The notes beneath the pieces were generated by a model. That model saw only the letters and a list, made by a program, of their open reading frames with translations, had not been told where the DNA came from and ran no database searches. From Lachnospiraceae bacterium (lineage in GTDB: Bacteria; Bacillota; Clostridia; Lachnospirales; Lachnospiraceae), in contig JAGOLM010000002.1 of the NCBI GenBank assembly GCA_017994075.1, positions 6,636 through 70,635 of the forward strand: a stretch of DNA of 64,000 nt. Direction: 5' to 3'. This document shows positions 1-64,000 of this stretch, one piece after another (the stretch's first letter is position 1; each line of letters begins with the position of its first letter). The position numbers were made by a program, and so were the translations under genes.

Positions 1-833
1 AGTTCACCTACCAGATTTTCTATATTTTCAAGGGTCTCGTCTACTTCCCCTGCTTCGGTAGCTTGCATAATCTCATCTATATTTTTTCTAATTTCAGCTT
101 GAAGATTAACCGTATCAAATTTGCCAGGAGCTGCCTCTGGAACAGGAATCTTATCCTTAAGTGGATGATATTCCTGTTCTGTCCCATCATTTTCCTGATC
201 TTCTTCTTTTTGCAGACCTCTGATTCTTCTGTACTGTCTTTCCTGCTCATCATTTAGAGGGTGATACAGCATTTTTAATTCCAGAGCCTTTTCAACATAT
301 GGACCATCGCCATAATAAAGTGCTATTTCATCGCACAAAGACATGCATTTATCAACCTGACCTGTCTTGTTATACAGATATGCAAGTTGATATGCCCATT
401 CATCAACAAACTCATTTTCTTTTAATTCTTCGAGTATAGCTATCAGTGTATATTCATCTGCTCCTCTAGCCTTGGCCAAGTGATATTTAAGTACAAATTT
501 TTGAAAATCATGTGGAGCTATCTCTATATAATCTTCATAATACTTTTTCGCCTCTTCATACTCACTTCGTCTGACACACAGCAAGCAAAGATGATAAAGA
601 ACTACTCTTCCCATAGGGGATTTTTCATGTGCCATGAGAAGAAGATCTTTTGCATCTTCCACTCTGCCGCATGCTTCATATAATTCACTTGCCTGAACTA
701 TAGCACTGATATTATGAATTTTTCTCCAGTTCATGTTGTCGAGTCCTGAGAGTGCCTCTTCCTCTCGACCTTCTGCAAGGAGTCCCGCCATGTTCCTTAT
801 TTCATCTCTATAATCCTGTCCGAATCCACTCAC
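1..833 (-). CDS. Tetratricopeptide-repeat-like protein, 3' part runs off the window
   Basis: Not in the ORF track. GTG at 833 follows AAAGGAG. The frame I read (MSGFGQDYRDEIRNMAGLLAEGREEEAL...YEEAKKYYEDYIEIAPHD...WAYQLAYLYNKTGQVDKC) has TPR-like helix pairs and no stop in the part translated. Confidence 0.75.
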   Translation of the reverse strand, partial: MSGFGQDYRDEIRNMAGLLAEGREEEALSGLDNMNWRKIHNISAIVQASELYEACGRVEDAKDLLLMAHEKSPMGRVVLYHLCLLCVRRSEYEEAKKYYEDYIEIAPHDFQKFVLKYHLAKARGADEYTLIAILEELKENEFVDEWAYQLAYLYNKTGQVDKCMSLCDEIALYYGDGPYVEKALELKMLYHPLNDEQERQYRRIRGLQKEEDQENDGTEQEYHPLKDKIPVPEAAPGKFDTVNLQAEIRKNIDEIMQATEAGEVDETLENIENLVGE

Positions 834-852
834 TTTAGGTATGCTCCTTTAT

Positions 853-2220
853 TTATTCCTTGTGTTTACCTTTATTAATTTTATTGAATATATTTTCAAA
901 TATAAGTATTTTTTTCTTTTCTGCCCTTGGATTTAATACAAATTCGTTTGTCTCCGGATCAACATCTTTTAAATTTTCGTAAATCATCGTTTCTGTCGGA
1001 AGATCTTTTCTGGCTGCTAAATTCACAAAAACCTTACTCAATATATAGTAAGCCAACGCAACCACGGGAACTCCAAACAGCATTCCAAAGAATCCAAAGA
1101 ATCCTCCACCTATAACAATTGAAAACAATACCCAAAAAGCAGATACTCCCGTTGAATCTCCAAGAATCTTCGGTCCTATAACGTTACCATCAAGCTGCTG
1201 TAATATTATTACAAATATCAAGAAATAGATCCCCTGCATGGGATTCGTAAAGAATATTATTGTAACCGTTGGTACCGCTCCAATATAAGGTCCAAATACC
1301 GGGATTACATTCGTAACACCTATTATAACAGAAACGAGAACCGGGTATGGCATTCTGAGTATCAGCATACATACATAGCATATAAGTCCAATGATTATTG
1401 AATCAATGATTTTTCCTACAAAGAAACCATAGAAAATATCATTAGCCTTTCTCATTATATCCATAACTTGATTCGAAACTCTTACCGGGCATGCTCCATA
1501 AAGCATCTTTTTTAGTATTGCCTTATACTTTTCCTTGTCTATCATGAAATATATAGCTGCAAATAGACCTATGAGTATCTGAGCAAATATTTTTCCTACA
1601 TCAATTACACCTGATGTTATCTGCTTTACCATATTGGAGGTTTCTCCCCAATTCAAATAATTCATTACAATGTTTTTGGTCTTAGCAAGAAAGCTCTCAA
1701 TATTATTTATCTGTTTAGCATCAGTAAGTGCAGCTGTAAATCTCTTGCCCGTAATATTATCGGCCCAATCAAGCACATTGACCAACTGTTCTTCAATATG
1801 ATTAAAAATATATGTTAGAGTCTGTACTATCTGAGGAACTACCGCCCACAAAAACACCATGATCAAAGCAATTAATATGGCTGTTGAAATAATTGAGGAA
1901 AAAATCCTTATTCGCTTTTTGGCACCTTCACTATTTTTCACTCTTGGAAGTATAAGATTTCTCAAATGTCTTTCAAAAAATGACATAACCGGAGTCAAAA
2001 TAAAAGCTGTGGCAAATCCAATAACAAATGGCCTAAATACAACGTTAATTGTATCCAACACATTTTTTAGACCTGAATATCTCTTTACGCAAAAGTAAAA
2101 TATTATAATTAAAATCGCTGATATTACTAGCGTTTTAGCAAAAGTATATATATTCTTCTTTTCATTACTACTAAAATTGAAGTCATTTCCTGAAGTGTTG
2201 TCGTCTGTATTCTTTTCCAT
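853..2220 (-). CDS. AI-2E family (PerM/UPF0118) transporter
   Basis: Multiple hydrophobic segments and family motifs NVIPVFGPYIG and QQLDGNVIGPKILGDSTG. Confidence 0.9.
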   Translation of the reverse strand: MEKNTDDNTSGNDFNFSSNEKKNIYTFAKTLVISAILIIIFYFCVKRYSGLKNVLDTINVVFRPFVIGFATAFILTPVMSFFERHLRNLILPRVKNSEGAKKRIRIFSSIISTAILIALIMVFLWAVVPQIVQTLTYIFNHIEEQLVNVLDWADNITGKRFTAALTDAKQINNIESFLAKTKNIVMNYLNWGETSNMVKQITSGVIDVGKIFAQILIGLFAAIYFMIDKEKYKAILKKMLYGACPVRVSNQVMDIMRKANDIFYGFFVGKIIDSIIIGLICYVCMLILRMPYPVLVSVIIGVTNVIPVFGPYIGAVPTVTIIFFTNPMQGIYFLIFVIILQQLDGNVIGPKILGDSTGVSAFWVLFSIVIGGGFFGFFGMLFGVPVVALAYYILSKVFVNLAARKDLPTETMIYENLKDVDPETNEFVLNPRAEKKKILIFENIFNKINKGKHKE

Positions 2221-2252
2221 TCTTATCTCCGTTAATTTAATGTTTACATTTT

Positions 2253-4538
2253 TTATGCTCTATAATAATTTATCAAGCAGCCTTTCAAAATGATTTCTCT
2301 TTCATCGTAGGTCAATGAATCTATATTCAGATTGATTTTTTTGATTTCAGTTCCTGATACTACAAACGCTTCAAAGCTGTCACTTCCGGAGTCTATTCCT
2401 TTTCTTATATTTTTCACATAAATATAATCACCATTTTTAAATGGAAGCTCTCCTCTTGGAATAGTAAAGGGTACCATTCCCCAGTTAATTAAATTGGATC
2501 TATATCTTTTGGTTGCATATTCATTGGCAATATTTGCCCATCCTCCCAGTACTTTCTGGCAAGAAGCAGCCTGTTCTCTTGCTGATCCATCACCTGGCTT
2601 TACTGCAAAAATAGTGCTTCCTATTCCAAATGATCTGCTGACATCCATGCCGGCCTTCTCTAGCGTATCCAGTACCGTTCGAATTTCATTTAACTCTTCG
2701 TCAGGCTTTTTGCCTTCTAAAAACAAGTCATATGCTTTTTTTACTTTCTTGGCCCTTTCCACATAGCCAGGGTCCTTTCTAGAAAGTGTGAATTCTGCCA
2801 GTTTAAGTGGATTAGATCTATAGGATGATGTTTCTCCCGAAGGGATAAGTTCATCTGTGGTTGTTACGGGATCATGAATCTCGGCCACGACCTTTAACAG
2901 CATGTTCTCTGGAAGCGGTTGCATCGCCGGCCAATCCTTAATGTTAGGACCAAATTTTAACTCTGTATCAGGATCAGGCTTACCATGACTATCAAATACT
3001 CTGTTCTTATATATCTCTCCGTCAAAATAATATTTTGGCTTGGTGTAATTTCCATCAAAATCTTCTGCTGATGTCAACACTCCATGATTTGCTGCTGTTG
3101 CAGCAATCGATCTTGCATCCATAAGTGCAACCGATGCAATCTGTCCATCCTGAATCTTACTTCCCTCCCTGTTGGGGAAATTCCTGGTGGAATGTCTTAT
3201 TGAAAATGCATTATTACTAGGTGTATCACCTGCTCCAAAGCATGGGCCGCAAAATGCGGTTTTCAGGACGGCACCTGTTTCCATAATGTCGGCTGCAACC
3301 CCATTTTTAAGTATCTGCATATATATAGGCATGCTGGCAGGGTATACACTCAGCGAGAACGCACCATCTCCTATACTGTTACCTCTAAGTATGTCTGCAG
3401 CATCTGTTATATTCTCATAACCGCCACCGGCACATCCCGCAATAATACCCTGATCAACATATAATTTGTGATTTTCTATCTTATCATGAAGTGAAAAATT
3501 AATTTCATTTCCAAAACTTACCTTGGCCTTTTCCTCTGTGTCATGAATTATATCATCCAGATTCTCATACAGTTCCGCTATAGTATATGCATTACTAGGA
3601 TGAAATGGCATAGCGATCATAGGTCTGATCGAAGAAAGATCTACCAATACAAGTCCATCATAATAAGCTACATCTGCCGGTGAAAGCTCTGAATAATCAT
3701 TTACACGTCCATGAATATCATAGAAATCCCTAACTTCATCATCAGTCTTCCATATTGATGAGAGGCAAGTGGTCTCAGTAGTCATTACATCTATTCCGAT
3801 TCTATAATCTATTGATAGATTATCTATTCCAGGACCCACAAATTCCATGATTTTATTTTTTACGATACCCTTGTCAAAAACACTCTTGATTATTGCCAAG
3901 GCAATATCTTGGGGTCCTACCCCCCTATTAGGCTTGCCTGTAAGGTAAATCGCCATTACCTCTGGTCTTTTAATATCATAAGTCTTGTTCAAAAGCTGTT
4001 TAACAAGTTCCGGTCCGCCCTCGCCTATAGCCATCGTTCCAAGCGCACCATATCTGGTATGTGAATCAGAACCTAATATCATATCACCACAACGTGCCAG
4101 CATTTCCCTTGCGAACTGGTGAATTACAGCCATATGTGGCGGCACATACATACCACCATATTTTTTTGCTGCTGATAATCCAAAGACATGATCGTCCTCA
4201 TTAATTGTTCCACCAACAGCACACAGACTGTTATGACAATTCGTCAGCACATATGGCATCGGAAAGCTCTCTAGACCTGATGCTCTTGCTGTCTGAATGA
4301 TTCCTACAAATGTTATATCGTGTGAAGTAAGCTTATCAAAACGGATCTTTAGATTATCCATACTACCCGAAGTGTTGTGTTTTGACAGAATCCCATAGGA
4401 CATAGTACCCTTTGAAGCTTCCTGTGCATCAATGTTTTTTCTCATTGATATAAGCTTCTCTCTGGACTCTGATCCAGCTTCGATTATCTCAGTCTGATTA
4501 ACAAGATAAATGCCATCATTAAATATCTTCATCGTCAT
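2253..4538 (-). CDS. ybhJ: Aconitase-family hydratase (YbhJ/clostridial aconitase type)
   Basis: Motifs [37 protein letters not shown]. Three Fe-S Cys ligands (AGCAGG, FCGPCFG). Swivel domain at the C-terminus. Start could be 4538 or 4532. Confidence 0.8.
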
Positions 4539-5163
4539 TATCTTCTTCTCCCGGCATTGCCATTCCCATTTGTTTCAAATAATCCATATTAACTGTAATC
4601 TTGGGTCCTTCATGTTGGTCTTGGCTAGACTCGTATTCCTCTTCTTCTTTTTTGTCTCTTTCCTTTTTCTTTTGGATCCTAAGATTTTCATCCTCAATAA
4701 GTCTAAGATACTTATTGGTATCCTTTAGATCCTCCATTTTGGAAATGAGTTCCATCTGATTATCCTTGGCCTCACTTCTCTGCTTATCAAGTTCATATCT
4801 GGTAGAATCAAAGAGTTCTGTCAAACGTTTCTGAGCCCGGTCTATAGAAACCTGGATCTCGCGAAGTGCCTGATCTGTATAGATAATAGATGCAGCATAT
4901 ATATCTTCCGCATCTCTCTTGGCATCACTTTTTAGTTCTTCGCCTTTTCTTCGTAGTTCCCTATCGGCCTTTTCCTTGGTTTCCTGCGTAAATTCGTACT
5001 CATCCATCATATCACCGACGCAGATACTAAGCTCCTTTAGTAATGCTAAGAAGTCCTGTCTGTCTACAACAACTCGCTTGGAGCTGTTTGGATATGGTTC
5101 AGCTGTCGCAAGATATACGTGTATCTTGCGAAGCACATCTTCTGTTTTATCTTTTGCACCCAT
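4519..5163 (-). CDS. Conserved coiled-coil hypothetical protein
   Basis: 214 aa, highly charged and helical. AGGAG RBS upstream. No catalytic motif recognised. Confidence 0.7.
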
Positions 5164-5230
5164 AAAAACTCCTATTTATCAGAGGATATTATTCAGAGTA
5201 ATTTTATCTGTTTTGTACGTGAAAGTAAAG

Positions 5231-5260
5231 AAAGGAGACGGCTTATTACCGTCTCCTTTT
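5231..5260 (-). terminator. Intrinsic terminator downstream of ffs
   Basis: Stem AAAGGAGACGG/CCGTCTCCTTT with 7-nt loop and T-rich tail on the minus strand. Confidence 0.85.
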
Positions 5261-5284
5261 ATATATATATTATTTACAATAAAA

Positions 5285-5445
5285 TACAGCTGTTAACGGG
5301 CCCCGTACATACCACCGGGTTCCCTACGGCACATGTGCAATCCCTTTTAGTGCTGCTTCATTCCTGATCTGACACGGTTCAAAGGCGCTCATTGCGTAGG
5401 ACCGGAAGTCATCCGGGGTCCATTAACAGCTGTAACTATCCCAAC
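5285..5445 (-). ncRNA. ffs: Signal recognition particle RNA
   Basis: Minus strand carries the helix-8 motif GAACCGTGTCAGATCAGGAATGAAGCAGCAC (GGAA tetraloop). Closing stem TACAGCTGTTAATGG/CCGTTAACAGCTGTA. Own promoter and terminator. Confidence 0.92.
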
Positions 5446-5451
5446 TGAACC

Positions 5452-5480
5452 ATAATATCCAAAAAAACAGTTCTTGTCAA
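5452..5480 (-). promoter_or_regulatory. Sigma-A promoter of ffs
   Basis: TTGACA (5480-5475), 17-nt spacer, TATTAT (5457-5452). Confidence 0.85.
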
Positions 5481-5486
5481 CATAGC

Positions 5487-6662
5487 TTAGGCAAAGCGGT
5501 ATGGTACATCGGCAAAGCTTATGGTGTCCATTTCTTCTAGCTTGACGTATTCTCCGTGTTCCAATCTCCTGCCATTATGATATGTTCCACTTTTTGAATT
5601 CATATCTTTTAAATAAAATCTTCCATTTTTTCTTTCTATTACTGAATGTGTCCTATTTATTTTTAGCGAATGTAACAAAGCATCTGACCTTTTTTTATCT
5701 TTACCTATTTTAAAGACTTTCTGGTCTATACAATAATCATTTTCTCCAGAGTTACCCTCATATATCAGTCTGCCTATAGCTTCATCTTTTTTATTATCAA
5801 GATTTTTACCTGTAATATCTCTTAATTGTGGGAAAAGTTCATATAATCTATCTAGTATCATTTCTATTTTTTCATTCAATTTACGCTTTATTACCTTAAT
5901 GGTTTCCTTAAAGACATCACATTTTTTATTTTTCTTCTGATCCTTTTCACCATCATAACTAACCTTATATATGCCAGCGGGTTCGGGTTCATTTTCATTA
6001 TTACTATCATTATCAAATTCCGGTATTATGGTTTTTCTATTTTTCTCAAAAGAATCTGTACTCGTTTCAATCATTTCCGCAGAAAAAGTATTTCTTATTA
6101 TTTTGTCTTCTATTTTCTCCGTTTTATCCATCTGATTCTTGATTTCTGATATTAGATCAGAGTATAAAAACCCCGGCTCCTGTATCATCTCATATAATTT
6201 ATAACAGATAAATGTTACCTCTTTGTTCCTATGATCAGTATTATTGATTAAATACTCTCCTATTGGAAGAAGTGCGATCCCATTATTGTTTTGAGGAAAA
6301 AAACATAGCCCTATTCCACTATCATTTTCCTTTTTTATAAAAACCGTATCCGGTTGCATAAGAATATGTTCTTCAGATATTAGATACTCCTGAATCTCTT
6401 CAACTGCAAGCTTAAGATATAAAAAGATCTTGTAAAGAATATCAATATTTATTCCCTCCTGAAGCAGGTACTCTTCTAGGGATCTCTGTCCGGTTATATC
6501 GTACCAGTACTGGATCTTTCCATCTTTCTCCACTGAATAAAATGGCAAAAGAGCACCGATGTTATTTTCCTTCATCATCTCTGTCTCATAATTTTCCGGA
6601 TATTTATCACCGTCCAGGATCATAAACCTTTTATTTTTACCTTTTTGATACTGTACCTTCAT
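5487..6662 (-). CDS. FHA-domain protein with N-terminal DUF6382-like domain (Tad-locus associated)
   Basis: C-terminal FHA fold pattern (IGKD...INRTHS...LKDMNSKSGTYHNG). N-terminus YETEMMKENNIGALLPF...YWYDITGQRSL resembles the domain found at the end of clostridial Tad loci. Confidence 0.75.
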   Translation of the reverse strand: MKVQYQKGKNKRFMILDGDKYPENYETEMMKENNIGALLPFYSVEKDGKIQYWYDITGQRSLEEYLLQEGINIDILYKIFLYLKLAVEEIQEYLISEEHILMQPDTVFIKKENDSGIGLCFFPQNNNGIALLPIGEYLINNTDHRNKEVTFICYKLYEMIQEPGFLYSDLISEIKNQMDKTEKIEDKIIRNTFSAEMIETSTDSFEKNRKTIIPEFDNDSNNENEPEPAGIYKVSYDGEKDQKKNKKCDVFKETIKVIKRKLNEKIEMILDRLYELFPQLRDITGKNLDNKKDEAIGRLIYEGNSGENDYCIDQKVFKIGKDKKRSDALLHSLKINRTHSVIERKNGRFYLKDMNSKSGTYHNGRRLEHGEYVKLEEMDTISFADVPYRFA

Positions 6663-6677
6663 ACGTATTGTATCCTC

Positions 6678-6932
6678 CTATTCATTGCCTCTTTCTGATA
6701 CATCTTCTATTATTTCCTGCCCGGTTTTTGATAATCTGAATCTGTTCAGCGTATCAATATCCGAAACGTTTTTCTCTATTTCTGTTGCCGCTTCTGAATA
6801 AACTTGAAAGCTAAGAGTAAGCGCCATTCCTATTATTACAAGGATCATAGACATAACTCCGGCAGCTTCGACAGTATAACTGCCTTTGTGCTGTTTATAT
6901 ATTAGCCTATGCATCAAATATCTTATATTCAA
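6678..6932 (-). CDS. Small TadE-like minor pilin
   Basis: Class III signal HKG|SYTVEAAG (Glu at +5) followed by a hydrophobic helix. Confidence 0.75.
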   Translation of the reverse strand: MNIRYLMHRLIYKQHKGSYTVEAAGVMSMILVIIGMALTLSFQVYSEAATEIEKNVSDIDTLNRFRLSKTGQEIIEDVSERGNE

Positions 6933-7360
6933 CTTAAACTCCCTTTTCCCACGATCAGCATCAATAGACTCCCTGCCATAAGAAATGGAATATATGGGAT
7001 CCTGTCATCTTTTCTTTTTTTCTTGGCAATTATCATTATTCCTCCATATATTGCTAAAAATGTTGTTGATATCCAAATAAGAGCTATATTTCTCCAAAAT
7101 CCTAGAAATATTCCTGTAAGCATAAGCACCAGCCCATCTCCTATACCTATCTTTTCTCCGGTACTCTTACTAATTATTAATACAGCTACACCTGTTCCCA
7201 ATCCGCCAAGTACATCAAAAGTGCCTATTCTCTGAAATATCACATGCATCAGAACACCAATTAATGCAAAGGACAATACCAATATATCTCTGACCTTATG
7301 ACTTTTTATATCTTCTACACTTAATATCCCAAGCATTACTATTAGACTCAGACTTTCCAT
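6929..7360 (-). CDS. A24 prepilin peptidase (second copy)
   Basis: Both catalytic Asp motifs present (SVEDIK, IGIGDG). Start moved to ATG 7360 after AGGAG. Confidence 0.85.
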   Translation of the reverse strand: MESLSLIVMLGILSVEDIKSHKVRDILVLSFALIGVLMHVIFQRIGTFDVLGGLGTGVAVLIISKSTGEKIGIGDGLVLMLTGIFLGFWRNIALIWISTTFLAIYGGIMIIAKKKRKDDRIPYIPFLMAGSLLMLIVGKGSLS

Positions 7361-7374
7361 TTTATCTCCTTTTC

Positions 7375-8241
7375 CTACCTTCCCGAACATTTTGGACATG
7401 GTCTGTATTTCTTAATTGCTTCTTCAAGTGTGATCCGCTGCAATGTTCTTTTTAGACCACTGCATTTTAAACTGCTGTGATAAGTGTTTCCATATGTCGT
7501 GACGTAATAATAAGGTGAATGATCGTTTGCACACATCTCGCACTTGTAGTAGATACCTTGTTGATAATTTCTTACCTTTTTAATACTTTCTTTTGAAACT
7601 TCTTTTATAGATAATTTTAGATATGGACAAGTCTTATTTTGGTGATAGTCCTCTCCCTCCGGGGTAACATAGACATATTCCTTGTTGTCTTCCATATCCG
7701 GAGTCCATCCAACAAACCTCCTGGCTGATGCGACATCATGAACTTTAAAATACTGTTCTGATATCAAGTCTCCTACTATATTCATAGAAAATACGCAGTC
7801 CATATTTATTTCCGTGTCCGTTATCTCCGTTTTTGAAAAATCCAATCCTCCTAACCCACCTTTTATATAAGGAAGTGAAATTGTCCTTTTTTCAATTTCT
7901 TTTTTTGCAGAATTTATTAAGATTGTTTTTTGCAAAAATAAATTTGTTTTATCTTTATTTTCTTCATCACCAGGTATTTTCTCTGTGATTTTATCTGCCA
8001 TTTTTTCAATATTATCTCCAAACGCTGCTGCCTTCCTCGCGGATAACACCATGCTTTCCTTGATGACATATTGCGCTGTGATCAGCCTTATGTATATAAG
8101 AGCCGTTACGAATATAAACATAAATATTGAAAATGAAACTGCTGCCTCTATAGAATATGAAGCTTCTTTTTTTCTCAGGATGAATAACGGTGTCTCTTTT
8201 TTTATTACATAATGCCTAAAGATTGTCTGATCCTGACCCAA
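7375..8241 (-). CDS. tadE: TadE-family minor pilin with tandem C-terminal Cys/His (Zn-binding-like) domains
   Basis: KEA|SYSIEAAV leader plus TM helix. Two YVT..G..YH....C..L...Y..C..C units. TTG start after GAGAGG. Confidence 0.75.
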   Translation of the reverse strand: MGQDQTIFRHYVIKKETPLFILRKKEASYSIEAAVSFSIFMFIFVTALIYIRLITAQYVIKESMVLSARKAAAFGDNIEKMADKITEKIPGDEENKDKTNLFLQKTILINSAKKEIEKRTISLPYIKGGLGGLDFSKTEITDTEINMDCVFSMNIVGDLISEQYFKVHDVASARRFVGWTPDMEDNKEYVYVTPEGEDYHQNKTCPYLKLSIKEVSKESIKKVRNYQQGIYYKCEMCANDHSPYYYVTTYGNTYHSSLKCSGLKRTLQRITLEEAIKKYRPCPKCSGR

Positions 8242-8362
8242 ATTATAAATTTCCTCTCTTTTTTAAAAATTCTATTTTTTAACTACTTGCCTGGATATAT
8301 TTTCTACCCATTTGTGATAATGATATTCTCATCATCTATATAAAAAGAAACACCGTTATTCA
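8181..8362. repeat. 21-bp inverted repeat (one mismatch) enclosing 140 bp
   Basis: 8181-8201 TGAATAACGGTGTCTCTTTTT versus 8342-8362 AAAAAGAAACACCGTTATTCA. Confidence 0.9.
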
Positions 8363-9916
8363 CCCTGTTTTCTTCCTAAGGTAAGTCATCTCCTCGTCCC
8401 TTTGGTATGCATACCCTTTTATAAGTTCTGGCACATCCGTAAAAATCGGGAAAATAGTATCTGCCTTATACTCCATTCGGATTCTGGCGGAATATAATAG
8501 TCGATCCATTCTTATATTCTCCATTCCTTCTAATTGACTAAGGGAATTTTCTATAATATCCATTGTCCTATAGGCAGCAGTTTTCTCGGCTTTAAAATAC
8601 ATAAGAAATCTAATATAACTTTCATAGGATAATCCACTTTCTACCGATTTTGCCTGAGCTCCATCCCGAAGAAGCGTTGGAAGAGAAGTGAGCTCACTTG
8701 TCCATTCTGTTTGAGTTTTAATCAGCGGTACTTTTTTTCCATCCATAATCGCCCTAACATCCAGTACACTTTCCGCATAGGCCCATCCTGCAATTATCCC
8801 TGTCTTTACTGCTTCTATTAAAATTGGATTAGCTGATGCTCCTGCGATTGAAATTGCCAGTGAGCCTGCATCTCCATTCTTGATCGGATCTTTGAAAATA
8901 GCCAAAACATTTTCTGATTCTCTAAATATCAATATCTGATTTATTATTTTTTTTAGGTTCTCGCCATCAGACCCAGAACCTCCCAGTATATATTCCACCT
9001 CATATTTAAGACCTGTAGTCTCTTTTTCATCAGAATACGATGACATTCTATCCATGATATATTCATTAAACATGACTCGATTAATAGCACTTGGGGATTC
9101 TACCTCTTTGGTTCCCTTCTCTATTATTCTTTTCTCTAGAATATTGTCGGTGGACATCACCTTATCCGAAACTTTTTTCCCCTTTGGCAGAAAAAATGAA
9201 AGCGTTTCCTTACCCTTTTGATCCTTCGCCGTTTTCATCGGGTCCTCTGTGTCACCCCATTGCTTTTCGGTGTATTTATTTTTGCTTTGCTCTTGATCCG
9301 TCTTTTCAGAACTATTGGCAAGTTCACTTTTTCCATTTGGTTCTTTGCTTTTTGTTTTTTCTTTTTCTATATCTTGAAGAGCTTTTTCTCCATTTTCTAT
9401 GTCTTGCATCATAGTATCATCAGCTGTTGCTCCAGTTTTGCCTTTATTAACAAGGTTCATCAGTTCATCAACTGTCTTAAGCGGAATGGTTTCAAATTCT
9501 TTTTGAGCTGCAAGCCTGATAAATGCTGATCCGTTATTATCTGTAAGAAGTCCATAATCATCGATGCTGCATGATGACGGAATTGCTCGTATAAAATCTA
9601 TCCCATCATCTATATAAGGATTACCATTCTTTTCCATGGATTTTATAAGCTTCTTTTCAATTCCAGACAGATTATCACTATCCCGTCCAAGGGACATATC
9701 TACCGCCAATATCCCATAATCGTCCCAAAGATTTTTTTGATATATTGATTCAAGATAATCCCTTGATGTATGTGAAATGATCTTGGTCTCCTGTTTTATT
9801 GCAAGCTGCCTGATACCTTCCGCAAGAATAAAAACAACTGACAATGTAAAAAGCAGAATCATTGCCAGGAATATACTTACGCTCCCGCTTCTCTTTTTAT
9901 AGAAAATATTCATCAT
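8360..9916 (-). CDS. Large TadG-like pseudopilin (DUF5702-like)
   Basis: KRSG|SVSIFLAMILL leader. Motifs YEVEYILGG and RESENV...GIIAGWAYAES. Directly downstream of flp. Confidence 0.7.
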   Translation of the reverse strand: MMNIFYKKRSGSVSIFLAMILLFTLSVVFILAEGIRQLAIKQETKIISHTSRDYLESIYQKNLWDDYGILAVDMSLGRDSDNLSGIEKKLIKSMEKNGNPYIDDGIDFIRAIPSSCSIDDYGLLTDNNGSAFIRLAAQKEFETIPLKTVDELMNLVNKGKTGATADDTMMQDIENGEKALQDIEKEKTKSKEPNGKSELANSSEKTDQEQSKNKYTEKQWGDTEDPMKTAKDQKGKETLSFFLPKGKKVSDKVMSTDNILEKRIIEKGTKEVESPSAINRVMFNEYIMDRMSSYSDEKETTGLKYEVEYILGGSGSDGENLKKIINQILIFRESENVLAIFKDPIKNGDAGSLAISIAGASANPILIEAVKTGIIAGWAYAESVLDVRAIMDGKKVPLIKTQTEWTSELTSLPTLLRDGAQAKSVESGLSYESYIRFLMYFKAEKTAAYRTMDIIENSLSQLEGMENIRMDRLLYSARIRMEYKADTIFPIFTDVPELIKGYAYQRDEEMTYLRKKTG

Positions 9917-10098
9917 ACCTTGTTCGCATTATTTGACACTTTTTTAAATATATTGTTAACAAGATCTGTGATCTGCTCTTTAAAAATAAGGACCAAAGAA
10001 ATTGCTACAACCAACAAAAGCACTACCTCCAATACGCTAGCTCCACTTTCATCATCAATAAAATCTTTGATCTCATTTTTTAACTCAATTAGTTTCAT
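9913..10098 (-). CDS. flp: Flp1-like major pilin
   Basis: 61 aa. DDESG|ASVLEVVLLL (Gly at -1, Glu at +5) followed by a hydrophobic helix. GAGG RBS. Confidence 0.9.
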   Translation of the reverse strand: MKLIELKNEIKDFIDDESGASVLEVVLLLVVAISLVLIFKEQITDLVNNIFKKVSNNANKV

Positions 10099-10145
10099 AT
10101 ATATTGCATACCTCGCTTCTATAACTACTTTTCTATTTTTTTTAT

Positions 10146-10215
10146 TTCTTATTTAAAATTCTTTATTCAAAGTTCTTTATTTAAAACTTTTTATTTAAAG
10201 TCCTCTATTTTAAAA
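10146..10215. repeat. Five degenerate tandem ~14-bp units upstream of flp
   Basis: TTCTTATTTAAAA / TTCTTTATTCAAAG / TTCTTTATTTAAAA / CTTTTTATTTAAAG / TCCTCTATTTTAAAA. Confidence 0.75.
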
Positions 10216-10220
10216 AATTC

Positions 10221-11495
10221 TCATATCGATATTCCCCACATAGCAGGAACCATTAATACAACCATAACTATTCCAAGTATCCCCATAAGTGGAATTAATA
10301 GCCTCGTAGATATTTTCTCACCGGCCATTCTTATTCTTTGTCGCTCCCTGGTTTCTGCATCTATAGCTTCTCTTTCAAGTTTTGCCTGCATATCTTCAGT
10401 TCCAAGTCTAAGATTTTGGGTAAGTATGGTTGATAATTTTCTAAATACCCTGTCATCTCTGCCCATTCTTTCATATGCTTCCATTTCCGAGGTTCCGGAT
10501 TGTATCAGCCTGGTAATTTTTAAGACCGAGTCATATCCGGCTCTACATTCTGTCTTGATTTCTAATATCGATTCACTATAGTCTCTTGTTATTATTTCGA
10601 ATGACTTTTTTACTGTCATTCCGCAACTCACAAAAAGTGACAGTTTTCGAATTATTTCAGGATAATCACGTTCTAGGTCCTCATTTCTTTTCTTTTTCTT
10701 AGTCTTTAGAATCTCTTTTTCTCTAAGAGGCCATATAATTATAAGAAGTAATCCCAATGCACATATGATCTCTCCCCTTTTTTCCATTGGCTTCTTCCAA
10801 TTTATTTTTTTCCCATAGATAGTGTCAGGTAAGACAAATCTTTCTTTTTCTGGCACTGATCTATCCTTGTTTTTCACTAAGTTCTGCACTAGTTTTACGA
10901 AATCTTCTTGTTCATTTATGTCCGGCTTCATAACGACAAACGAAAAATTGTAAGTTTCCTCCATGTCATCGCAGGCAAGATTAACAATGGCATCAACCAT
11001 TTCCCTGTCTTCTATGGACTCATTTGTAATTACTCCCTTTGATGTCACCAGATCATCTCGACTAAAATTCCATGTAGCAGATACCTTCCCATCCCGATAT
11101 TCGCTTCTCATAACTACTGGTTTCTTTATTTTATCTATACTTTTATTTTTCCCCGGAAAAGTTCTGTCAATTTCCTTTTCCGCCTCTTTTATATATTTTT
11201 CCTTTTCCATTTTACTGAGCTTTCTATTGTTGATCTCAATTTCCAGAGAATCCTTTTCTTTTCCTCTGGCAACCTCTAGAACTTCTTTCCTGGAACCTTC
11301 GCCTGCTTCATTTCTGATTATTTCTCCATCATAGAAAACCCGATTTTGGAGATAGTCTACGGTGAATGTCAGGATTCCAATTATTTCTAGAGCAAAAATC
11401 ATTTTCCCTATAAAACTATTTTTAATAAAAGGATTGTTACTTTTCCTATATAAAAGAATCGTTACAAAAAAAATTATTAATGTTATCATATCCAC
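10221..11495 (-). CDS. tadC: TadC/T2SS-F platform protein with large extracytoplasmic insertion
   Basis: C-terminal T2SS-F segment (DYPEIIRKLSLFVSCGMTV...AGEKISTRLLIPL). About 190-aa soluble region between the TM segments. Confidence 0.8.
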   Translation of the reverse strand: MDMITLIIFFVTILLYRKSNNPFIKNSFIGKMIFALEIIGILTFTVDYLQNRVFYDGEIIRNEAGEGSRKEVLEVARGKEKDSLEIEINNRKLSKMEKEKYIKEAEKEIDRTFPGKNKSIDKIKKPVVMRSEYRDGKVSATWNFSRDDLVTSKGVITNESIEDREMVDAIVNLACDDMEETYNFSFVVMKPDINEQEDFVKLVQNLVKNKDRSVPEKERFVLPDTIYGKKINWKKPMEKRGEIICALGLLLIIIWPLREKEILKTKKKKRNEDLERDYPEIIRKLSLFVSCGMTVKKSFEIITRDYSESILEIKTECRAGYDSVLKITRLIQSGTSEMEAYERMGRDDRVFRKLSTILTQNLRLGTEDMQAKLEREAIDAETRERQRIRMAGEKISTRLLIPLMGILGIVMVVLMVPAMWGISI

Positions 11496-12254
11496 CTATA
11501 TCTTTTCAGTGATCTTCTTGCCCAACAAAAGGCAAAAAATATATGCGATCATACAAGCAGTCATGATTATGTGTCCCGCCGCACCAGCATACATAGGCAT
11601 AATAAATCCTGCTGCCGTAAGTCGAATGTATATAATGATAAATACTGGCATTATGCTCATTATTTTCATCTCCAGCCTCTTTTCCGCAGTAATGACATCG
11701 ATGTCCATCATGATCTCAATATTCTCGCTTATCTTATCTGCTGTATGACGTATGTTCCTGACATAATCACCGCCCATCCTTTTGGCATATATAAATATTT
11801 CAGCGAATTCTTTCACTTCATCCAATCCGATTTCATTTGAAAAATCCCAAAAAGCTTCTTCAATTGACCTATTCAGGCAAACTTCCGAATTGATCTTGTG
11901 AAGTTTATCTTTCATATAGGATTCATCCCCATACTGGATGCAAAGCTCTCTTTCTTCCTCGAGAAACGCCTTCTCTATTGATAGACCACCTGATAGAAAT
12001 GAGGCAACACCAATTAAGAATTCTCGATATTCTTCTCTAAATTTTCTGACGAAGTCTTCCCTTGCCTTTTTCTTCTGATATAAATTATTTATCACGTAAA
12101 TAATCGGAAATATGACCATTCCCCAAATGCTGTCATATACAATCCAAGACACCAGAATTGCCTCTGTAAAACTTATAAGCACTGTTTTTATTCTAGGTTG
12201 AATCCTGCTATTTCTGCCTTCCCTTTGTTCTGAAGTATGTCCTTTTTTACCCAT
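11496..12254 (-). CDS. tadB: TadB/T2SS-F platform protein
   Basis: LSGGLSIEKAF...EVKEFAEIFIYAKRMGGD...TAEKRLEMKIMSIMP. Lies directly downstream of cpaF. Confidence 0.85.
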   Translation of the reverse strand: MGKKGHTSEQREGRNSRIQPRIKTVLISFTEAILVSWIVYDSIWGMVIFPIIYVINNLYQKKKAREDFVRKFREEYREFLIGVASFLSGGLSIEKAFLEEERELCIQYGDESYMKDKLHKINSEVCLNRSIEEAFWDFSNEIGLDEVKEFAEIFIYAKRMGGDYVRNIRHTADKISENIEIMMDIDVITAEKRLEMKIMSIMPVFIIIYIRLTAAGFIMPMYAGAAGHIIMTACMIAYIFCLLLGKKITEKI

Positions 12255-13390
12255 TTGTTTCCTTCTAATTCGTACAGCACCCCTAGCTGTATATCACCAT
12301 TCATAATTCCTCTGACCTCGGCTATTTCTGTTACCCTTCTCTCTCCTGATGCCATTTTCTCAAGATGTACCATAATATCCAATCCAGAGGCAATCTGATT
12401 TTTTATAACTTCTATTGGAAGGTTCTCTGCCATAAGTGACATGCTAATAATTCTAGATATCATATCTTCTGTAGAATTGCCGTGACCGGTACTAAGTCCT
12501 CCATCGTGTCCTGTATTAAATGCCTGCAGCATCTCAAGAGTTTCTGCTCCTCTACATTCACCTACAATGATTCTGTCAGGTCGCATCCTAAGACTCGTTC
12601 GAACCAGATCTCTGATCGTTATCTCTAATCTACCTTCTAGATTTTTATTTCTTCCTTCTAATCTGACCAGATTTTGAACGCCTATGACTCTTAATTCAGC
12701 CGAATCTTCAATAGTTATCACTCGTTCATGTGGGGCGATAAATTCTGTAAGTGCATTTAAGAATGTTGTTTTGCCACTTGATGTTCCCCCTGAAATAAAA
12801 ATGTTGTATCTGCTAACAATTGCCTTTTTCAGGAAATCACTAATTTCTTCATTGATAGTACCAAGTGTCAACAGTTTTTCCATATCTATTGACTCTTTGG
12901 GGAATTTTCTAATGGATATCGTTCCTCCATCAACCGCTACCGGCGGTAATACGATATTCACTCTAGATCCATCCTCTAACCTTGTATCAACGATCGGAAC
13001 ACTTTCATTCACGATTTTATTTTGAGATGCCACAATTCTCTGTATGATATCTTCCAATTTACCCGGTTCTGAAAAATACTTATCAGACTTTTGTATTCTT
13101 CCGTTCTTTTCATAAAAGATATTTAAAGGACCATTGACCATTATTTCTGAAATGTTGTCATCATCCAAAAATTCCTGGATAATATCTAATTTTCGAAGCG
13201 AATAAAAAACATTTTTTTCAATTTGCTTTCTTCTCTCTATGCCAATAGATGTTTCCTTACCTTTTTGGCATATTATCTCTCTTATAGTGCTAAGTACTTC
13301 TCCATCACTTAGCTCTCTATCAAGGTCTAAATCCTTCTTTACCTGTTGACGGATGATCTCTACTATTTTTTCTTCTTGTAATTCTTCCAC
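12188..13390 (-). CDS. cpaF: CpaF/TadA pilus assembly ATPase
   Basis: Walker A GGTSSGKTT, Asp box TIEDSAEL, Walker B RPDRIIVGE, His box NTGHDGGLSTGH. Confidence 0.95.
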   Translation of the reverse strand: MEELQEEKIVEIIRQQVKKDLDLDRELSDGEVLSTIREIICQKGKETSIGIERRKQIEKNVFYSLRKLDIIQEFLDDDNISEIMVNGPLNIFYEKNGRIQKSDKYFSEPGKLEDIIQRIVASQNKIVNESVPIVDTRLEDGSRVNIVLPPVAVDGGTISIRKFPKESIDMEKLLTLGTINEEISDFLKKAIVSRYNIFISGGTSSGKTTFLNALTEFIAPHERVITIEDSAELRVIGVQNLVRLEGRNKNLEGRLEITIRDLVRTSLRMRPDRIIVGECRGAETLEMLQAFNTGHDGGLSTGHGNSTEDMISRIISMSLMAENLPIEVIKNQIASGLDIMVHLEKMASGERRVTEIAEVRGIMNGDIQLGVLYELEGNKWVKKDILQNKGKAEIAGFNLE

Positions 13391-13400
13391 TTTTTCTCAC

Positions 13401-14438
13401 CTATCCCACCGCTCTTACTACTCTGTCGTATCTCTTTACATTGTTTATCCACTTGCCTGGATTATCGTGCATAAGTTCAACTATATCGAATTTTCTTCCA
13501 AACTCTTTATCTCGATCCTCTAATCGAACCTCCTGAACAGATATGTTTAGCTTCTTTCTCTCCAGATAGTACTCATATTTTTTCATGCATTCTTCAGCGT
13601 ACTCATCATTTCCTTCCACAAGTATGATCTCGCTTAGCCCCTTCATGATTCCATTTATTTCATTTCCCATTTCTCCTATTACAATCACAACCACATCAAA
13701 AGGACTTTGTTTTAATTTTGCTGCCAGTTGGCTCCACTGCTCTTTTTCTATTTCCCACAGTTCTGCAGGATCCGACACCGGAGCCATATACGCCAGTCCA
13801 TCATAGAAATTGACATAATCTCCTAAAGATATTTCATACTCCGCTGTCTCTGTCGACAATGCATACATATAATCTGTAAGGTTATGGATCGGATCTTTTC
13901 CTACCACTTTATTTAAATAGGAATTTGCTTCGAGATCCACTAAGAGAACTTTTCCATTGTTTTTGCAAATATTACTGTAGACAAGTGAAAATGGAAGTTT
14001 CAGTCTGTTGTGACTAGGAGAATAAACACCTATCAGCTTACTGTCGCTTCCTGAACAATTCTTAGAAGCATTTTTTAATGTAAACCGCTCCAGTTTCTCC
14101 ATAAATGTTCTCATATCTTGAAATTTATATAGATGATTCATGCCTATCTCCGGAACATCATTGGCACCTAAGAGCTGTATATCCACCGATTTCCCCTTGC
14201 TTTTATCTTGGAGTTTAATTCCATCATCTCTATCACCATCTAGTAATTCATCATGGATATTCCCGATAAAATCTTTTGTCAATAGTCTTACATCAAAAGT
14301 GTTGCTTGATGAAATGTATCCATCTGTATCCGAGAAGCATGTGATATCATACTCGTCACTGTCTCCCATCAGGTATCCCACCAACGCTCTTAAGTAGCTG
14401 ACATCCATATCGCATATTAGCATCTTTGTTTTTTTCAT
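13401..14438 (-). CDS. TadZ/CpaE-like protein (receiver-like N-terminus, degenerate ParA/MinD-like domain)
   Basis: LICDMDVSY receiver-like start. IGVYSP motif with no GKT. VLLVDLE strand. Sits just upstream of cpaF. Start moved to ATG 14438 after GGAGGT. Confidence 0.65.
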   Translation of the reverse strand: MKKTKMLICDMDVSYLRALVGYLMGDSDEYDITCFSDTDGYISSSNTFDVRLLTKDFIGNIHDELLDGDRDDGIKLQDKSKGKSVDIQLLGANDVPEIGMNHLYKFQDMRTFMEKLERFTLKNASKNCSGSDSKLIGVYSPSHNRLKLPFSLVYSNICKNNGKVLLVDLEANSYLNKVVGKDPIHNLTDYMYALSTETAEYEISLGDYVNFYDGLAYMAPVSDPAELWEIEKEQWSQLAAKLKQSPFDVVVIVIGEMGNEINGIMKGLSEIILVEGNDEYAEECMKKYEYYLERKKLNISVQEVRLEDRDKEFGRKFDIVELMHDNPGKWINNVKRYDRVVRAVG

Positions 14439-14440
14439 TT

Positions 14441-14965
14441 TTACCTCCAAATCAATACAATAAGTTCTGTTAAAAAAGCGCCTATAAACATAAATGGTAC
14501 CATTGCTATTTTTCCCGACTCCGCCTCATCCCTGGGATAATGTATGATTTTCTTTTCAATTGATATTTGATAGATATAATTGCCTAACACATATATCCTA
14601 CGCATCAATTCCCCACGAAATATCATTACCGTCAGTGAATATGTCCCTGCTGTTATAAATATCATTCCTGTAAAAAGAACCGCCCATTCCCTTGGTACCA
14701 TTGAAGATATAACTGCAATCACTTTAATATCTCCGGCTCCCAATACTCTTGCTGCAAATAATATAAATAGAATTATGATCGGACATATGAGACTGATTAA
14801 CCATTCCTCAATCCCATTAATGTTTCCGGCTACTGCAGCTCTTATCAATGTCACTATCAGTCCTATCAGAATATATACATTTGGAATTCTTTTTTTCTTA
14901 AAATCAAATATTGTTGCCCCTGATAGGAATATCAGGATAAAAGCTATATCTATTTCATTCGGCAT
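14441..14965 (-). CDS. cpaA: A24 prepilin peptidase CpaA/TadV
   Basis: IFDFKKKRIPN and LGAGDIK catalytic Asp motifs. First gene of the Tad operon. Start at 14965 after GAGGAG. Confidence 0.88.
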   Translation of the reverse strand: MPNEIDIAFILIFLSGATIFDFKKKRIPNVYILIGLIVTLIRAAVAGNINGIEEWLISLICPIIILFILFAARVLGAGDIKVIAVISSMVPREWAVLFTGMIFITAGTYSLTVMIFRGELMRRIYVLGNYIYQISIEKKIIHYPRDEAESGKIAMVPFMFIGAFLTELIVLIWR

Positions 14966-15091
14966 TTTATCTCCTCTCATCGTGTAGAGATTATATTCTC
15001 CGTTTACCCTGATTTACATAGCACCTCGTGCAAGTTTCATTTTTGTTAAATATGCTGAAATTTATCTTTTTTGCGATTAATTTATTCTTTC

Positions 15092-15120
15092 ATTATATTT
15101 ATGCGGTTTTATGCTCTAAA
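15092..15120 (-). promoter_or_regulatory. Putative sigma-A promoter of the Tad operon
   Basis: TTTAGA-17 nt-TATAAT. The spacer is GCATAAA-ACC-GCATAAA. Confidence 0.5.
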
Positions 15121-15150
15121 GATTTTTTATCTAACATATTTTTTAGACAC

Positions 15151-15187
15151 AAAAAAAGAAGAAGATTCTATAAAAAATCTTCTTCTT
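15151..15187 (-). terminator. Intrinsic terminator after fliS
   Basis: 12-bp stem AAGAAGAAGATT/AATCTTCTTCTT with a T-run on the minus strand. Confidence 0.8.
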
Positions 15188-15238
15188 AAAATTTTCTGCC
15201 AAAACAAATGGTTTGTTTGTTTTCACATAAACATTTGA

Positions 15239-15715
15239 TTACACTAGAAATCCTCTTCTGGAATCGTAATTTTCCTGCATTCCCGTCACATCATTCCTAT
15301 CATAGGTCAGGCCAAATGTTATCTTTTCTGCATTTTTCATCAGTGGTGCACTATTATCACTTTGTGCAAGCTGCACAAAGGATTCCCTGAGATTTGACAT
15401 TACTTTCAAGGTATCTTCGAGGTATTTATCATCTCTTGAATAAATTGACTTTGAGATACATCTATCACAGTAATCATAAAGAGTATACAGATTACGGGAC
15501 TGCGGATATCTAAAATCAAGATCATTCTTCAGATGAAGTATTACTCTCGATGCATTATGACAAGAATTCTTATACTCGTCATTGTTACCATCTTGGAGTG
15601 CTTTATGAGATTCATCTATGTATTTATTATAAATGTCAAACAGAACAACTATTAGCTCTGTTCTGTTACTCTGTATAATTCTCTGGGTATATTCTTTGAT
15701 TTCTTCAGATGTCAT
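15239..15715 (-). CDS. fliS: Flagellin chaperone FliS paralog with C-terminal extension
   Basis: ELIVVLFD...ILHLKNDLDFRYPQSRNLYTLYDYC FliS pattern. Directly downstream of the flagellin. Confidence 0.8.
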   Translation of the reverse strand: MTSEEIKEYTQRIIQSNRTELIVVLFDIYNKYIDESHKALQDGNNDEYKNSCHNASRVILHLKNDLDFRYPQSRNLYTLYDYCDRCISKSIYSRDDKYLEDTLKVMSNLRESFVQLAQSDNSAPLMKNAEKITFGLTYDRNDVTGMQENYDSRRGFLV

Positions 15716-15765
15716 ACTTTTTCCTCTTTATATATCTTCTCGTTTCTTCAAAATATCTGTCTCTT

Positions 15766-15797
15766 AATCAATAAAGTAAATCTTCTGTTTATTGATT
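15766..15797 (-). other. Intercistronic stem-loop 3' of flagellin
   Basis: AATCAATAAA/TTTATTGATT 10-bp stem with 12-nt loop and no U-tail. May stabilise the flagellin mRNA. Confidence 0.55.
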
Positions 15798-15800
15798 TAA

Positions 15801-17243
15801 TTATTTCTGAAGAAGCTGCAGTGCTGTCTGAGGAATCTCATTGGCCTGTGACAGTACACTTGTAGCTGCCTGCTGGAGAACATTATACCTAGTATAATCC
15901 GCCATCTCCACTGCCATATCTGAATCTTCGATACGAGAAACTGCTGAGTTCATATTTTCATCTGTTTCATCCAGACTCATTACTGTACTCTCAAGACGAT
16001 TCTGGTTAGCTCCCATTCCTGATCTTATCTCGCTTACCCTGGCAATTGCCTTATCGAGATTAGCCATGGCTCTGTCCGGACCACCTGCTTTTGTTACATC
16101 TATTTCATCCAGATACATATTTTCAGAACTTATTGATGGTATTCTAACCTTCATATTCTGACTCTCATTAGCTCCGATCTGGAGAACCATTGGGCCTATG
16201 TCTGATACTTCTATATCCAGATCACCCGTTGACCATCCACTGATTACTGTTCCTGTTCCATCCTTTACAGCATCATTTTGAGCGAGAAACTCCATCTCGA
16301 ATCCATTTGTATCTGTAACGGTGTACCTATTTCCATCTGTGTTGACTGTAGCCTGTTTGCTAAATCCAAACACCGGTGGATTTGTGGTCAGATCCTCTGT
16401 TTTTAAAGTAATATCGGCGTCTGTTCCATAACTGGTTGTCTTTAGGTCGGTAAATCCAAAATAATCTCTTAGTCCTTCATTACCAAAAACAACCTCTACG
16501 CTGCTGCTCTTTCCATAAAAATTTGAAGATATCTTAAGGGGATCTCCCTCATTGGATATCTGACAAGATGCTTCCTCTGCACCCTTCCTTAGTGATTCGT
16601 ATACTTCACTTGCGCTCATTCCCTCTGTGATCTTGATACCTACGCCATTGATTTTCATAGCTCCTGCCTGAGCTGCAGTCACAGTTCCTGTAAGCGGAGT
16701 CGCTGTAGCATTAGAAGTACTGGCTTGTTCAGCTGCTGAATTTATTGTCATTTTATAGGTTCCTGGTGTGACAGATTCACTTACGTACGTTCTGGAAAAA
16801 TGCTCCCCATAAACTCTGGTATCAAGAGAGCCATCCAAAAGTGATTTTGTATTGAATTCTGTATCCGTAGATACTCGATCGATTTCATTTCTAAGAGAAC
16901 CAATCTCTTTTTGAACAGCTCCCCTTTCATCTGGTGAATTAAGTTCATTAGCCGCCTGAACTGATAGCTCTCTCATTCTCTGAAGCATGCTTGTAACTTC
17001 TGAAAGTGCTCCATCAGCTGTCTGAATCACACTTACTCCATCGTTAGCATTCTGTGATGCTCTGCCTAATCCTTTGATCTGCGTATGCATTTTACCAGAA
17101 ATAGCCATTCCTGATGGATCATCCTTGGAATGATTGATTTTTAATCCACTTGAAAGTCTCTGCATTGCTGCAGTCAGATTATCTTCCGTTCTTAAAAGCT
17201 GTTTATTTGTTACAACTGCTGAGATATTATTATTGATTTTCAT
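15801..17243 (-). CDS. fliC: Flagellin (480 aa) with central variable domain
   Basis: N-terminal RLSSGLKIN...DDPSGMAI...NANDGVSVIQTADGAL...LQRMRELSVQA. C-terminal GANQNRLE...SRIEDSDMAVEM...LSQAN. Confidence 0.95.
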   Translation of the reverse strand: MKINNNISAVVTNKQLLRTEDNLTAAMQRLSSGLKINHSKDDPSGMAISGKMHTQIKGLGRASQNANDGVSVIQTADGALSEVTSMLQRMRELSVQAANELNSPDERGAVQKEIGSLRNEIDRVSTDTEFNTKSLLDGSLDTRVYGEHFSRTYVSESVTPGTYKMTINSAAEQASTSNATATPLTGTVTAAQAGAMKINGVGIKITEGMSASEVYESLRKGAEEASCQISNEGDPLKISSNFYGKSSSVEVVFGNEGLRDYFGFTDLKTTSYGTDADITLKTEDLTTNPPVFGFSKQATVNTDGNRYTVTDTNGFEMEFLAQNDAVKDGTGTVISGWSTGDLDIEVSDIGPMVLQIGANESQNMKVRIPSISSENMYLDEIDVTKAGGPDRAMANLDKAIARVSEIRSGMGANQNRLESTVMSLDETDENMNSAVSRIEDSDMAVEMADYTRYNVLQQAATSVLSQANEIPQTALQLLQK

Positions 17244-17305
17244 GTCTTACCTCTTTCGTTTCCATATCATTTTGCTTCATCCGAGCAATCAAACCATTTC
17301 AGGTC

Positions 17306-20300
17306 TTAATTTCTCTGACTTAAAGTGTCGATAAATGCTTTTGCCACAGAATACAATTTTTTTGTAGAAACTGCATCTGTTTCATTGTTATCTACATTTC
17401 TCTGATATAGATCCATTATATCTGAAATGTCATTTTTTTTAATTTCAAGATTTGCATTGAGGCCAGACTCTTTTGATATCCGTTCTTCGAGTTCTGATTG
17501 TTTGTTTAGAAAATATTCCTCATAAGATTTGTCAGTAGTTTCGATCTTTCCTGTCACCCCTTCAGAATCTGCCTTAAATGAAGCTCGGGTTTTTGCAGAC
17601 TCACTACTCTCAATAAATATATCGACAAGTCCGCGATTTTCTTCACCCCTAACTATCTTTAATGTCATAACTCCATTTTGATCAGCAACCATTACCGGAA
17701 TATGGTATATTTCGTCATCAGCCATTTTCCCATATAGTGACAGCTCCTTGCTCATGGCTTGAATTGCCTTTAGATCTAAATATTCTCCATTTTCTGACCC
17801 TGCAAAATTCTTCATGACATTTTCTGCCTGATCTGCCAGATGCTCTTGTGCCTCTGCCATTTCTTCTGGGGTTTTACAAGCCTTCCCGTACTTTTCCATA
17901 AGCTGTTGCGTCATAGCCTTTATATCAGGATTATCTATATCTACCAAAGATCCATCTGCATTAACATGATATTTAGCCAATTGATCAAATACTTTTCTTC
18001 CATTTGAGATCATATTATAGGTGGCCGCAAGATTTGCCGGTGATGTTGGAATATCCATTTTTTCAAGAATATTATAGATCTTATCCTCTTGAACAACTGA
18101 GCTTTTGATCTCATTTGATCTGTATTCATACCAAGCTTGATTTTCTTCATCAATTTTATTTTGATTTTCTTTATTATCTCCGTCTTGATCTTGGTATTGA
18201 AGCGCTGTATCAAACTGTTCAGGAGTCATATCTATATATGCATTCTCTCCTCCCATGGCATGAAGTTTCGCAGGCGTCATGGTTTCTTCAGCATTCTTGA
18301 GATGACTCTTATGGAATGATAATTCGATCTGCTGTGTAATATTTAGCTCTTCTGTTTTTACTTCTTTTGTTATTCCAAAATTATCATCTATTGAAACTTC
18401 CTGGCCCTCATGCTTTTTAGACCTAACAGCTGTCATCATATTTCTCATCGTTACTGATGTATTCTGATGTAAAAGCTGTCCAATAACTGCACCATCAGAT
18501 TCATTTACCTGATGAATCAATCTATATATTCCGATGTAGCTCTTTTTTTCCGTATCTGTTATGTCTTTATTTTTTTCTGCTTTCCACAAGAACTCTGCCA
18601 TATCTTGTGATTTTTTATCTGCTGAATCCGAACCATCATTATAGTTTTCTGCCTCTGTACTTAACTCCTCCATGGACATATCAAGTGGATTCTTCCCATC
18701 TTTTATCATCGAAAGAACTGTTTTGGGAGTTAATTCCTTTAACGTTTTTTGAACCAATTCGTCTGAGGCTTTTACTGAAAGTATATTTTCATCTGTGATT
18801 TCAAGACTATTATAGCCAAGTATTCTTATAGCCCTTCGGTTCTCATCGGATGTATCGTATCCCATATCATTTAGAATCGTATCAACATTTCCAAATGCCT
18901 TTTTTATTGAATCTCCAAGATCTTTTCTAACCTCTGTTCCTACAGCATCATATGTATCTGTCATTTTATCATAGGCTTTTCTTTGAACTATTTTTTCAAA
19001 GTTCGTCGCCTTTTCTTCGAAGCTGTTCTTTACTCTCTGTCCATCTTCATATACTTTTTGGAATGACACATACCCTATATACTTATATGATCCTATAAGC
19101 GATGCAGGAAGATCTGACATCTCATCGGCTTCGGATATGGTCTTGGTATATAATTCCTTTTCACTATCATTCAAATCTGAAATAGAACCTGATGACATAT
19201 TAGTTATCTCATTTATCATATTTAAGATCGGTTCTGTTTCAATATTAATGCCTAGCTTCTGAAGTGTCACCAACGAATCTCTTGTCATGATGTTTTTAGC
19301 ATTATTTAATAAGTCCTGTGCTGACATACCTGTAGCAGATGTGGCGGTAGCAACAATGTTCAACGCTGATGTGCCTGATCCTGTTTTGGACTCTATCATA
19401 ATTTCAACTGATATTATCCTAAGTGCCTTTATATTTAATGTATTAACGTCAGACTTCGCATTTTGAACTTTTTCAGGTTCGGCATTCTCAATTGTGGAAA
19501 TTGCTTCATCTGCCTGATCCTGCATTGAGAACCCAGCAATGACACAAGCATCCTGAGGTTTCCTACCATTCGAAATCGTATCAATAATATTATCCGAAAC
19601 CGACTTGGAATCTAACACTGGATTATTGATAAGTTTATTTAGAAAAGTAAGATTTTCCGGTGTGACCGGAAGGTCTTCACTTAACAACCACGCTGCTTCT
19701 TTCTGTGACTCTGAATCATTTTTTATTCCTGCTTCATTTATAACTTTTCCCAAACTATCCTCTAGTTCCTTTGGAACATCGGTGTTCTGAACAGCTTCAT
19801 TAATTGAAATATCATCTGCTGTATTTCCAGCAAAAACGGCCTGGTAAACATTGTCAATCGTCGGTTCCTTGCCATTTTTTATAAGATATTTAGCTGTATC
19901 CTGGGTAATTTCTTTTGAGTCATCAGCTCCGAGCTTAGTTCCTATTTCCTGAAATTTAAAATCGGCTTCTTTGACATTCTTAATAGTATCAGCGTCTACC
20001 GGAAGATCGGCTGCTTTCAGATTTCTTTCTATTCCTGATGCAACACCGACGTTTCCCGTTACCTTTTCTATTGTCTCACTGTCAAGACCACCCATGGCAC
20101 TGACATCTACTCCGCCCTTTGCAAGGCTTACTTTAATTTTATCAGAAACGGTCACAAAGTCCTTGGGATCTATATTCTCTGGAGATAGTCCCTGATTTTG
20201 CATTTCCTGTATATCTTTTCCTGTGGTATTCATTACAAACATAATAAATCCGTTACGTCTGGTTTTTTCTTCGTTTTCGTTCTGCGGAATATCATCCACC

Positions 20301-20509
20301 ACACTTTTTCCGTTTTTACCATACGAATCAGAGTTTATATTTATTTTTCGCAAAAATGATGACGCCGTAATTTCTTTTGTATCTGAATCTTTATTCTGAA
20401 TTGCCTTCGTTCCATCCGTGGAAGATTTGGATAATTCCCTTATCCCCTTGCCTTCATCTCGATACGGTTTAACATAATTCGCTATCTGTCGAAGCAATTC
20501 TTCTCTCAT
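17306..20509 (-). CDS. Very large acidic FliK-like / DUF6240-like protein (about 1067 aa)
   Basis: Long helical acidic body with repeated L-x3-[GD]-[LI]-x3-x-[ED]N units. Beta-rich C-terminal domain (YHIPVMV...MTLKIVRG...LVDIFIE...ASFKA) reminiscent of FliK-C. Start moved to ATG 20509. Confidence 0.6.
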   Translation of the reverse strand: MREELLRQIANYVKPYRDEGKGIRELSKSSTDGTKAIQNKDSDTKEITASSFLRKININSDSYGKNGKSVVDDIPQNENEEKTRRNGFIMFVMNTTGKDIQEMQNQGLSPENIDPKDFVTVSDKIKVSLAKGGVDVSAMGGLDSETIEKVTGNVGVASGIERNLKAADLPVDADTIKNVKEADFKFQEIGTKLGADDSKEITQDTAKYLIKNGKEPTIDNVYQAVFAGNTADDISINEAVQNTDVPKELEDSLGKVINEAGIKNDSESQKEAAWLLSEDLPVTPENLTFLNKLINNPVLDSKSVSDNIIDTISNGRKPQDACVIAGFSMQDQADEAISTIENAEPEKVQNAKSDVNTLNIKALRIISVEIMIESKTGSGTSALNIVATATSATGMSAQDLLNNAKNIMTRDSLVTLQKLGINIETEPILNMINEITNMSSGSISDLNDSEKELYTKTISEADEMSDLPASLIGSYKYIGYVSFQKVYEDGQRVKNSFEEKATNFEKIVQRKAYDKMTDTYDAVGTEVRKDLGDSIKKAFGNVDTILNDMGYDTSDENRRAIRILGYNSLEITDENILSVKASDELVQKTLKELTPKTVLSMIKDGKNPLDMSMEELSTEAENYNDGSDSADKKSQDMAEFLWKAEKNKDITDTEKKSYIGIYRLIHQVNESDGAVIGQLLHQNTSVTMRNMMTAVRSKKHEGQEVSIDDNFGITKEVKTEELNITQQIELSFHKSHLKNAEETMTPAKLHAMGGENAYIDMTPEQFDTALQYQDQDGDNKENQNKIDEENQAWYEYRSNEIKSSVVQEDKIYNILEKMDIPTSPANLAATYNMISNGRKVFDQLAKYHVNADGSLVDIDNPDIKAMTQQLMEKYGKACKTPEEMAEAQEHLADQAENVMKNFAGSENGEYLDLKAIQAMSKELSLYGKMADDEIYHIPVMVADQNGVMTLKIVRGEENRGLVDIFIESSESAKTRASFKADSEGVTGKIETTDKSYEEYFLNKQSELEERISKESGLNANLEIKKNDISDIMDLYQRNVDNNETDAVSTKKLYSVAKAFIDTLSQRN

Positions 20510-20584
20510 ATTTTGTCCTGTTCTGGAATTATTTTTATTACACTTACATATTCTATTTCGGATTAAACGGGATTTTCTTAATAA

Positions 20585-20682
20585 AAATAACCAGAATATT
20601 TTCAATTATCTATGAAAGTATATACCATGCAATTCCGTATATATAACATCCATAAATTATCGATAAAATATTCTGGTTATTT
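20585..20682. repeat. Perfect 18-bp inverted repeat enclosing 62 bp
   Basis: 20585-20602 AAATAACCAGAATATTTT and 20665-20682 AAAATATTCTGGTTATTT are exact reverse complements. Confidence 0.92.
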
Positions 20683-20683
20683 A
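20657..20683 (-). promoter_or_regulatory. Putative sigma-28 (SigD/FliA) promoter of the flagellin module
   Basis: TAAA-15 nt-ATCGATAA on the minus strand, against consensus TAAA-N15-GCCGATAA. Confidence 0.6.
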
Positions 20684-20691
20684 TTATTTAT

Positions 20692-21291
20692 CTACAGTGC
20701 TATGCGGCCTTCAAGAGCTCGAAGCAATGTAACCTCATCTATATTTTCAATATCTCCGCCTACCGGAACTCCACTGGCAATTCTGGTAACTTTGACTCCT
20801 GTAGGTTTGATCAGCTTGCTTAAATACATAGCTGTTGTCTCACCCTCCAGGCTGGAATTCGTTGCAATTATAACTTCGTCTATGTCATCTTTCTGCAGAC
20901 GAACCATTAGTTCTTTTAATCGAATATCCTCAGGCCCGATCCCTTGCATAGGTGAAATGGCACCATGAAGCACATGGTATACACCATCATATTTCCCAGT
21001 TTTTTCATATGCCACCAGATCCCTTGTGTCTTCTACCACCATTATTTCCTTGTGATTCCTTTTAGGGTTCTTACATATAGGACATATATCTTGATCTGTC
21101 AGGGTATAACATTCCTTGCAATAATGCACATTTTCTCTTGCACTAATAAGGGAATCCGCTATCCTCTTCACATCTTCTTTGGGCAGATGAAGAATATGAA
21201 ACGCCAGTCTCTGGGCAGATTTCGGTCCGATTCCCGGAAGTGATGAGAGACTCTCTATCAGTCGTGATATCTCACTGCTGTAATAATCCAT
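20692..21291 (-). CDS. recR: Recombination mediator RecR
   Basis: LPGIGPKSAQRLAFH HhH motif, C4 Zn finger, Toprim motif EGETTA...ASGVPVGGDIE. Confidence 0.97.
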   Translation of the reverse strand: MDYYSSEISRLIESLSSLPGIGPKSAQRLAFHILHLPKEDVKRIADSLISARENVHYCKECYTLTDQDICPICKNPKRNHKEIMVVEDTRDLVAYEKTGKYDGVYHVLHGAISPMQGIGPEDIRLKELMVRLQKDDIDEVIIATNSSLEGETTAMYLSKLIKPTGVKVTRIASGVPVGGDIENIDEVTLLRALEGRIAL

Positions 21292-21302
21292 TCATTCACC
21301 AA

Positions 21303-21656
21303 TTACATTCCTAACATTCCACCACCGAGACCACCTGAAAACTTGGACATGGAATCCTGAGAAAGCTCATCAACTTTTCGAAGGGCTTCGTTAACTGCTG
21401 CCATAACAAGATCTTCAAGTGTTTCTACATCCTCAGGGTCTACTGCATCAGGGGAAATGGTTATTTTCTTGATTTCCTTTTTTCCGGTTGCTGTCACTTC
21501 AATAACACCGCCACCTGCTGTAGCTGTTACTTCCTTGCCTTCCATTTCCTTGGAAGCTTCCTCCATTTGATGCTGCATTCTCTGTGCCTGTTTCATCAGA
21601 TTATTCATATTTCCAGGCATACCATTACCACCTGAAAAACCACCTCTTTTTGACAT
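21303..21656 (-). CDS. ybaB: YbaB/EbfC nucleoid-associated protein
   Basis: MNNLMKQAQRMQ...AGGGVIEV...VDPEDVETLEDLVMAAVNEA. Lies between dnaX and recR. Confidence 0.95.
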   Translation of the reverse strand: MSKRGGFSGGNGMPGNMNNLMKQAQRMQHQMEEASKEMEGKEVTATAGGGVIEVTATGKKEIKKITISPDAVDPEDVETLEDLVMAAVNEALRKVDELSQDSMSKFSGGLGGGMLGM

Positions 21657-21660
21657 AGTA

Positions 21661-23256
21661 TTAATCCTCCGTTTCTATTGGGAACCCTATTTCCTGACTG
21701 AATGCTTCAATTGCATCCGTATATTTCTTTTCAGGTCTTCCTGCTTCTATACGTATGTCAACAGGAATCTCCGTCTTGGCATATTCATTCAACTGTTTTA
21801 TAAAATAGCAGTGGGCCTCTTCCTTTATGAGCATATCATATTCAATTTCTTTTTGACTTCCATAAACTAATAGAAGTTTACCATCCTCTGATACACTGAC
21901 GTATGCCACTTCAAGTATTGTCTTGAGCCAGCTAACCTGTTTTCCAATGAAGCTTCTCCAGTTTCCGGCTATTTTCTTGACAATTTCAGGAACATCTGTT
22001 GGAAGAGGTTCCTTGATTACATTTTCTTCTGATTCCTCTTCAAATTCATGAGAAACGCCACCGGCCTTTACATCCTGAAAAACCCGTTCTCCGATTTCTC
22101 CGCTTTTTAATCCAGCCTCTAGATTAGCAATTCTATTGATAACAGAACCGTAATCCTCCTCCATTTCAGGTCTTGCAAGCTTGATTATAGATGCTTCCAA
22201 TAGAATTCTCTTTTGAGATGAATACTTCATTTCATTTGAAAGCTCTGACATTACACGAATATATCGCATAATGATTTCTTTTTCCGTTATTGCAGATTCC
22301 TCTTTCAGCACCTTATATGTCTCTTCTGAAACATCTATAACCTCTGCCGCATCGGACATACTTTTTACTATCATGAGATTTCTTAAATACCATATGAAAT
22401 CGTTTACAAACTGTCCTAGCTCCCGTCCGTCTCTTACTACTTTTTCAATTATCTCAATTGCTGTCAGGCTATCTGATTTCCTTACAGCTTCAAAAAGACT
22501 TGAAAAAATACTTGTATCAACCGCTCCTAAAATATTAAGAACTTTTTCGTATGTAATTTCGCTATTGCTAAAAAAAGCTATACACTCATCCAAAAGGCTA
22601 AGTGCATCTCTCATAGACCCATCGGCTGCCTTAGCAATATAATCAAGTGCCTTGTCTTCTATTTTCACATTCTCGGCATCCATCAGATCTCTCATCCGAT
22701 TCCCTATGGTGTCCACCGATATTCTGTGAAAATCATATCTCTGACATCTTGATACGATCGTAACCGGGATTTTATGTATCTCCGTTGTTGCTAAAATAAA
22801 AATGACATATGCCGGCGGTTCTTCCAAGGTCTTGAGTAGTGCATTGAATGCCCCAGTAGAGAGCATATGAACCTCATCAATGATGTAGACCTTGTATCGT
22901 CCCTCTGTTGGAGGATATTGAACTTCTTCAATTATTTCTCTTACATTTGCAACACTATTATTTGATGCTGCATCAATTTCAATTACATTCATTGACGTTC
23001 CCTGCATTATTTTCCTGCAGAGATCACATGTATTGTCCGGACTTCCATCTTCTTCTGTGTGTTCACAGTTTACAGCTCTTGCAAATATCTTGGCTACTGT
23101 TGTTTTACCGGTACCACGTGTACCTGTAAAAAGATACGCATGCCCGATTCTTCCAGTCGTTATCTGATTTTTAAGTGCTGTAATAATATGATCCTGGCCC
23201 TTTACATCTTCAAACTTCTGTGGTCTGAACTTTCTATACAGTGCCATGTATGACAT
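21661..23256 (-). CDS. dnaX: DNA polymerase III subunit gamma/tau
   Basis: ALYRKFRPQKF, GTRGTGKTT, IDEVHML, LKTLEEPP, SRCQ, GSMRDALSLLD. Confidence 0.97.
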   Translation of the reverse strand: MSYMALYRKFRPQKFEDVKGQDHIITALKNQITTGRIGHAYLFTGTRGTGKTTVAKIFARAVNCEHTEEDGSPDNTCDLCRKIMQGTSMNVIEIDAASNNSVANVREIIEEVQYPPTEGRYKVYIIDEVHMLSTGAFNALLKTLEEPPAYVIFILATTEIHKIPVTIVSRCQRYDFHRISVDTIGNRMRDLMDAENVKIEDKALDYIAKAADGSMRDALSLLDECIAFFSNSEITYEKVLNILGAVDTSIFSSLFEAVRKSDSLTAIEIIEKVVRDGRELGQFVNDFIWYLRNLMIVKSMSDAAEVIDVSEETYKVLKEESAITEKEIIMRYIRVMSELSNEMKYSSQKRILLEASIIKLARPEMEEDYGSVINRIANLEAGLKSGEIGERVFQDVKAGGVSHEFEEESEENVIKEPLPTDVPEIVKKIAGNWRSFIGKQVSWLKTILEVAYVSVSEDGKLLLVYGSQKEIEYDMLIKEEAHCYFIKQLNEYAKTEIPVDIRIEAGRPEKKYTDAIEAFSQEIGFPIETED

Positions 23257-23261
23257 GCTTT

Positions 23262-24332
23262 TTACTCTCCGAAACTAATTCCCATTCTCTTTATGTCTTT
23301 TATCATATCGCTTTCCGGGTCAACCGCTTTTAATTTTCCTGCGACATTTTCCAGCGGAACTCTAGTTGTTTCGCCGTTAACCATTGCTATCATATTGCCA
23401 AAGTCCTTATCCATTATTGCAGCTGCAGCTTCTGATCCCAATCTTGTACATAAAATCCTATCATATATACATGGGTTGCCGCCTCTTTGCATGTGTCCTG
23501 GAACAGTAACTCTAACTTCCATCCCGGTTTTTTCCTCTATTTCGGCTGCAATCTTATATGAAACGGAGGGATATATCGACTCGCTAAGCTTTTGTTTTCT
23601 TTCTTTCTTGGGAAGTTTTGCTGTTTCTTTTGAAATGGCACCTTCTGCTACAGCAAGAATAGTAAAATTCTTACCTTCTTCATGTCTTTTTTTAATTCCA
23701 TTTACTACAGAATCAATATCATAAGGTATCTCAGGAATCAGAATTACATCAGCTCCAGAACCAACTCCTGCATATAATGTCAACCATCCAACCTTATGTC
23801 CCATAACTTCAACAATAAAAACTCTGTTATGAGAAGCTGCTGTTGTATGAATGCAATCAATTGCATGTGATGCTATTTCAACTGCACTATAAAATCCAAA
23901 AGTAATATCTGTTCCATAAATGTCATTATCAATCGTCTTTGGCAGGTGTATAACATTCAGCCCCTCTTCTCTCAAAAGATTAGCTGTTTTCTGAGTTCCA
24001 TTTCCACCTAATATGACAAGGCAATCCAACTTTAGTTTTTTATAATTTGCCTTCATGGCCTCAACCTTATCGAGACCGTCGGCATCCGGCTTTCTAATAT
24101 CCTTAAACGGAGTTCTTGATGATCCAAGAATAGTACCACCTATTGTCAGTATCCCGGAAAAGTCATTTCTAGTAAGAAGTCTATATTTTCCGTAGATAAG
24201 TCCCTGATACCCATTCATAAAACCATAGATTGTAAGATCCTTAACATTATTACTCAGTGCCTTGACTACACCTCTCATTGCTGCGTTAAGTGCCTGACAG
24301 TCACCACCACTTGTTAGCATACCAATCTTCAT
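23262..24332 (-). CDS. pfkA: 6-phosphofructokinase (PfkA family, group III type)
   Basis: LTSGGD, GGNGT, PKTIDND, VEVMGH, GHMQRGG. Confidence 0.93.
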   Translation of the reverse strand: MKIGMLTSGGDCQALNAAMRGVVKALSNNVKDLTIYGFMNGYQGLIYGKYRLLTRNDFSGILTIGGTILGSSRTPFKDIRKPDADGLDKVEAMKANYKKLKLDCLVILGGNGTQKTANLLREEGLNVIHLPKTIDNDIYGTDITFGFYSAVEIASHAIDCIHTTAASHNRVFIVEVMGHKVGWLTLYAGVGSGADVILIPEIPYDIDSVVNGIKKRHEEGKNFTILAVAEGAISKETAKLPKKERKQKLSESIYPSVSYKIAAEIEEKTGMEVRVTVPGHMQRGGNPCIYDRILCTRLGSEAAAAIMDKDFGNMIAMVNGETTRVPLENVAGKLKAVDPESDMIKDIKRMGISFGE

Positions 24333-24374
24333 GATTTTCTCCTCTTAACCGCTGGTAAGGATTTCGGTCCGGTT

Positions 24375-25820
24375 TTATTTTTCTGCAAGTACTTCCTTGA
24401 CATATGCGTATGTTCTCTGTGTTGAAGATATGCTGAGCTTCTCCTCTGTTGTATGAACATCATGAAGGTCTGCTCCGATTGATATACAATCAAGTCCCGG
24501 AATCTTGCCTGACATGATTCCACATTCAAGACCAGCATGAATTATCTCTGTTGTCGGCTTTTTACCAAACATTTCCTCAAATATACGAACCATTTTATCT
24601 CTAAGTGGAGATTCCTTACGATATTCCCATGCTGGATATTCTCCATTTATCTCGACTTCTCCGCCTATCTGATCTGTAATAAGTGTAATGACTCTCTCGA
24701 CATCTCTTCTTCCGCTTTCAAGAGCAGATCTTACAGCAAATACCAACTTGAGATTTGTTTCATCAAGTGTCAGTATTCCAACATTCAATGATGTCTCAGG
24801 CATTCCCACCATATCTGCTGACATCCTCTGGATTCCATTAGGAAGTGCAAGTATGAGTGTTGCTACCTTCTTTGATTCAACTGGCGACAGTACTGATTCC
24901 TTTACAGAACCTTGCTCTTTAACTTCTAGTTTGAAATCCGGATCAGTTGTTCCAAATTCATTGCCAATTGCCTCTGCTTCTGATAAAAGAATCTTTTTAA
25001 TTTCATCTACTTCTTCTGAAGCTACCATTATCTTTGCTTCAGCCCTCTTTGGAATGGCATTGTCTTTTCCGCCACCAACCATTGATATGATCCTTATATC
25101 ATTTTTCTGTGAAGCTGCTGCAATCACTCTAGCTATCGCTCTTATAGCATTAACGCTCCATCTTGTTATCGTTGATCCTGAATGTCCACCTGATGCTCCA
25201 TCAAACACAAGATCGAGTTCAACGCCCTCATGAATTTCTCTACTAGGTTTGTAATTTACAACCGTTGAACTTCCTCCTGCACATCCTAAGCAAAATATAC
25301 CTTCATCCTCTGAATCAAGGTTGATAAACTGCTTGCCTTTAAGCATTGAAAGATCGATTGCTGTTGCACCATCCATTCCAACCTCTTCAGCTGTAGTAAT
25401 TACAAATTCAATTCTAGGTGCCTTAAGGTCTGGATCATCCATAAGTGCAAGCCCCATGGCTACTCCAAAACCATCATCTGCTCCAAGTGTTGTTCCCTTT
25501 GCATACACATAATCTCCGTCATATGCTACTTCAACACCTTCGTTATCCATATCTTTTCCAAGGCCGGTAACCTGTTCACATACCATATCCATATGACCCT
25601 GTAGGATAACAGGTGGAACATCTTCATAACCAGGAGCTGCTTCCCTTATCATGATCACATTAAATGCACTGTCCTGATATACCTCGAAATCATGTTTTTT
25701 TGCAAAATCCACCAGATAGTTGCTGACCTTTTCTTCCTTATAAGATGGTCTTGGAATCTTTGTAAGCTCTTCTAAATAATGAAATACATCCTTGGGTTCA
25801 AGATTTTCTAATACTGACAT
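24375..25820 (-). CDS. pepD: Aminoacyl-histidine dipeptidase (M20C)
   Basis: LQGHMDMV, TTLGADDG, EEVGMDGA, NLDSEDEG, IHAGLECG. Confidence 0.92.
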   Translation of the reverse strand: MSVLENLEPKDVFHYLEELTKIPRPSYKEEKVSNYLVDFAKKHDFEVYQDSAFNVIMIREAAPGYEDVPPVILQGHMDMVCEQVTGLGKDMDNEGVEVAYDGDYVYAKGTTLGADDGFGVAMGLALMDDPDLKAPRIEFVITTAEEVGMDGATAIDLSMLKGKQFINLDSEDEGIFCLGCAGGSSTVVNYKPSREIHEGVELDLVFDGASGGHSGSTITRWSVNAIRAIARVIAAASQKNDIRIISMVGGGKDNAIPKRAEAKIMVASEEVDEIKKILLSEAEAIGNEFGTTDPDFKLEVKEQGSVKESVLSPVESKKVATLILALPNGIQRMSADMVGMPETSLNVGILTLDETNLKLVFAVRSALESGRRDVERVITLITDQIGGEVEINGEYPAWEYRKESPLRDKMVRIFEEMFGKKPTTEIIHAGLECGIMSGKIPGLDCISIGADLHDVHTTEEKLSISSTQRTYAYVKEVLAEK

Positions 25821-25868
25821 TTTTGTTTCCTTTCAAGTCTTAATACATTGTCCTATAAAATTGCAGAA

Positions 25869-27110
25869 TTACTTTTTTTGTTTATTTTTTTCAGGCTTAT
25901 CGCATACGCCGTATTCACAGCCTACGTTTAGAGCCTTCATATCATCAACTAACTCCCATTTCCATTTGTTTTTAATGGAAATATTCTTTTTATACAGCTT
26001 GATATGGCCTATTCCCGTTCCACCATTCCAGAGATTTTTATGCTTCATCTCTCCTTCTGGTGATTCGTAATGAATCTTCAGCATATCTTCCTTATTGCAG
26101 GTTACGACTGCCGTCATTTTAGCCACAGGCGTTTCCATCAATAACTTCCATATGATTTTATCTTTGGATTCCTTGTATTTAAACCTTGTTTTGGTTAGTG
26201 TCCAAAACTTGGAAAAATTAAATTCAAAAGCTTCGCCTTCGTGCCAGATAGCACCCAAAATACATCCATCAATACTTAGGGGACCTACCTTTGGTCTGCC
26301 TCCGCCTATATCAAAAACAGAATTTTTTAATTCTTCACCTGTAATATTGCTTATCAAATGGTTTGAAGACAACCATATCCATAGGTCTGTAAAATCAGAT
26401 CCCCAATTTTTGTCTGCATACCCATAGCACTTTTCTGGGTCCACCTTATATTTTCTGCCATTGTAGATAATTTCCCCACTGTAAGCGGTTTTCATACCTT
26501 GTGCATGCCAGAACATCTCAAATGCATCGAGTTCTCTAAGAGCTTTGCTTGCACCATATCCAACATTAAACGCTATCTTTTTATCTATTTTCAGATCCCA
26601 GAACATCTCTCCAGCATCTGTCATATACTCAGGATGAGACTCAGCTTCCTCTTTTGTGACACAGACTTTTCCAAGAGTTCTTGTCTCTGACAAGAAACAG
26701 TTCTTTGCACTTATTTGAAATGGGATATCTTCTTTGATGTCAACCTCATCCCATCCAAAAAATCTGTGTAGTTCCGCCTTGTCTTTTCCCCAAGTACCTG
26801 CCTTTATCATGAGGTATGAAGGTTTCTTCCCGCTATCCTTATTGCTTTTTAGCTGGCCGAACACCGCCTCACTTCCGCCGTATTCCGGATTGATGGTGAA
26901 GAATTCAATGAAGAACGACTTTTCCTCGCCGGTTTCCTCATCTATCGCTGTGAGATTATGCCACCACCAGTCATATCCCTTTTTGGACAGATTGCCATGA
27001 AGCATCCATAAATCTCTGTTTTCATCCTTCTTGTTAAAATTTAATTCCATTCCTTCCAGCGGATTTTTAATTCCAAGGCCTTTTGGAAGTTCAAAATAAT
27101 GTTTTTCCAT
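25869..27110 (-). CDS. Tocopherol-cyclase-like beta-barrel protein
   Basis: Trp/aromatic-rich with GYDWWW, YGYADKNWGSDF and WIWLSSN motifs resembling the tocopherol cyclase family. Confidence 0.65.
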   Translation of the reverse strand: MEKHYFELPKGLGIKNPLEGMELNFNKKDENRDLWMLHGNLSKKGYDWWWHNLTAIDEETGEEKSFFIEFFTINPEYGGSEAVFGQLKSNKDSGKKPSYLMIKAGTWGKDKAELHRFFGWDEVDIKEDIPFQISAKNCFLSETRTLGKVCVTKEEAESHPEYMTDAGEMFWDLKIDKKIAFNVGYGASKALRELDAFEMFWHAQGMKTAYSGEIIYNGRKYKVDPEKCYGYADKNWGSDFTDLWIWLSSNHLISNITGEELKNSVFDIGGGRPKVGPLSIDGCILGAIWHEGEAFEFNFSKFWTLTKTRFKYKESKDKIIWKLLMETPVAKMTAVVTCNKEDMLKIHYESPEGEMKHKNLWNGGTGIGHIKLYKKNISIKNKWKWELVDDMKALNVGCEYGVCDKPEKNKQKK

Positions 27111-27228
27111 ATTAACAGCACTCTCCCGCTTTTAATCTGCTAGATTAAAGTCATCTTTTTCTACTTACTTGTTTACTTCTTTTTTATATCATATTTTAAC
27201 ATATGATAGTATATCATATATTTATCCC

Positions 27229-27257
27229 TTGCAGAATAGCTGTTTTTAATGTAACAT
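27229..27257 (+). promoter_or_regulatory. Putative sigma-A promoter for tRNA-Ser/greA
   Basis: TTGCAG-17 nt-TAACAT, 12 nt before the tRNA. Confidence 0.55.
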
Positions 27258-27269
27258 ATCTCTTCGTGA

Positions 27270-27357
27270 GGAGTCGTATCGAAGTGGTCACAACGAGCTT
27301 GACTCGAAATCAAGTTGTCGGGTTTCCGGCACGTGGGTTCGAATCCCACCGACTCCG
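27270..27357 (+). tRNA. tRNA-Ser (anticodon CGA), CCA not encoded
   Basis: Acceptor GGAGTCG/CGACTCC, discriminator G, anticodon arm CTTGA-CTCGAAA-TCAAG, long variable arm, T-loop GGTTCGAATCC. Confidence 0.96.
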
Positions 27358-27416
27358 TTTGTTTTTTTTAAGGAAGCTCTTTTTAGGGCTTCATTTTTGT
27401 TTTTTAGGAGAAGAAA

Positions 27417-27917
27417 ATGGAAGAAAAACTTACAAAAACCGATGTGGGAAAAATCGAAAAAGAAATCTATGAACGAAAAGTTTATACTAGACATGAACTG
27501 ATAGATGAGGTAAAGGAAGCTCGAGCTCAGGGGGATCTGAGTGAGAATTTCGAATATTATGCTGCAAAAAAAGCAAAAAATCAAAATGAATCCCGTATCC
27601 GTTATCTAGAGAGAATGCTTAAGACTTCAACAATAATTGATGACTCTTCAAGTGATGATGAAGTAGGAATCAATAATACTGTTACTATCTATTTCCCTGA
27701 AGATGACATCGAAGAGACATATAAACTTACTACCTCTATTCGAAGCAATTCTATGGATGGACGTCTCGATATTGAATCACCTCTCGGAAAAGCTCTCATG
27801 CATCACAGAATCAATGAAACAGTTACTATTCATAGTAATGACAATTACTCTTATGATGTGGTCATCCGTGAAATAGATAAATCATCAACCGATGATGATA
27901 ATATCCGTTCTTTTTAG
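27417..27917 (+). CDS. greA: Transcription elongation factor GreA
   Basis: ARAQGDLSENFEY, RIRYLERML, ESPLGKAL. Confidence 0.93.
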   Translation: MEEKLTKTDVGKIEKEIYERKVYTRHELIDEVKEARAQGDLSENFEYYAAKKAKNQNESRIRYLERMLKTSTIIDDSSSDDEVGINNTVTIYFPEDDIEETYKLTTSIRSNSMDGRLDIESPLGKALMHHRINETVTIHSNDNYSYDVVIREIDKSSTDDDNIRSF

Positions 27918-28005
27918 TTTTATCACTGCAATCACTATCATAATTACTTTATTTTCATTTAAACAAAAATGGTCTTATCTAACTTATATTTGAATCTAGA
28001 AACAT

Positions 28006-28037
28006 AAAAATCTCCGGCAGATAACTGTCGGAGATTT
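28006..28037. terminator. Bidirectional terminator between greA and the V-ATPase operon
   Basis: AAAAATCTCCGGCAG-ATAA-CTGTCGGAGATTT. Near-identical to the copy at 42240. Confidence 0.85.
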
Positions 28038-28044
28038 CTTATTA

Positions 28045-28719
28045 TTATTCAATTGATTCATTCAGCTTATCATTATAGCCGTGTGCCTGTTCAAGCATCA
28101 TGTCCTTGACTTTCATCAGACGAACCTGGGTTGAACGCTCGTTTTCATCGAGCTTCATTGTGATATATCGGATTCCCTCACGAGTCTCTGGTATTACAAC
28201 ATGTTCTAGAGCATTAACTCTTCGTCTCGTCTTCTCAATTTCTGTCGAAAGAAGCTGGCATGATTTTTCAATCTCTGCTAATTTCAACATATCCTTGAAT
28301 ACCGCGGACAAAGAGCTTACTGCCCCATCCAAATCTGATGATGTAAAGGCAAATCCATAAGAATACATGTCATTTTCATCTGGTGTTCTGGTAGTGTAAT
28401 CAAATACCGGAATATCCACACTCATAACATTCTTAGTGTCCCGACTTAGATAGATTTCCTGCTTAGGAGCCATTAATGCTTCATTAAGCGTTTGGTCATC
28501 CATTCCGCTTCTGGCTAAAACGAATTCACGATTTGCATTCTTGAGACCGGCTTCAACTTTTATACGAAGTTCCATATTATCTCTTGCCAAGTCCAAGAAC
28601 TGGCGCATCAGTTCATCTCGTTTATCCTTCAGGAGACGATGTCCTCTTACGGCTGTTGCAAGCTTTTTCTTTAAACGCGTAAGTTCCATACGCGTAGGAT
28701 TTATCTGTGCTTGTGCCAT
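28045..28719 (-). CDS. ntpD: V-type ATPase subunit D
   Basis: NPTRMELTRLK, GHRLLKDKRDEL, EIEKTRRRVNALEH. Confidence 0.95.
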   Translation of the reverse strand: MAQAQINPTRMELTRLKKKLATAVRGHRLLKDKRDELMRQFLDLARDNMELRIKVEAGLKNANREFVLARSGMDDQTLNEALMAPKQEIYLSRDTKNVMSVDIPVFDYTTRTPDENDMYSYGFAFTSSDLDGAVSSLSAVFKDMLKLAEIEKSCQLLSTEIEKTRRRVNALEHVVIPETREGIRYITMKLDENERSTQVRLMKVKDMMLEQAHGYNDKLNESIE

Positions 28720-28740
28720 ATATACATCCTTCTACAAAAT

Positions 28741-30111
28741 CTACTTATCGTAGTATTCATCCAACATCTCATCAGAGATACGCTTCAGCTCAGATCTCGG
28801 AAGGATTCTAAGTAGATCCCATCCAATTTCCAGAGTATCTTCGATACTTCTGTCTGCATCATAACCCTGAGATACATATTTCCTCTCAAATTCATCTGCA
28901 AACTTAGCATATATCAAGTCTATCTCTGTCAGTGCTGCCTCTCCAAGAATAACCATAAGTTCCTTGGCATCTTTTCCTCTTGCATATGCCGCAAAAAGCT
29001 GATTCATTGTTGCTGCATGATCTTTTCTGGTCTTGCCATCGCCAATTCCCTTATCCTTAAGACGAGAAAGAGAAGGAAGAACATCTATAGGAGGCGTAAT
29101 ACCCTTCTGATATAGTTCACGGCTAAGTATGATCTGACCCTCTGTAATATATCCCGTAAGATCAGGGATAGGATGAGTCTTATCATCCTCAGGCATTGTA
29201 AGAATTGGTATCATTGTTATTGAACCCTTCTTACCTCTGATACGTCCAGCTCTCTCATAAAGTGTAGCAAGGTCTGTGTACATATATCCAGGATATCCAC
29301 GACGACCAGGAACCTCCTTACGTGCTGCTGAAACTTCTCGAAGAGCATCTGCGTAATTTGTAATATCTGTAAGAATTACAAGTACATGCATATTCTTTTC
29401 GAATGCAAGGTACTCAGCTGCTGTAAGAGCCATACGGGGTGTTGAAATACGCTCAACAGCCGGGTCGTTAGCCAGGTTGATGAAAAGTACGGTTCTATCA
29501 AGCGCTCCCGTCTCTCTAAATGACTGCTCAAAGAAATCAGCCTCTTCAAATGTAATACCCATTGCTGCAAATACAACGGCGAAGTTCTCATCTGTTCCTC
29601 TAACCTTGGCCTGTCTTGCAATCTGTGCTGCAAGTCTGGCATGAGGAAGTCCTGATGCTGAGAAAATAGGAAGTTTCTGTCCACGGACCAATGTATTAAG
29701 TCCATCGATTGCAGATATACCTGTCTGAATAAACTCAGAGGGATATTCACGTGCTGCGGGATTCATAGGAAGTCCGTTGATATCCATTCTTTTCTCTGGA
29801 ATTATCTCTGGTCCATCATCAATAGCATTTCCGATACCATCGAAAACACGTCCCAGCATATCTTCTGATACACCAAGCTCCATTGCTTTTCCAAAGAAAC
29901 GAACTTTGCTGTTTGAAAGATTGATTCCTGTAGCGTCTTCGAACAACTGAACTAGAGCATTGCCTCCGTCAATTTCGAGAACCTTACATCTTCTAACTTC
30001 TCCACTTGCAAGCTCAATTTCCCCAAGCTCGTTATATGTTACATCTTCTACTCCCCTGACTAGCATCAGAGGACCGGCTACTTCTTGGATGGTACGATAT
30101 TCTTTTGCCAT
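28741..30111 (-). CDS. ntpB: V-type ATPase subunit B
   Basis: [45 protein letters not shown]. Confidence 0.96.
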
Positions 30112-30114
30112 GCC

Positions 30115-31881
30115 TTAGTCCTCCTTTCCTTTCAGAGATGAAATTGCATGAATCAATTCATCATTTACAATCTTGTATTGGTCTTCTACCTTATCCTCAG
30201 CAATATACTTAAAACGTCCGATCTGCTCTCTTACACCTAGTTTAACCAGCTTATCGATTTTAACTCCTTCACTAAGGGCCTTGGCACCTTCCTCATAGAA
30301 AGCATAGACTAGCTTCATCATTCTGAACTGCTTATTGATAGAGGTATATGTATCTATGTCATCGAATGAGTTCTGATGTAATAAATCCTCTCGAATAGAT
30401 CTAGCAGCTTCCATCTTTAGACGATCCTGTGGTGAAAGTGCATCCATACCTACCATCTTAACGATTTCATTAAGTGAAGCTTCTTCCTGGAGAAGTGTCA
30501 TCAGGTTCTGGCGTGTAGCCATCCATTCCTCATTAACGTTGGAATTAAACCAAGTCTCAAGTGTATCAAGATACAAACTATAAGATGACAGCCAGTTTAT
30601 CGCCGGGAAATGTCTCTGATATGCAAGATCTGCATCCAGCTTCCAGAAAACCTTTACAATACGAAGGGTTGCCTGAGATACCGGCTCTGAAATATCACCA
30701 CCCGGAGGAGATACTGCTCCAATAACTGACAGATATCCTTCTCTTCCTTCTTTTCCAAGAGAAATAACATGTCCAGCTCTCTCATAGAACTGTGCAAGAC
30801 GTGATGAAAGATAAGCAGGGTAACCTTCCTCACCAGGCATCTCTTCCAGACGACCTGACATCTCTCGAAGAGCCTCTGCCCAACGTGATGTTGAATCTGC
30901 CATAAGAGCGACTGAATATCCCATATCTCTGAAATATTCTGCGATTGTAATTCCTGTATAAATTGATGCTTCACGGGCTGCAACAGGCATATCTGAAGTG
31001 TTGGCAATCAGAACTGTTCTCTGCATCAATGACTCACCTGTTTTCGGATCCTTAAGTTCAGGAAATTCATTAAGAACATCCGTCATCTCATTTCCACGCT
31101 CGCCACATCCAATATATACAACTATATCAGCCTCTGCCCATTTTGCCAGCTGATGCTGAATAACTGTTTTTCCTGAACCAAACGGTCCGGGAACAGCAGC
31201 AACACCGCCCTTAGCTATAGGGAAAAATCCGTCAATTACACGCTGCCCTGTAATCAAAGGTTTATCTGGTGCAAGCTTTTTAGAATATGGACGACCACGT
31301 CTAACTGGCCATTTCTGTGCCAATGTAACATCCTTATCGCCATCTTTTGTTTCAACTACTGCTATTGCCTCACGAATAGTATATGATCCCGAATTAATGG
31401 ATTTAATCTTACCTGATATTCCAAAAGGAACCATGATCTTCTGTTCTACAACAGATGTTTCCTGAACGGTTCCAAGAACATCTCCTGCCTGGATTTCGTC
31501 TCCTACAGCTGCGGTTGCTACAAAATCCCACTTTTTATCCTCATCAAGAGAAGGAACTTCAACTCCTCGCGTCAAACGATCTGTTCCTGTTTTCTCTAGA
31601 ATCTTATTAAGTGGCCTCTGAATACCATCATATATTGATCCGATAAGTCCCGGTCCAAGATCTACAGAAAGAGGTACTTCCATTGACTCAACCGGTGCTC
31701 CCGGTCCAAGTCCTGAAGTCTCTTCGTATACCTGAATAGAGGCCTCGTCACCATGTATTTCAATTATTTCTCCAATTAGTCGTTCGGAGCTTACTCTTAC
31801 AACATCGAACATGTTTGCATCACGCATGCCCGAAGCAATTACAAGCGGTCCTGCGACTTTTTTAATTACACCTGTACTCAA
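30115..31881 (-). CDS. ntpA: V-type ATPase subunit A
   Basis: Walker [29 protein letters not shown]. Start moved to TTG 31881 after GAGGAGG. Confidence 0.96.
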
Positions 31882-31895
31882 GGCTTCGTTCCTCC

Positions 31896-32219
31896 TCACT
31901 CATTTCCAAATAGAATATCACTGCCTACTGCCTTCTCCACCGATCTCTTTACTCCAAGGACTCCTTCGCCGGTATTACCACTGATTCCCGGAATCTGAAT
32001 TATTGCAGGGAAAACCTGGTTTTCATATTCTGATATTTCATTTTTGAGTTTTTTGTTAAATGCCTCTGTGACATAGATGATGCCGTAGTCACGAGAACAT
32101 AATTTTTTAAAAAGGATTTTATCCTCTTCTAAATCACCGGTTTCGGGAAAAATGTCCAGTCCGAGAGCGGCAAAACCATAGATACTATCTCTATCTCCTA
32201 CTACCGCTATCTTATCCAT
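31896..32219 (-). CDS. ntpG: V-type ATPase subunit F
   Basis: [20 protein letters not shown]...[10 protein letters not shown]. Start moved to 32219. Confidence 0.92.
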
Positions 32220-33180
32220 ACATCTGCCTTGCCCTTTCCTTAATTGCATCCTCTGAGAATCCATTTTTCTTAGCGGTCAGGAGAACCCTTACCGTCTTGA
32301 TCTCGTTTTCTCTTCCAAGATAATATGCAATTACCGGTCCAATCGTAAATGGATTAGTTTTCTCCGGACGAATAGAAGCAATTACGCTATTATCACACCA
32401 TTTTTCAAACTCCGTGATAGACGCTTTAAGCGCTTCTCCGGCCTCTGACATTTCATGGTCTGACATATATGAGATAAGTGCTTCCTCATTCTCTGAAGCT
32501 GCTTTTGCCAATGTATCCTTATTAAAAAATTTGCTGGATGCCAGGGCCTCTCTTATAAATTCATAAGTCTTTCCTGTCCTTGCTCCACGAACTGCAATCT
32601 TAACATCTGTAACTGCAATCGTTTTTTCCAAATAATTCTTTATAATAGGATATTTCGACTTTTCTGCTGACTGTTTCATACAATCAAGACACGCTCTGTC
32701 GATAATCACATCACTTTTCTGACCATCATGGTTCTGAAGCATTACTATTAATGCATCCTCTGCTGCCTGTTTCATCGATTCCGGCAAATCTTTAAAATTT
32801 TTATCTTTTAGGATATCTGTAAAAAATTTTCTATTGTAGACTCTGTGCTCATAATAAGCTGTAGAAATCCCGCCTTCGTCTCCGACTTCTTTGACCGCTG
32901 CTTTCAGATTGTGGAAAACCTGTGGATATGATAAAACATCCATCACATCATCTCCCACTCCAAGAGATCTAATAAGTTTATTAACCTTGGCACTTTCAGC
33001 TGCAAGAATCTTCAGAGGATCACGTCCGCTGTTTTCGTCGCCCCAGCCCTTGTCCAGAAGGAACGATACAACTCCATCCTCATCCTTCATTCCTGCCATC
33101 TGTACGATGTCAGCGTCACTTAACAGTGACTTTTCCAAGACCCGGATCCTGGCGACAGCAAATACGTAATTTTCTCCCAT
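32212..33180 (-). CDS. ntpC: V-type ATPase subunit C
   Basis: YVFAVARIRVLEKSLL, ENEIKTVRVLL. Expected operon position. Confidence 0.9.
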   Translation of the reverse strand: MGENYVFAVARIRVLEKSLLSDADIVQMAGMKDEDGVVSFLLDKGWGDENSGRDPLKILAAESAKVNKLIRSLGVGDDVMDVLSYPQVFHNLKAAVKEVGDEGGISTAYYEHRVYNRKFFTDILKDKNFKDLPESMKQAAEDALIVMLQNHDGQKSDVIIDRACLDCMKQSAEKSKYPIIKNYLEKTIAVTDVKIAVRGARTGKTYEFIREALASSKFFNKDTLAKAASENEEALISYMSDHEMSEAGEALKASITEFEKWCDNSVIASIRPEKTNPFTIGPVIAYYLGRENEIKTVRVLLTAKKNGFSEDAIKERARQMYG

Positions 33181-33183
33181 CGC

Positions 33184-33783
33184 TTACTCCTTAGGCCAAA
33201 GCATTTTATATACAAGATCCTGCATATCTGTATGCTTTTCATTAAAAATTGATTTTATTGAACTGTTCTCATCAATACCGCCATACTTCAAAATAAATCC
33301 GCCATCAATATCAGCATTATTATTTGAAAGTTTTAAACTTCCACCCTTTTTCTCGGCTTCGGCATTAACCTTAGTCTCAAAATCACCGGGAAGTCTCTTC
33401 CTGTCACTTTCAGAAATTAGTATCTCACCATTCTCTGAGTAACAAGTCTTACCTACAAGACTGTAAATCATGGAGAAATAATCGCTGTCGCTCTGAGACA
33501 TTATCTTCTCATACGCTTTATTCAGTATGTCTTTTATGACACATGCTTTTGCATCAAGAATAGCTCGTCTCTCATTGGTATTAGCCTGAGACGTTATTTT
33601 CTCAATGTATTTGTCAGAATCAGCCTTCGCCTTAGCTCTGGCTTTATCTGACAAAACAGCTATTTCTTCCTTGGCCTTAGAAATAAGATCATTCTTATTC
33701 TCTTCAGCCTCTTTGTTTATATTTGCACACTGTGTGTGCGAGTCCTGCAGGATTTCATCTGTTATATTCTCTACTCCTGCCAT
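33184..33783 (-). CDS. ntpE: V-type ATPase subunit E
   Basis: MAGVENITDEIL coiled-coil start, DIDGGFIL. Expected operon position. Confidence 0.9.
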   Translation of the reverse strand: MAGVENITDEILQDSHTQCANINKEAEENKNDLISKAKEEIAVLSDKARAKAKADSDKYIEKITSQANTNERRAILDAKACVIKDILNKAYEKIMSQSDSDYFSMIYSLVGKTCYSENGEILISESDRKRLPGDFETKVNAEAEKKGGSLKLSNNNADIDGGFILKYGGIDENSSIKSIFNEKHTDMQDLVYKMLWPKE

Positions 33784-33803
33784 TGGTAATCACTCCTTAT
33801 TCA

Positions 33804-36292
<2,489 letters not shown>

Positions 36293-36297
36293 TCAGT

Positions 36298-36618
36298 CTA
36301 CCTCCCAGTATTCAGAAGTGAATCAACAACCGCTTCAACAACCGCTTCATATTTAGGCTTTGCATCACCTATCAACGCTTGTTTCGCTACTATTGATCTT
36401 TCATCTGATTCCGACAAGATATGCTGGCCTTGTTTTTCTGCCGTTTCCATTGCATCGTCATAAAACGCTTTGTCTTTCGCTTTTGCATCAGATTTCAAAT
36501 CATTTATGACAAGCTCTGTGTTCTTCTCTGTCTGCTTAGCCTGTTCTTTGGCTTCAAGCACGCTTACTCTCGCCTTTTCCTCTGCGTCTTTAACTGCAGA
36601 GATGGTTTCTTCGATCAT
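36298..36618 (-). CDS. ntpF: V-type ATPase subunit G/H (peripheral stalk)
   Basis: 106-aa coiled coil MIEETISAVKDAEEKA. First gene of the operon. Confidence 0.8.
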   Translation of the reverse strand: MIEETISAVKDAEEKARVSVLEAKEQAKQTEKNTELVINDLKSDAKAKDKAFYDDAMETAEKQGQHILSESDERSIVAKQALIGDAKPKYEAVVEAVVDSLLNTGR

Positions 36619-36810
36619 TTGACCCCCTGTCTAAAGATGTTAAGACGACTTAACCGTTTATAAAGTTATAAAAAATAACACTGATCCCAAGAGCCATACT
36701 ATTACGATAGCATTTGATGCAAGGAAATCTAAATCCCCCTGTAATCTATCAAAAATTATATGTTTCCCTGAATCAGTTTACATTTTTACCATAACGCACT
36801 TTATGAAACT

Positions 36811-37296
36811 TTACAAGTTTATTTTAATTTCTCGTCCTGTACAATTATACAATCTGTATATCACTCCCGCCGAATCCAGCATCTTTTTTGACGCGATCAC
36901 AGCTGGTGTATCCTTGTATTTGTCACTTCCATATATTATTTCCCTTATTCCTGCCTGAATGATTGCTTTGGCACATTCGTTGCATGGAAAAAGCGTTACA
37001 TACATTTTTGTATGTTCTAATGATCCACCTCTATAATTAAGTATTGCGTTTAGTTCACTGTGGGTAGAATAAAAATATTTGTTTTTTCCCGGATCTCCAT
37101 CTCTATTCCATGGAAAAGCATCATCAGAACATCCTCTTGGAAATCCATTATAGCCCATTGACAATATCTTATTGTCTGTGCTAACTATACAAGCGCCCAC
37201 CTGAGTATTGGGATCTTTTGATCTCATACCCGAAAGATACGCAACTCCCATAAAATACTCATCCCATGATATATGATCTTCTCTTTTTTCGCCCAT
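36811..37296 (-). CDS. dCMP deaminase
   Basis: RSKDPNTQVGAC, HSELNAI (HxE), PCNEC (PCxxC). Confidence 0.92.
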   Translation of the reverse strand: MGEKREDHISWDEYFMGVAYLSGMRSKDPNTQVGACIVSTDNKILSMGYNGFPRGCSDDAFPWNRDGDPGKNKYFYSTHSELNAILNYRGGSLEHTKMYVTLFPCNECAKAIIQAGIREIIYGSDKYKDTPAVIASKKMLDSAGVIYRLYNCTGREIKINL

Positions 37297-37297
37297 A

Positions 37298-37774
37298 TTA
37301 TTCTCCTTCCAAGAGATTTATGAGCTTTCTCACCGTTTCACGAAGCGCTTCAAAACAAAGACCATATGTATGAAGCGGTTCTCCGTATGGATTAAGTGTC
37401 TCAAGCTCTTCTCCTACATAATACGCCAAAACAAATGTATTCTCTGAATTAGCAGATGTATAATTATCGAGAATATAGTCCTTTCTTTTTTCATCCACCG
37501 CCAGAATAAGCGTCTTATCTGTTATCTCTCCGTTATCGAGTTTCTTTGAGAAAAAATCGTTTATGACTATTCCATTACTAGCCATTACCGCTTCTGCCTT
37601 TTGATTTAATGGCTCTGAAAATTGCACAAGGATTCCTCTGCTAAGTATTTCAAGTGGCAGCGTTTTATGCATTTTTTCCAACTCATCCATCATAATTGCA
37701 ACTGCCATTGGGGCTCTGTTAATATCATGTCCATCAACAAATATGATTCTTCTAATATTTTTAATATTATTCAA
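37298..37774 (-). CDS. LMW-PTP/YwlE-fold protein lacking catalytic Cys and Asp
   Basis: IIFVDGHDINRAPMA in place of FVCxGNxCRSPMA. SRGI motif present. LNPYG in place of DPYG. Directly downstream of sua5. Confidence 0.75.
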   Translation of the reverse strand: MNNIKNIRRIIFVDGHDINRAPMAVAIMMDELEKMHKTLPLEILSRGILVQFSEPLNQKAEAVMASNGIVINDFFSKKLDNGEITDKTLILAVDEKRKDYILDNYTSANSENTFVLAYYVGEELETLNPYGEPLHTYGLCFEALRETVRKLINLLEGE

Positions 37775-38828
37775 TATTAATCACCTGATGTCCTGCTGCT
37801 TTTAACAGCCTGTTCATTATGGCCTGCCCTATTCTTGGGGTATTAAAGCTCTCTGAAAAAATCGCATCTATTCCTTTACTATCACATTCCCTTAATATTG
37901 CATATAAGTTCCTGGCAATAGAATCTTCATCGTCTCTATTTCCGATTGCAAATAAAACATCGGCACTATATTTGTCCTTATCCTCGTTTGTGAAAATAAT
38001 TCCTGTTTTTTTGCCTTCTTTTTTTGCCTCTTTTTCCAACTTATTAATTTCTGATACGACCTTATCTTCCTGCCCTTCAACAATAATCAGATTACCTTTA
38101 GGCGCATAATGCTTGTATCTCATTCCAGGCGCTTTTGGCCTTATATTTTTTCCGGCATTCTGATCTAGTATTCCCGGATCTATCCTTACTTCTTTTCCTA
38201 GAGCTTTCTCTAACATTTCCTTATTTATAAATCCCGGACGGAGGATTGTTGGGATTCCCTCGGAAAGGTCAACAATTGTTGATTCAAGCCCAATATCAGA
38301 TGATCCACCATCTATCAAACAATCAATTTTTCCATTTAGATCCTCCCATACATGATCTGCCACTGTAGGAGATGGCCTTCCGGAAGTATTCGCGCTGGGT
38401 GCAGCAATCATTACATTGCTTTCTGTGAGAAATGTCCTCGCAATAGGATGACTTGGCATTCTTATAGCAACGGTATCTAATCCGCCAGTGGTTGTAAGCG
38501 GTATAACCTCGTTCTTTTTTACAATCATAGTAAGTGGCCCCGGCCAAAATGCCTGATTCAATACCCTGGCATCTTCTGGAACTTCCATTGCAATTTCTTC
38601 TAGTTCACTAAAATCATGTATATGCACGATCAATGGATTGTCAGATGGTCTTCCCTTAGCTTCATATATTTTTTTTGAAGCCTCAGGATTTTTGGCATCT
38701 CCTCCCAATCCATAAACTGTTTCTGTCGGGAAAGCTACCAATCCACCATTCCTGATTATTTCGATTGCTTCTGTCATATCCCAACCATTTGAATCATTTA
38801 CATCTAATTTTATTCTTTTTGTCTGCAA
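37767..38828 (-). CDS. sua5: L-threonylcarbamoyl-AMP synthase Sua5/YwlC
   Basis: FPTETVYGLG, KGRPSDNPLIVH, APSANTSGRPSPT, APGMRYKHYAP. TTG start. Confidence 0.95.
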   Translation of the reverse strand: MQTKRIKLDVNDSNGWDMTEAIEIIRNGGLVAFPTETVYGLGGDAKNPEASKKIYEAKGRPSDNPLIVHIHDFSELEEIAMEVPEDARVLNQAFWPGPLTMIVKKNEVIPLTTTGGLDTVAIRMPSHPIARTFLTESNVMIAAPSANTSGRPSPTVADHVWEDLNGKIDCLIDGGSSDIGLESTIVDLSEGIPTILRPGFINKEMLEKALGKEVRIDPGILDQNAGKNIRPKAPGMRYKHYAPKGNLIIVEGQEDKVVSEINKLEKEAKKEGKKTGIIFTNEDKDKYSADVLFAIGNRDDEDSIARNLYAILRECDSKGIDAIFSESFNTPRIGQAIMNRLLKAAGHQVINIE

Positions 38829-38892
38829 TTCACTGCCTCTATCTATTTCTTTATAAATATCTTATCTGTCCGAAAATCTACAGATAATATTC

Positions 38893-40608
38893 TTAATTTA
38901 AATATTTTCCTAACAATCCCCAGATCTCAGATGACTCAAATCCAACTTTCCAGAATGATACTCCTGCCAATGAATGATCTTTTACCAACTGAAGCTTATC
39001 TCCGAGAGATTCTGCATCCTCTAACCAACACTGATATAACTTACCCTGCGATTCATATTCTCCATAATTCTGGCCATATTCGGAGTTCCATTTTATCTCT
39101 GCGCCATTATCATCCAGATTTTTTCTGGCATCATCCATACCAAGAGCCTTGCTTGTTACTGTCTCACCCTCTGTACTCCACAGTCGAGTGTAAAATGGCA
39201 ATCCTAGTATCAGCTGATTAGATGGAACTTCCTTTAGCGTCTCTGAAACTCCCTTTTTAACAAATCCAATCGATGAAACCGAGCCAGCCTCTTTCGAACC
39301 ACTAAAATGTTCATCATATGCCATAACAACCACATAATCTGCATAATTTGCCTGGACTTTTCGTCCATAAAACGCTGTATACTCAGAAGGAACGTAATTA
39401 TCTACCGATAAAAACAAATCATTCTTTTCACATTTTAGCGATAACTCCCTGATAAATTCGAGATATCCGCTCTTGGCCTTACCTGAAACAGCCTCAAGGT
39501 CAACATTTATTCCATCTATATTCAAAGCTATGGCCGCAGCCACCGTCTGATTGATCAGATTATCACGCGCTGATGTGGTGTTAAGTACTGACGTAGTATC
39601 AACATCCTTATTCTCGAGGTTACTGATAAGTCCCCACACTTTAATACCCTTGGCATGACACTTATTGACATACTCCAGACTGGATCTGTTAGCAATATTA
39701 CCTTGATTATCATTTATATAAAACCATGTGGGAGAAATAACATTCACGCCACTAACTTCCTTAAGCACCGAGTCTATTGAACTATTTGAAGACGCATTAG
39801 TAACTTGATGCCAGGTCATTGAAACTTTTCCATCTATTTTCTTGTGCTTATATTCCCTTTTAGCAAGAGAAGTTTTAGTCTTTTGATCCTTAGAATCAGC
39901 TATTCTTCGATCCTGTATGCATCCTATAACACCATCATCTGTCAGAACCTCTGTCCACTTTGTATACTCCTCAAGGATTATAACTTTTTGCCCTTTTTTA
40001 ATATCAGAAAGTATCTTACTCTTTACTCCGCCATGCCTTCTTATCTGAGTATCCTTCTCTACCGTAGCTACTTTCCTATTCCATCCCGTTTTTTCAACAA
40101 CTATTCTGTTCGGGTTCTTTTCAGTCTTATATTTAAAATCAGTATAATTTTTAATCCAGTCTGCTGACAGATACGCTTTACCACCAATATCAATAACCGG
40201 GATCACATCTGACGTTTTAGCTTCCTTATCAACTGTATATAAATTTTCTCCTGCATTAGCGCTTATGACATTCTTATCAGTAGTATATCTAAGCACCTTT
40301 TCCGTACTGTCATATACATAACCATCGTCCATATTCTTTTTGACAAAATCGCAGGACAAATAGTATTTCCCGGATTCTATAACAGAATACGGGGTTCCTT
40401 GTGATTCAAAGTATTCACCATTTACAATAACTGCTGCCTCATTTTCATTTTTTATGATAAAGAAGTCAGTAAGCTTCATTCTCTCATTGGACGGAGCATA
40501 TCTTCGTACAGTGAGAAAAGCTCCTGCAAAAATGAGAATTGTAACTGCTACAGCTATTAGTACAAAATTTGTATTTTTGGGTTTATTGTTAATTTTTTTA
40601 TTTTCCAT
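38893..40608 (-). CDS. GH18 glycoside hydrolase with N-terminal TM anchor and SH3-like domain
   Basis: IDGINVDLE, VMAYDEH, LILGLPFYTR. SH3b-like EEYTKWTEVLTDDGVIGCI. Confidence 0.85.
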   Translation of the reverse strand: MENKKINNKPKNTNFVLIAVAVTILIFAGAFLTVRRYAPSNERMKLTDFFIIKNENEAAVIVNGEYFESQGTPYSVIESGKYYLSCDFVKKNMDDGYVYDSTEKVLRYTTDKNVISANAGENLYTVDKEAKTSDVIPVIDIGGKAYLSADWIKNYTDFKYKTEKNPNRIVVEKTGWNRKVATVEKDTQIRRHGGVKSKILSDIKKGQKVIILEEYTKWTEVLTDDGVIGCIQDRRIADSKDQKTKTSLAKREYKHKKIDGKVSMTWHQVTNASSNSSIDSVLKEVSGVNVISPTWFYINDNQGNIANRSSLEYVNKCHAKGIKVWGLISNLENKDVDTTSVLNTTSARDNLINQTVAAAIALNIDGINVDLEAVSGKAKSGYLEFIRELSLKCEKNDLFLSVDNYVPSEYTAFYGRKVQANYADYVVVMAYDEHFSGSKEAGSVSSIGFVKKGVSETLKEVPSNQLILGLPFYTRLWSTEGETVTSKALGMDDARKNLDDNGAEIKWNSEYGQNYGEYESQGKLYQCWLEDAESLGDKLQLVKDHSLAGVSFWKVGFESSEIWGLLGKYLN

Positions 40609-40633
40609 AATACCTCCGAATATAATCCGAATT

Positions 40634-40642
40634 ATTATAACA
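40634..40642 (-). promoter_or_regulatory. Extended -10 element upstream of the GH18 gene
   Basis: TG-T-TATAAT, about 25 nt before the GGAGG RBS and start. Confidence 0.5.
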
Positions 40643-40749
40643 TACTATAAATGAATATCGTAACAAATCCACATTGTTCCCTTTATAATGGCAAGTTATC
40701 AATAAATTATATTTTTCTACACTTACTGTTGTTTCTATATATAAAATAT

Positions 40750-40886
40750 CCTGTAGCCTGTTTTCTCCATCAGACTACAGGGTATTTATCAACCTATAGA
40801 TCTTTTACAGACAAAAAATCATCCCTGCAAAAGCTACAATTTTTAATTTAGATCTACAGGCTCTTTTTGTAAACCCCTCACCTCCT
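40750..40886 (-). other. Structured intergenic element (two hairpins) preceded by an orphan perfect Shine-Dalgarno; sRNA or gene relic
   Basis: Hairpins 40750-40781 and 40793-40860 pair with G-U wobbles on the minus strand. AGGAGGTGA at 40886-40878 has no canonical start codon after it. Confidence 0.45.
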
Positions 40887-41226
40887 ATTTGTATACCCGG
40901 CATATCTTTGTTGTTCCCCATAAATTCTATTACTAATACTGTCAATGTTTCACCGGATTTTATTCTTGTTCGTCGTTTAAATCGCTTTGTGGTATATTTA
41001 GACTAATCAAGTGTAAAACTTATAACACACAGCTTTACATGATTTCAATAAAATTTAAATAAGTTAATATATTGTTTCTTTTTAATTGGTCTAGCTATTT
41101 TTTATCCTGCTTTTTCACTTATTATTAAGTTGCATTTTTATATATCTTTAATAATTATTGTCTTTACACATTTTCTATTATTGATTTATAATGATCTTTT
41201 AATATTTTGAAAATTGAGGTTATGTT

Positions 41227-41949
41227 ATGAAAATAGAAAAAATTAGTGATTCAAAAATGCACTTTGTATTAACAGATGAAGATTTGAAAAATCGTAATCT
41301 TACGCTTTCCGATCTTTCCTATGGGTCAATTCCATCAAAAAAACTTATAAGCGAGCTTCTGTCGATTTCTAGCAATAGATATGATTTCAAGCAGGAAGAC
41401 GATACCCTTACAATAGACGCTATTCCAATGGCAGACGGATCTCTTGATATTACTTTTACAAAAGATCCCTTTTCAGATGCTATTGATACCAGATACTCTA
41501 CATTTTCACGAACTGAGGTGTCTGTCCCTTCCGGATTTTCTGATGATGAACCACACGTTACATCTAATGCCCGTGAGGTTTTGGACATGTATCGGAGTCT
41601 AAGAGACAAGAAAAAAATACATACTGGCAAAGAGTCTTTTTCAGATTTTTCAAGTATATCAAAAACATTTCGCTTTAAGTCTCTTGATGATTGTATAAGT
41701 CTTGCTGGAGTTTTATCAACAAATTTTCATGGTGACAGTTCCCTCTGTAAGCTTATCGATTATCCAACATTATATCTTGTCCTTCGTCCAGGCAAGATCA
41801 AGCCTGCTGAATTTAACAATATCTGCAATATTGTATCAGATTATGGGACTGCCATTTTATCCGAGAAATCCTTTCTTGCATCCCTTCGAGAACATGGCGA
41901 AGTACTTATTTCTAAGACTGCATTGGATACACTTTTGAAGTTGCAATGA
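41227..41949 (+). CDS. mecA: ClpC adaptor MecA
   Basis: MKIEKISD...LTDEDLKNRNL N-domain. F.F.SLDD and LREHGEVLISKTAL C-domain. Confidence 0.85.
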   Translation: MKIEKISDSKMHFVLTDEDLKNRNLTLSDLSYGSIPSKKLISELLSISSNRYDFKQEDDTLTIDAIPMADGSLDITFTKDPFSDAIDTRYSTFSRTEVSVPSGFSDDEPHVTSNAREVLDMYRSLRDKKKIHTGKESFSDFSSISKTFRFKSLDDCISLAGVLSTNFHGDSSLCKLIDYPTLYLVLRPGKIKPAEFNNICNIVSDYGTAILSEKSFLASLREHGEVLISKTALDTLLKLQ

Positions 41950-42008
41950 TCAAACATGCCCAATCTTTTATGCAGAAAAGACTTGTTTTTTGTCTTTATG
42001 TACGATAA

Positions 42009-42227
<219 letters not shown>

Positions 42228-42239
42228 TTTATCAACGCA

Positions 42240-42273
42240 AAAAATCTCCGACAGAATACTGTCGGAGATTTTT
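42240..42273. terminator. Bidirectional terminator between fdx and dnaB
   Basis: AAAAATCTCCGACAG-AATA-CTGTCGGAGATTTTT. Confidence 0.88.
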
Positions 42274-42285
42274 ATTTTTATATTT

Positions 42286-43638
42286 CTAATCAAACCTTTT
42301 CTCATGTTGCCTGTTTCCAAACTTCGTTCTCTCTGGCAACCAAGCGAGATCTACTGTTCCAATAGGACCATTACGTTGTTTCGCTATAATTACTTCTGCA
42401 ATGCCTTTCTTTTCACTATCCTTATTATAATAATCATCTCTATATATAAACATTACAACATCGGCATCCTGTTCTATTGCTCCCGAATCTCGAAGATCGG
42501 ACATCATAGGACGCTTATTTTCTCTTTTTTCCACCTCTCGGCTAAGCTGTGAAAGAGCCACCACCGGAACCTTTAACTCTCTTGCTAAAGCTTTCAACGA
42601 TCTTGATATTTCAGCAATTTCCAACTGTCTAGACTCCGAGCGACCTGATCCGGACATCAACTGCAGGTAATCGATCATGATCATTGACATATCCTCATGT
42701 TCCAGCTTAAACTTACGACATTTACTTCGAAGTTCTCCAATGCTGATAGAAGGAGTATCATCTATTAGGAGCTTTGATTTTCCGATTACAGAAGCAGCTT
42801 CCATAAGCTGTATCCATTCATCGTCCTTTAATGTTCCTGTTCTAAGCTTCTCCGCTTCTATTCCAGACTCTAGAGAGAACATTCTGTTGATCAGCTGCTC
42901 CTTTGACATTTCCAAAGAAAAAATTACCATACTTCTATTTTCTTTAAATGCTACATTTTCCGCAATGTTAAGTGCAAGCGCTGTTTTTCCCATTGAAGGA
43001 CGCGCTGCAAGAAGTATCAGATCTGATGGCTGGAGTCCTGCTGTCTTGGTATCTAGATCTATAAATCCTGTGGGAACTCCTGTAATGGGCCCACTATTCA
43101 TAGATGCCTTTCTAATGGCATCAAGTGCATTTCCAACTACATCCTTGATCGGCACAAAATCCTTTGCACCTTTTTTTTGAACAAGACCAAAAATATCGTG
43201 TTCTGTTTTTTCTAGGATGTTTTCTGTAGATTGTTTTCCCTCAAAGCATTCATTTTCAATATCCTGATTAACATGAATAATCTGTCTAAGAAGGGCTTTC
43301 TCCTTAACTATCGTCGCATATTCTTCTGTGTTAATACTTAATGGCACAGAGTCTATAAGTGCATTAATAAATTGCACCGTTGTATTCTCTGGTGCGATCT
43401 TCTTCTCCTGAAGTTTATCACTTAAAACAATAGGATCTACAGGTTTTCCTGCATTAAATAATTCTACTATTGCTTCAAAATATGCTCCATATATCTGATT
43501 ATAAAAGTCATCTTTAATAAGAATCGCTTCACATACAGGAATGGTGCCTCCGTCAATAAGCATCGCTCCTATAACAGACTGTTCAGCCTGAGGAGAATTC
43601 GGCATTATTCGAACGGGCATCAACATACTATCGTCCAT
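42286..43638 (-). CDS. dnaB: Replicative DNA helicase
   Basis: AARPSMGKT, FSLEMS, IDYLQLM, LSQLSR, DLRDSGAIEQDAD, AKQRNGP. Confidence 0.97.
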   Translation of the reverse strand: MDDSMLMPVRIMPNSPQAEQSVIGAMLIDGGTIPVCEAILIKDDFYNQIYGAYFEAIVELFNAGKPVDPIVLSDKLQEKKIAPENTTVQFINALIDSVPLSINTEEYATIVKEKALLRQIIHVNQDIENECFEGKQSTENILEKTEHDIFGLVQKKGAKDFVPIKDVVGNALDAIRKASMNSGPITGVPTGFIDLDTKTAGLQPSDLILLAARPSMGKTALALNIAENVAFKENRSMVIFSLEMSKEQLINRMFSLESGIEAEKLRTGTLKDDEWIQLMEAASVIGKSKLLIDDTPSISIGELRSKCRKFKLEHEDMSMIMIDYLQLMSGSGRSESRQLEIAEISRSLKALARELKVPVVALSQLSREVEKRENKRPMMSDLRDSGAIEQDADVVMFIYRDDYYNKDSEKKGIAEVIIAKQRNGPIGTVDLAWLPERTKFGNRQHEKRFD

Positions 43639-43649
43639 TTTTATAACCT

Positions 43650-44096
43650 CTAAGCTTCTCTTACTTCAATCTTCAGTTCTCCGATCACTTCCGGATGAAG
43701 CTTAACTTTGACAGTATATTCTCCAATTGCTTTTATCGGCTCGTCCATCAATAATTTCTTTTTATCCAGCGTAAAATCATACTGCTCTTTTACCGCATCT
43801 GCGATCTGCTTTGTTGAAACAGATCCGAAACTTCTTCCGCCTTCACCTGTTTTTATTACAAGTTCTATTTTCCAACTTTTCATGGTTTCGGCTTCAGCTT
43901 TTGCCGCATCTAATTTTTCCAATGCCAGTTTGTCGTCATGTTTTTTTCTCTGTTCCATCTCACTGATATTTGCATTGGTAGCTTCTCTGGCCAGTCCTTT
44001 TTTTAGCAAAGCATTTCTTGCATAACCATCACTGACATTAACTACTTCACCTTTTTTACCTACTTTATTAACATTCTGTAAAAGTATTACGTTCAT
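43650..44096 (-). CDS. rplI: 50S ribosomal protein L9
   Basis: [35 protein letters not shown]. Confidence 0.97.
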
Positions 44097-46138
44097 TCTA
44101 CAATGTCTCCTTCATCTATCATGGTATCAAGTATCTGTTCCAACATTCGTTTGGCCGAATCTATTGTAGCGTCTTTAATCTGTGCACCTGCCACATTTAG
44201 ATGACCTCCGCCACCAATTTTTTCCATTATCATCTGAACATCTATTTCATCAATCGATCTAGCACTTATATAAACTTTATCCTGAAAATTTGTCAGAACA
44301 AATGATGCCTTGATCCCAACAATGTCCAATAGTTCATTTGCTGCCTGCGCACATATTATAGTCGGGCTGTCAACGCCATCAGATGGAAATGATGAAATCG
44401 CAAACATTCCTCTATATACTTCTGCTTCACGAACAACACCTGCACGAGCCTTATATGAATCCATATCCTCTCTGAGAAGCATTCTTACTCTAGTCATGCT
44501 GGCACCGGAACGCCTTAGATACGCTGCTGCCTCAAAGGTTCTGACTCCTGTTTTTGTCATAAAATTATTTGTATCTATTAGCATTCCTGCATAAATACAA
44601 TCAGCTTCCTGGGGAAACAATCTTACCTGATCAGAAAAATACTGAAGCATTTCAGCTATCATTTCACATGCACTTGATGCATATGGTTCTATATAACTAA
44701 TGGTTGGATTTTCTATTTGACCATCTCCTTGCCTATGATGATCAAATACAACTATACTGCTACATTTCTTCAAAAGTTCCGGACATTCCGTATAGTTGGC
44801 CTTATTTGTGTCCACTACTACGAGAAGCGTATTACTATTAACAGCCTTAAGTGCACCTTCACTATTTACTATCATATCTTCTGCAGATTCTTCCATATCG
44901 GTTATATTATCCACTAATGGTCTAAGAGAAGATGTTATAGTATTAAGAACTATCTGCGTCTTTTTTCCTAAAACTCTTGCAGCTGCATATACACCTATTC
45001 CAGCACCTAATGCATCTATATCACTGATGGTGTGCCCCATAACTATTACATTATCATGAGTTTCCATCATTTCATGAAGTGCCTGGGCCTTGACTCTCGC
45101 CTTGACTCTTGTCGTTCTTTCTATCTCTTTTCCATGGGTTCCATAATATGATACTTTTCCTGAATCTTTAACAACTGCTTGTGAACCACCACGACCTAGT
45201 GCAATATTTATTGCCGCATTGGCAAATTCAACAGACTCAAGATATGACTTGCCGCCTGACCCTACACCAATACTAAGCGTAACTTCTACATCATTTCCTA
45301 CTTTAATTGCCTTTACTTCTTCTAGAATACTGAACTTGGCCTCTGTTAGTTTTTCAAGGTATCTATGTTCAAAAATTACAAAGTACCTATCTTTTTCTAT
45401 CTTCTCAACTATTCCACCGACATTCTGAAAATATTGCGTTATTTTTCGATCGATAACAGCTGCAAGAAGAGATCTTTTTACAATCTCAATGTGTTCTACT
45501 GTTTCTTCATAATTATCAATATAAACAACCGCCGGTACCATCTTTATATTCTGGTTCTCTTTTTTTAATGCCGTAAGTTCTGTAATATCAAAGAGCATCA
45601 GAGATACCAGTGCATTGTTTTTCTTATCAACTGTAATCAGCTGATTACCAGATTCCGTCGGGATTTCTATTTTTTGAAGTTCTGCCTGATAGAGATTGTC
45701 TTTAAAGTTTATCTTTAGTACTATACTTTCATCCTCAGCGGAAAAGTTCAATTTGTCTGCTTCAGGAAACAGCTTTGATATGTGTCCGTGAAAATTGGCA
45801 TCCTGTTCAGAAAGCTCTTTGAATTTCTCATTTTGCCATACAATATTTCCTGATAGATCCAAAATCGCATAGGGTATATGAAACTTATTCAGTATTTCTT
45901 TTTGAATCGTTCCGTATCTCGTGCCAAAATTAATAAGCTCTATAGCTAGTTTCTTCCGAAAAATGCTGTAGAACACACCAAGACATAACGAATAGATTAT
46001 AATAATAGTTGAAAATACCGCACCAGCCTTTATATCATAAAAGTATAGGCCTGCATCTATAGCTACCAATACAAAAACCAGGTATAACGGAGCAAAAAAA
46101 TACTGCTTTAATTTTCCTGTATACTTAAGTGAGTCCAT
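44093..46138 (-). CDS. gdpP: c-di-AMP phosphodiesterase GdpP
   Basis: Two N-terminal TMs, PAS, degenerate GGDEF, DHH ([13 protein letters not shown]), DHHA1 (GGGGH). Upstream of rplI-dnaB. Confidence 0.92.
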
Positions 46139-46218
46139 ATTTCTCCTTTTGTCTAAACCTTCGCTACATTATATCACATACGCTATTTCTAGCAAATTCG
46201 ATTTATACCCTTATCTAT

Positions 46219-46276
46219 ATCTTTATGCATACTTATTAATACCTTAATCTGCATCTTTATGCATATTTATTAATAC
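46219..46276. repeat. 24-bp direct repeat (23/24 identical), 34-bp period
   Basis: ATCTTTATGCATACTTATTAATAC (46219-46242) and ATCTTTATGCATATTTATTAATAC (46253-46276). Confidence 0.88.
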
Positions 46277-46332
46277 TGATTTTTTTATTGATTTGGCATT
46301 TTGCCGAATAAGGCTTATTTTTTTCGGCTTTT

Positions 46333-46361
46333 TTGACATTGTGGATTTTACCCGATATAAA
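46333..46361 (+). promoter_or_regulatory. Sigma-A promoter of msmX
   Basis: TTGACA-17 nt-TATAAA. Confidence 0.75.
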
Positions 46362-46408
46362 TAAAATAATCTACATAAGATAATTACTTTTAGAAGGGAA
46401 GTACTAAT

Positions 46409-47527
46409 ATGTCAAGCATTACTCTTGAACACATTGACAAGGTTTATCCCAATGGCGTAAAGGCCGTTAGTGATTTCAACCTTGATGTAAAAGATCAGGA
46501 ATTTATTATTTTTGTTGGTCCTTCAGGATGCGGTAAATCTACAACACTTCGTATGATCGCAGGTCTTGAGGATATTTCAGCTGGAACTCTTAAAATCGAC
46601 GGACAGGTCATGAACAATGTTGAACCTAAGGATAGAGATATCGCAATGGTTTTCCAGAACTATGCCCTTTATCCTCATATGACAGTATTTGACAACATGG
46701 CTTTTGGTCTTAAGCTTCGTAAGATTCCCAAGGACGAGATCAGCAAAAAAGTTCATGAAGCTGCAGAGATTCTTGGACTTGAGCCTTATCTCGATCGTAA
46801 GCCTAAGGCTCTTTCAGGTGGACAGAGACAGAGAGTTGCCATGGGTCGTGCAATTGTTCGTAATCCTAAGGTATTCCTTATGGATGAACCTCTTTCAAAC
46901 CTTGATGCCAAGCTTCGTGTACAGATGCGTATTGAGATTTCAAAGCTTCATGACAAACTTGGTGCAACTATGATCTATGTAACACATGATCAGACCGAGG
47001 CTATGACTCTTGGAACAAGAATCGTAGTTATGAAGGATGGTGTTGTTCAGCAGATAGACACTCCTCAGAACCTTTACAATAAACCTTGCAATCTTTTCGT
47101 TGCCGGATTCATTGGTTCACCTCAGATGAACTTCGTTGATGCCAAGATATCAAAATCAGGCAATGAAGTTGTTGCTACTCTTGGTGAAACAAATGTTATC
47201 GTACCTGCTGATAGGGCTAAGGTTCTTGAAGAAAAGGGATATTTAGATAAAACTGTTATCATGGGCATCCGTCCTGAGCATATACATGATTCTAAGCTTG
47301 CAACTGTTGAAGGTCTTGATACAAGAAATCAGATATCATCTCAGATTCGTGTCTATGAGCTTCTCGGTGCAGAAGTATTTCTGTATTTCGATTATGCTGG
47401 AACTCAGATGACAGCACGTGTTGATCCTAGAACTCAGGCTAAGACCGGTGATAACTTCACTTTCTCACTTGATATGAGTCAGTCTCATTTCTTTGACAAA
47501 GATTCAGAAATGACAATCACCAACTAA
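46409..47527 (+). CDS. msmX: Shared CUT1 sugar ABC transporter ATPase (MsmX/UgpC)
   Basis: [33 protein letters not shown]-terminal TOBE domain. Confidence 0.93.
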
Positions 47528-47550
47528 ATTTGACCAATTTCACCTTTTTT

Positions 47551-47581
47551 AGACCGCTGCCTCTGGTAGCGGTCTTTTTTC
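47551..47581 (+). terminator. Intrinsic terminator of msmX
   Basis: AGACCGCTGCC-TCT-GGTAGCGGTCT followed by a T-run. Confidence 0.85.
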
Positions 47582-47595
47582 TATGTCAATGCATC

Positions 47596-47634
47596 AAAAA
47601 AGGAGAATTCAAAATTCTCGAATTCTCCTTTTTT
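47596..47634 (-). terminator. Intrinsic terminator of thrS
   Basis: AAAAAGGAGAATTC/GAATTCTCCTTTTT stem. Confidence 0.8.
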
Positions 47635-47717
47635 ATAAATAACCTTTTATATAGTAAAATTGCTTTTTCTGATTATTATAATTTTAATTAAAATCTTACC
47701 AAGGCCTAGATTCTTAT

Positions 47718-49526
47718 TTATTCTGCAGAATCAACCAATTCCAGTGAATGCTCTTCGTTCATTCCATTGCAGATCTCGATAAACTTATCTAGTGGAACAT
47801 CCTTCATCTGCTTATTTCCTCGAATATTGATTGAAACCGTATGATTCTCAGCTTCATTATTTCCGAGTACCAATACATACGGGTCACGGTATCCACGATA
47901 TGTCTTGATCTTTTCCTTCATATTTTTATCCGTATAATCTACTTCAAAACGAATATGATTCTTCCTGCAAAGTTCTGCAACCTCTGCTGCATATTCATTA
48001 TTTTCTACACGAATAGGAACAATTCCTACCTGAACCGGGCTGAGCCAGAACGGGAATGAACCTTTGAAGTTCTCAATCAAAATTCCGATAAATCTCTCTA
48101 TTGAACCAAAAATAGCTCTATGAACCATTACCGGGCGCTTCATCGATCCATCCGCAGCAACATATTTCATATCAAAATTAAGCGGAAGCTGATAATCAAG
48201 CTGAATCGTTCCCATCTGCCATTCACGACCGATACAATCCTTCATCTTGAGATCGATCTTGGGGCCATAGAATGCACCATCACCTTCATTGATCTCATAA
48301 TTTCCTTCACCATATTTTTTATCAAGTATACTCTTTAATGAAGCCTCTGCCACATTCCAATCGTTGATATCTCCCATATAATCGTCAGGGCGTGTTGATA
48401 ACTCAGCAATATATGTAAGACCAAATGTTCCATATATCTCTCCGGCAATTTCCATTATATCGCCGATTTCTTCCTCTATCTGCTCCTGCATAATAAGGTT
48501 ATGTGAATCATCCTGACGGAATTCCTGGACTCTTAGCAGTCCATTCAGTTCACCTGACTTTTCTCTTCTATGGATAACATCTAATGTATTAATTCTAATA
48601 GGAAGATCCTTATAGCTCCTTTGTTTGCTCTGATAAACCTTAACTGCATTAGGACAGTTCATGGGCTTGACTGCATACATATGCTCATCATTCATATGAA
48701 CCTCGGATACCTCTGAATCAGCACTGAATTCCTTGGCTGTAGGAACCAGAAACATATTTTCCTTATAATGTCCCCAATGTCCAGAAGTCTCCCATATCTG
48801 CTTATTATTAATCACTGGAGCTGAGATCTCTTGATAACCATGCATCTCATGTATAGATCTCCAATAATCAATCAGAGCGTTGTACATCTTCCAGCCCCTT
48901 GGCAGCCAATAAGGCATTCCAGGTGCTGAAGGATCAAACATAAATAGTTCCATTTCCGGTCCTATTTTCTTATGATCACGTTCCATAGCCTCTTTTACAA
49001 GATTAAGATGTTCTTTAAGCGCTTTTTTATCAGGAAAAGCATATAAATATATTCTCTGAAGCTGCTCTCTGTTCTCATCACCTCTCCAATATGAACCTGA
49101 TACAGACTTGATCTGAAATGCAGCGTTCATCAGAAGCTGAGAATTGTCGATATGAGGTCCTCTGCAGAGATCTACATAATCATCTCCAGTATAGTAAATC
49201 GTAATAAGCTCATCTTCCGTAAGGTCATTGATAAGTTCTGTTTTGAACTTCTGACTCTTAAAAATTGAAAGTGCTTCTTCACGGCTTACTTCTTTTCTGA
49301 CCCAGTCCTCACGACGCTTAATGATTTCGTGCATCTTGTCTTCAATTGCTTTGAAATCATCATTTGTTACTGTTCTCGGAAGCATGAAATCATAATAGAA
49401 ACCATCAGCAATCTGAGGTCCTATCGCATACTGCACATTTTCTTTACCGAAGATCTCTATCACAGCCTTTGCTAGGATGTGGGATAGAGAGTGACGGTAT
49501 ACTTCCAAAAATTCTTCTCTTTCCAT
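47718..49526 (-). CDS. thrS: Threonyl-tRNA synthetase (short N-terminus)
   Basis: RHSLSH and DLCRGPH editing domain. KPMNCP, QDDSH, GAFYGPKID, HRAIFGSIERF. Confidence 0.96.
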   Translation of the reverse strand: MEREEFLEVYRHSLSHILAKAVIEIFGKENVQYAIGPQIADGFYYDFMLPRTVTNDDFKAIEDKMHEIIKRREDWVRKEVSREEALSIFKSQKFKTELINDLTEDELITIYYTGDDYVDLCRGPHIDNSQLLMNAAFQIKSVSGSYWRGDENREQLQRIYLYAFPDKKALKEHLNLVKEAMERDHKKIGPEMELFMFDPSAPGMPYWLPRGWKMYNALIDYWRSIHEMHGYQEISAPVINNKQIWETSGHWGHYKENMFLVPTAKEFSADSEVSEVHMNDEHMYAVKPMNCPNAVKVYQSKQRSYKDLPIRINTLDVIHRREKSGELNGLLRVQEFRQDDSHNLIMQEQIEEEIGDIMEIAGEIYGTFGLTYIAELSTRPDDYMGDINDWNVAEASLKSILDKKYGEGNYEINEGDGAFYGPKIDLKMKDCIGREWQMGTIQLDYQLPLNFDMKYVAADGSMKRPVMVHRAIFGSIERFIGILIENFKGSFPFWLSPVQVGIVPIRVENNEYAAEVAELCRKNHIRFEVDYTDKNMKEKIKTYRGYRDPYVLVLGNNEAENHTVSINIRGNKQMKDVPLDKFIEICNGMNEEHSLELVDSAE

Positions 49527-49604
49527 GGTTGGACTCCTTTCGGTAAGGGACTTTATTTATTCACGTAGATAACATTAGGCATGTCCATAACGTTATTTTT
49601 GAAT

Positions 49605-49847
49605 AAAAAAATCCCTTACAATACAATAATGTAATGTAAGGGACGCAAAATCATATTTACGCGGTTCCACCCTGCTTGCCATACAAATGGCCACTCAATT
49701 TTGATTATAACGGAATCACCGTGCCTGATTAGGGCCTCTCGGAGGTGGTCTTCAATCAGATAGTGAACGACTCACTCACAGCAATGTGAATCTCTCTCTT
49801 GATCCTTGTCCAATTTACTCTTCTCTTCAACGATTTAATATTCGATT
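49605..49847 (-). promoter_or_regulatory. T-box riboswitch, Thr (ACC) specifier
   Basis: AGAGAAGAGTA, AGAGAG and GCTG stem-I motifs. Specifier GAAG-ACC at 49749-49747. T-box AGCAGGGTGGAACCGCG at 49676-49660. Terminator TCCCTTACA/TGTAAGGGA plus U-run. Confidence 0.93.
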
Positions 49848-49853
49848 AGTGTG

Positions 49854-49882
49854 ATTATATATCCGATTTTTCATTTTGTAAA
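49854..49882 (-). promoter_or_regulatory. Sigma-A promoter of the thrS leader, embedded in the 3' end of the PucR gene
   Basis: TTTACA-17 nt-TATAAT. Confidence 0.7.
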
Positions 49883-50778
49883 GGCTGATTTCTTAGATAT
49901 GCAGATATCATCATCCCTACACGACACTTAACAGCATCATCAAAGTTTCTAATATCCAGTCCTGTACTTCTTGAGAATTTATCTAATCTATATACCAGTG
50001 TGTTCCTATGAAGATACAGAACTCTTCCTGTTTCGGATATATTTAGTCCACAGTCAAAAAACGTATTTATCGTGTTAATGGTTTCATTGTCTAATTGTTC
50101 AAAATCCAATCCTGGCAAAGAATCCTTGATAAATGATTCTGCCGCATCCCTTGAAAGACTATATATAAGTTTGCCAAGACCCAATTCATGATATCCATAT
50201 ATGTGATGCCCTGAATAGAATACCTCACCTATCATTACCGCCGATGCAAGATTCTGATATATCTCCGGAAGTTCTTCAAAACTATATGATGTCCTGTCAT
50301 AAGCAACTCTTGCGCTTACCATCGCCTCTGTCGAAATGGTATCATACAGAGAATATGCAAAGTGCTTTAGTTCATCCTGAGCTGTCACTTTTTTGACATT
50401 ATTTATCATAATGATCGTTCTAGATGACAATTTTAAAATTTCCCATGATGATGAATTCGTTATACTTCTAAGAATTGATAAAACCAGATTATTGCATTCC
50501 GTATTAAATGAAACATAGTACATATCATATTGTTCTTCATAATTATAATGAGAAGCACTCATGATATCTTTTGCTTCAAGAGATGTAAGCTCACCAGACA
50601 AATATTTTTCAAGTATTGATGCCTTTGAGAGTTTCTTCCCAAGCCTTAAAATCGTATTTTTAATTTTTTCTTCGTTTGATTCGTTTGTATCAAAAGGAAG
50701 AGATTCATCTAATGCAAAATGAATCCCTGTAGTCTCATAAAGCACATCTATTAATTTACCGATGTTCTCATTTGCCAT
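49855..50778 (-). CDS. PucR/CdaR-family transcriptional regulator
   Basis: C-terminal HTH LNISETGRVLYLHRNTLVYRLDK...GLDIRNF. Confidence 0.88.
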   Translation of the reverse strand: MANENIGKLIDVLYETTGIHFALDESLPFDTNESNEEKIKNTILRLGKKLSKASILEKYLSGELTSLEAKDIMSASHYNYEEQYDMYYVSFNTECNNLVLSILRSITNSSSWEILKLSSRTIIMINNVKKVTAQDELKHFAYSLYDTISTEAMVSARVAYDRTSYSFEELPEIYQNLASAVMIGEVFYSGHHIYGYHELGLGKLIYSLSRDAAESFIKDSLPGLDFEQLDNETINTINTFFDCGLNISETGRVLYLHRNTLVYRLDKFSRSTGLDIRNFDDAVKCRVGMMISAYLRNQPLQNEKSDI

Positions 50779-50786
50779 AATACTTT

Positions 50787-51296
50787 TTATACTTCTCCAT
50801 CTCTGTATACGATACGGGTATTAGCTCTCTTCATTCTATCTATGATCTCTTCATTTGGCTGAAAAATAAGCTTCATCTCTCTTCCATTTTTCTTGAAGAT
50901 CAATACATAATATTTCATACCTGCATCATGTGATGTGCAATCATAAGTCTTCATCCTGCGTCCTATATATGATTTAACAGGATCCGTATGACTAGGAGCC
51001 ATAACAACAATCTCACCCGGAGCAATATTTACCAGTTCTTTTCTCTTGACGCTACCCTTAACCTTCGCGATTTCTAATTCGCCATTGGTGTAAGTATAGT
51101 CAAACTCAAGATCCATAAGAGATCTAATCCACAGCATCATGAATAGAAACATAACACCTGGAGCAAAAAAAAGTGGGAAAATTATTCCAAGTAAAAAACA
51201 GATTACCAAAAAGACCATACTGATGTAGTATAACGGCTTCAATGTAATTATTTCTCTTCTTTTAACTGTATGTTCAACAAAAACATCCTGTAGCAT
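50787..51296 (-). CDS. Membrane protein (DUF6106-like)
   Basis: Two N-terminal TMs, then EFDYTYTNGELEIAKV...RK. Start moved to ATG 51296 after AGAGGTGA. Confidence 0.6.
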   Translation of the reverse strand: MLQDVFVEHTVKRREIITLKPLYYISMVFLVICFLLGIIFPLFFAPGVMFLFMMLWIRSLMDLEFDYTYTNGELEIAKVKGSVKRKELVNIAPGEIVVMAPSHTDPVKSYIGRRMKTYDCTSHDAGMKYYVLIFKKNGREMKLIFQPNEEIIDRMKRANTRIVYRDGEV

Positions 51297-51418
51297 CGCT
51301 TCACCTCTAAACAAAAAAGCAACTATATATAACAGTAGCTTCTTGTCTTCTAATCATTGTTAATATCCAAAATCTACCTATTACAGTTTACTATTTATGG
51401 TTTTTTTATTCAATAAAA

Positions 51419-51449
51419 TAAGGCTGGTTTTACATTAAAACCAGCCTTA
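51419..51449 (-). terminator. Terminator after beta-galactosidase
   Basis: 14-bp stem TAAGGCTGGTTTTA/TAAAACCAGCCTTA. Confidence 0.8.
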
Positions 51450-51461
51450 CTTGCCATTTAA

Positions 51462-54400
51462 TTACAAAATACCTTTGAAGGAAAATTCAATTTCCATAGG
51501 CTTATCATTAGGTAAGAGATACTCTGGATGAACCAATGCTCCCCAGCTATCATCTCCGCCTATTCCCATCTGTTCTCCAACTCTTACATATGTATACATC
51601 TGCAGAGGAAGTTCGTTCTGGTGCTGTGCAGCCTCAATTTCTTCCGGAGAATTCGGAAGAGCAGAAAATCCCATTTTATTGCAATGGAACTCTAATCCTT
51701 TTCCAATAGAGTCCGTTAAGCGTGCATATCTTACATTAATCTTAAAACCTGATTCCTGTGGAACTAAGTACTTTGCCACATTGTCTTTGACTGTATTCTT
51801 GTGAACTGCAATTTTGCCTGCCGGTCGATCAACATAGGTTTCTTCAGGTCCCGGACCATACCATTCTAGATTTGTGAGTTCATATGGTAGCTTGAACATC
51901 ATCGAAAACTCTGGCAGTTCGCCTACTTCTCTGGATTCATCAATATTCATTTTTACATTAACTTCACCATCTGGATAAACAGTGTATGTAACTATGCAGT
52001 CTTTAGCCGGAACAACTGGAAGATGGTATGTATATTTTACAATTACCTTATCTTCCTTAATATCATATTCATAATCACTCTTCTGATATCCGTGTCCATA
52101 ATATATAGATGCGAACAGGCTGGCATTTCTCCACTGCGCACTCCTGAATGACTGTAGATTTCCTCTGTCATTATCCGTTGTTGCCCGCCAGAAATTCGGT
52201 TTTGGTATGCCTTGAATATATTCCGTTCCACAGAATTTGTAGGAAGATAATCCCCCATGAACTTTGGAAAAGAGGATTTCAAAACCATCTCCCTTTACTC
52301 CTATGTTATGGTATCCCTCGGTTATTCTTATGTTTCCACAATGAATATTTTTCTTGGCAGACTTATCGACAATTTTTTGACCATATGCAATTTCGTGTCC
52401 TATTTTAGCCCACTCTGTATCTTCCTTTAGTTCAAAAGACACCGTTGTTACATATTCGCCATCTTCTTCTGGTATCTCAATCGGAAGTTCAAAAGTCTCT
52501 TCCTTGCCAGGTCCAACAGGTACTTCCATAGTATATTCTTCTATGAAACTGCCATTTTTTTCAAGCTTTACTTTACAATCATAGTAGCTTGTACTGGTAA
52601 ATAAGAATTCATTTTTAATAGTGAATTCATTCTCCCTTACGTCGATAACTATGGGTTGATAGTCATATTTTACTTCCTGCATTTTAGGTGACGGCTCTCT
52701 TGTATCGCCATAGACAATGCCATTACCACTAAAGCTATAATCTGTTGGTCTTTCTCCTGAGTCTCCTCCATATCCCTGGAATTTTCTGCCATATCTATCT
52801 GTCTTATCAAGAGACTGATCTATATAATCCCATATAAATCCGCCCTGATATAACAGCTCTTCTCTGGTAAGCTCAGTATATTTATACATAGCACCAGTTG
52901 AATTACCCATAGAATGTATGTATTCACAACATATATAAGGCTTATTCCTGTTTTCCTTGAGATATTCTCTGATCTTGTCAGCCGGGACATACATAGTGCT
53001 GACCATATCCGTTGTCTCGAGATATCTGGGATCATGAGCTACTCCCTCATAATGCACCAATCTTGTAGGATCCCATTTTCTAAAGGCCTTAGACATTTCA
53101 AAAATATCTTTTCCACCATAGGATTCATTTCCACATGACCATATTAGGATACATGCATGATTTTTATCTCTTTCGTACATGTTTTTTGCACGATCAAGAA
53201 TTAACTCCTGGTATTCTTTACGATCTCCAGGAACTGCAAAATCATCACCTTCTGCTCCTGACGCTACCACATCCCATGTACCATGAGTCTCTAGATTGGC
53301 TTCATCAATTACGTACATTCCATATTCATCACAAAGACGGTACAATTCTGTTCTATTCGGATAATGACTGGTTCTGATTGCATTAATATTATTCTGTTTC
53401 ATTACGATTATATCTTTTTCTATATCTTCAATCGTAATTGCTCTTCCAGATTTTGAGCTGAATTCATGCCTGTCAACTCCACGAAAAACTATTCGTTTCC
53501 CATTTAGACACATTATATTGTCTATCATCTCAAAACTTCTAAATCCGACCTCTTCCTCTATAACTTCCTGCAAAGCACCGGACTCATCGAAAATTGTTAT
53601 CTTAAGTATATATAGATTAGGCTTCTCAGCACTCCAGAGTTCAGGTTGCATAACCGGTATAGAGATATCTAGTTTTTTATCAAACGAACCCTCTCCGGTT
53701 ATACCCTCCTCACCTTCCATATCTATGAGTCTTATTGTATAAGATCCCTTTCCGGTAAGTTTCATGCCTATATTTAGGTCAGCATTTGTATAATTATCCT
53801 TAAGTATGGTTCTTATTCTTAAGTCATATAGATGCACATCCGGAATCGTGTACAGATACACATCCCTAAATATTCCGGAAAATCTAAAGAAATCCTGGTC
53901 CTCACACCAGCTTCCTGCACACCATTTAAATACACGAACAGCGAGTTTATTTTCACCCTCTTTAATAAATGGTGTGAGATCAAACTCTGATGGTGTAAAA
54001 CTATCTTCCCTATATCCTACATATTCTCCATTCAGCCAGAGAGCCATAGCACTTTCAACTCCCTGAAATGATACAAAAATCTTTCTTCCTTTAAAATTGT
54101 CTGGAACACTAAAATATTTAACATAACTAGCTGTCGGATTAAAGTGCGTGGGAACCATTCCAGGTTCCATATTTTCTCTTCCATCCCATGGATACTCTAC
54201 ATTACTATACTGTGGTACATCGTATCCTTCCATCTGAATATGCGCAGGTACTTTTATATCATCCCAATCTCTGCAATCAACCTCTTCCTTGTAAAAATCT
54301 TTTGATGCAGATGCAGGATTAACAGCATAGGAGAATTTCCATTGTCCATTTAATAATAGTTTATAGTCTGAAAATCCTCTTTCCGCTATCTCTTCACAGG

Positions 54401-54488
54401 AATAGTATTCATGATCTGAATGCGGAGGAAGTGAATTCTGTTCGAATAATTCAGGATTTTTTACAATCGAGAAATCAAACTTTTTCAT
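51462..54488 (-). CDS. lacZ: GH2 beta-galactosidase
   Basis: GVDRHE, NINAIRTSHYPN, WSCGNES (acid/base), CEYIHSMGNS (nucleophile), GGFIWDYIDQ. Confidence 0.93.
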   Translation of the reverse strand: MKKFDFSIVKNPELFEQNSLPPHSDHEYYSCEEIAERGFSDYKLLLNGQWKFSYAVNPASASKDFYKEEVDCRDWDDIKVPAHIQMEGYDVPQYSNVEYPWDGRENMEPGMVPTHFNPTASYVKYFSVPDNFKGRKIFVSFQGVESAMALWLNGEYVGYREDSFTPSEFDLTPFIKEGENKLAVRVFKWCAGSWCEDQDFFRFSGIFRDVYLYTIPDVHLYDLRIRTILKDNYTNADLNIGMKLTGKGSYTIRLIDMEGEEGITGEGSFDKKLDISIPVMQPELWSAEKPNLYILKITIFDESGALQEVIEEEVGFRSFEMIDNIMCLNGKRIVFRGVDRHEFSSKSGRAITIEDIEKDIIVMKQNNINAIRTSHYPNRTELYRLCDEYGMYVIDEANLETHGTWDVVASGAEGDDFAVPGDRKEYQELILDRAKNMYERDKNHACILIWSCGNESYGGKDIFEMSKAFRKWDPTRLVHYEGVAHDPRYLETTDMVSTMYVPADKIREYLKENRNKPYICCEYIHSMGNSTGAMYKYTELTREELLYQGGFIWDYIDQSLDKTDRYGRKFQGYGGDSGERPTDYSFSGNGIVYGDTREPSPKMQEVKYDYQPIVIDVRENEFTIKNEFLFTSTSYYDCKVKLEKNGSFIEEYTMEVPVGPGKEETFELPIEIPEEDGEYVTTVSFELKEDTEWAKIGHEIAYGQKIVDKSAKKNIHCGNIRITEGYHNIGVKGDGFEILFSKVHGGLSSYKFCGTEYIQGIPKPNFWRATTDNDRGNLQSFRSAQWRNASLFASIYYGHGYQKSDYEYDIKEDKVIVKYTYHLPVVPAKDCIVTYTVYPDGEVNVKMNIDESREVGELPEFSMMFKLPYELTNLEWYGPGPEETYVDRPAGKIAVHKNTVKDNVAKYLVPQESGFKINVRYARLTDSIGKGLEFHCNKMGFSALPNSPEEIEAAQHQNELPLQMYTYVRVGEQMGIGGDDSWGALVHPEYLLPNDKPMEIEFSFKGIL

Positions 54489-54569
54489 TTTGTCTCCTCT
54501 TATTCTAACTTAATTTTATTATTGAGCTCAAAAATCACAAAGTAATTCTTGAACCCAATAAATGTCTAT

Positions 54570-55403
54570 TTACTTAACTGATCCACTGATTCCTTCCGCA
54601 AAGCTCTTCTGAAGAACAAAGAAGATTACCATCGTTGGAACAGAGCAGAACAGTACTCCCATCATAAGCATACCGTAATCTACGGTATATCCATTTGAGA
54701 GTTTTGATATTAGCATTGTCATTGTCTGGGACTGATCATTAAACATTACGACTCTGGGCCACAAGAATGAATTCCATGCACTCATAAATGCAACAACAGC
54801 TGCTGCTGCGTATGTTGAACGCATAACGGGCATGTAAATTTTAAAGAAAATGCCTATTTCCGTGAGTCCATCTATTCTTGCTGCTTCCATTATATCTACA
54901 GGGAAGTTTCTAGAGTTCTGTCTAAACATCATGATCATAAATGGAGTTGAAATAGCTGGAAGAACAAATGCCCATACACTATTCAATAGCTTCATTGTTG
55001 ACATCATGTTAAAAAGTGGAATCATTGTTGCAACCTGAGGAATCATCATTGCCAATAATAGGATTGCAAACAGTCTGTCTTTCCATTTATCGTTATATAA
55101 CTCAAATCCATATCCTGCTAAAGAACAGATCAGAAGTACCAGAAGCGTCTGTAGGATCGCATAGAAAAATGAATTGCCCATTGCCTTCCAAAGAGGCTGT
55201 GAATTAATCAGATTGTTAAAATTATCAATAGCATGCGTTCCAAATGTAAGCTTACCTCTTGCAACATCAAGGGTATTATTGGTCGCTGCCGATATCATCC
55301 AGTAAAACGGAAATACTGAAATTAACGATACTATTATCAGAAATATGTATGAAGGTATTAGCCTTTTCTGAATTGCTGATTTGTTTTTTTTCTGTTTAGT
55401 CAC
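54570..55403 (-). CDS. Carbohydrate ABC permease (MalG/LacG type)
   Basis: EAA loop IMEAARIDG. Start moved to GTG 55403 after AGGTGA. Confidence 0.9.
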   Translation of the reverse strand: MTKQKKNKSAIQKRLIPSYIFLIIVSLISVFPFYWMISAATNNTLDVARGKLTFGTHAIDNFNNLINSQPLWKAMGNSFFYAILQTLLVLLICSLAGYGFELYNDKWKDRLFAILLLAMMIPQVATMIPLFNMMSTMKLLNSVWAFVLPAISTPFMIMMFRQNSRNFPVDIMEAARIDGLTEIGIFFKIYMPVMRSTYAAAAVVAFMSAWNSFLWPRVVMFNDQSQTMTMLISKLSNGYTVDYGMLMMGVLFCSVPTMVIFFVLQKSFAEGISGSVK

Positions 55404-56301
55404 GTGTATCACCTACTTTCAGGTTGATGAAAGCTAATATAGCAACCAGTACAAATACAAATACTGACATCGCCGAAGCATATCCGAAGTTTGCTACTGC
55501 AGTTCCACCAAATGAATTATTGTAAATATAATGTGACATTGTGATTGATGTATTAGCAGGTCCACCATTTGTCAGGTTGACAGACTCATCAAACAGCTGA
55601 AGAGTTCCATTTATAGACATGATAAATGTCATTATTATAGTAGGTTTAAGAAGCGGAACTGTAATGTGCCAGAATGTTTTCCATCCATTAGCTCCATCAA
55701 TCTTGGCTGCTTCATATACTGAATATTCTATGTTCTGTAGTCCTGCCAGATAGAAGACCATGTTATAACCTGTCCATCTCCATAGCAGAGCTATGATTAT
55801 TATTGCCTTAGCAGATCCCGGATTTCCAAGGAAATTATAATTATTCTGTAATATTCCGATTTTCACCAGAATTTCATTAACAAGACCCTGTGTTGCAAAA
55901 ATTGACTTAAAGATCAAAGCGTATGATACAAGAGATGTTGCGCATGGTAAAAACACCATTGTACGAAACAGACCTTTAAATCTTAGATCTTTATTATTTA
56001 GAATCTGCGCAAGAAGAATTGCCAGAATCAACATTATAGGTACCTGAATTATAAGATATAAAAATGTATTGCCTACTGATTGTATAAATATCTTGTCCTG
56101 AAACATTCTTATATAGTTAAATCCAAATGTTTTTGTGTAATGCATTGTTGCACCGGCACCAGTCTTAAACGACATGATAAATGCCTGCACAATGGGATAG
56201 AAGCTCATAATGAATATTAAAACTGTTGCAGGAGTGAGGAATAGCCATCCGGCCGTTCTTTGTTTACTCTGTACGTTTTTTCCACTGCTTTTCACTTGCA
56301 T
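55396..56301 (-). CDS. Carbohydrate ABC permease (MalF/LacF type)
   Basis: WRWTGYNMVFYLAGLQNI, YEAAKIDGA. Start moved to ATG 56301. Confidence 0.9.
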   Translation of the reverse strand: MQVKSSGKNVQSKQRTAGWLFLTPATVLIFIMSFYPIVQAFIMSFKTGAGATMHYTKTFGFNYIRMFQDKIFIQSVGNTFLYLIIQVPIMLILAILLAQILNNKDLRFKGLFRTMVFLPCATSLVSYALIFKSIFATQGLVNEILVKIGILQNNYNFLGNPGSAKAIIIIALLWRWTGYNMVFYLAGLQNIEYSVYEAAKIDGANGWKTFWHITVPLLKPTIIMTFIMSINGTLQLFDESVNLTNGGPANTSITMSHYIYNNSFGGTAVANFGYASAMSVFVFVLVAILAFINLKVGDTRD

Positions 56302-56352
56302 TCTCCCCTTTCTTTTTCTTTTAATTATCAATACATATTGTTTTTTTTAAAA

Positions 56353-56382
56353 CGGGAGATCGAGCCTGATGCCGATCTCCCG
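56353..56382 (-). other. Intercistronic GC-rich stem-loop after the solute-binding protein gene
   Basis: CGGGAGATCG/CGATCTCCCG 10-bp stem, typical position for mRNA stoichiometry control. Confidence 0.7.
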
Positions 56383-56427
56383 CCAGAACTACATTCTAAT
56401 TACTATTAACTTCTGTAATCTGTTGCA

Positions 56428-57822
56428 TCACTGCTTAGCTGCTTCAATTGCTGAATTTGTTGTATCTTCAGCTTCCTTAAGGGCATCCTTGACTGAAGGA
56501 CGGTTTGTTGTATTTGAATCTGTCAGTTTAGTGATAGCAGTGCTTATATTTGTTCTAAGATCATAGTGATAATCACTCTGTTCAACGGTCTTAACATGTG
56601 TGCCATATTCAACAACTGTTGAATAGATAGGCTGATTATTGAAGAATGCAACGCCTGCGTTATAGACTTCAGACTTACCGGCAGGAGCGTAGCATGTAAT
56701 TACTCCACCATCTGTAAGAGCTGCATCATATGTAGCTGTTGCACCCTTTCCGCCACCAAATGTATATGAAAGGAAGTCCTGAGCAAGCTTAACCTTGTCA
56801 CCCTTACAAGCTGATGTAATATAAAGTGATGATCCACCATTAGATGCATATCCTTCTTCGCCTGAAAGTGTAGGGAGCGTTGTGATTGCCCATTTACCGC
56901 TGTTAGCTTCTACTTTTTTGATTGTAGGGATTATCCAGTTTCCATTCATTACACCAGCAACCATATCTCCCTGAATTGACTGATCGGTATAATCTGACCA
57001 GTTGTTGCAGAGATACAGGCAGTGATTATCAACAGCCTTCTGAAGTACTTCAAAAATCTTCTGAACCTTCTCATTGTCAGCTACAGAAACTTTACCATCC
57101 TTAAACTGTGAAACTCCTTCTGCTTGAAGCATCATGTAAGGAAGATCATTTCCACTGTTGTCCATGGAAAGAAGATACTTGCCTGTTTTGTCATATACGT
57201 TCTTACCAATCTCAAGCCATTTATCCCATGTAATTCCTGTTACATCCTTTATTGTATATCCAGCCTGCTGAAGAAGGTCTGTGCGATATGCATAAATTAC
57301 AGTTCCATTATCTACAGGGAATCCATAATGCTTGTCTTTAACAGTTGAGAATGAAAGTTTTTCCTGACCAAAGTTATCCCAATCAGCCTTATCGCCTGCA
57401 CCAACCCATAATTTAGGGAAGTTGGTCATATACTGATGTATTCCATGATCCTGGAAAAGTGTAATATCAGGAAGTGTTGAATAATCCTGAGCCTGTCCTG
57501 CAAGAGTGATACGATTCTGAACTTCAGTAGAATCTGCAGTCTGAACAACATTTAACTTAAAGTCAGGATTCTTCTCCTGATATGCCTTCTCTGCTGCCTT
57601 AAGTGCCGGAATGTTAAATCCTGCATCCCATGCATAAACAGAAAGAGTATTCTTATCCTCTTTTGATGCATTTACAGCCTTAGCTGTAGGTGTTTTCTTA
57701 CTTTCTGTCTTTGTTGAATCTTTTTTTGTAGAAGATGATTTGGAACTTGTTCCACCACATCCTACGAGTGCTGTTGCTGTCATTGCTCCGACAAGCATAG
57801 CTGATACCAATTGCTTTTTCAT
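56428..57822 (-). CDS. Sugar-binding lipoprotein (SBP family 1)
   Basis: Lipobox ALVG-C, Ser/Thr/Lys-rich linker, LSVYAWD, ASNGGSSLYI. Confidence 0.9.
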   Translation of the reverse strand: MKKQLVSAMLVGAMTATALVGCGGTSSKSSSTKKDSTKTESKKTPTAKAVNASKEDKNTLSVYAWDAGFNIPALKAAEKAYQEKNPDFKLNVVQTADSTEVQNRITLAGQAQDYSTLPDITLFQDHGIHQYMTNFPKLWVGAGDKADWDNFGQEKLSFSTVKDKHYGFPVDNGTVIYAYRTDLLQQAGYTIKDVTGITWDKWLEIGKNVYDKTGKYLLSMDNSGNDLPYMMLQAEGVSQFKDGKVSVADNEKVQKIFEVLQKAVDNHCLYLCNNWSDYTDQSIQGDMVAGVMNGNWIIPTIKKVEANSGKWAITTLPTLSGEEGYASNGGSSLYITSACKGDKVKLAQDFLSYTFGGGKGATATYDAALTDGGVITCYAPAGKSEVYNAGVAFFNNQPIYSTVVEYGTHVKTVEQSDYHYDLRTNISTAITKLTDSNTTNRPSVKDALKEAEDTTNSAIEAAKQ

Positions 57823-58004
57823 ACAAACCCTCCTTGTATTTCTGGAAGAATAATTAATTTTATATCCCCTTATGGTTATTTTGCATAATTTTTCTTCCGT
57901 TTTTTATGAATATATGTACATTATATTCTTAGAATAATTAAATAGTTTGTAGAAAAAATTCAAAAATGAGCAAATTCAATCACAATATTTGTGGCTTTTC
58001 TGTG

Positions 58005-58038
58005 AAAAACCGCTGTAAATGTTAATTTACAGCGGTTT
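58005..58038 (-). terminator. Terminator after the AraC regulator
   Basis: 14-bp stem AAACCGCTGTAAAT/ATTTACAGCGGTTT with T-run on the minus strand. Confidence 0.82.
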
Positions 58039-58089
58039 AATAGACTTATTTATGTTTCGAAATAATTTCGATTTGATCCAAAAGATTTT

Positions 58090-59019
58090 TTACCAGCCCT
58101 TTTCTGCACTAATTTTAAAATCTGTCATTATCCCTTCGTGACTCTGTTCTTCTTTTTTCCATTGATATGGCGTATTTCCGGTTATTTTCCTGAAATTTCG
58201 GTTAAAAGTAGATGCCGTCTGATATCCTACTCGTATCCCAATTTCATCCATGGACATGTCTGCCCGTTTCATGAGATCACAAGCTTTTCTAATCCTAACA
58301 AAATTTATAAAATCATTAGGTTTCATATTCATAGTATCTTCAAATACTTTTCTAAAGTGAGATTCACTCAAACCACACTTCTCAGCCATTTCTGCAATTT
58401 TAATATCTTGGCTGTAATGAATATTAAAGTAATCAATTGCATTTTTGATATACTGATTTTGTTTATTTCCCTTATGGACCTGTTCACGTTCTTCATCTAA
58501 TCTAAGTATTTCAATCACTAGAACTTCTAAATATCCTTTAAGGGATTCTTTATAATATAAGCCCTCTTCTCTACATTCTTTAATGATTTTTAAAATTGTT
58601 TCTCCCACGGCCGCATGATGCTTCATTGTTTTCATTGTACCATGCTTATTTATTATCCTTATCATATCGCCAATAGGGATTTTTGTCGTTTTCATTTCAT
58701 TTTTTATAAATTCTTCCAGATCTATAAATAGAAATTCCCATTTACAAATATTTCCCGCATCACTTATTGTTGTATGAGGAATATTTGCAGGAATTATCGT
58801 GAAATATCCATTCCCATATCTATAAGTCTTATTTTCTATGATCAATCTTCCTTTTCCTGAGTAGCAATAGCCTATTTCAAGATAATTATGAAAATGCAGC
58901 ATCTCTCCATATCCGAGTCCATATTCCTGTTCCCATGACTTCCCTATCTTGGCAAGGATATAATCTCCTGTCGGTATTGTATAATACCTAAATTGAAGTT
59001 TTTTCTTCATTTTTGCCAT
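58090..59019 (-). CDS. AraC-family regulator, probably of the galactoside locus
   Basis: Cupin HFHNYLEIGYC. Double HTH with SESHFRKVF and VGYQTASTFNRNFRK. Start moved to 59019. Confidence 0.9.
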   Translation of the reverse strand: MAKMKKKLQFRYYTIPTGDYILAKIGKSWEQEYGLGYGEMLHFHNYLEIGYCYSGKGRLIIENKTYRYGNGYFTIIPANIPHTTISDAGNICKWEFLFIDLEEFIKNEMKTTKIPIGDMIRIINKHGTMKTMKHHAAVGETILKIIKECREEGLYYKESLKGYLEVLVIEILRLDEEREQVHKGNKQNQYIKNAIDYFNIHYSQDIKIAEMAEKCGLSESHFRKVFEDTMNMKPNDFINFVRIRKACDLMKRADMSMDEIGIRVGYQTASTFNRNFRKITGNTPYQWKKEEQSHEGIMTDFKISAEKGW

Positions 59020-59206
59020 TTTCTTACCCCTTATATTAATTTTTTGGCTTTTTCGATTATATGATGGTCTCACGAAAATATCAAGGCGAAATTTAATTGC
59101 TATAATTACAGATTAATTCTATTCCAATGTTATTCAATAATAATTTTTACAAAATATATAAGCTTTAATCTATGCATGTACTAACAGACTTGATCATTTT
59201 CTATAC

Positions 59207-59238
59207 AAAAAGATCCGGAATCATAAGATTCCGGATCT
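59207..59238 (-). terminator. Terminator of the rpsF-ssb-rpsR operon
   Basis: AGATCCGGAATC/GATTCCGGATCT stem with T-run on the minus strand. Confidence 0.85.
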
Positions 59239-59259
59239 AATATTAAATACGTATTAACT

Positions 59260-59523
59260 TTAGTCAGCTACATAAGGCATAAGAGCCACATGACGTGATC
59301 TCTTAATTGCAGATGTAATTGCTCTCTGATGCTTTGCGCATGTTCCAGTAATTCTTCTGGGAAGGATCTTTCCTCTCTCAGAAACATACTTCTTAAGAGT
59401 ATTTACCTCTTTATAGCCTATAACTGCTGCTTCTTTTCCACAGAATGTGCAGACCTTTCTTCTACGTCTCATGGGACGTCTCCTGGATCTGTCAGCTGCA
59501 TGCTCTTCATTAGCCTGTGCCAT
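59260..59523 (-). CDS. rpsR: 30S ribosomal protein S18 (Zn-binding C+ form)
   Basis: [26 protein letters not shown]. Start moved to ATG 59523 after AGGAGG. Confidence 0.97.
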
Positions 59524-59542
59524 GAACTTTACCTCCTGTTCA

Positions 59543-59992
59543 TTAATTGAACGGCAGTTCATCCTCTATGCCGTCCGGGATATTCATAAAACCATCTCCA
59601 GCGTCTGCTGTCGGTGCAGGTGCGCTCTGGCTTCCTGCTGCGCTCGACGCATTTTCCTGATAATTTTGAGCAGATGTTTTAGACTCAGCGAATTCTAACG
59701 TGTTGGCAACGATATCCATTCCATAGACCTTCTGTCCATCTTTATTGGTATAGTTATTGTTTCTGAGTTCGCCGTCTATAACAATCTTTGTACCTTTTTT
59801 CAGATACTTTTCTACAAATTCTCCGGTACGTCCGAATGCGACACAATTAAAGAAATCAGCATCAGGTTCTCCCTCACGCTTAAATCTTCTATCTACTGCT
59901 ATTGAAAATCTTGCAATAGCATTATTATTAGCTCCGCCATAACGTACTTCCGGATCACGGGTAAGTCTGCCCATCATGATGACTTTATTCAT
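59543..59992 (-). CDS. ssb: Single-stranded DNA-binding protein
   Basis: [15 protein letters not shown] and acidic tail DELPFN. Confidence 0.97.
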
Positions 59993-60015
59993 AAATATGT
60001 TTCCTTCCTGCTATC

Positions 60016-60306
60016 TTATGCCTCGTCGGCGCGAACACATAAGAAACGAAGAACATTGTCCATAATACGAACATTTTCTTCGATCTGACGCGGAGCATCT
60101 GACTCTGCGTCAAAATGAATGAAATAATAATATCCTTCATTCATCTTCTTGATCTCGTAAGCAAGTCTCTTCCTACCAGCCTCTTGAACGTCCGTAACCG
60201 TGCCGTTGTAACGAGCAATATAACCTTTTGCTTTTTCAACTACATCAGCTCTGGCTTCGTCTTCGATCTTGGCGTTCACAACGAGTGCTAATTCATACTT
60301 GTTCAT
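60016..60306 (-). CDS. rpsF: 30S ribosomal protein S6
   Basis: MNKYE...GRKRLAYEIKK...GYYYF. Start moved to ATG 60306 after AAGGAGG. Confidence 0.97.
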   Translation of the reverse strand: MNKYELALVVNAKIEDEARADVVEKAKGYIARYNGTVTDVQEAGRKRLAYEIKKMNEGYYYFIHFDAESDAPRQIEENVRIMDNVLRFLCVRADEA

Positions 60307-60311
60307 GCGAT

Positions 60312-60365
60312 TTACCTCCTTTTGGTCTCTGACCCTTTTGTTACATTCAAAAGAGTAAGGATTAT
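60312..60365 (-). promoter_or_regulatory. Probable S6:S18 ribosomal leader
   Basis: TCCTT can pair with the SD AAGGA around a CTCTTTTG/CAAAAGGG hairpin. Expected position for this leader. Confidence 0.55.
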
Positions 60366-60383
60366 CATATACCACGATTAAAG

Positions 60384-60412
60384 ACTATACCATGCTGTGG
60401 CCGTAAAAGCAA
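60384..60412 (-). promoter_or_regulatory. Sigma-A promoter of rpsF
   Basis: TTGCTT-17 nt-TATAGT with TG extension. Confidence 0.7.
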
Positions 60413-60452
60413 GAACAACTTCTTATAATAGTTATGTAATAATCATGGATAT

Positions 60453-61196
60453 TCATATTTTAATTCTATCTAGTGTTTCACCTATTGACTCATTTATTAT
60501 CAGATCTGCATCTGCATCTCTTACCGTAGCAGATTTATTGATTAGGACCAGATATTTTCCCCTGAAATAATCTATCAGACCTGCAGCAGGATAGACTGCT
60601 AATGATGTTCCACCTATTATAAGCATATCTGCATCACTTATATATCTGACTGACTTTTCAATTGTGCTCTGATCCAAGCCTTCTTCATATAGAACCACAT
60701 CTGGTTTAATATCACCACCACATTTTTCGCACTTTGGTACACCCTCAAATTTATGATCTAGCATATACTTACCATCATAAAAAGTATGGCATTTCTCGCA
60801 GTAATTTCTATGTACACTTCCATGCAATTCCATGACATTTTTGCTACCGGCCATTTGATGCAGTCCATCTATATTCTGAGTTAAAATAGCTGTAAGCTTA
60901 CCTGCGGTTTCCATTTCAGCCAGCTTAAAATTGGCCTTGTTGGGTTTTATTCCTGTAACCAAAAGTTTATCAAAATAGTAATCATAAAAATCTTTTTTCT
61001 TACTCATATAGAAACTATGACTAAGAATTGTCTCTGGTGGGAATTTATACTTCTGATTGTAAAGTCCATCTACACTTCTAAAATCTGGGACTCCGCTCTC
61101 AGTTGATACCCCGGCTCCTCCAAAAAAAACTATTTTTCCTGATTCATCAATCATTTTCTGAAGTTTCTGTATCTTGTTATCGAATTCTTTCGACAT
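60453..61196 (-). CDS. cobB: NAD-dependent deacylase (sirtuin)
   Basis: GAGVSTESGVPDFR, TQNIDGLH, ELHGS, two CxxC, GGTSLAVYPAA. Confidence 0.93.
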   Translation of the reverse strand: MSKEFDNKIQKLQKMIDESGKIVFFGGAGVSTESGVPDFRSVDGLYNQKYKFPPETILSHSFYMSKKKDFYDYYFDKLLVTGIKPNKANFKLAEMETAGKLTAILTQNIDGLHQMAGSKNVMELHGSVHRNYCEKCHTFYDGKYMLDHKFEGVPKCEKCGGDIKPDVVLYEEGLDQSTIEKSVRYISDADMLIIGGTSLAVYPAAGLIDYFRGKYLVLINKSATVRDADADLIINESIGETLDRIKI

Positions 61197-61238
61197 ACTT
61201 TCCCTCCTTAACGTTGATAAAATTTTTAAACATTTTAT

Positions 61239-62087
61239 TTATAACAGTGAATTGTAGATATCTCTTTTGGATACGCCTCTGTCTCTGGCTACAATTTTCA
61301 TTGCTTCCTTTTTATCTATTCCCTGATCGAGATATATCTTCATGTGCTCATCTATTGACATGTCTTGCCATTTTTCTCTGGCTTCTTTTTCCATATCAGA
61401 CCTATTTCTACCTTCAATTACAATAACGTATTCACCTCTCGGATCCTTTTCATTGTAATAGTCATTAAGGTATGAAAGAGTTCCTGAAATTCTCTCTTCA
61501 TGTACTTTTGTAAGTTCTCTTATTATCGCGGTATTTCTGTCACCAATCCTAAGATATAATTCCTTAAGGGTTTTTTTCAAATGATGTGGGGACTCATATA
61601 TTATTGATGTCCTCGTTTCATTTTCAAGCTCTGTCAGTACTCTTTCTCTTTCTTTTTTATCCTTAGGAAGAAATGCCTCAAATGCCAACCTCCTACAGGG
61701 AAGTCCTGACATTACTGCTGCATTGACAAATGCCGCCGGGCCTGGAATGGATGTTACTGTAATACCCTCTGATATACACATTTTTACCAGTTCCTCACCT
61801 GGATCTGATATACCCGGTGTACCTGCATCGGTAATAAGCGCTATACTTTTCCCTTCTCTTAGGCGGTTTGTCAGGTATTCACCTTTTTCAATTTTATTAA
61901 ATTCATGGTAGCTGGTCATCTCGGTATGAATATCAAAATGATTCAATAATTTAATCGAATTTCTTGTATCCTCCGCCGCAATCAGGTCAGCTTCTTTCAA
62001 TATTCGGATTGCTCTGAATGTCATATCTTCGAGATTACCTATAGGCGTTGCTACAAGATACAGTGTTCCTTTCAATTTTTTCCTCAT
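61239..62087 (-). CDS. rsmI: 16S rRNA C1402 2'-O-methyltransferase
   Basis: LYLVATPIGNLEDMT, AAEDTR, DAGTPGISDPG, YESPH, RELTKVHE. Confidence 0.96.
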   Translation of the reverse strand: MRKKLKGTLYLVATPIGNLEDMTFRAIRILKEADLIAAEDTRNSIKLLNHFDIHTEMTSYHEFNKIEKGEYLTNRLREGKSIALITDAGTPGISDPGEELVKMCISEGITVTSIPGPAAFVNAAVMSGLPCRRLAFEAFLPKDKKERERVLTELENETRTSIIYESPHHLKKTLKELYLRIGDRNTAIIRELTKVHEERISGTLSYLNDYYNEKDPRGEYVIVIEGRNRSDMEKEAREKWQDMSIDEHMKIYLDQGIDKKEAMKIVARDRGVSKRDIYNSLL

Positions 62088-62141
62088 TTTCTAATACTTG
62101 ATCATCAATAATTTCTATTGAGTCTAAATAATATCTATATG

Positions 62142-62927
62142 TTAAAATCCATAAATGTCCAAAATCTCTTTTGTATATTTTCCTTCTGACTCATAAACAA
62201 TCAATGGCTTTTCAACTGTAAGTCTTGGATTAGCACCTCTTATTCCTTCGACTAATACCATATTGGGTTCTTTATCCATAAATGGATGTACCAATCGCAT
62301 TTTCTTTGGTTCTATACCTACAGATTTCATTTCCATAAATAGTTCTGCCAACCTAAATGGTCGGTATACCAAGTAGCACCTGCCCTTTGGCTTAAGTATC
62401 TTGGCCGCTTCACCCATGATATCTTTCAAAGTGCAAAGTGCTTCATGCCTTGCTATATATTTTGCGTCTTCCTTATTTCTGATACCATGCTGGTCTATCA
62501 TATATGGCGGGTTAGATGTTATTACATCAAAAGAAGATGCTCCGAATCTCTTCGAGGCATCCCTTATATCACCTGAAATTATATGCACTCGATCTTCAAG
62601 GCTGTTTATACGGACAGATCTGTCAGCCATGTCTCGCACTTCTTCCTGAATCTCCAGACCATATATCTCTTTTGCCTTAGTTTTAGCTGATAGCAATATC
62701 GGGATTATTCCATTTCCGGTTCCCATATCCAGCACTTTTTCTTCCGGCTTAATGCATGCAAAACCTGAAAGAAGAACAGCATCCATACCAAAACAGAATT
62801 TCTTGGGATTCTGTAAAAGTACAAGTCCATTCCTCTCTAGAGTATCGACTCTCTCTCCTTGATTCACAAGCTTTTTCTGTTCTTCGGTTAGAATTATACT
62901 TCCATTTTCGTTATCAATATTCTTCAT
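62142..62927 (-). CDS. tRNA1(Val) A37 N6-methyltransferase (YabB/TrmN6)
   Basis: FCFGMDAVLL, LDMGTGNG, SNPPY, ARHE. Confidence 0.88.
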   Translation of the reverse strand: MKNIDNENGSIILTEEQKKLVNQGERVDTLERNGLVLLQNPKKFCFGMDAVLLSGFACIKPEEKVLDMGTGNGIIPILLSAKTKAKEIYGLEIQEEVRDMADRSVRINSLEDRVHIISGDIRDASKRFGASSFDVITSNPPYMIDQHGIRNKEDAKYIARHEALCTLKDIMGEAAKILKPKGRCYLVYRPFRLAELFMEMKSVGIEPKKMRLVHPFMDKEPNMVLVEGIRGANPRLTVEKPLIVYESEGKYTKEILDIYGF

Positions 62928-64000
62928 TATTGAAATTCTGATGTTTATTATCCTTGTTTTTCTGATAAGAATTTTTATTATTCTTATTTGGTTTTCTGTT
63001 ATCTTTAGCCTTATTCTTTTTAAAGTTCTTATTATCTTTTGGACCGGCTACATTCTTATTGTCTTTTTTAGGCTTATTATTTTTATTGTTAATCGGTCTC
63101 TTATCGTCTTTTGAAAATTTTCTTTCTCTATTATCCCTGCTGTCCCTCTTGTCTCTTCGGTCTTTCGACTTGTCCGAATCATCATTTTTACTGTCGTTTT
63201 TTACAGTTTCTTTGTCTTCATTTTTTGATGGGGACTGTTTTTTACTGTTTGATTCAACATTTTGTGTCTGAGCTGTATCCTGTTCCTGTCTTCTTCTTCT
63301 ACTTTTCTTATGAACAGATGGATCAAATACTAGTTCATCTATGCTGAACTCTTTTACTTCTCTATTGTCATCTTCTTCAAAAAATACTCTTATTTTTTCT
63401 CGAAGCACATCTACGCTGTGTACTTCTCCTTTTTTACCTTCCTTGGTAGCAACTTCATCGCCACGTCTTGGAAGTTTTTTATTTAATTCTTCATATGCTT
63501 CCTCTTCATTTTTTAGGCAGCACATCAATCTTCCGCAGACTCCTGAGATTTTTGTAGGGTTAAGTGACAGATTCTGTTCTTTTGCCATCTTAATTGAAAC
63601 AGGAGAAAATGTATTTAAAAATGTAGCACAACATAATTCTCTCCCACATACTCCAATTCCACCTACGATTTTTGTCTCGTCCCTTACGCCGATCTGTCTA
63701 AGCTCGATTCTTGTATGAAATGAGGCTGCAAGATCTTTGACCAGAGCTCGGAAGTCCACTCTTCCATCTGCAAGAAAATAAAATGTTAATTTTTTCCTGT
63801 CAAATGTATATTGAGCCTCCACCAGTTTCATATCCAACTGATGCTCCAATATCTTTTGCTTACATATCTTGTAAGCTTCATCTTCAGCTTTTCTGTTCTC
63901 TCTCTCTTTTTTTATGTCTTCTGGAGTTGCGATTCTGATAACCTTTTGGTCATTTTCTATTTCATCAGTAATTCTGAATCCTTCATCAAGGGAAGAAGAA
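62914..64000 (-). CDS. yaaT: PSP1-domain protein (YaaT/RicT), 5' end outside the window
   Basis: Frame stays open upstream of the ORF-track start to the window edge (...KVIRIATPEDIKRE...). LTFYFLADGRVDFR, GVCGRELCC, CGRLMCCLKNE. Confidence 0.9.
   Translation of the reverse strand, partial: SSSLDEGFRITDEIENDQKVIRIATPEDIKKERENRKAEDEAYKICKQKILEHQLDMKLVEAQYTFDRKKLTFYFLADGRVDFRALVKDLAASFHTRIELRQIGVRDETKIVGGIGVCGRELCCATFLNTFSPVSIKMAKEQNLSLNPTKISGVCGRLMCCLKNEEEAYEELNKKLPRRGDEVATKEGKKGEVHSVDVLREKIRVFFEEDDNREVKEFSIDELVFDPSVHKKSRRRRQEQDTAQTQNVESNSKKQSPSKNEDKETVKNDSKNDDSDKSKDRRDKRDSRDNRERKFSKDDKRPINNKNNKPKKDNKNVAGPKDNKNFKKNKAKDNRKPNKNNKNSYQKNKDNKHQNFNNEEY

Follow-up and report, generated by a model that had tools for sequence, protein, structure and literature searches.

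A TadE-like minor pilin of Lachnospiraceae carrying two tandem ADA_N-like zinc-type modules, a candidate ligand-binding subunit of the Tad pilus

The window analysed here is a stretch of 64,000 nucleotides from a Lachnospiraceae bacterium, and all positions below refer to it. A Pfam scan places the gene of interest, which encodes a pilin with a zinc-type tandem domain at its C-terminal end, within a complete monoderm Tad locus with a TadA-family ATPase. CpaF, TadB/C, Flp and prepilin peptidase are all present in this locus, and a DUF6382-FHA protein is also among its genes. The genes and features are as follows.

6678..6932, (-) strand: 84-residue TadE-like pilin (KG|SYTVEAAG), recognized from its sequence; the best match in the genome to TadE (PF07811), at 13.2 bits, which is below the cut-off of that family
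6929..7399, (-) strand: second A24 prepilin peptidase (Pfam Peptidase_A24), directly downstream of the zinc-module pilin
7375..8241, (-) strand: zinc-module pilin, a 288-residue TadE-like modular minor pilin
7378..7515, (-) strand: zinc-type module 2, residues 243-288, H-x4-C-x21-C-x2-C (YYVTTYGNTYH...YRPCPKC)
7477-7479, 7462-7464, 7396-7398 and 7387-7389, (-) strand: predicted ligands of module 2, H255, C260, C282 and C285, respectively
7522..7680, (-) strand: zinc-type module 1, residues 188-240, H-x4-C-x28-C-x2-C (YVYVTPEGEDYH...YYKCEMC)
7642-7644, 7627-7629, 7540-7542 and 7531-7533, (-) strand: predicted ligands of module 1, H200, C205, C234 and C237, respectively
7681..8076, (-) strand: pilin body, residues 56-187, in which a beta-hairpin (E144-154, E164-174) comes after the helices; AF2 pLDDT 75-89
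8077..8160, (-) strand: hydrophobic helix alpha-1N of the pilin, residues 28-55 (SYSIEAAVSFSIFMFIFVTALIYIRLIT), from the alignment of homologues
8161..8241, (-) strand: predicted leader peptide, residues 1-27, ending in ...KKEA27, with a predicted prepilin-peptidase cut before S28
8360..9916, (-) strand: 518-residue DUF5702 protein with a pilin-like N-terminus (Pfam PF18960, E = 8e-80)
9913..10098, (-) strand: Flp major pilin of 61 residues (G|ASVLE; Pfam Flp1_like, E = 2e-21)
10221..14980, (-) strand: Tad machinery, comprising TadC, TadB, the CpaF ATPase, a TadZ-like protein and the first A24 peptidase (Pfam T2SSF and T2SSE; conserved synteny)

The zinc-module pilin gene starts with a TTG codon (8239-8241), upstream of which lies GAGAGGAAA, and ends with a TAG codon (7375-7377). 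Bases 7375-7680 of the (-) strand encode residues 188-288 and the stop codon of this reading frame. The second A24 peptidase probably starts at the ATG at 7358-7360, which is preceded by the RBS AAAGGAGA. The arrangement of these genes is similar in related bacteria. The order Flp, DUF5702, zinc-module pilin, A24 peptidase is kept in all five of the other Lachnospiraceae genera compared and in two other families, and over the eight loci of the synteny comparison the order is conserved in eight. The DUF5702 gene lies immediately upstream of the zinc-module pilin gene in each of the eight, while the position of the second A24 peptidase is kept in five of them.

The N-terminal part of the zinc-module pilin has the class-III signal of prepilins, ...KKEA|SYSIEAAV (A27|S-Y-S-I-E32), which is followed by the hydrophobic helix AAVSFSIFMFIFVTALIYI. 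As in Flp, the Glu at position +5 follows a small residue at the predicted cleavage site, and the signal suggests that prepilin peptidase cuts before S28. A word-index search yields 12 close homologues. Glu32 (+5) is invariant in the alignment of 13 homologues, in which position -1 is either Gly or Ala. The conservation set used below consists of 137 tandem-bearing representatives of 50%-identity clusters, 111 of which have the [G/A]|xxxxE motif and the hydrophobic helix. The others are mostly fragments or truncated or mis-started sequences, with a few small secreted or lipoprotein forms.

In the AF2 model, a long helix at the N-terminus is followed by a small beta-sheet body, then by a linker of low confidence and finally by the modules. 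The long helix extends over residues 18-73, and the leader region (residues 1-24) has pLDDT values below 50. The pilin body ends in a flexible linker, GWTPDMEDN, in which residues 181-183 also have pLDDT values below 50. The protein is thus built as a modular type IV pilin, with a pilin module, a linker and a module that is also found on unrelated proteins.

The Pfam TadE family (PF07811) is matched by four of the 13 family members, with a best E value of 3.5e-7. The zinc-module pilin itself has no match to PF07811 above the 22.9-bit cut-off and is absent among the TadE matches of its genome. Since the pilin itself is unmatched while four of its 13 relatives match, its membership of the TadE family rests on transitive homology. 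The Tad locus, the N-terminus, the TadE homologues, the AF2 model and the synteny therefore identify a modular minor pilin. An initial sequence-only reading had taken the protein for a minor pilin of the Tad locus, and the pilin N-terminus, the TadE-matching homologues and the synteny of the locus bear this out. It is very probable that the protein is a modular minor pilin of the Tad type which bears two His-Cys3 modules of the ADA_N-like kind.

The two modules are repeats of each other. They share 41% identity over 37 residues within the protein (BLASTP, E = 4e-7), and their family profiles match with an hhalign probability of 99.1%. Six of the eight predicted ligands, H200, C205, H255, C260, C282 and C285, are invariant in the 137 cluster representatives, while C234 is retained in 136 and C237 in 131 of them. 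Residues R224, T248, G251 and R265 are likewise invariant. Conservation of the ligands over the 137 representatives is far beyond chance, and all eight ligands are conserved together with E32 in the 12 word-index homologues. The self-match, the profile match and the near-invariant ligands confirm the two homologous units that had been noticed in the sequence. The tandem domain has a pLDDT of 87 in the AF2 model, where each module has the order b1-b2-[H,C]-b3-helix-b4-[CxxC], so that a set of four ligands occurs twice, two of them after strand 2 and two in the CxxC knuckle after the helix. From these features, it is likely that the His-Cys3 modules bind zinc.

The C-terminal 103 residues have a net charge of +8 and a pI of 9.2, with a net charge of +7 for module 2. 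The earlier description of this region as basic holds for the source protein; across the family it is a mere tendency, the mean charge of the tandem domain being +4.0 +/- 4.5, with positive values in 80% of 111 full-length representatives.

The Ada N-terminal domain binds one Zn2+, binds DNA and becomes methylated at one of its ligand Cys residues. The methyl acceptor is taken here to be Cys38, the first ligand, at the position of which the pilin modules have a His; it is given as Cys69 in PMC12353581. The same paper describes the strand/helix/CxxC order of the ADA N domain, with which the order of elements in the AF2 modules agrees, and presents the ECOD 2025 superfamily "ADA_N-like", whose parent is the Ada N-terminal domain (PF02805, PDB 1EYF and 1U8B).

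Kinship between the modules and this domain is visible in steps. Pfam and NCBIfam scans of the pilin and of the isolated modules give no usable match (HVO_0758 only, E = 0.007-0.06, below the cut-off), and PF02805 has no match on the modules at E <= 10 (Pfam cut-off 23 bits). Relatives of the modules score 16-19 bits against PF02805, and among 40 sister proteins only one has E <= 0.001. A search of 151 Bacillota genomes with PF02805 finds two classes above the cut-off. The first is true Ada, where the domain is N-terminal and has the pattern C-x3-C...C-x2-C. The second is weaker, has the pattern 'YIGNxNSKKFH-x3-C...GYxPCxxCxP' and is located C-terminally on other proteins. A third group, found in Clostridia with the pilin profile, has the pattern 'VYITxTGxKYH-x3/4-C...GYTPCxxCxPP' and forms an intermediate family. 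In hhalign comparisons, this family matches module 2 with a probability of 98.7% (score 67), module 1 with 97.9%, the Pfam-recognized H-x3-C class with 98.3% and true Ada with 96.0% (score 42), the last with all four ligand columns aligned; column shuffles used as a control score 9 +/- 2. The His of the modules aligns with the first Cys of Ada in these profiles. The direct match between module and Ada profiles is weak (28.7%), yet it lies about 5 standard deviations above the shuffles.

Searches against known structures agree with these profiles in part. When the HMM of the intermediate family is compared with 177,635 PDB sequences, E. coli Ada entries (1U8B, 1ZGW, 1WPK and 1ADN/1EYF) take the top four ranks, with marginal E values of 0.03-0.05 and with the helix-knuckle alone covered. 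Ada is absent from the matches of the tandem-domain HMM to PDB sequences; the Pygopus PHD finger that this search brings up (E = 0.02) was judged a coincidence of Cys pattern. A Foldseek search, which had been suggested as a check for an Ada-like fold, returned no Ada structure from the PDB, with nothing below E = 0.6 for the full-length model and nothing below 4.7 for the tandem-domain model. This outcome is treated as uninformative, not contradictory, for the kinship. The label 'Ada-like' given in the sequence-only reading therefore stands by way of one intermediate family, and does not stand on Pfam, NCBIfam or Foldseek matches. Because of the stepwise profile chain with its shuffle controls, the PDB ranking and the AF2 element order, we accept from sequence comparison that the modules and the Ada zinc domain are distantly homologous, with His replacing the first Cys in the modules.

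Sister modules are found on many kinds of protein. All ten of the Pfam-recognized H-x3-C modules that were scanned are on secreted enzymes: five MBL hydrolases, four SNases and one S1/P1-like enzyme. The only other copy in the source genome, encoded on contig 11, is at the C-terminus of a 362-residue lipoprotein with an Endonuclea_NS_2 domain. The pilin profile matches 40 Clostridia proteins, of which 16 have nuclease-type partners (12 MBL hydrolases, three Endonuclea_NS_2 and one SNase); other partners include seven M78 peptidases of ImmA/IrrE type, five Cu_amine_oxidN1, two Big_2 and three TadE-like proteins. Additional copies in Lachnospiraceae occur on four MBL hydrolases, two Abi_2 proteins, one DUF4236 protein and one Big_2 protein, and the relatives include membrane proteins with 8-16 module repeats. 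The module is thus appended to nuclease-type enzymes of four kinds, MBL-type, SNase, NS-type and S1/P1-like. The sequence-only reading had placed a similar module on ComEC-like MBL hydrolases and thermonucleases, and the MBL, SNase and NS-type proteins found here, one of them the lipoprotein in the source genome, agree with it.

Since four kinds of nuclease share the module and the parent domain binds DNA, a nucleic acid is the most economical reading of its ligand. Other ligands keep some probability because of the non-nuclease partners and the membrane proteins with 8-16 repeats. By analogy with these relatives, a nucleic-acid or polyanion ligand of the modules is possible, and is put forward with some doubt.

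The tandem domain is widespread within one family of bacteria. An exhaustive search with its HMM gives 3025 cluster representatives at E <= 1e-3, of which 2107 remain at E <= 1e-10. With one genome taken per genus, 116 of 121 Lachnospiraceae genera have the domain, as do 96 of the 97 genomes of high quality, almost always as a single copy in a frame of 250-400 residues. Strong tandem matches among 300 Clostridia genomes are limited to Lachnospiraceae (10 of 10 sampled). The same 300 genomes contain a weak version of the tandem in one other Clostridia family, and single-module TadE-like proteins in further families. A word-index search with residues 186-288 alone finds two near-identical proteins and nothing further.

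Each part of this protein has counterparts in known systems. The ADA_N-like domains of PMC12353581 are, like the pilin modules, small four-ligand modules in which strands, helix and CxxC knuckle succeed each other in the same way, and they are usually C-terminal on proteins with a signal peptide, including a ComEC-like MBL hydrolase of C. difficile. The pilin modules differ from Ada in having His in place of the first Cys and a spacing of x4, not x3, in the first ligand pair, and the pilin differs from the ADA_N-like proteins of that paper in carrying two tandem copies; a pilin graft is not in its listing. TadE/F/G-type pilins form a tip complex with variable distal modules and a dedicated peptidase in Myxococcus (PMC12075869). 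These TadE/F/G and KilLMN Tips likewise have a pilin N-terminus, adjoining genes for large and small pilins, a tad locus and a variable distal module, and the second peptidase of the present locus parallels KilA, which serves the Tips. By the same analogy, the DUF5702 protein is presumed to be the large (TadG-like) tip partner (PMC12075869). The zinc-module pilin differs from the Myxococcus Tips in its monoderm host, in having a DUF5702 protein and not TadG as its partner and in its grafted zinc finger.

Ligand-binding pilins are also known from other classes of pilus. In the type IVa pili of Streptococcus sanguinis, PilB (vWA) and PilC (lectin) are likewise pilins with a ligand-binding graft at the tip of a monoderm pilus (summarized in PMC12075869); the class is IVa there and Tad/IVc here, the grafted fold is different, and the ligand is proven there and predicted here. 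The role proposed for the zinc-module pilin, that of a low-abundance DNA-binding pilin at or near the tip, is the same as that of ComP of Neisseria (PMC4906244) and ComZ/PilA2 of Thermus (PMC6561018). However, these proteins are unrelated to it in sequence and fold, and their DNA surface, for which binding has been demonstrated, is located in a disulfide-stabilized pilin body, whereas binding by the zinc-module pilin is predicted for an appended module.

Both components are therefore of known kinds, namely the ADA_N-like superfamily (ECOD, 2025) and modular Tad tips, and their fusion in a pilin is new in the literature searched. No description of a tandem zinc module fused to a Tad minor pilin was found in literature searches on Tad, TadE and Lachnospiraceae, on zinc- or DNA-binding minor pilins and on DUF5702, and a search for 'sunset domain' as a name for the modules was without result. 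To our knowledge, there has been very little work on the Tad pili of gut anaerobes that are Gram-positive, and no ligand of these pili has been described.

Based on the sequence features and the analogies above, we tentatively propose, as quite possible, that the protein is a modular minor pilin of a monoderm Tad (type IVc) pilus whose zinc modules bind DNA or a polyanion at the tip. The class-III signal would be cut before S28 by prepilin peptidase, leaving a hydrophobic helix with Glu at +5. The zinc-module pilin, the DUF5702 pilin and the 84-residue TadE-like pilin may then form an assembly-priming complex that ends up at the tip of the pilus, a location suggested by the Myxococcus system (PMC12075869). 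The short flexible linker would display the two tandem ADA_N-like modules, each of which most likely folds round a single Zn2+ with His and three Cys as its ligands. Ada and the nuclease partners suggest, by analogy, that the modules may bind extracellular DNA by its phosphodiester backbone, or else a polyanion of a similar kind. Capture of DNA by the tip could then serve attachment to DNA-rich matrices, or could initiate an uptake that proceeds through ComEA and ComEC.

Adhesion is the classical function of Tad pili, and the zinc modules may instead act as an adhesin for a ligand other than nucleic acid, such as host mucus, dietary glycans, teichoic acids or the surface polymers of other cells. 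In that case, their association with nucleases would be a reflection of some general role in surface anchoring or in the binding of polymers. The presence of modules on Big_2, Cu_amine_oxidN1 and domain-less secreted lipoproteins, the 8-16 tandem copies on membrane-anchored proteins, the 20% of orthologous tandem domains that are not basic and the ADA_N-like domain on the C. difficile cell-wall protein Cwp27 (PMC12353581) all favour such a role. However, the commonest partners of the module are nucleases of four unrelated folds, and a glycan ligand on the cell surface is at odds with its cytoplasmic partners (Abi_2 and ImmA/IrrE-type M78). Ada, the only characterized relative, binds DNA, and on balance an adhesin of this kind appears rather unlikely. 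That the modules have no external ligand, and are zinc-stabilized structural elements that dock onto the DUF5702 or the small TadE-like pilin in building the priming complex or aid its passage through the thick cell wall, is unlikely. The strict synteny with DUF5702 and a dedicated peptidase would be expected of such elements, as would a near-universal fusion with one copy per genome. Yet the module is also readily grafted onto unrelated enzymes, which points to a function of its own. In addition, the flexible linker around residues 181-183 suggests a domain that is displayed, not buried, and a single module suffices in other Clostridia families.

The four ligands themselves point to two further readings, each of which is very improbable. 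Invariant His-Cys3 sites, and relatives with 8-16 such sites per chain, might be expected of modules that handle metal, through sensing or storage of extracellular zinc, with the multi-repeat relatives as zinc sponges. Structural Cys3His sites, however, hold zinc too tightly for exchange; the Pfam scan found no transporter or regulator in the locus, and the association with nucleases would be left unexplained. Six Cys residues in an extracytoplasmic domain could also form disulfides that stabilize it without metal. Here the odd count of three Cys per module, the invariant His at the position of the first zinc ligand of Ada and the presence of homologous modules on cytoplasmic proteins speak against disulfides, as does the strictly anaerobic life of the hosts.

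Lachnospiraceae are dominant gut commensals, few bacterial families being more abundant in the gut of humans and animals, and the zinc-module pilin provides a concrete, family-wide candidate for a ligand-binding subunit, with a soluble domain of 100 residues. If the modules bind DNA, as we tentatively propose, the ADA_N-like group of secreted domains would gain a function, it would be clear why they are so often fused to extracellular nucleases, and a mechanism of DNA capture, for horizontal gene transfer or for adhesion based on extracellular DNA, would be indicated in Lachnospiraceae. If the ligand differs from DNA, the modules would still mark the business end of the Tad pilus.

The link to transformation made in the sequence-only reading concerns Micrococcus luteus, and it agrees with the published finding that Tad pili are required for transformation there (PMC4322843). 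The Tad/Flp pilus of M. luteus is, like the present one, a Gram-positive Tad pilus, and acts with ComEA and ComEC; M. luteus is an actinobacterium, and the DNA receptor pilin was not identified in that study (PMC4322843). The check for co-occurrence that had been suggested shows ComEC, DprA and ComEA to be present in the source genome. Their presence barely discriminates, however, because these genes are near-universal in Bacillota. CpaF is the only T2SSE-family ATPase found in 32 of the 118 Lachnospiraceae genera with a T2SSE match, about a quarter, including the closed genomes G199 and G246 (E <= 1e-25, best 14 candidates scored per genome); a PilB-type pilus is additionally present in about 55% of genera. 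Full-length ComEC occurs in 29 of 31 CpaF-only genomes, and a search of 32 genomes, these 31 and the source genome, finds ComEA above the cut-off in 30. This pattern would fit an uptake of DNA that depends on Tad, as it does in M. luteus, and does not amount to linkage.

A role of the zinc-module pilin in transformation is decidedly unlikely. Improbable, too, is the more far-reaching reading in which the Lachnospiraceae Tad pilus would be a DNA-capture organelle, with the twin modules as a tip receptor that passes DNA to ComEA and ComEC, as the sole route of transformation in about a quarter of the genera, and in which the module would serve Bacillota generally as a domain for binding DNA outside the cell. 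Such a general domain would explain the presence of the module on secreted nucleases. As for other pilus systems in the source genome, a PilT/PilC cluster is present and PilB was not found. A canonical ComG operon was considered and rejected, since the second ATPase is PilT (TIGR01420, 398 bits), which scores 129 bits against a ComGA cut-off of 300.

Besides the Zn pilin, the 288-aa TadE-like minor pilin with two C-terminal zinc-type modules, the module (a predicted ADA_N-like unit of one His and three Cys) is carried by proteins of several other kinds:

G000 (source genome) contig 11, 710-1798 (locus L002 562-1650), + strand: Endonuclea_NS_2 lipoprotein, 362 aa, lipobox LSATGC
P0014-P0020, P0029 and P0074, outside the window: multi-repeat family, found with a tandem-domain HMM search
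Loci L079 (genome G577), L080 and L084: single-module TadE-like pilins from further families of Clostridia
Loci L063, L065, L068, L070, L071, L073, L076 and L086: Peptidase_M78 proteins ending in the module
Loci L040 and L044: Abi_2 proteins ending in the module

The lipoprotein, whose Endonuclea_NS_2 domain is followed by one C-terminal module (PIVYWTQNGKSYHSTSKCSTLSRS...CPKKDPCDRCH), is the only protein of G000 other than the Zn pilin to have a copy. Two of the three single-module pilins have the ligand spacing H-x5-C and a C-terminal hydrophobic tail after the module (...CEFCVLMTAE), and the pilin of G577 sits within a syntenic Tad locus.

Members of the multi-repeat family are 650-1150 aa long and share a conserved N-terminus. 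Their acidic cytoplasmic stretch, rich in Asp, Glu and Tyr, is accompanied by a single transmembrane helix (WLLLVLLPPLGIYLLWKRR), after which the module is repeated 8-16 times in tandem (YYH-x4-CSGMKNA...GKTACPxC). Against Pfam and NCBIfam the family shows no domain, barring weak sub-threshold matches. Multivalent display on the surface, as in this array, suggests that the ligand may be a polymer. The module is not confined to exported proteins, since in Clostridia it also ends apparently cytoplasmic metallopeptidases of the ImmA/IrrE type and Abi_2 abortive-infection proteins.

Two further genes lie near the Zn pilin gene in the window:

6929-7399, - strand: second A24 prepilin peptidase, probable start ATG 7358-7360
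6678-6932, - strand: 84-aa ORF, KG|SYTVEAAG, TadE (PF07811) 13.2 bits, below cut-off

For the peptidase, the most likely start is the ATG at 7358-7360, which lies five bases past AAAGGAGA, rather than position 7399; from that ATG the gene would not overlap that of the Zn pilin. It follows the Zn pilin in five of the eight Tad loci compared, and recalls KilA of Myxococcus, a peptidase dedicated to tip pilins (PMC12075869). The 84-aa ORF, the top TadE match of G000 even at its sub-cut-off score, is probably the third minor pilin of the Tad locus.

G000 also has a second type IV filament cluster:

G000 contig 20, about 9150-13080 (locus L035 2152-6077): second type IV filament cluster

Its products are a GspF/PilC-like protein, a set of four small proteins whose N-termini carry hydrophobic segments, and an ATPase of the PilT family (TIGR01420, 398 bits). 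The whole G000 assembly, 95% complete, yielded no ATPase of the PilB type; in four species of the same genus, PilB adjoins PilT.

Follow-up and report, generated by a model that had tools for sequence, protein, structure and literature searches.

A conserved long-range helix in the Tad pilus operon mRNA of Lachnospiraceae covers the start region of a TadE-like pseudopilin gene and is a candidate control element

The inverted repeat described here lies in the window (i.e., the whole 64,000-nucleotide stretch of Lachnospiraceae DNA that was analysed) on a minus-strand Tad/Flp pilus operon, with a DUF5702 gene on one side and the gene for a TadE-like pseudopilin on the other. The pilin block of this operon is headed by the gene for a 61-aa Flp-type major pilin (9913..10098, minus strand; Pfam Flp1_like, E = 2e-21) and includes the gene for a 518-aa DUF5702 protein (8360..9916, minus strand; Pfam PF18960, E = 8e-80) and the TadE-like gene (7375..8241, minus strand; TTG start, 288 aa), whose product carries a prepilin-type segment at its N-terminus and two paired Cys/His-rich (Zn-type) modules at its C-terminus; A24 peptidases, T2SSF and FHA are also among the operon members. 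The TadE-like pseudopilin had no match in Pfam, occurred in 191 of the 201 genomes surveyed from the family, and has Cys/His columns that are conserved in orthologue alignments. Lachnospiraceae (Roseburia, Agathobacter, Lachnospira, Eubacterium and the vaginal BVAB1 lineage) are dominant host-associated anaerobes and, to our knowledge, their conserved Tad/Flp pilus operon is unstudied. Literature searches returned no mention of DUF5702 and nothing on RNA structure or invertons in Lachnospiraceae tad loci.

A previous sequence-only reading of this DNA had described 21-bp arms (8181-8201 and 8342-8362) that match at 20 of 21 positions and enclose 140 bp. These arms can be read directly from the sequence, and our repeat search of the window extended them to 30-nt arms (8176-8205 and 8338-8367), which are complementary at 27 of 30 positions and 132 nt apart. 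Two of the three mismatches are G·U on the mRNA strand, in agreement with the wobble pair reported for the shorter arms, and the third is A·A. The resulting helix has 30 bp and a duplex energy of -39.9 kcal/mol; the sense strand of this region folds at -59.6 kcal/mol (z = -7.85), and the antisense strand of the same region at -42.4 kcal/mol (z = -4.05).

The 5' arm of the mRNA helix, identified by repeat search and folding (8338..8367, minus strand; CAGGGUGAAUAACGGUGUUUCUUUUUAUAU), begins 5 nt ahead of the TGA stop of the DUF5702 gene (8362-8360) and includes this stop; the earlier observation that the upstream 21-bp arm begins exactly at the TGA of the upstream gene was confirmed. This arm carries an SD-like AGGGUG and a vestigial GTG start (8353-8351), and orthologue alignment showed it to be homologous to the arm that holds the SD and start codon in orthologues. 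TadE-frame translations and a survey of start codons revealed a five-codon mini-ORF here (GTG TTT CTT TTT ATA TAG; 8336..8353, minus strand); its GTG is the site where the pseudopilin ORF starts in most orthologues, and its stop closes the frame in the window. The 3' arm, identified by repeat search and translation (8176..8205, minus strand; AUAAAAAAAGAGACACCGUUAUUCAUCCUG), corresponds to IKKETPLFIL, the part of the leader peptide encoded by codons 13-22 of the TadE-like gene (288 aa), and so includes the KETPLF that had been assigned to the downstream arm. Its end is separated by 15 nt (five codons) from Ser28, the first residue past the predicted prepilin cleavage site (A27/SYSIEAAV). Sequence and composition show that the 132-nt loop between the arms (8206..8337, minus strand) is A-rich on the sense strand and the same in 10 independent assemblies; the present RBS of the pseudopilin (GAGAGG, 8258-8253), its TTG start (8241-8239) and codons 1-12 all fall within this loop.

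A helix was found at the same place in the orthologous loci of approx. 100 Lachnospiraceae species, with a length of 16-49 bp (median 26 bp) and a loop of 46-242 nt; a covariance model built from loop-trimmed hairpins misses these real loci with their longer loops. Among genomes of the window's own genus and family, 39 of 41 loci outscored every control, as did 71 of 80 loci from named Lachnospiraceae, which were gathered with an 8-sequence alignment; by record titles, the named carriers of the helix include Roseburia, Agathobacter, Pseudobutyrivibrio, Lachnospira, Eubacterium oxidoreducens and BVAB1. The helix was present in the minimum-energy fold of the native region for all 100 of 100 loci (median duplex energy -43 kcal/mol). 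Twenty pseudopilin homologues from 10 other Clostridia families had scores of 12 or less, which is background, and showed no such helix. Chance similarity, or a local duplication accident limited to this genome (the fallback named by the sequence-only reading), is already refuted by the presence of the helix at the orthologous position in approx. 100 species, and we assign it practically no probability. While AT-rich sequence does raise the background frequency of repeats, the window repeat scored 22.5 (with a score that is strand-symmetric) as compared to a maximum of 13 among 205 shuffled regions and of 13.5 among 82 real control regions, and the z-score of the sense-strand fold likewise speaks against chance. 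Two pairs of outer nested repeats (8136-8150/8569-8583 and 8087-8105/8587-8605) were also considered and rejected, as their mean score was 8.6 versus 8.3 in the null and their conservation ended at the sister species.

The sequences of the arms vary between species, yet pairing is kept. In a gapless alignment of 66 sequences, 89.9% of cells were paired, as compared to 69% in shuffled data and 43-56% when the partner was slid; the alignment register was set through the pairing itself, which somewhat inflates the paired percentage, and the slid-partner control and the G·U test described below are independent of this effect. Double changes were observed in 24 of 27 pairs in this alignment (400 double-change cells versus 117 expected), with a covariation score of 0.69 versus 0.27 in shuffles, and RNAalifold independently predicted 23 pairs, 20 of them compensatory. 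Moreover, under strand-symmetric scoring, mismatches on the mRNA strand of the arms were predominantly G·U rather than A·C, both in loci from the window's own genus and family (84:11, P = 4.5e-15) and in loci from named Lachnospiraceae (143:13, P = 7e-29). The helix exists, is conserved and covaries across these species, and is under selection on the mRNA strand.

A functionless relic, i.e., a hairpin or MITE-like insertion at the 5' end of the pseudopilin gene whose pairing has no present role, could be accommodated by a leader peptide that is cleaved off, such that extra codons are tolerated, and by the poor conservation of the loop sequence. However, a neutral relic would not hold approx. 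90% pairing with 20-24 compensatory pairs over more than 60 genera, and it would not give a G·U strand bias. Exact copies of the 12-nt arm core in the genome are confined to the two arms described here (the 4 matches with one mismatch were below the reversed-pattern control); as the core is found at this single locus, it does not represent a repeat family or MITE. We therefore regard a relic as very unlikely. A scan of positions 7000-10500 against Rfam 15 yielded four matches at chance level (E 0.8-4.3, far under gathering scores), none of them on the helix.

The sequence-only reading had proposed either an inversion switch or a long-range RNA stem and is partly supported: covariation across orthologues shows that the stem exists and is under selection, and the evidence on strand and orientation speaks against the switch. 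If the repeat were a DNA inverton, a recombinase encoded elsewhere would flip the 132-140-bp segment and turn the pseudopilin and downstream genes OFF, leading to phase variation of the pilus tip. The length of the arms (21-30 bp) and the size of the segment are like those of the Clostridioides difficile flgB and cwpV switches, in which imperfect inverted repeats of approx. 21 bp flank a 130-200-bp segment between the promoter-proximal region and the coding sequence of a surface structure; these switches are RecV-dependent and are seen in both orientations. An in-silico flip does remove the RBS and TTG and place a TAA in frame ahead of KETPLF, as had been described. The flipped loop also leaves 48 codons open in the TadE frame, which we judged to be a composition effect of a T-rich strand. 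Concerted evolution of the repeats could likewise hold the arms complementary. The claim that no recombinase is in the window was borne out for its whole contig; three tyrosine recombinase genes and one weak resolvase match were found on other contigs of the genome and, as RecV-type enzymes act in trans, the location of a recombinase neither supports nor excludes a switch.

While the locus shares with flgB and cwpV a short segment between inverted repeats, it differs from them in that its mismatches are G·U-biased, its orientation is the same in all species and assemblies compared, and in most species the segment is part of a coding sequence. As flips turn G·U into A·C, repeated flipping would erase a bias of the kind observed on the sense strand. 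In addition, the orientation of the loop is constant across approx. 100 species: the loop is A-rich on the sense strand in 87% of loci, and the pyrimidine motif was found on the sense strand only in 58 loops and on the antisense strand only in 10. For most species, just one orientation of the loop keeps the leader ORF open, and 10 of 10 independent assemblies of the window's species have one orientation, with an identical 251-nt region. No promoter-like site was found on the gene strand of the loop, and the OFF-state product (248 aa, start at Met41) was absent from records, which is weak negative evidence. A search of JGI metagenome contigs gave 0 matches for the flipped junction and likewise 0 for the native-junction control, and so does not bear on the orientation. 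The inverted repeat is most likely not a DNA flip-switch, and we consider an inverton at this locus highly improbable. The idea that the loop of the window alone is inverted relative to orthologues, which arose because its sense-strand GAGAGG is the complement of the UCUCUC motif of orthologues, was rejected as well, as this loop shares the sense-strand A-richness of most orthologues and as the arms of the window likewise show G·U mismatches on that strand. In our own reading of the flipped sequence, moreover, the frame from the 5'-arm GTG stops after 9 codons.

In most orthologues, the 5' arm consists of the RBS and start codon of the pseudopilin (GGAGGUG-N7-(A/G)UG-UCU-CUU). The first in-frame start was located within the 5' arm in 54 of 101 loci, and in another 22 the frame was open from further upstream, such that a start in, or compatible with, the 5' arm was observed in 76 of 101 orthologous loci (approx. 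three quarters of species). For the remaining 25 of 101 species, including the window, the first possible start is in the loop, the 3' arm or beyond. The description of the repeat as bracketing the RBS and start codon therefore holds for the window but not for most species, where both are located inside the 5' arm. In 99 orthologous loci, an upstream ORF of at least 600 nt has its stop at a median distance of 11 nt ahead of the helix (interquartile range -21.5 to -6.5), and the 3' arm of orthologues ends 1-25 nt before a (G/A)S-x-T-V-E-A-A motif. The leader peptide of the pseudopilin is long, and the loop sequence that encodes it is poorly conserved.

We consider it likely that this conserved long-range helix in the polycistronic Tad-operon mRNA gates the start of the pseudopilin gene, with masking, translational coupling and RNase III cleavage as its putative means. 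The helix, of approx. 26-30 near-perfect bp (approx. -40 kcal/mol), starts approx. 11 nt past the DUF5702 stop and closes a loop that encodes the leader peptide, with the 3' arm placed just ahead of the prepilin-peptidase cleavage site. As the RBS and start codon are located in the 5' arm in approx. three quarters of species, the closed helix would, in the proposed mechanism, mask translation initiation, and the pseudopilin would be made only from mRNAs whose ribosomes prevent or open the helix. This could occur by two routes: initiation by a ribosome may precede transcription of the 3' arm, or the outer pairs, which contain the SD, may be forced apart by a ribosome that terminates on DUF5702 (translational coupling). 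mRNAs with a closed helix would be silent for the pseudopilin gene and, as the helix represents at least 20 bp of double-stranded RNA, they would probably be cut by RNase III too. The net effect would be a low output of pseudopilin that is tied to the output of DUF5702; the helix thus probably controls how much of this minor pilin is made. The median distance of 11 nt between upstream stop and helix fits the coupling idea; against it, a ribosome terminating there would open only the outermost pairs of a helix of -40 kcal/mol.

As the start is outside the 5' arm in 25 of 101 species, masking of the SD cannot be the universal function of the helix, and the common denominator may be something that needs the helix alone (i.e., processing, stability or a roadblock). 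The species of the window and its sister species have a derived arrangement, in which the old 5'-arm start runs into a stop after five codons, initiation would rely on a new RBS and TTG located in the loop, and the DUF5702 stop falls inside the 5' arm. In this derived version, the helix would act as a ribosome-opened roadblock or a cleavage site over codons 13-22 rather than as an SD mask. For the window, we also considered that ribosomes might bypass from the 5'-arm ATA-TAG to the 3'-arm ATA, and set this aside because no stop follows ATA in the sister species.

An alternative, which we regard as possible although less likely than not, is that the helix serves mainly for RNase III processing or transcript stability and not as a translational mask, with the predicted cleavage of the stem parting flp-DUF5702 from the distal genes. 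The two parts of the transcript would then have different half-lives, and the pseudopilin frame would be destroyed on cleaved molecules. The helix is kept even in the 25 of 101 species with a start outside the 5' arm, its length and its few non-G·U mismatches suit a double-stranded substrate, and near-continuous double-stranded RNA of approx. 20 bp or more, the length required for an RNase III substrate, is provided by both the window helix and those of orthologues. Genes with RNase III domains are present in the genome (two Ribonucleas_3_3 matches, E = 1.8e-40 and 9e-26). Long near-perfect helices between segments approx. 100 nt or more apart are also found in the RNase III stems flanking 16S and 23S rRNA and at sites in phage lambda and T7 mRNAs. 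The helix described here is like these stems in being of a size recognised by RNase III; it differs from them in that it coincides with a translation start and with coding sequence, is unrelated to them in sequence, and is cleaved by prediction only. An RNase III element leaves unexplained, however, that the 5' arm incorporates the SD and start codon in approx. three quarters of species and that the onset of the helix is regularly just past the upstream stop. This reading is compatible with the gating of the pseudopilin start proposed above and does not exclude it.

RNA phages MS2 and Qbeta (coat-replicase coupling and kinetic folding of the maturation gene) represent systems in which an RBS is locked in a long-range helix and is free only during translation of the partner or before its synthesis; the phage helices are shorter, and their masking partner precedes the RBS, either upstream or within the preceding gene. 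In the pseudopilin mRNA, by contrast, the partner follows further down the same ORF, and the proposed opener is a ribosome terminating on the upstream gene. In the monocistronic icaR mRNA of Staphylococcus aureus, as reported by Ruiz de los Mozos et al. (2013, PMC3868564), the SD region pairs with a distant anti-SD, a short UCCCCUG motif of the 3' UTR; this pairing blocks formation of the initiation complex and makes an RNase III substrate, which shows that masking and cleavage are able to coexist. The two cases are alike in that a Firmicute SD region faces a distant complementary segment on the same mRNA, with the pairing in Lachnospiraceae deduced from sequence; they differ in that the partner here is 16-49 nt long and lies within the leader-peptide codons of the same gene, 46-242 nt downstream, and in that the helix is located at an intercistronic junction just past the upstream stop.

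For surveys of invertons, these data call for caution, as an inverted repeat of 21-30 bp around a start codon and a phase-variation switch look just the same; an RNA helix can be told from a recombination site, without read data, by whether the mismatches of orthologues favour G·U over A·C on one strand. The helix also provides a concrete, mutable handle on the dosage of a minor (probably tip or priming) pilin as compared to DUF5702 and the major pilin. With no match in Rfam and none found in full-text literature searches, the motif is a candidate for a new RNA family with unusually clean covariation support.

A more speculative version of the gating mechanism, which we think improbable but worth stating, is that the leader peptide serves mainly as the spacer of an RNA device, a "kinetic lock" that would be gated by ribosomes and sensitive to RNase III. 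Synthesis would then be limited to the pioneer round of translation or to mRNAs whose helix is opened by a ribosome completing DUF5702, and the rest of the mRNAs would be destroyed. If this were true, the subunits of the tip complex would be fixed at approx. one-to-one and at very low numbers per pilus, and the helix would represent a new class of intercistronic riboregulator that is specific to the pilus operon of major gut commensals. The conserved AAAUCUCUC motif in the loop could be a candidate docking site for a trans-acting factor (protein or small RNA) that tunes such a lock.

The repeat lies in a Tad/Flp pilus operon of the monoderm type, and the genes around it are all on the minus strand. 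At the head of the operon stands an A24 prepilin peptidase gene (14441-14980), followed by genes for a 349-aa protein without a Pfam match (13401-14450), a TadA-type ATPase (12188-13390), a membrane protein (11496-12254), a T2SSF-type membrane protein (10221-11495), a Flp pilin (9913-10098), a DUF5702 protein (8360-9916), a TadE-like pseudopilin with a Cys/His-rich C-terminus (7375-8241), a second A24 peptidase directly after the pseudopilin (6929-7399), an 84-aa protein (6678-6932) and, at the operon end, a DUF6382-FHA protein (5487-6662). A scan of 7300-10300 revealed no terminator-like site. The pseudopilin C-terminus (7375-7680, minus strand) carries two Cys/His-rich modules (VY-x-T-x-x-G-x-x-YH...C...C-x-x-C), which are invariant across Lachnospiraceae and gave no match in a Pfam search; homologues from other Clostridia families have only the N-terminal pilin part in common, and their C-termini differ. 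The genome assembly (1.66 Mb in 126 contigs, 95.5% complete) encodes RNase III.

A repeat search of the window delimited two 30-nt arms (8176-8205 and 8338-8367) that are complementary at 27 of 30 positions and separated by 132 nt. These arms contain the 21-nt core (8181-8201 and 8342-8362; 20/21 matches, 140 bp enclosed) for which the sequence-only reading had offered two interpretations, a DNA inversion switch or a long-range RNA stem. On the mRNA, the 5' arm (8338-8367) includes the TGA stop (8362-8360) of the 518-aa DUF5702 protein, and the 3' arm corresponds to codons 13-22 (IKKETPLFIL) of the 288-aa pseudopilin as read from TTG 8241. Of the three arm mismatches, two form G·U pairs on the mRNA strand and none is A·C. 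The arms, enclosed length, stop, KETPLF codons and wobble were all as initially described when the sequence was re-read, and flipping the loop in silico reproduced the proposed OFF state. The sense strand folds with -59.6 kcal/mol (z = -7.85; none of 200 shuffles was as good), as compared to -42.4 kcal/mol (z = -4.05) for the antisense strand. The inverted repeat is real, and stronger than first described. Two outer inverted repeats are nested around it (8136-8150 with 8569-8583, 15 nt, 93%; 8087-8105 with 8587-8605, 19 nt, 84%), common to the window and its sister species only; as this outer pairing is not conserved in other orthologues (mean score 8.6 vs. 8.3 for the null), it is probably due to chance or lineage-specific.

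Ten of 10 independent assemblies of the same species (from JGI, ENA and Logan, defined by an identical encoded DUF5702 protein) had an identical 251-nt region, the 288-aa gene at equal spacing and the same loop orientation. The pseudopilin gene was present in 12/12 genomes of the window's own genus and in 191 of 201 family genomes, sampled one per genus. Orthologous loci were scanned, without regard to strand, for the best ungapped inverted repeat upstream of the gene (match +1, mismatch -1.5, loop of 30-350 nt). In a first set, drawn from the own genus and the family, 39 of 41 loci scored 12.5-24, as compared to a mean of 9.1 (maximum 13, n = 205) for shuffled regions and of 9.2 (maximum 13.5) for real control regions taken from these loci. 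Of 80 Lachnospiraceae loci in a second, named set, 71 scored at least 13.5, and several of those below this value are helices rich in G·U. Deduplication left 101 distinct helices with a median arm of 26 nt (range 16-49) and a median loop of 100 nt (range 46-242); when the native sequences were folded, the minimum-energy structure contained the helix in 100/100 loci, with a median duplex energy of -43 kcal/mol. The window's genus also includes the vaginal bacterium BVAB1 (CP049781.1, a complete 1.65-Mb genome represented by a single record under the locus handles L050 and L062), where this helix consists of a stem of 23 bp and a loop of 92 nt. In ten other Clostridia families, the N-termini of 20 pseudopilin homologues gave scores no higher than background (≤ 12); the helix is therefore a feature of the locus as it occurs in Lachnospiraceae.

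For analysis of covariation, 66 non-identical helices were aligned without gaps, using the conserved core G(A/G)TG(T/C)(C/T)(T/C) in the 5' arm as the anchor. Standard pairs occupied 89.9% of the cells of a 27-pair helix, a percentage that leans towards structure as the 3' arm was extracted in pairing register, vs. 69.0 ± 0.6% in shuffles and 43-56% when the partner was slid by 1-3 columns. Neither the double changes counted by column nor the G·U test described below depends on this register. Changes on both sides occurred in 24 of 27 pairs, double-change cells numbered 400 against 117 ± 9 expected, and the covariation score was 0.69 (0.27 for shuffles, 0.14-0.25 when slid); RNAalifold predicted 23 pairs from the same alignment, 20 with compensatory changes. 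The orthologue alignment suggested in the sequence-only reading thus showed a repeat kept at orthologous loci, with covarying arms.

A second conserved element, the sense-strand motif AAATCTCTC(T/C), was observed in orthologue loops (e.g., at loci L051, L053, L055, L037 and L041), mostly 40-60 nt before the 3' arm; exact TCTCTC occurred in 47 of 101 loops vs. 1.6 expected. The motif reads as Ser-Leu where the loop is coding, and loops that precede the first possible start retain it as well (loci L034, L108, L117 and L121). It shows no covariation with the arms, and it is absent from the window loop (8206-8337).

Arm sequences are very different between genera and yet remain complementary, which by itself is compatible both with an RNA helix and with a repeat homogenised by recombination. 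When a transition changes one side of a Watson-Crick pair, G·T and A·C are equally expected at the DNA level. As flipping of the segment turns one mismatch into the other, the mismatch spectrum distinguishes an RNA helix from a DNA switch. Sense-strand mismatches comprised 84 G·U and 11 A·C in the first set (p = 4.5e-15) and 143 G·U and 13 A·C in the named set (p = 7e-29). Loops also keep one orientation across species: the sense strand is A-rich in 87% of them (43% A and 29% T in the window), the pyrimidine motif is sense-only in 58 and antisense-only in 10, and the pseudopilin frame is open through the whole loop in most species. No promoter-like site was found on the gene strand of the loop and no recombinase gene on the window's contig. 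We conclude that selection acts on arm complementarity in the RNA, namely the mRNA of the operon, and that segment orientation appears fixed. Together with the uniform orientation in the 10 assemblies, these data speak against the proposed inversion switch, which we consider very improbable.

Across species, a Shine-Dalgarno (SD) sequence in the 5'-arm consensus AAGG-AGGTG-TATAA-GGTG-TCTCTT is separated by a spacer of 7 nt from a GTG/ATG start, which Ser-Leu codons follow. The 3'-arm consensus, AAGAGACACC...GCACCT(C)C, includes an anti-SD-like CACCUCC and translates as K-E-T-P-x-C-T; the prepilin cleavage motif (G/A)S-x-T-V-E-A-A follows 1-25 nt after the end of this arm. Of 101 loci, 54 have their first in-frame start within the 5' arm and 22 have a frame that is already open further upstream; the other 25 have their start in the loop (16), in the 3' arm (6) or beyond (3). 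An upstream ORF of at least 600 nt, in the DUF5702 position, ends a median of 11 nt before the first helix pair (interquartile range -21.5 to -6.5, n = 99). The window and its sister species (loci L047/L059) represent a minority arrangement. At the position where the pseudopilin ORF starts in most species, the window retains a vestigial GTG (8353-8351) in the 5' arm, followed by TAG after five codons in all (8336-8353, minus strand); a loop GAGAGG ribosome binding site and TTG 8241 appear to be used instead. The moved start shortens the leader peptide to 27 residues in both species, and their DUF5702 stop is shifted into the 5' arm.

In most species the closed helix, a duplex of approx. 25 bp, would bury the pseudopilin SD and start codon, so that initiation would be limited to two routes: while the 3' arm, 46-242 nt further on, has yet to be transcribed, or when a ribosome finishing DUF5702 a few nt upstream melts the outer, SD-containing pairs. 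Ribosomes running through the 3' arm would then keep the start open. A closed helix of such length is a textbook RNase III substrate; if the enzyme cut within the arms, the start would be lost or the pseudopilin ORF severed. With masking and cleavage combined, little pseudopilin would be made, in an amount that depends on DUF5702. This combination, proposed here from sequence, is documented for icaR mRNA of S. aureus, where the SD is masked by a distant segment and RNase III cleaves (PMC3868564). Overall, an RNA helix under selection with a post-transcriptional role in cis is highly probable. Masking or coupling has slightly less than even odds of being its main activity; RNase III processing, which is compatible with masking, seems rather unlikely to be the main one. 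Since loci whose start is no longer in the arm, the window's among them, still have the helix, a start-independent role (processing, stability or roadblock) is likely part of its common function.

No Rfam family matches the helix, and our literature search found no paper mentioning DUF5702 and none on RNA structure or inversion in these Lachnospiraceae tad loci. The feature appears to be an mRNA helix of a general kind already known, but itself new to the literature and present throughout the family. A plus-strand open frame of approx. 43 codons also spans the window's loop (8212-8343, from ATG 8212); once the loop is flipped, the corresponding stretch reads through 48 codons in the TadE frame without a stop. 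The predicted product is rich in F, I and L, and we judge the plus-strand frame to be a by-product of the T-rich antisense composition.

Follow-up and report, generated by a model that had tools for sequence, protein, structure and literature searches.

Here, we describe three neighbouring genes of a gut Lachnospiraceae genome (1.66 Mb), encoding a 1067-aa protein, a 480-aa flagellin and a 158-aa FliS paralog, which, because they are kept in nearly all flagellated relatives, look like an undescribed late-stage part of the flagellar machinery. The giant protein belongs to the Pfam family DUF6240 and is most likely a late-expressed T3S4 protein that controls export, or serves as a ruler, at the filament stage; for this explanation as a whole our confidence is only a little above even.

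The distribution of the genes follows that of the flagellum. Among 41 relatives sampled, 31 have a canonical FliK and 8 are without flagellar genes; DUF6240 and a second, tailed FliS are present in all 31 of the former and DUF6240 in none of the latter, with canonical FliS always found alongside its paralog in the 31 DUF6240 genomes. The three genes are also adjacent in 20 of 20 loci from relatives, which come from many families of the order, and the arrangement recurs around a large but divergent ORF in two genomes from outside the order. Co-occurrence in relatives, which the initial annotation had made decisive for its reading, is thus borne out, while its description of the genes as a stand-alone module is not, the unit being near-universal, not optional, among the flagellar genes of the order. 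A chance neighbourhood is excluded by the co-occurrence and adjacency seen throughout the order, and membership of a second flagellar system was rejected, as the genome has one basal-body operon. In the six Roseburia/Agathobacter-type genomes examined, the large gene lies apart from the flagellin and FliS genes, with the sigma-28 motif still present, and so synteny does not demand a strictly cognate function with the paired flagellin.

The three-gene unit and its genomic setting

The window (the whole stretch of 64,000 nucleotides analysed) carries the three genes co-oriented on the minus strand, with recR on one side and a Tad-like pilus operon on the other, just as they had been annotated. 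They are the DUF6240 gene (17306..20509 from its ATG), the flagellin gene (15801..17243) and the FliS paralog gene (15239..15715). The open frame of the large gene can be followed back as far as a TTG at 20605, but the ATG has an AGGA 7 nt upstream of it, and a homolog of 93% identity has the same length, 1067 aa. Upstream of the unit are recR (20692-21291), ybaB and dnaX, and downstream are a prepilin peptidase gene (14441-14980) followed by genes for a Tad-type ATPase and platform proteins. As originally noticed, no hook, cap or basal-body gene adjoins the unit; such genes are on contigs C12 and C95.

As far as sequence can tell, it is well supported that the three genes form a late flagellar operon of the sigma-28 type. 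A sigma-28 (SigD)-like promoter motif, TTAAG-N14-TCCGAAAT, lies on the minus strand at 20581-20555, about 72 nt before the ATG of the DUF6240 gene, and of 100 DUF6240 genes, 37 have a motif of this class at a distance of 20-130 nt on the upstream side, compared with 1-4 of 100 for shuffles; inside the genes the count is 0-1 of 101, and in antisense orientation 0 of 100. The enrichment spans genera and includes stand-alone copies of the gene, a conservation that backs the promoter, and with it the late expression, that had been proposed for the unit. Between the recR stop and this motif, a long hairpin followed by a U-rich tract (20590..20677, minus strand; -28.9 kcal/mol, z -6.8, equalled by none of 200 shuffles) is probably a recR terminator or an insulator. 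The intrinsic terminator that had been assigned to the unit was recovered at 15187-15156 (minus strand) as a 14-bp stem and T run, in a region folding at -24.5 kcal/mol (z -4.9). Of the AU-rich intercistronic stem-loop claimed between flagellin and fliS (15766..15797, minus strand), the 10-bp stem is present but the fold of the 85-nt spacer is weak (-7.9 kcal/mol, z -2.1).

The expectation that a canonical fliK, fliS and fliC would be found elsewhere in the genome proved correct. Canonical FliK, a much shorter protein of 565 aa (Flg_hook E 1.7e-16), is encoded with early hook genes, between fliJ and flgD/flgE in the flgB-to-flhA operon on C12, again as anticipated. Canonical FliS is beside fliD on C95, as is a FlaG-like gene assigned by position and size alone, and two further flagellins are on C22 and C126. 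With canonical FliK, FliS, FliD and FlhB all encoded elsewhere, the DUF6240 unit is an addition and not a replacement. The giant protein had been called a second ruler or switch protein; it is in fact the genome's third of the Flg_hook type, since contig C48 carries an uncharacterised 642-aa Flg_hook protein next to an FlhB-C-like protein, a Firmicutes-type pair that we take to be the counterpart of YlqG/YlqH of Bacillus subtilis.

Both smaller genes of the unit have features of their own. The paired flagellin (Flagellin_N, PF00669, E 1.2e-40, and Flagellin_C, PF00700, E 1.9e-25, covering the N- and C-terminal helical D0/D1 regions) had been described as divergent, and a tree in which a single branch (SH-aLRT 93 and 96) separates the paired from the other flagellins gives good support for a separate, order-wide lineage; flagellin of one lineage adjoins the FliS paralog in every locus examined. 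The remaining member of the operon is well supported as a predicted paralog of the FliS-type export chaperone with a conserved 37-residue tail. It matches PF02561 over residues 8-116 (E 9e-15, 55.4 bits against a cut-off of 26.7) and, at 29.7 bits, falls under the TIGR00208 cut-off of 53.75, and is therefore a FliS-fold paralog and not an equivalog; it retains the N-terminal aromatic residue. The tail (residues 122-158; 15242..15352, minus strand), delimited by aligning 21 paralogs with canonical FliS, is conserved across the order as S.P.M.N...V.AG.TYG...LNE......RGF.A and slightly exceeds the roughly 35 residues first estimated to lie beyond the usual fold. Canonical FliS is without it, PDB FliS alignments stop near residue 121, and Pfam gave no match for four of the paralog tails.

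Architecture of the DUF6240 protein

That the giant protein begins with a disordered stretch, continues with DUF6240 repeats, conserved and helical, over about 850 residues, and closes with a T3S4-like switch domain is well supported. The full DUF6240 domain (PF19753; residues 407-692; 18434..19291, minus strand; E 4.5e-92, 308.7 bits against a cut-off of 26.6) is its most conserved part (0.55-0.74), with T525, R528, D530, G532 and D533 among the invariant residues. A first, partial and helical repeat at residues 158-321 (19547..20038, minus strand) was matched by Pfam when the N-terminal fragment of the protein was searched (E 2.1e-16), and relatives have a second DUF6240 match within the same ORF. 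Residues 1-78 (20276..20509, minus strand), a candidate type III export signal, are predicted to be disordered (AF2 pLDDT below 50) and are little conserved (0.28). In the AF2 model the body is all-helical. Its conservation of 0.55-0.75, compared with 0.14-0.33 for canonical FliK within the order, equals that of the switch domain, which is unlike a ruler and points to a folded binding module rather than a length-measuring spacer.

The family comprises some 1300 clusters at 50% identity (1295 at E<=1e-30), with 553 full-length homologs. A search of NCBIfam models gave none for the 1067-aa protein, a PDB sequence-profile search with the full DUF6240 alignment gave chance matches only, and by BLASTP the large protein had no significant match to either FliK or the YlqG-like protein of its own genome. 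The system had been called uncharacterised, and our literature search (DUF6240, PF19753, FliK paralogs and Lachnospiraceae motility loci) accordingly found no description of the family; neither Neville 2013 (PMC3720852) nor a 2025 motility-loci preprint mentions a second fliS or a DUF6240 gene.

The FliK/T3S4-like character of the C-terminus is established, by sequence comparison, at the family level. Full-length orthologs exceed the Pfam Flg_hook (PF02120) cut-off at the homologous position, as in ortholog P0040 (residues 943-1012, 37.4 bits), with genome matches in orthologs at 49.1, 44.7 and 40.7 bits and, in the same genus, at 32.9 bits. By hhalign, the family's C-terminal profile aligns with the canonical FliK T3S4 profile (91%, E 1.1e-6) across window residues 957-1019. 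Because Foldseek gave no significant match for the whole 1067-residue model (a PscP domain came 41st by E-value), a separate model of the C-terminal domain was needed (AF2 pLDDT 82, pTM 0.77). The only Foldseek match of this model with a probability above 0.5 is the PscP SS domain 5cuk (probability 0.92, TM 0.55, rmsd 2.8 A over 67 columns; its E-value, 0.22, is not significant). In the window protein, the alpha/beta domain occupies residues 934-1064 (17318..17710, minus strand), carries an additional beta hairpin at its N-terminal side, ends in a conserved helix, and shows a conservation of 0.50 over residues 934-1025 and 0.69 at its start. Pfam gave no Flg_hook match for the window protein (last 133 residues, and two larger fragments, at E<=10), and a PDB sequence-profile search with the C-terminal alignment gave chance matches only, with no FliK. 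These two results and the Foldseek E-value count against the explanation that we prefer. The FliK-like end proposed in the initial annotation thus holds for the family, by ortholog matches and hhalign, with the PscP fold as a candidate match, but not for the window copy by Pfam or PDB profile.

Possible roles at the filament stage

In light of this architecture, what might the giant protein do? Under our preferred explanation, it would be made only after completion of the hook-basal body, its unstructured N-terminus would take it into the flagellar type III export gate, and its C-terminal T3S4 domain would contact the C-terminal domain of FlhB, or the FlhB-C-like YlqH paralog, as FliK does. 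The conserved helical body would bind a component of the filament stage, whether the cognate flagellin, the cap or the complex formed by the FliS paralog, such that the export of late substrates would be tuned or switched at that stage. The most likely task of the FliS paralog is to chaperone the paired flagellin, and its tail may provide a separate docking or regulatory contact. FliS binds the C-terminal D0 segment of flagellin and docks at FlhA; for the paralog, its adjacency to one flagellin lineage at all loci examined supports such a task indirectly. The giant protein might then decide when the paired flagellin is exported, or in what amount, compared with the multi-copy flagellins that canonical FliS serves, or alternatively it might limit filament growth. 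The initial annotation had suggested a ruler or switch, or perhaps a distinct filament segment. Relatives G001 and G034 may have no flagellin besides the paired one; if so, this argues against the idea that the protein puts flagellin types in order, although genes for multi-copy flagellins are often missing from draft assemblies.

Extended to the order, the proposal becomes tentative, and we consider it unlikely in its full form: flagellar type III export in Lachnospirales would include a second step of substrate control, later than the switch from hook to filament, carried out by an exported, sigma-28-expressed giant protein of the FliK type, whose T3S4 domain would act on FlhB-C or the YlqH paralog and which would switch or meter export between two flagellin classes, one served by the FliS paralog and one by canonical FliS, and so set filament composition or length.

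A doubtful but serious alternative is that the giant protein stays in the cytoplasm as a non-secreted T3S4 control protein, binding FlhB-C while its helical body acts as a platform that gates the access of FliS-paralog/flagellin complexes to export. The strongly conserved and apparently folded body, unlike that of a ruler, would suit such a platform, and the T3S4-like domain is present. T3S4 proteins of this kind are known: HpaC of Xanthomonas controls substrate choice without being a length ruler (PMC2427183), although it is a small injectisome protein with no detectable sequence relation to the DUF6240 protein. What speaks for export instead is that residues 1-78, disordered and little conserved, resemble an export signal and that the 1067 residues include only 2 Cys (read from the translation), as is usual for exported flagellar proteins.

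It is distinctly improbable, in our judgement, that the giant protein is a late-exported structural or filament-associated protein (at a junction, with the cap or on the surface) for the paired flagellin, using its FliK-derived domain as a secretion or docking module only. The apparent co-transcription with flagellin and chaperone from a late promoter, the size and conservation of the helical body and a gene order that groups it with structural late genes would all fit such a protein. However, it is without the heptad segments that axial proteins have at both termini, has no Pfam match to the FlgK, FlgL or FliD families, and as a whole model has no structural match to any flagellar structural protein; conservation of the T3S4-like domain across the family also fits a retained function. 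That the DUF6240 protein is the real hook-length ruler, as its FliK-like layout (disordered N-terminus, long middle, T3S4-like C-terminus) might suggest, with the shorter Flg_hook protein of the main operon doing something else, can hardly be credited, given that canonical FliK has a far stronger Flg_hook match and sits in the early operon, and that a late sigma-28-type motif would come too late for hook control.

Relation to known proteins and wider relevance

FliK-type switch proteins are known to act once, at hook completion. With FliK of Salmonella and Bacillus (PF02120), the DUF6240 protein shares a C-terminal T3S4-type domain, a disordered N-terminus and the flagellar regulon. It differs in its length, about double that of the canonical FliK with which it coexists in the genome, in having conserved helical repeats where FliK has a variable spacer, and in being encoded behind a late sigma-28-type promoter with a flagellin and a FliS paralog rather than between fliJ and flgD. 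The injectisome needle-length rulers YscP/PscP, which provide the best-probability structural neighbour (5cuk) of the modelled C-terminal domain, belong to another secretion system and phylum, with a sequence identity of about 10% and without the extra beta hairpin and conserved terminal helix.

Within the genome, the YlqG-like protein of C48 gives an alignment of 124 columns with the DUF6240 family (E 1.4e-4, at an hhalign probability of only 52%), in a stretch that includes a helix and the 'Y.IP' beta hairpin preceding the T3S4 core. Members of the YlqG-like class in relatives have weak DUF6240 matches (model positions ~125-213), and both kinds of protein share short '[LI]P.T..N[LI]' helical modules. 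Unlike the giant protein, the 642-aa YlqG-like protein is unlinked to flagellin or FliS and lies in a housekeeping neighbourhood (rnhB, yraN).

A functional parallel is FlaG of Campylobacter jejuni, a filament-length limiter that competes with FliS-flagellin for FlhA (PMC11536152). Filament-stage control of flagellin export is the niche that FlaG would share with the mechanism proposed here, though it is a small protein unrelated to DUF6240. A third T3S4-domain protein, expressed late and present in essentially every flagellated member of the order, would mean that flagellin export is subject to a further level of control that has yet to be described. Roseburia, Agathobacter and Pseudobutyrivibrio belong to this major gut order. 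In the human gut, the flagellins that such bacteria make are dominant both as ligands of TLR5 and as antigens in Crohn's disease, so that any factor choosing the flagellin for export, and its amount, would be of interest for the immunology of host and microbe and not for flagellar assembly alone. The translation of the paired flagellin itself contains the TLR5-epitope residues Q88, R89 and Q96, in the same numbering as reported for R. hominis FlaB (10.1101/2024.12.09.627598).

A late-regulon flagellar gene set

Here, we present a late-regulon gene set that is strictly tied to flagella and consists of a giant protein with a T3S4 domain (the C-terminal export-switch domain of FliK-type proteins), a lineage-specific flagellin, and a modified FliS. 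The three genes of the window all lie on the minus strand and encode, in order, a 1067-aa protein (20509-17306; an ORF with Pfam DUF6240, PF19753), a 480-aa flagellin (17243-15801; Pfam Flagellin_N and Flagellin_C), and a 158-aa FliS-like protein (15715-15239; Pfam FliS, E 9e-15). The giant-gene frame is open back to a TTG at 20605; an AGGA stands 7 nt ahead of the ATG at 20509, and the protein has a homolog of equal length (1067 aa, 93% identity). Upstream, the unit is flanked by recR, ybaB, and dnaX, and downstream by a prepilin peptidase gene and Tad-type pilus genes.

A long hairpin with a U-rich tail (20677-20590, minus strand; -28.9 kcal/mol, z -6.8) lies between the recR stop and a sigma-28-like motif (TTAAG-N14-TCCGAAAT; 20581-20555, minus strand); it probably serves recR as a terminator that insulates the flagellar genes. 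When the region 20-130 nt upstream of DUF6240 genes was scanned for T[AT]A[AG]-N13-16-[GCT]CGA[TA]A[TAC], the pattern was found at 37 of 100 genes, from many genera, and in controls at 1-4 of 100 shuffled upstream regions, 0-1 of 101 intragenic stretches, and 0 of 100 antisense. Because the pattern is far commoner upstream of DUF6240 genes than in these controls, the motif, judged by such counts, is not a chance match. Within the unit, a 62-nt spacer separates the giant gene from the flagellin gene and a weak AU-rich hairpin separates flagellin from fliS; a terminator (14-bp stem and T run; 15187-15156, minus strand) ends it.

In the 62-nt spacer (17244-17305, minus strand), the loop of a small hairpin (GCUCGGAUGAAGC) presents a GGA, and the ribosome-binding site reads AAGAGG. 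The arrangement resembles the CsrA sites of flagellin leaders, and a FliW gene is present on another contig (C95); the spacer folds no better than its shuffles (z -0.8). Directly downstream of the flagellin-FliS pair is a Tad-like pilus operon (11496-14980, minus strand) with a prepilin peptidase, a 349-aa TadZ/CpaE-like ORF (for which no Pfam match was found), a T2SSE ATPase, and a T2SSF platform gene.

Conservation of the gene set among relatives

We surveyed 41 relatives, which came from the genus, the family, and a further 16 families in the order. DUF6240 is present in 31, exactly the same 31 that have a canonical-strength FliK match (E<=2e-15), and each of these has two or three FliS genes. 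Flagellin, FliK, and FliS are all missing from eight of the 41, and DUF6240 is missing from these eight as well. Two genomes of the same genus (G002 and G003) have flagellar remnants only, with neither DUF6240 nor a FliK match of canonical strength. They retain a single FliS-like gene, a Flg_hook (PF02120) ORF with a weaker match, and flagellin-like ORFs, including one of 1101 aa with a Flagellin_N match (G002:C98:34510), and may be in a degenerate or different flagellar state.

The giant, flagellin, and fliS genes were adjacent in 20/20 loci fetched, in the order giant-flagellin-fliS in 18 and flagellin-giant-fliS in 2. The initial annotation had described a stand-alone late module in which a FliK-like giant has its own flagellin and FliS; its expectation that the three genes travel together is borne out by this adjacency and by the presence of DUF6240 in all 31 relatives with a canonical-strength FliK, each with at least two FliS genes. 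One relative (G032) carries two complete DUF6240-flagellin-FliS sets on a single contig (C17, about 28.0-32.7 kb and 69.0-73.6 kb) and three FliS genes.

A wider scan, with one genome per species, returned at least 597 DUF6240 loci. The best 80 of these are titled Lachnospiraceae (including Roseburia, Agathobacter, Pseudobutyrivibrio xylanivorans DSM 14809, Lachnobacterium, and Candidatus Weimeria bifida) or carry broader names (Eubacterium sp., Clostridiales bacterium, "bacterium"). All three genes are adjacent in 44 of the best 80, and about 29 of them, mostly labelled Roseburia, Agathobacter, or Lachnobacterium, have a giant gene without linked partners. This unlinked gene stands alone after glgB (6/6 loci inspected) and often retains the sigma-28 motif, with the flagellin and tailed-FliS pair located elsewhere (6/6 genomes searched). 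At least four of seven Roseburia/Agathobacter-type loci (L183-L189) have the order seen in the window: flagellin, tailed FliS, prepilin peptidase, and then a Tad-like "M.K.K.AIC..D..Y" ORF.

Two Clostridia genomes outside the order repeat the three-gene layout, each with a large but divergent ORF (964 and 798 aa). In one, from another family (G305, locus L096), dnaX and recR are again the neighbours of the 798-aa relative, its flagellin, and its FliS, so the position near recR may be inherited from an ancestor rather than accidental. A profile search of 1.84 billion representatives yielded 1295 clusters at E<=1e-30, almost all of 950-1240 aa.

The giant protein and its possible role

Pfam lists DUF6240 only as a domain of unknown function, and NCBI names its members "DUF6240 domain-containing protein" or "hypothetical protein". 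We found no mention of the family in the literature searched, and studies of motility loci in Roseburia and Eubacterium leave the gene undescribed.

That the DUF6240 family has a T3S4-type C-terminal domain is established by several lines of evidence. Full-length orthologs (30-36% identity over >90% of length) exceed the Flg_hook gathering score in a region about 50-130 residues before their C-terminal end (e.g. P0040, residues 943-1012, 37.4 bits; P0063, 36.5 bits), and a six-frame Flg_hook search of relatives matched DUF6240 ORFs directly (49.1, 44.7, 40.7, 40.1, and 39.9 bits, with 32.9 bits for an ORF of the same genus). Profile-profile comparison aligned the last 143 residues of the family to canonical FliK C-termini of the order (91% probability, E 1.1e-6), placing the T3S4 core at window-protein residues 957-1019. 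In the AlphaFold2 model of this domain (pLDDT 82, pTM 0.77), six beta strands are combined with three helices, of which two are long. In Foldseek, only one neighbour of the model exceeds probability 0.5, namely the substrate-switch domain of PscP, an injectisome ruler (5cuk; prob 0.92, TM 0.55, rmsd 2.8 A over 67 columns, with a Foldseek E-value of 0.22), also matched by the whole-protein model. The window copy itself has no Flg_hook match in Pfam, even at E<=10, and a PDB sequence-profile search with the C-terminal alignment found nothing; we infer its T3S4-type domain by alignment with the family. The FliK-like C-terminus originally proposed for the giant protein is thus upheld by the orthologs and the FliK alignment, with the predicted fold in agreement, and without a direct match in the window copy.

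Ahead of this domain, Pfam DUF6240 spans residues 407-692 (E 4.5e-92), with a partial copy at 158-321. The full-length AlphaFold2 model (pLDDT 68, pTM 0.40) has disordered residues 1-78 followed by about 850 residues of short helices, in which "[LI]P.T..N[LI]" helix-turn modules recur; structure comparison and PDB profile searches found no similar solved structure for this body. Unlike a ruler, the body matches the switch domain in conservation: residues 510-750 and 871-900 score 0.55-0.75, whereas the region ahead of T3S4 in canonical FliK of the order scores 0.14-0.33.

What might the giant protein do? We favour, with moderate confidence, a protein that would be made after hook completion, would engage the export gate as FliK does via FlhB-C, and would bind a filament-stage partner through its conserved body, thereby controlling the export of late substrates. 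That it is specifically a second specificity switch or a filament-stage ruler is a tentative refinement that we consider unlikely. A non-secreted, HpaC-like control protein is likewise an improbable identity, and a structural, filament-associated protein would be more doubtful still. A true hook ruler is scarcely credible, as canonical FliK occupies the early operon and the giant gene has a late promoter motif.

Partner proteins and flagellar paralogs

A branch of the flagellin tree separates the flagellins paired with a tailed FliS (SH-aLRT 93) from the multi-copy flagellins of the same genomes (96); by this split, the paired flagellin is an old, separate lineage. The FliS paralog retains the FliS fold (residues 8-116) and an N-terminal aromatic residue, and its tail is conserved order-wide (S.P.M.N...V.AG.TYG...LNE......RGF.A), has no Pfam match, and is absent from canonical FliS. 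In 2 relatives the paired flagellin may be the sole flagellin, with the caution that draft assemblies often drop repeated flagellin genes. Moreover, FlaB of R. hominis was fitted into a cryo-EM map of that species' native flagellum (10.1101/2024.12.09.627598), and the window flagellin has the epitope numbering of FlaB (Q88, R89, Q96); if the paired lineage is FlaB, it would be a major, not minor, filament component. Both points are caveats on a role in the ordering of flagellin types.

The genome (1.66 Mb in 126 contigs, about 95.5% complete) has one flagellar operon, on contig C12, running from flgB, flgC, and fliE to fliJ through fliK, flgD, flgE, motAB, and fliLMN on to flhB and flhA; its FliK is 565 aa (Flg_hook E 1.7e-16). 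FlaG-like, FliD, canonical FliS (E 2.1e-39), and FliW genes lie on C95, and two additional flagellins on C22 and C126. Hence the giant and its FliS are not the only fliK and fliS of the genome, and further flagellins are encoded elsewhere.

A third Flg_hook ORF (642 aa) follows rnhB on C48 and precedes yraN, with a 95-aa FlhB-C-like ORF on the other side of yraN; the two are a YlqG/YlqH-like pair (C48:12251-14820). This pair and the DUF6240 family have in common an extended C-terminal domain and short helical modules. The 642-aa ORF aligns through its C-terminal region with the DUF6240 family (124 columns, E 1.4e-4, prob 52%), and the alignment takes in the beta hairpin that precedes the T3S4 core; weak DUF6240 matches in relatives belong to the YlqG/YlqH-like class. 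The origin of the giant protein may therefore lie in this paralog line rather than in FliK proper.
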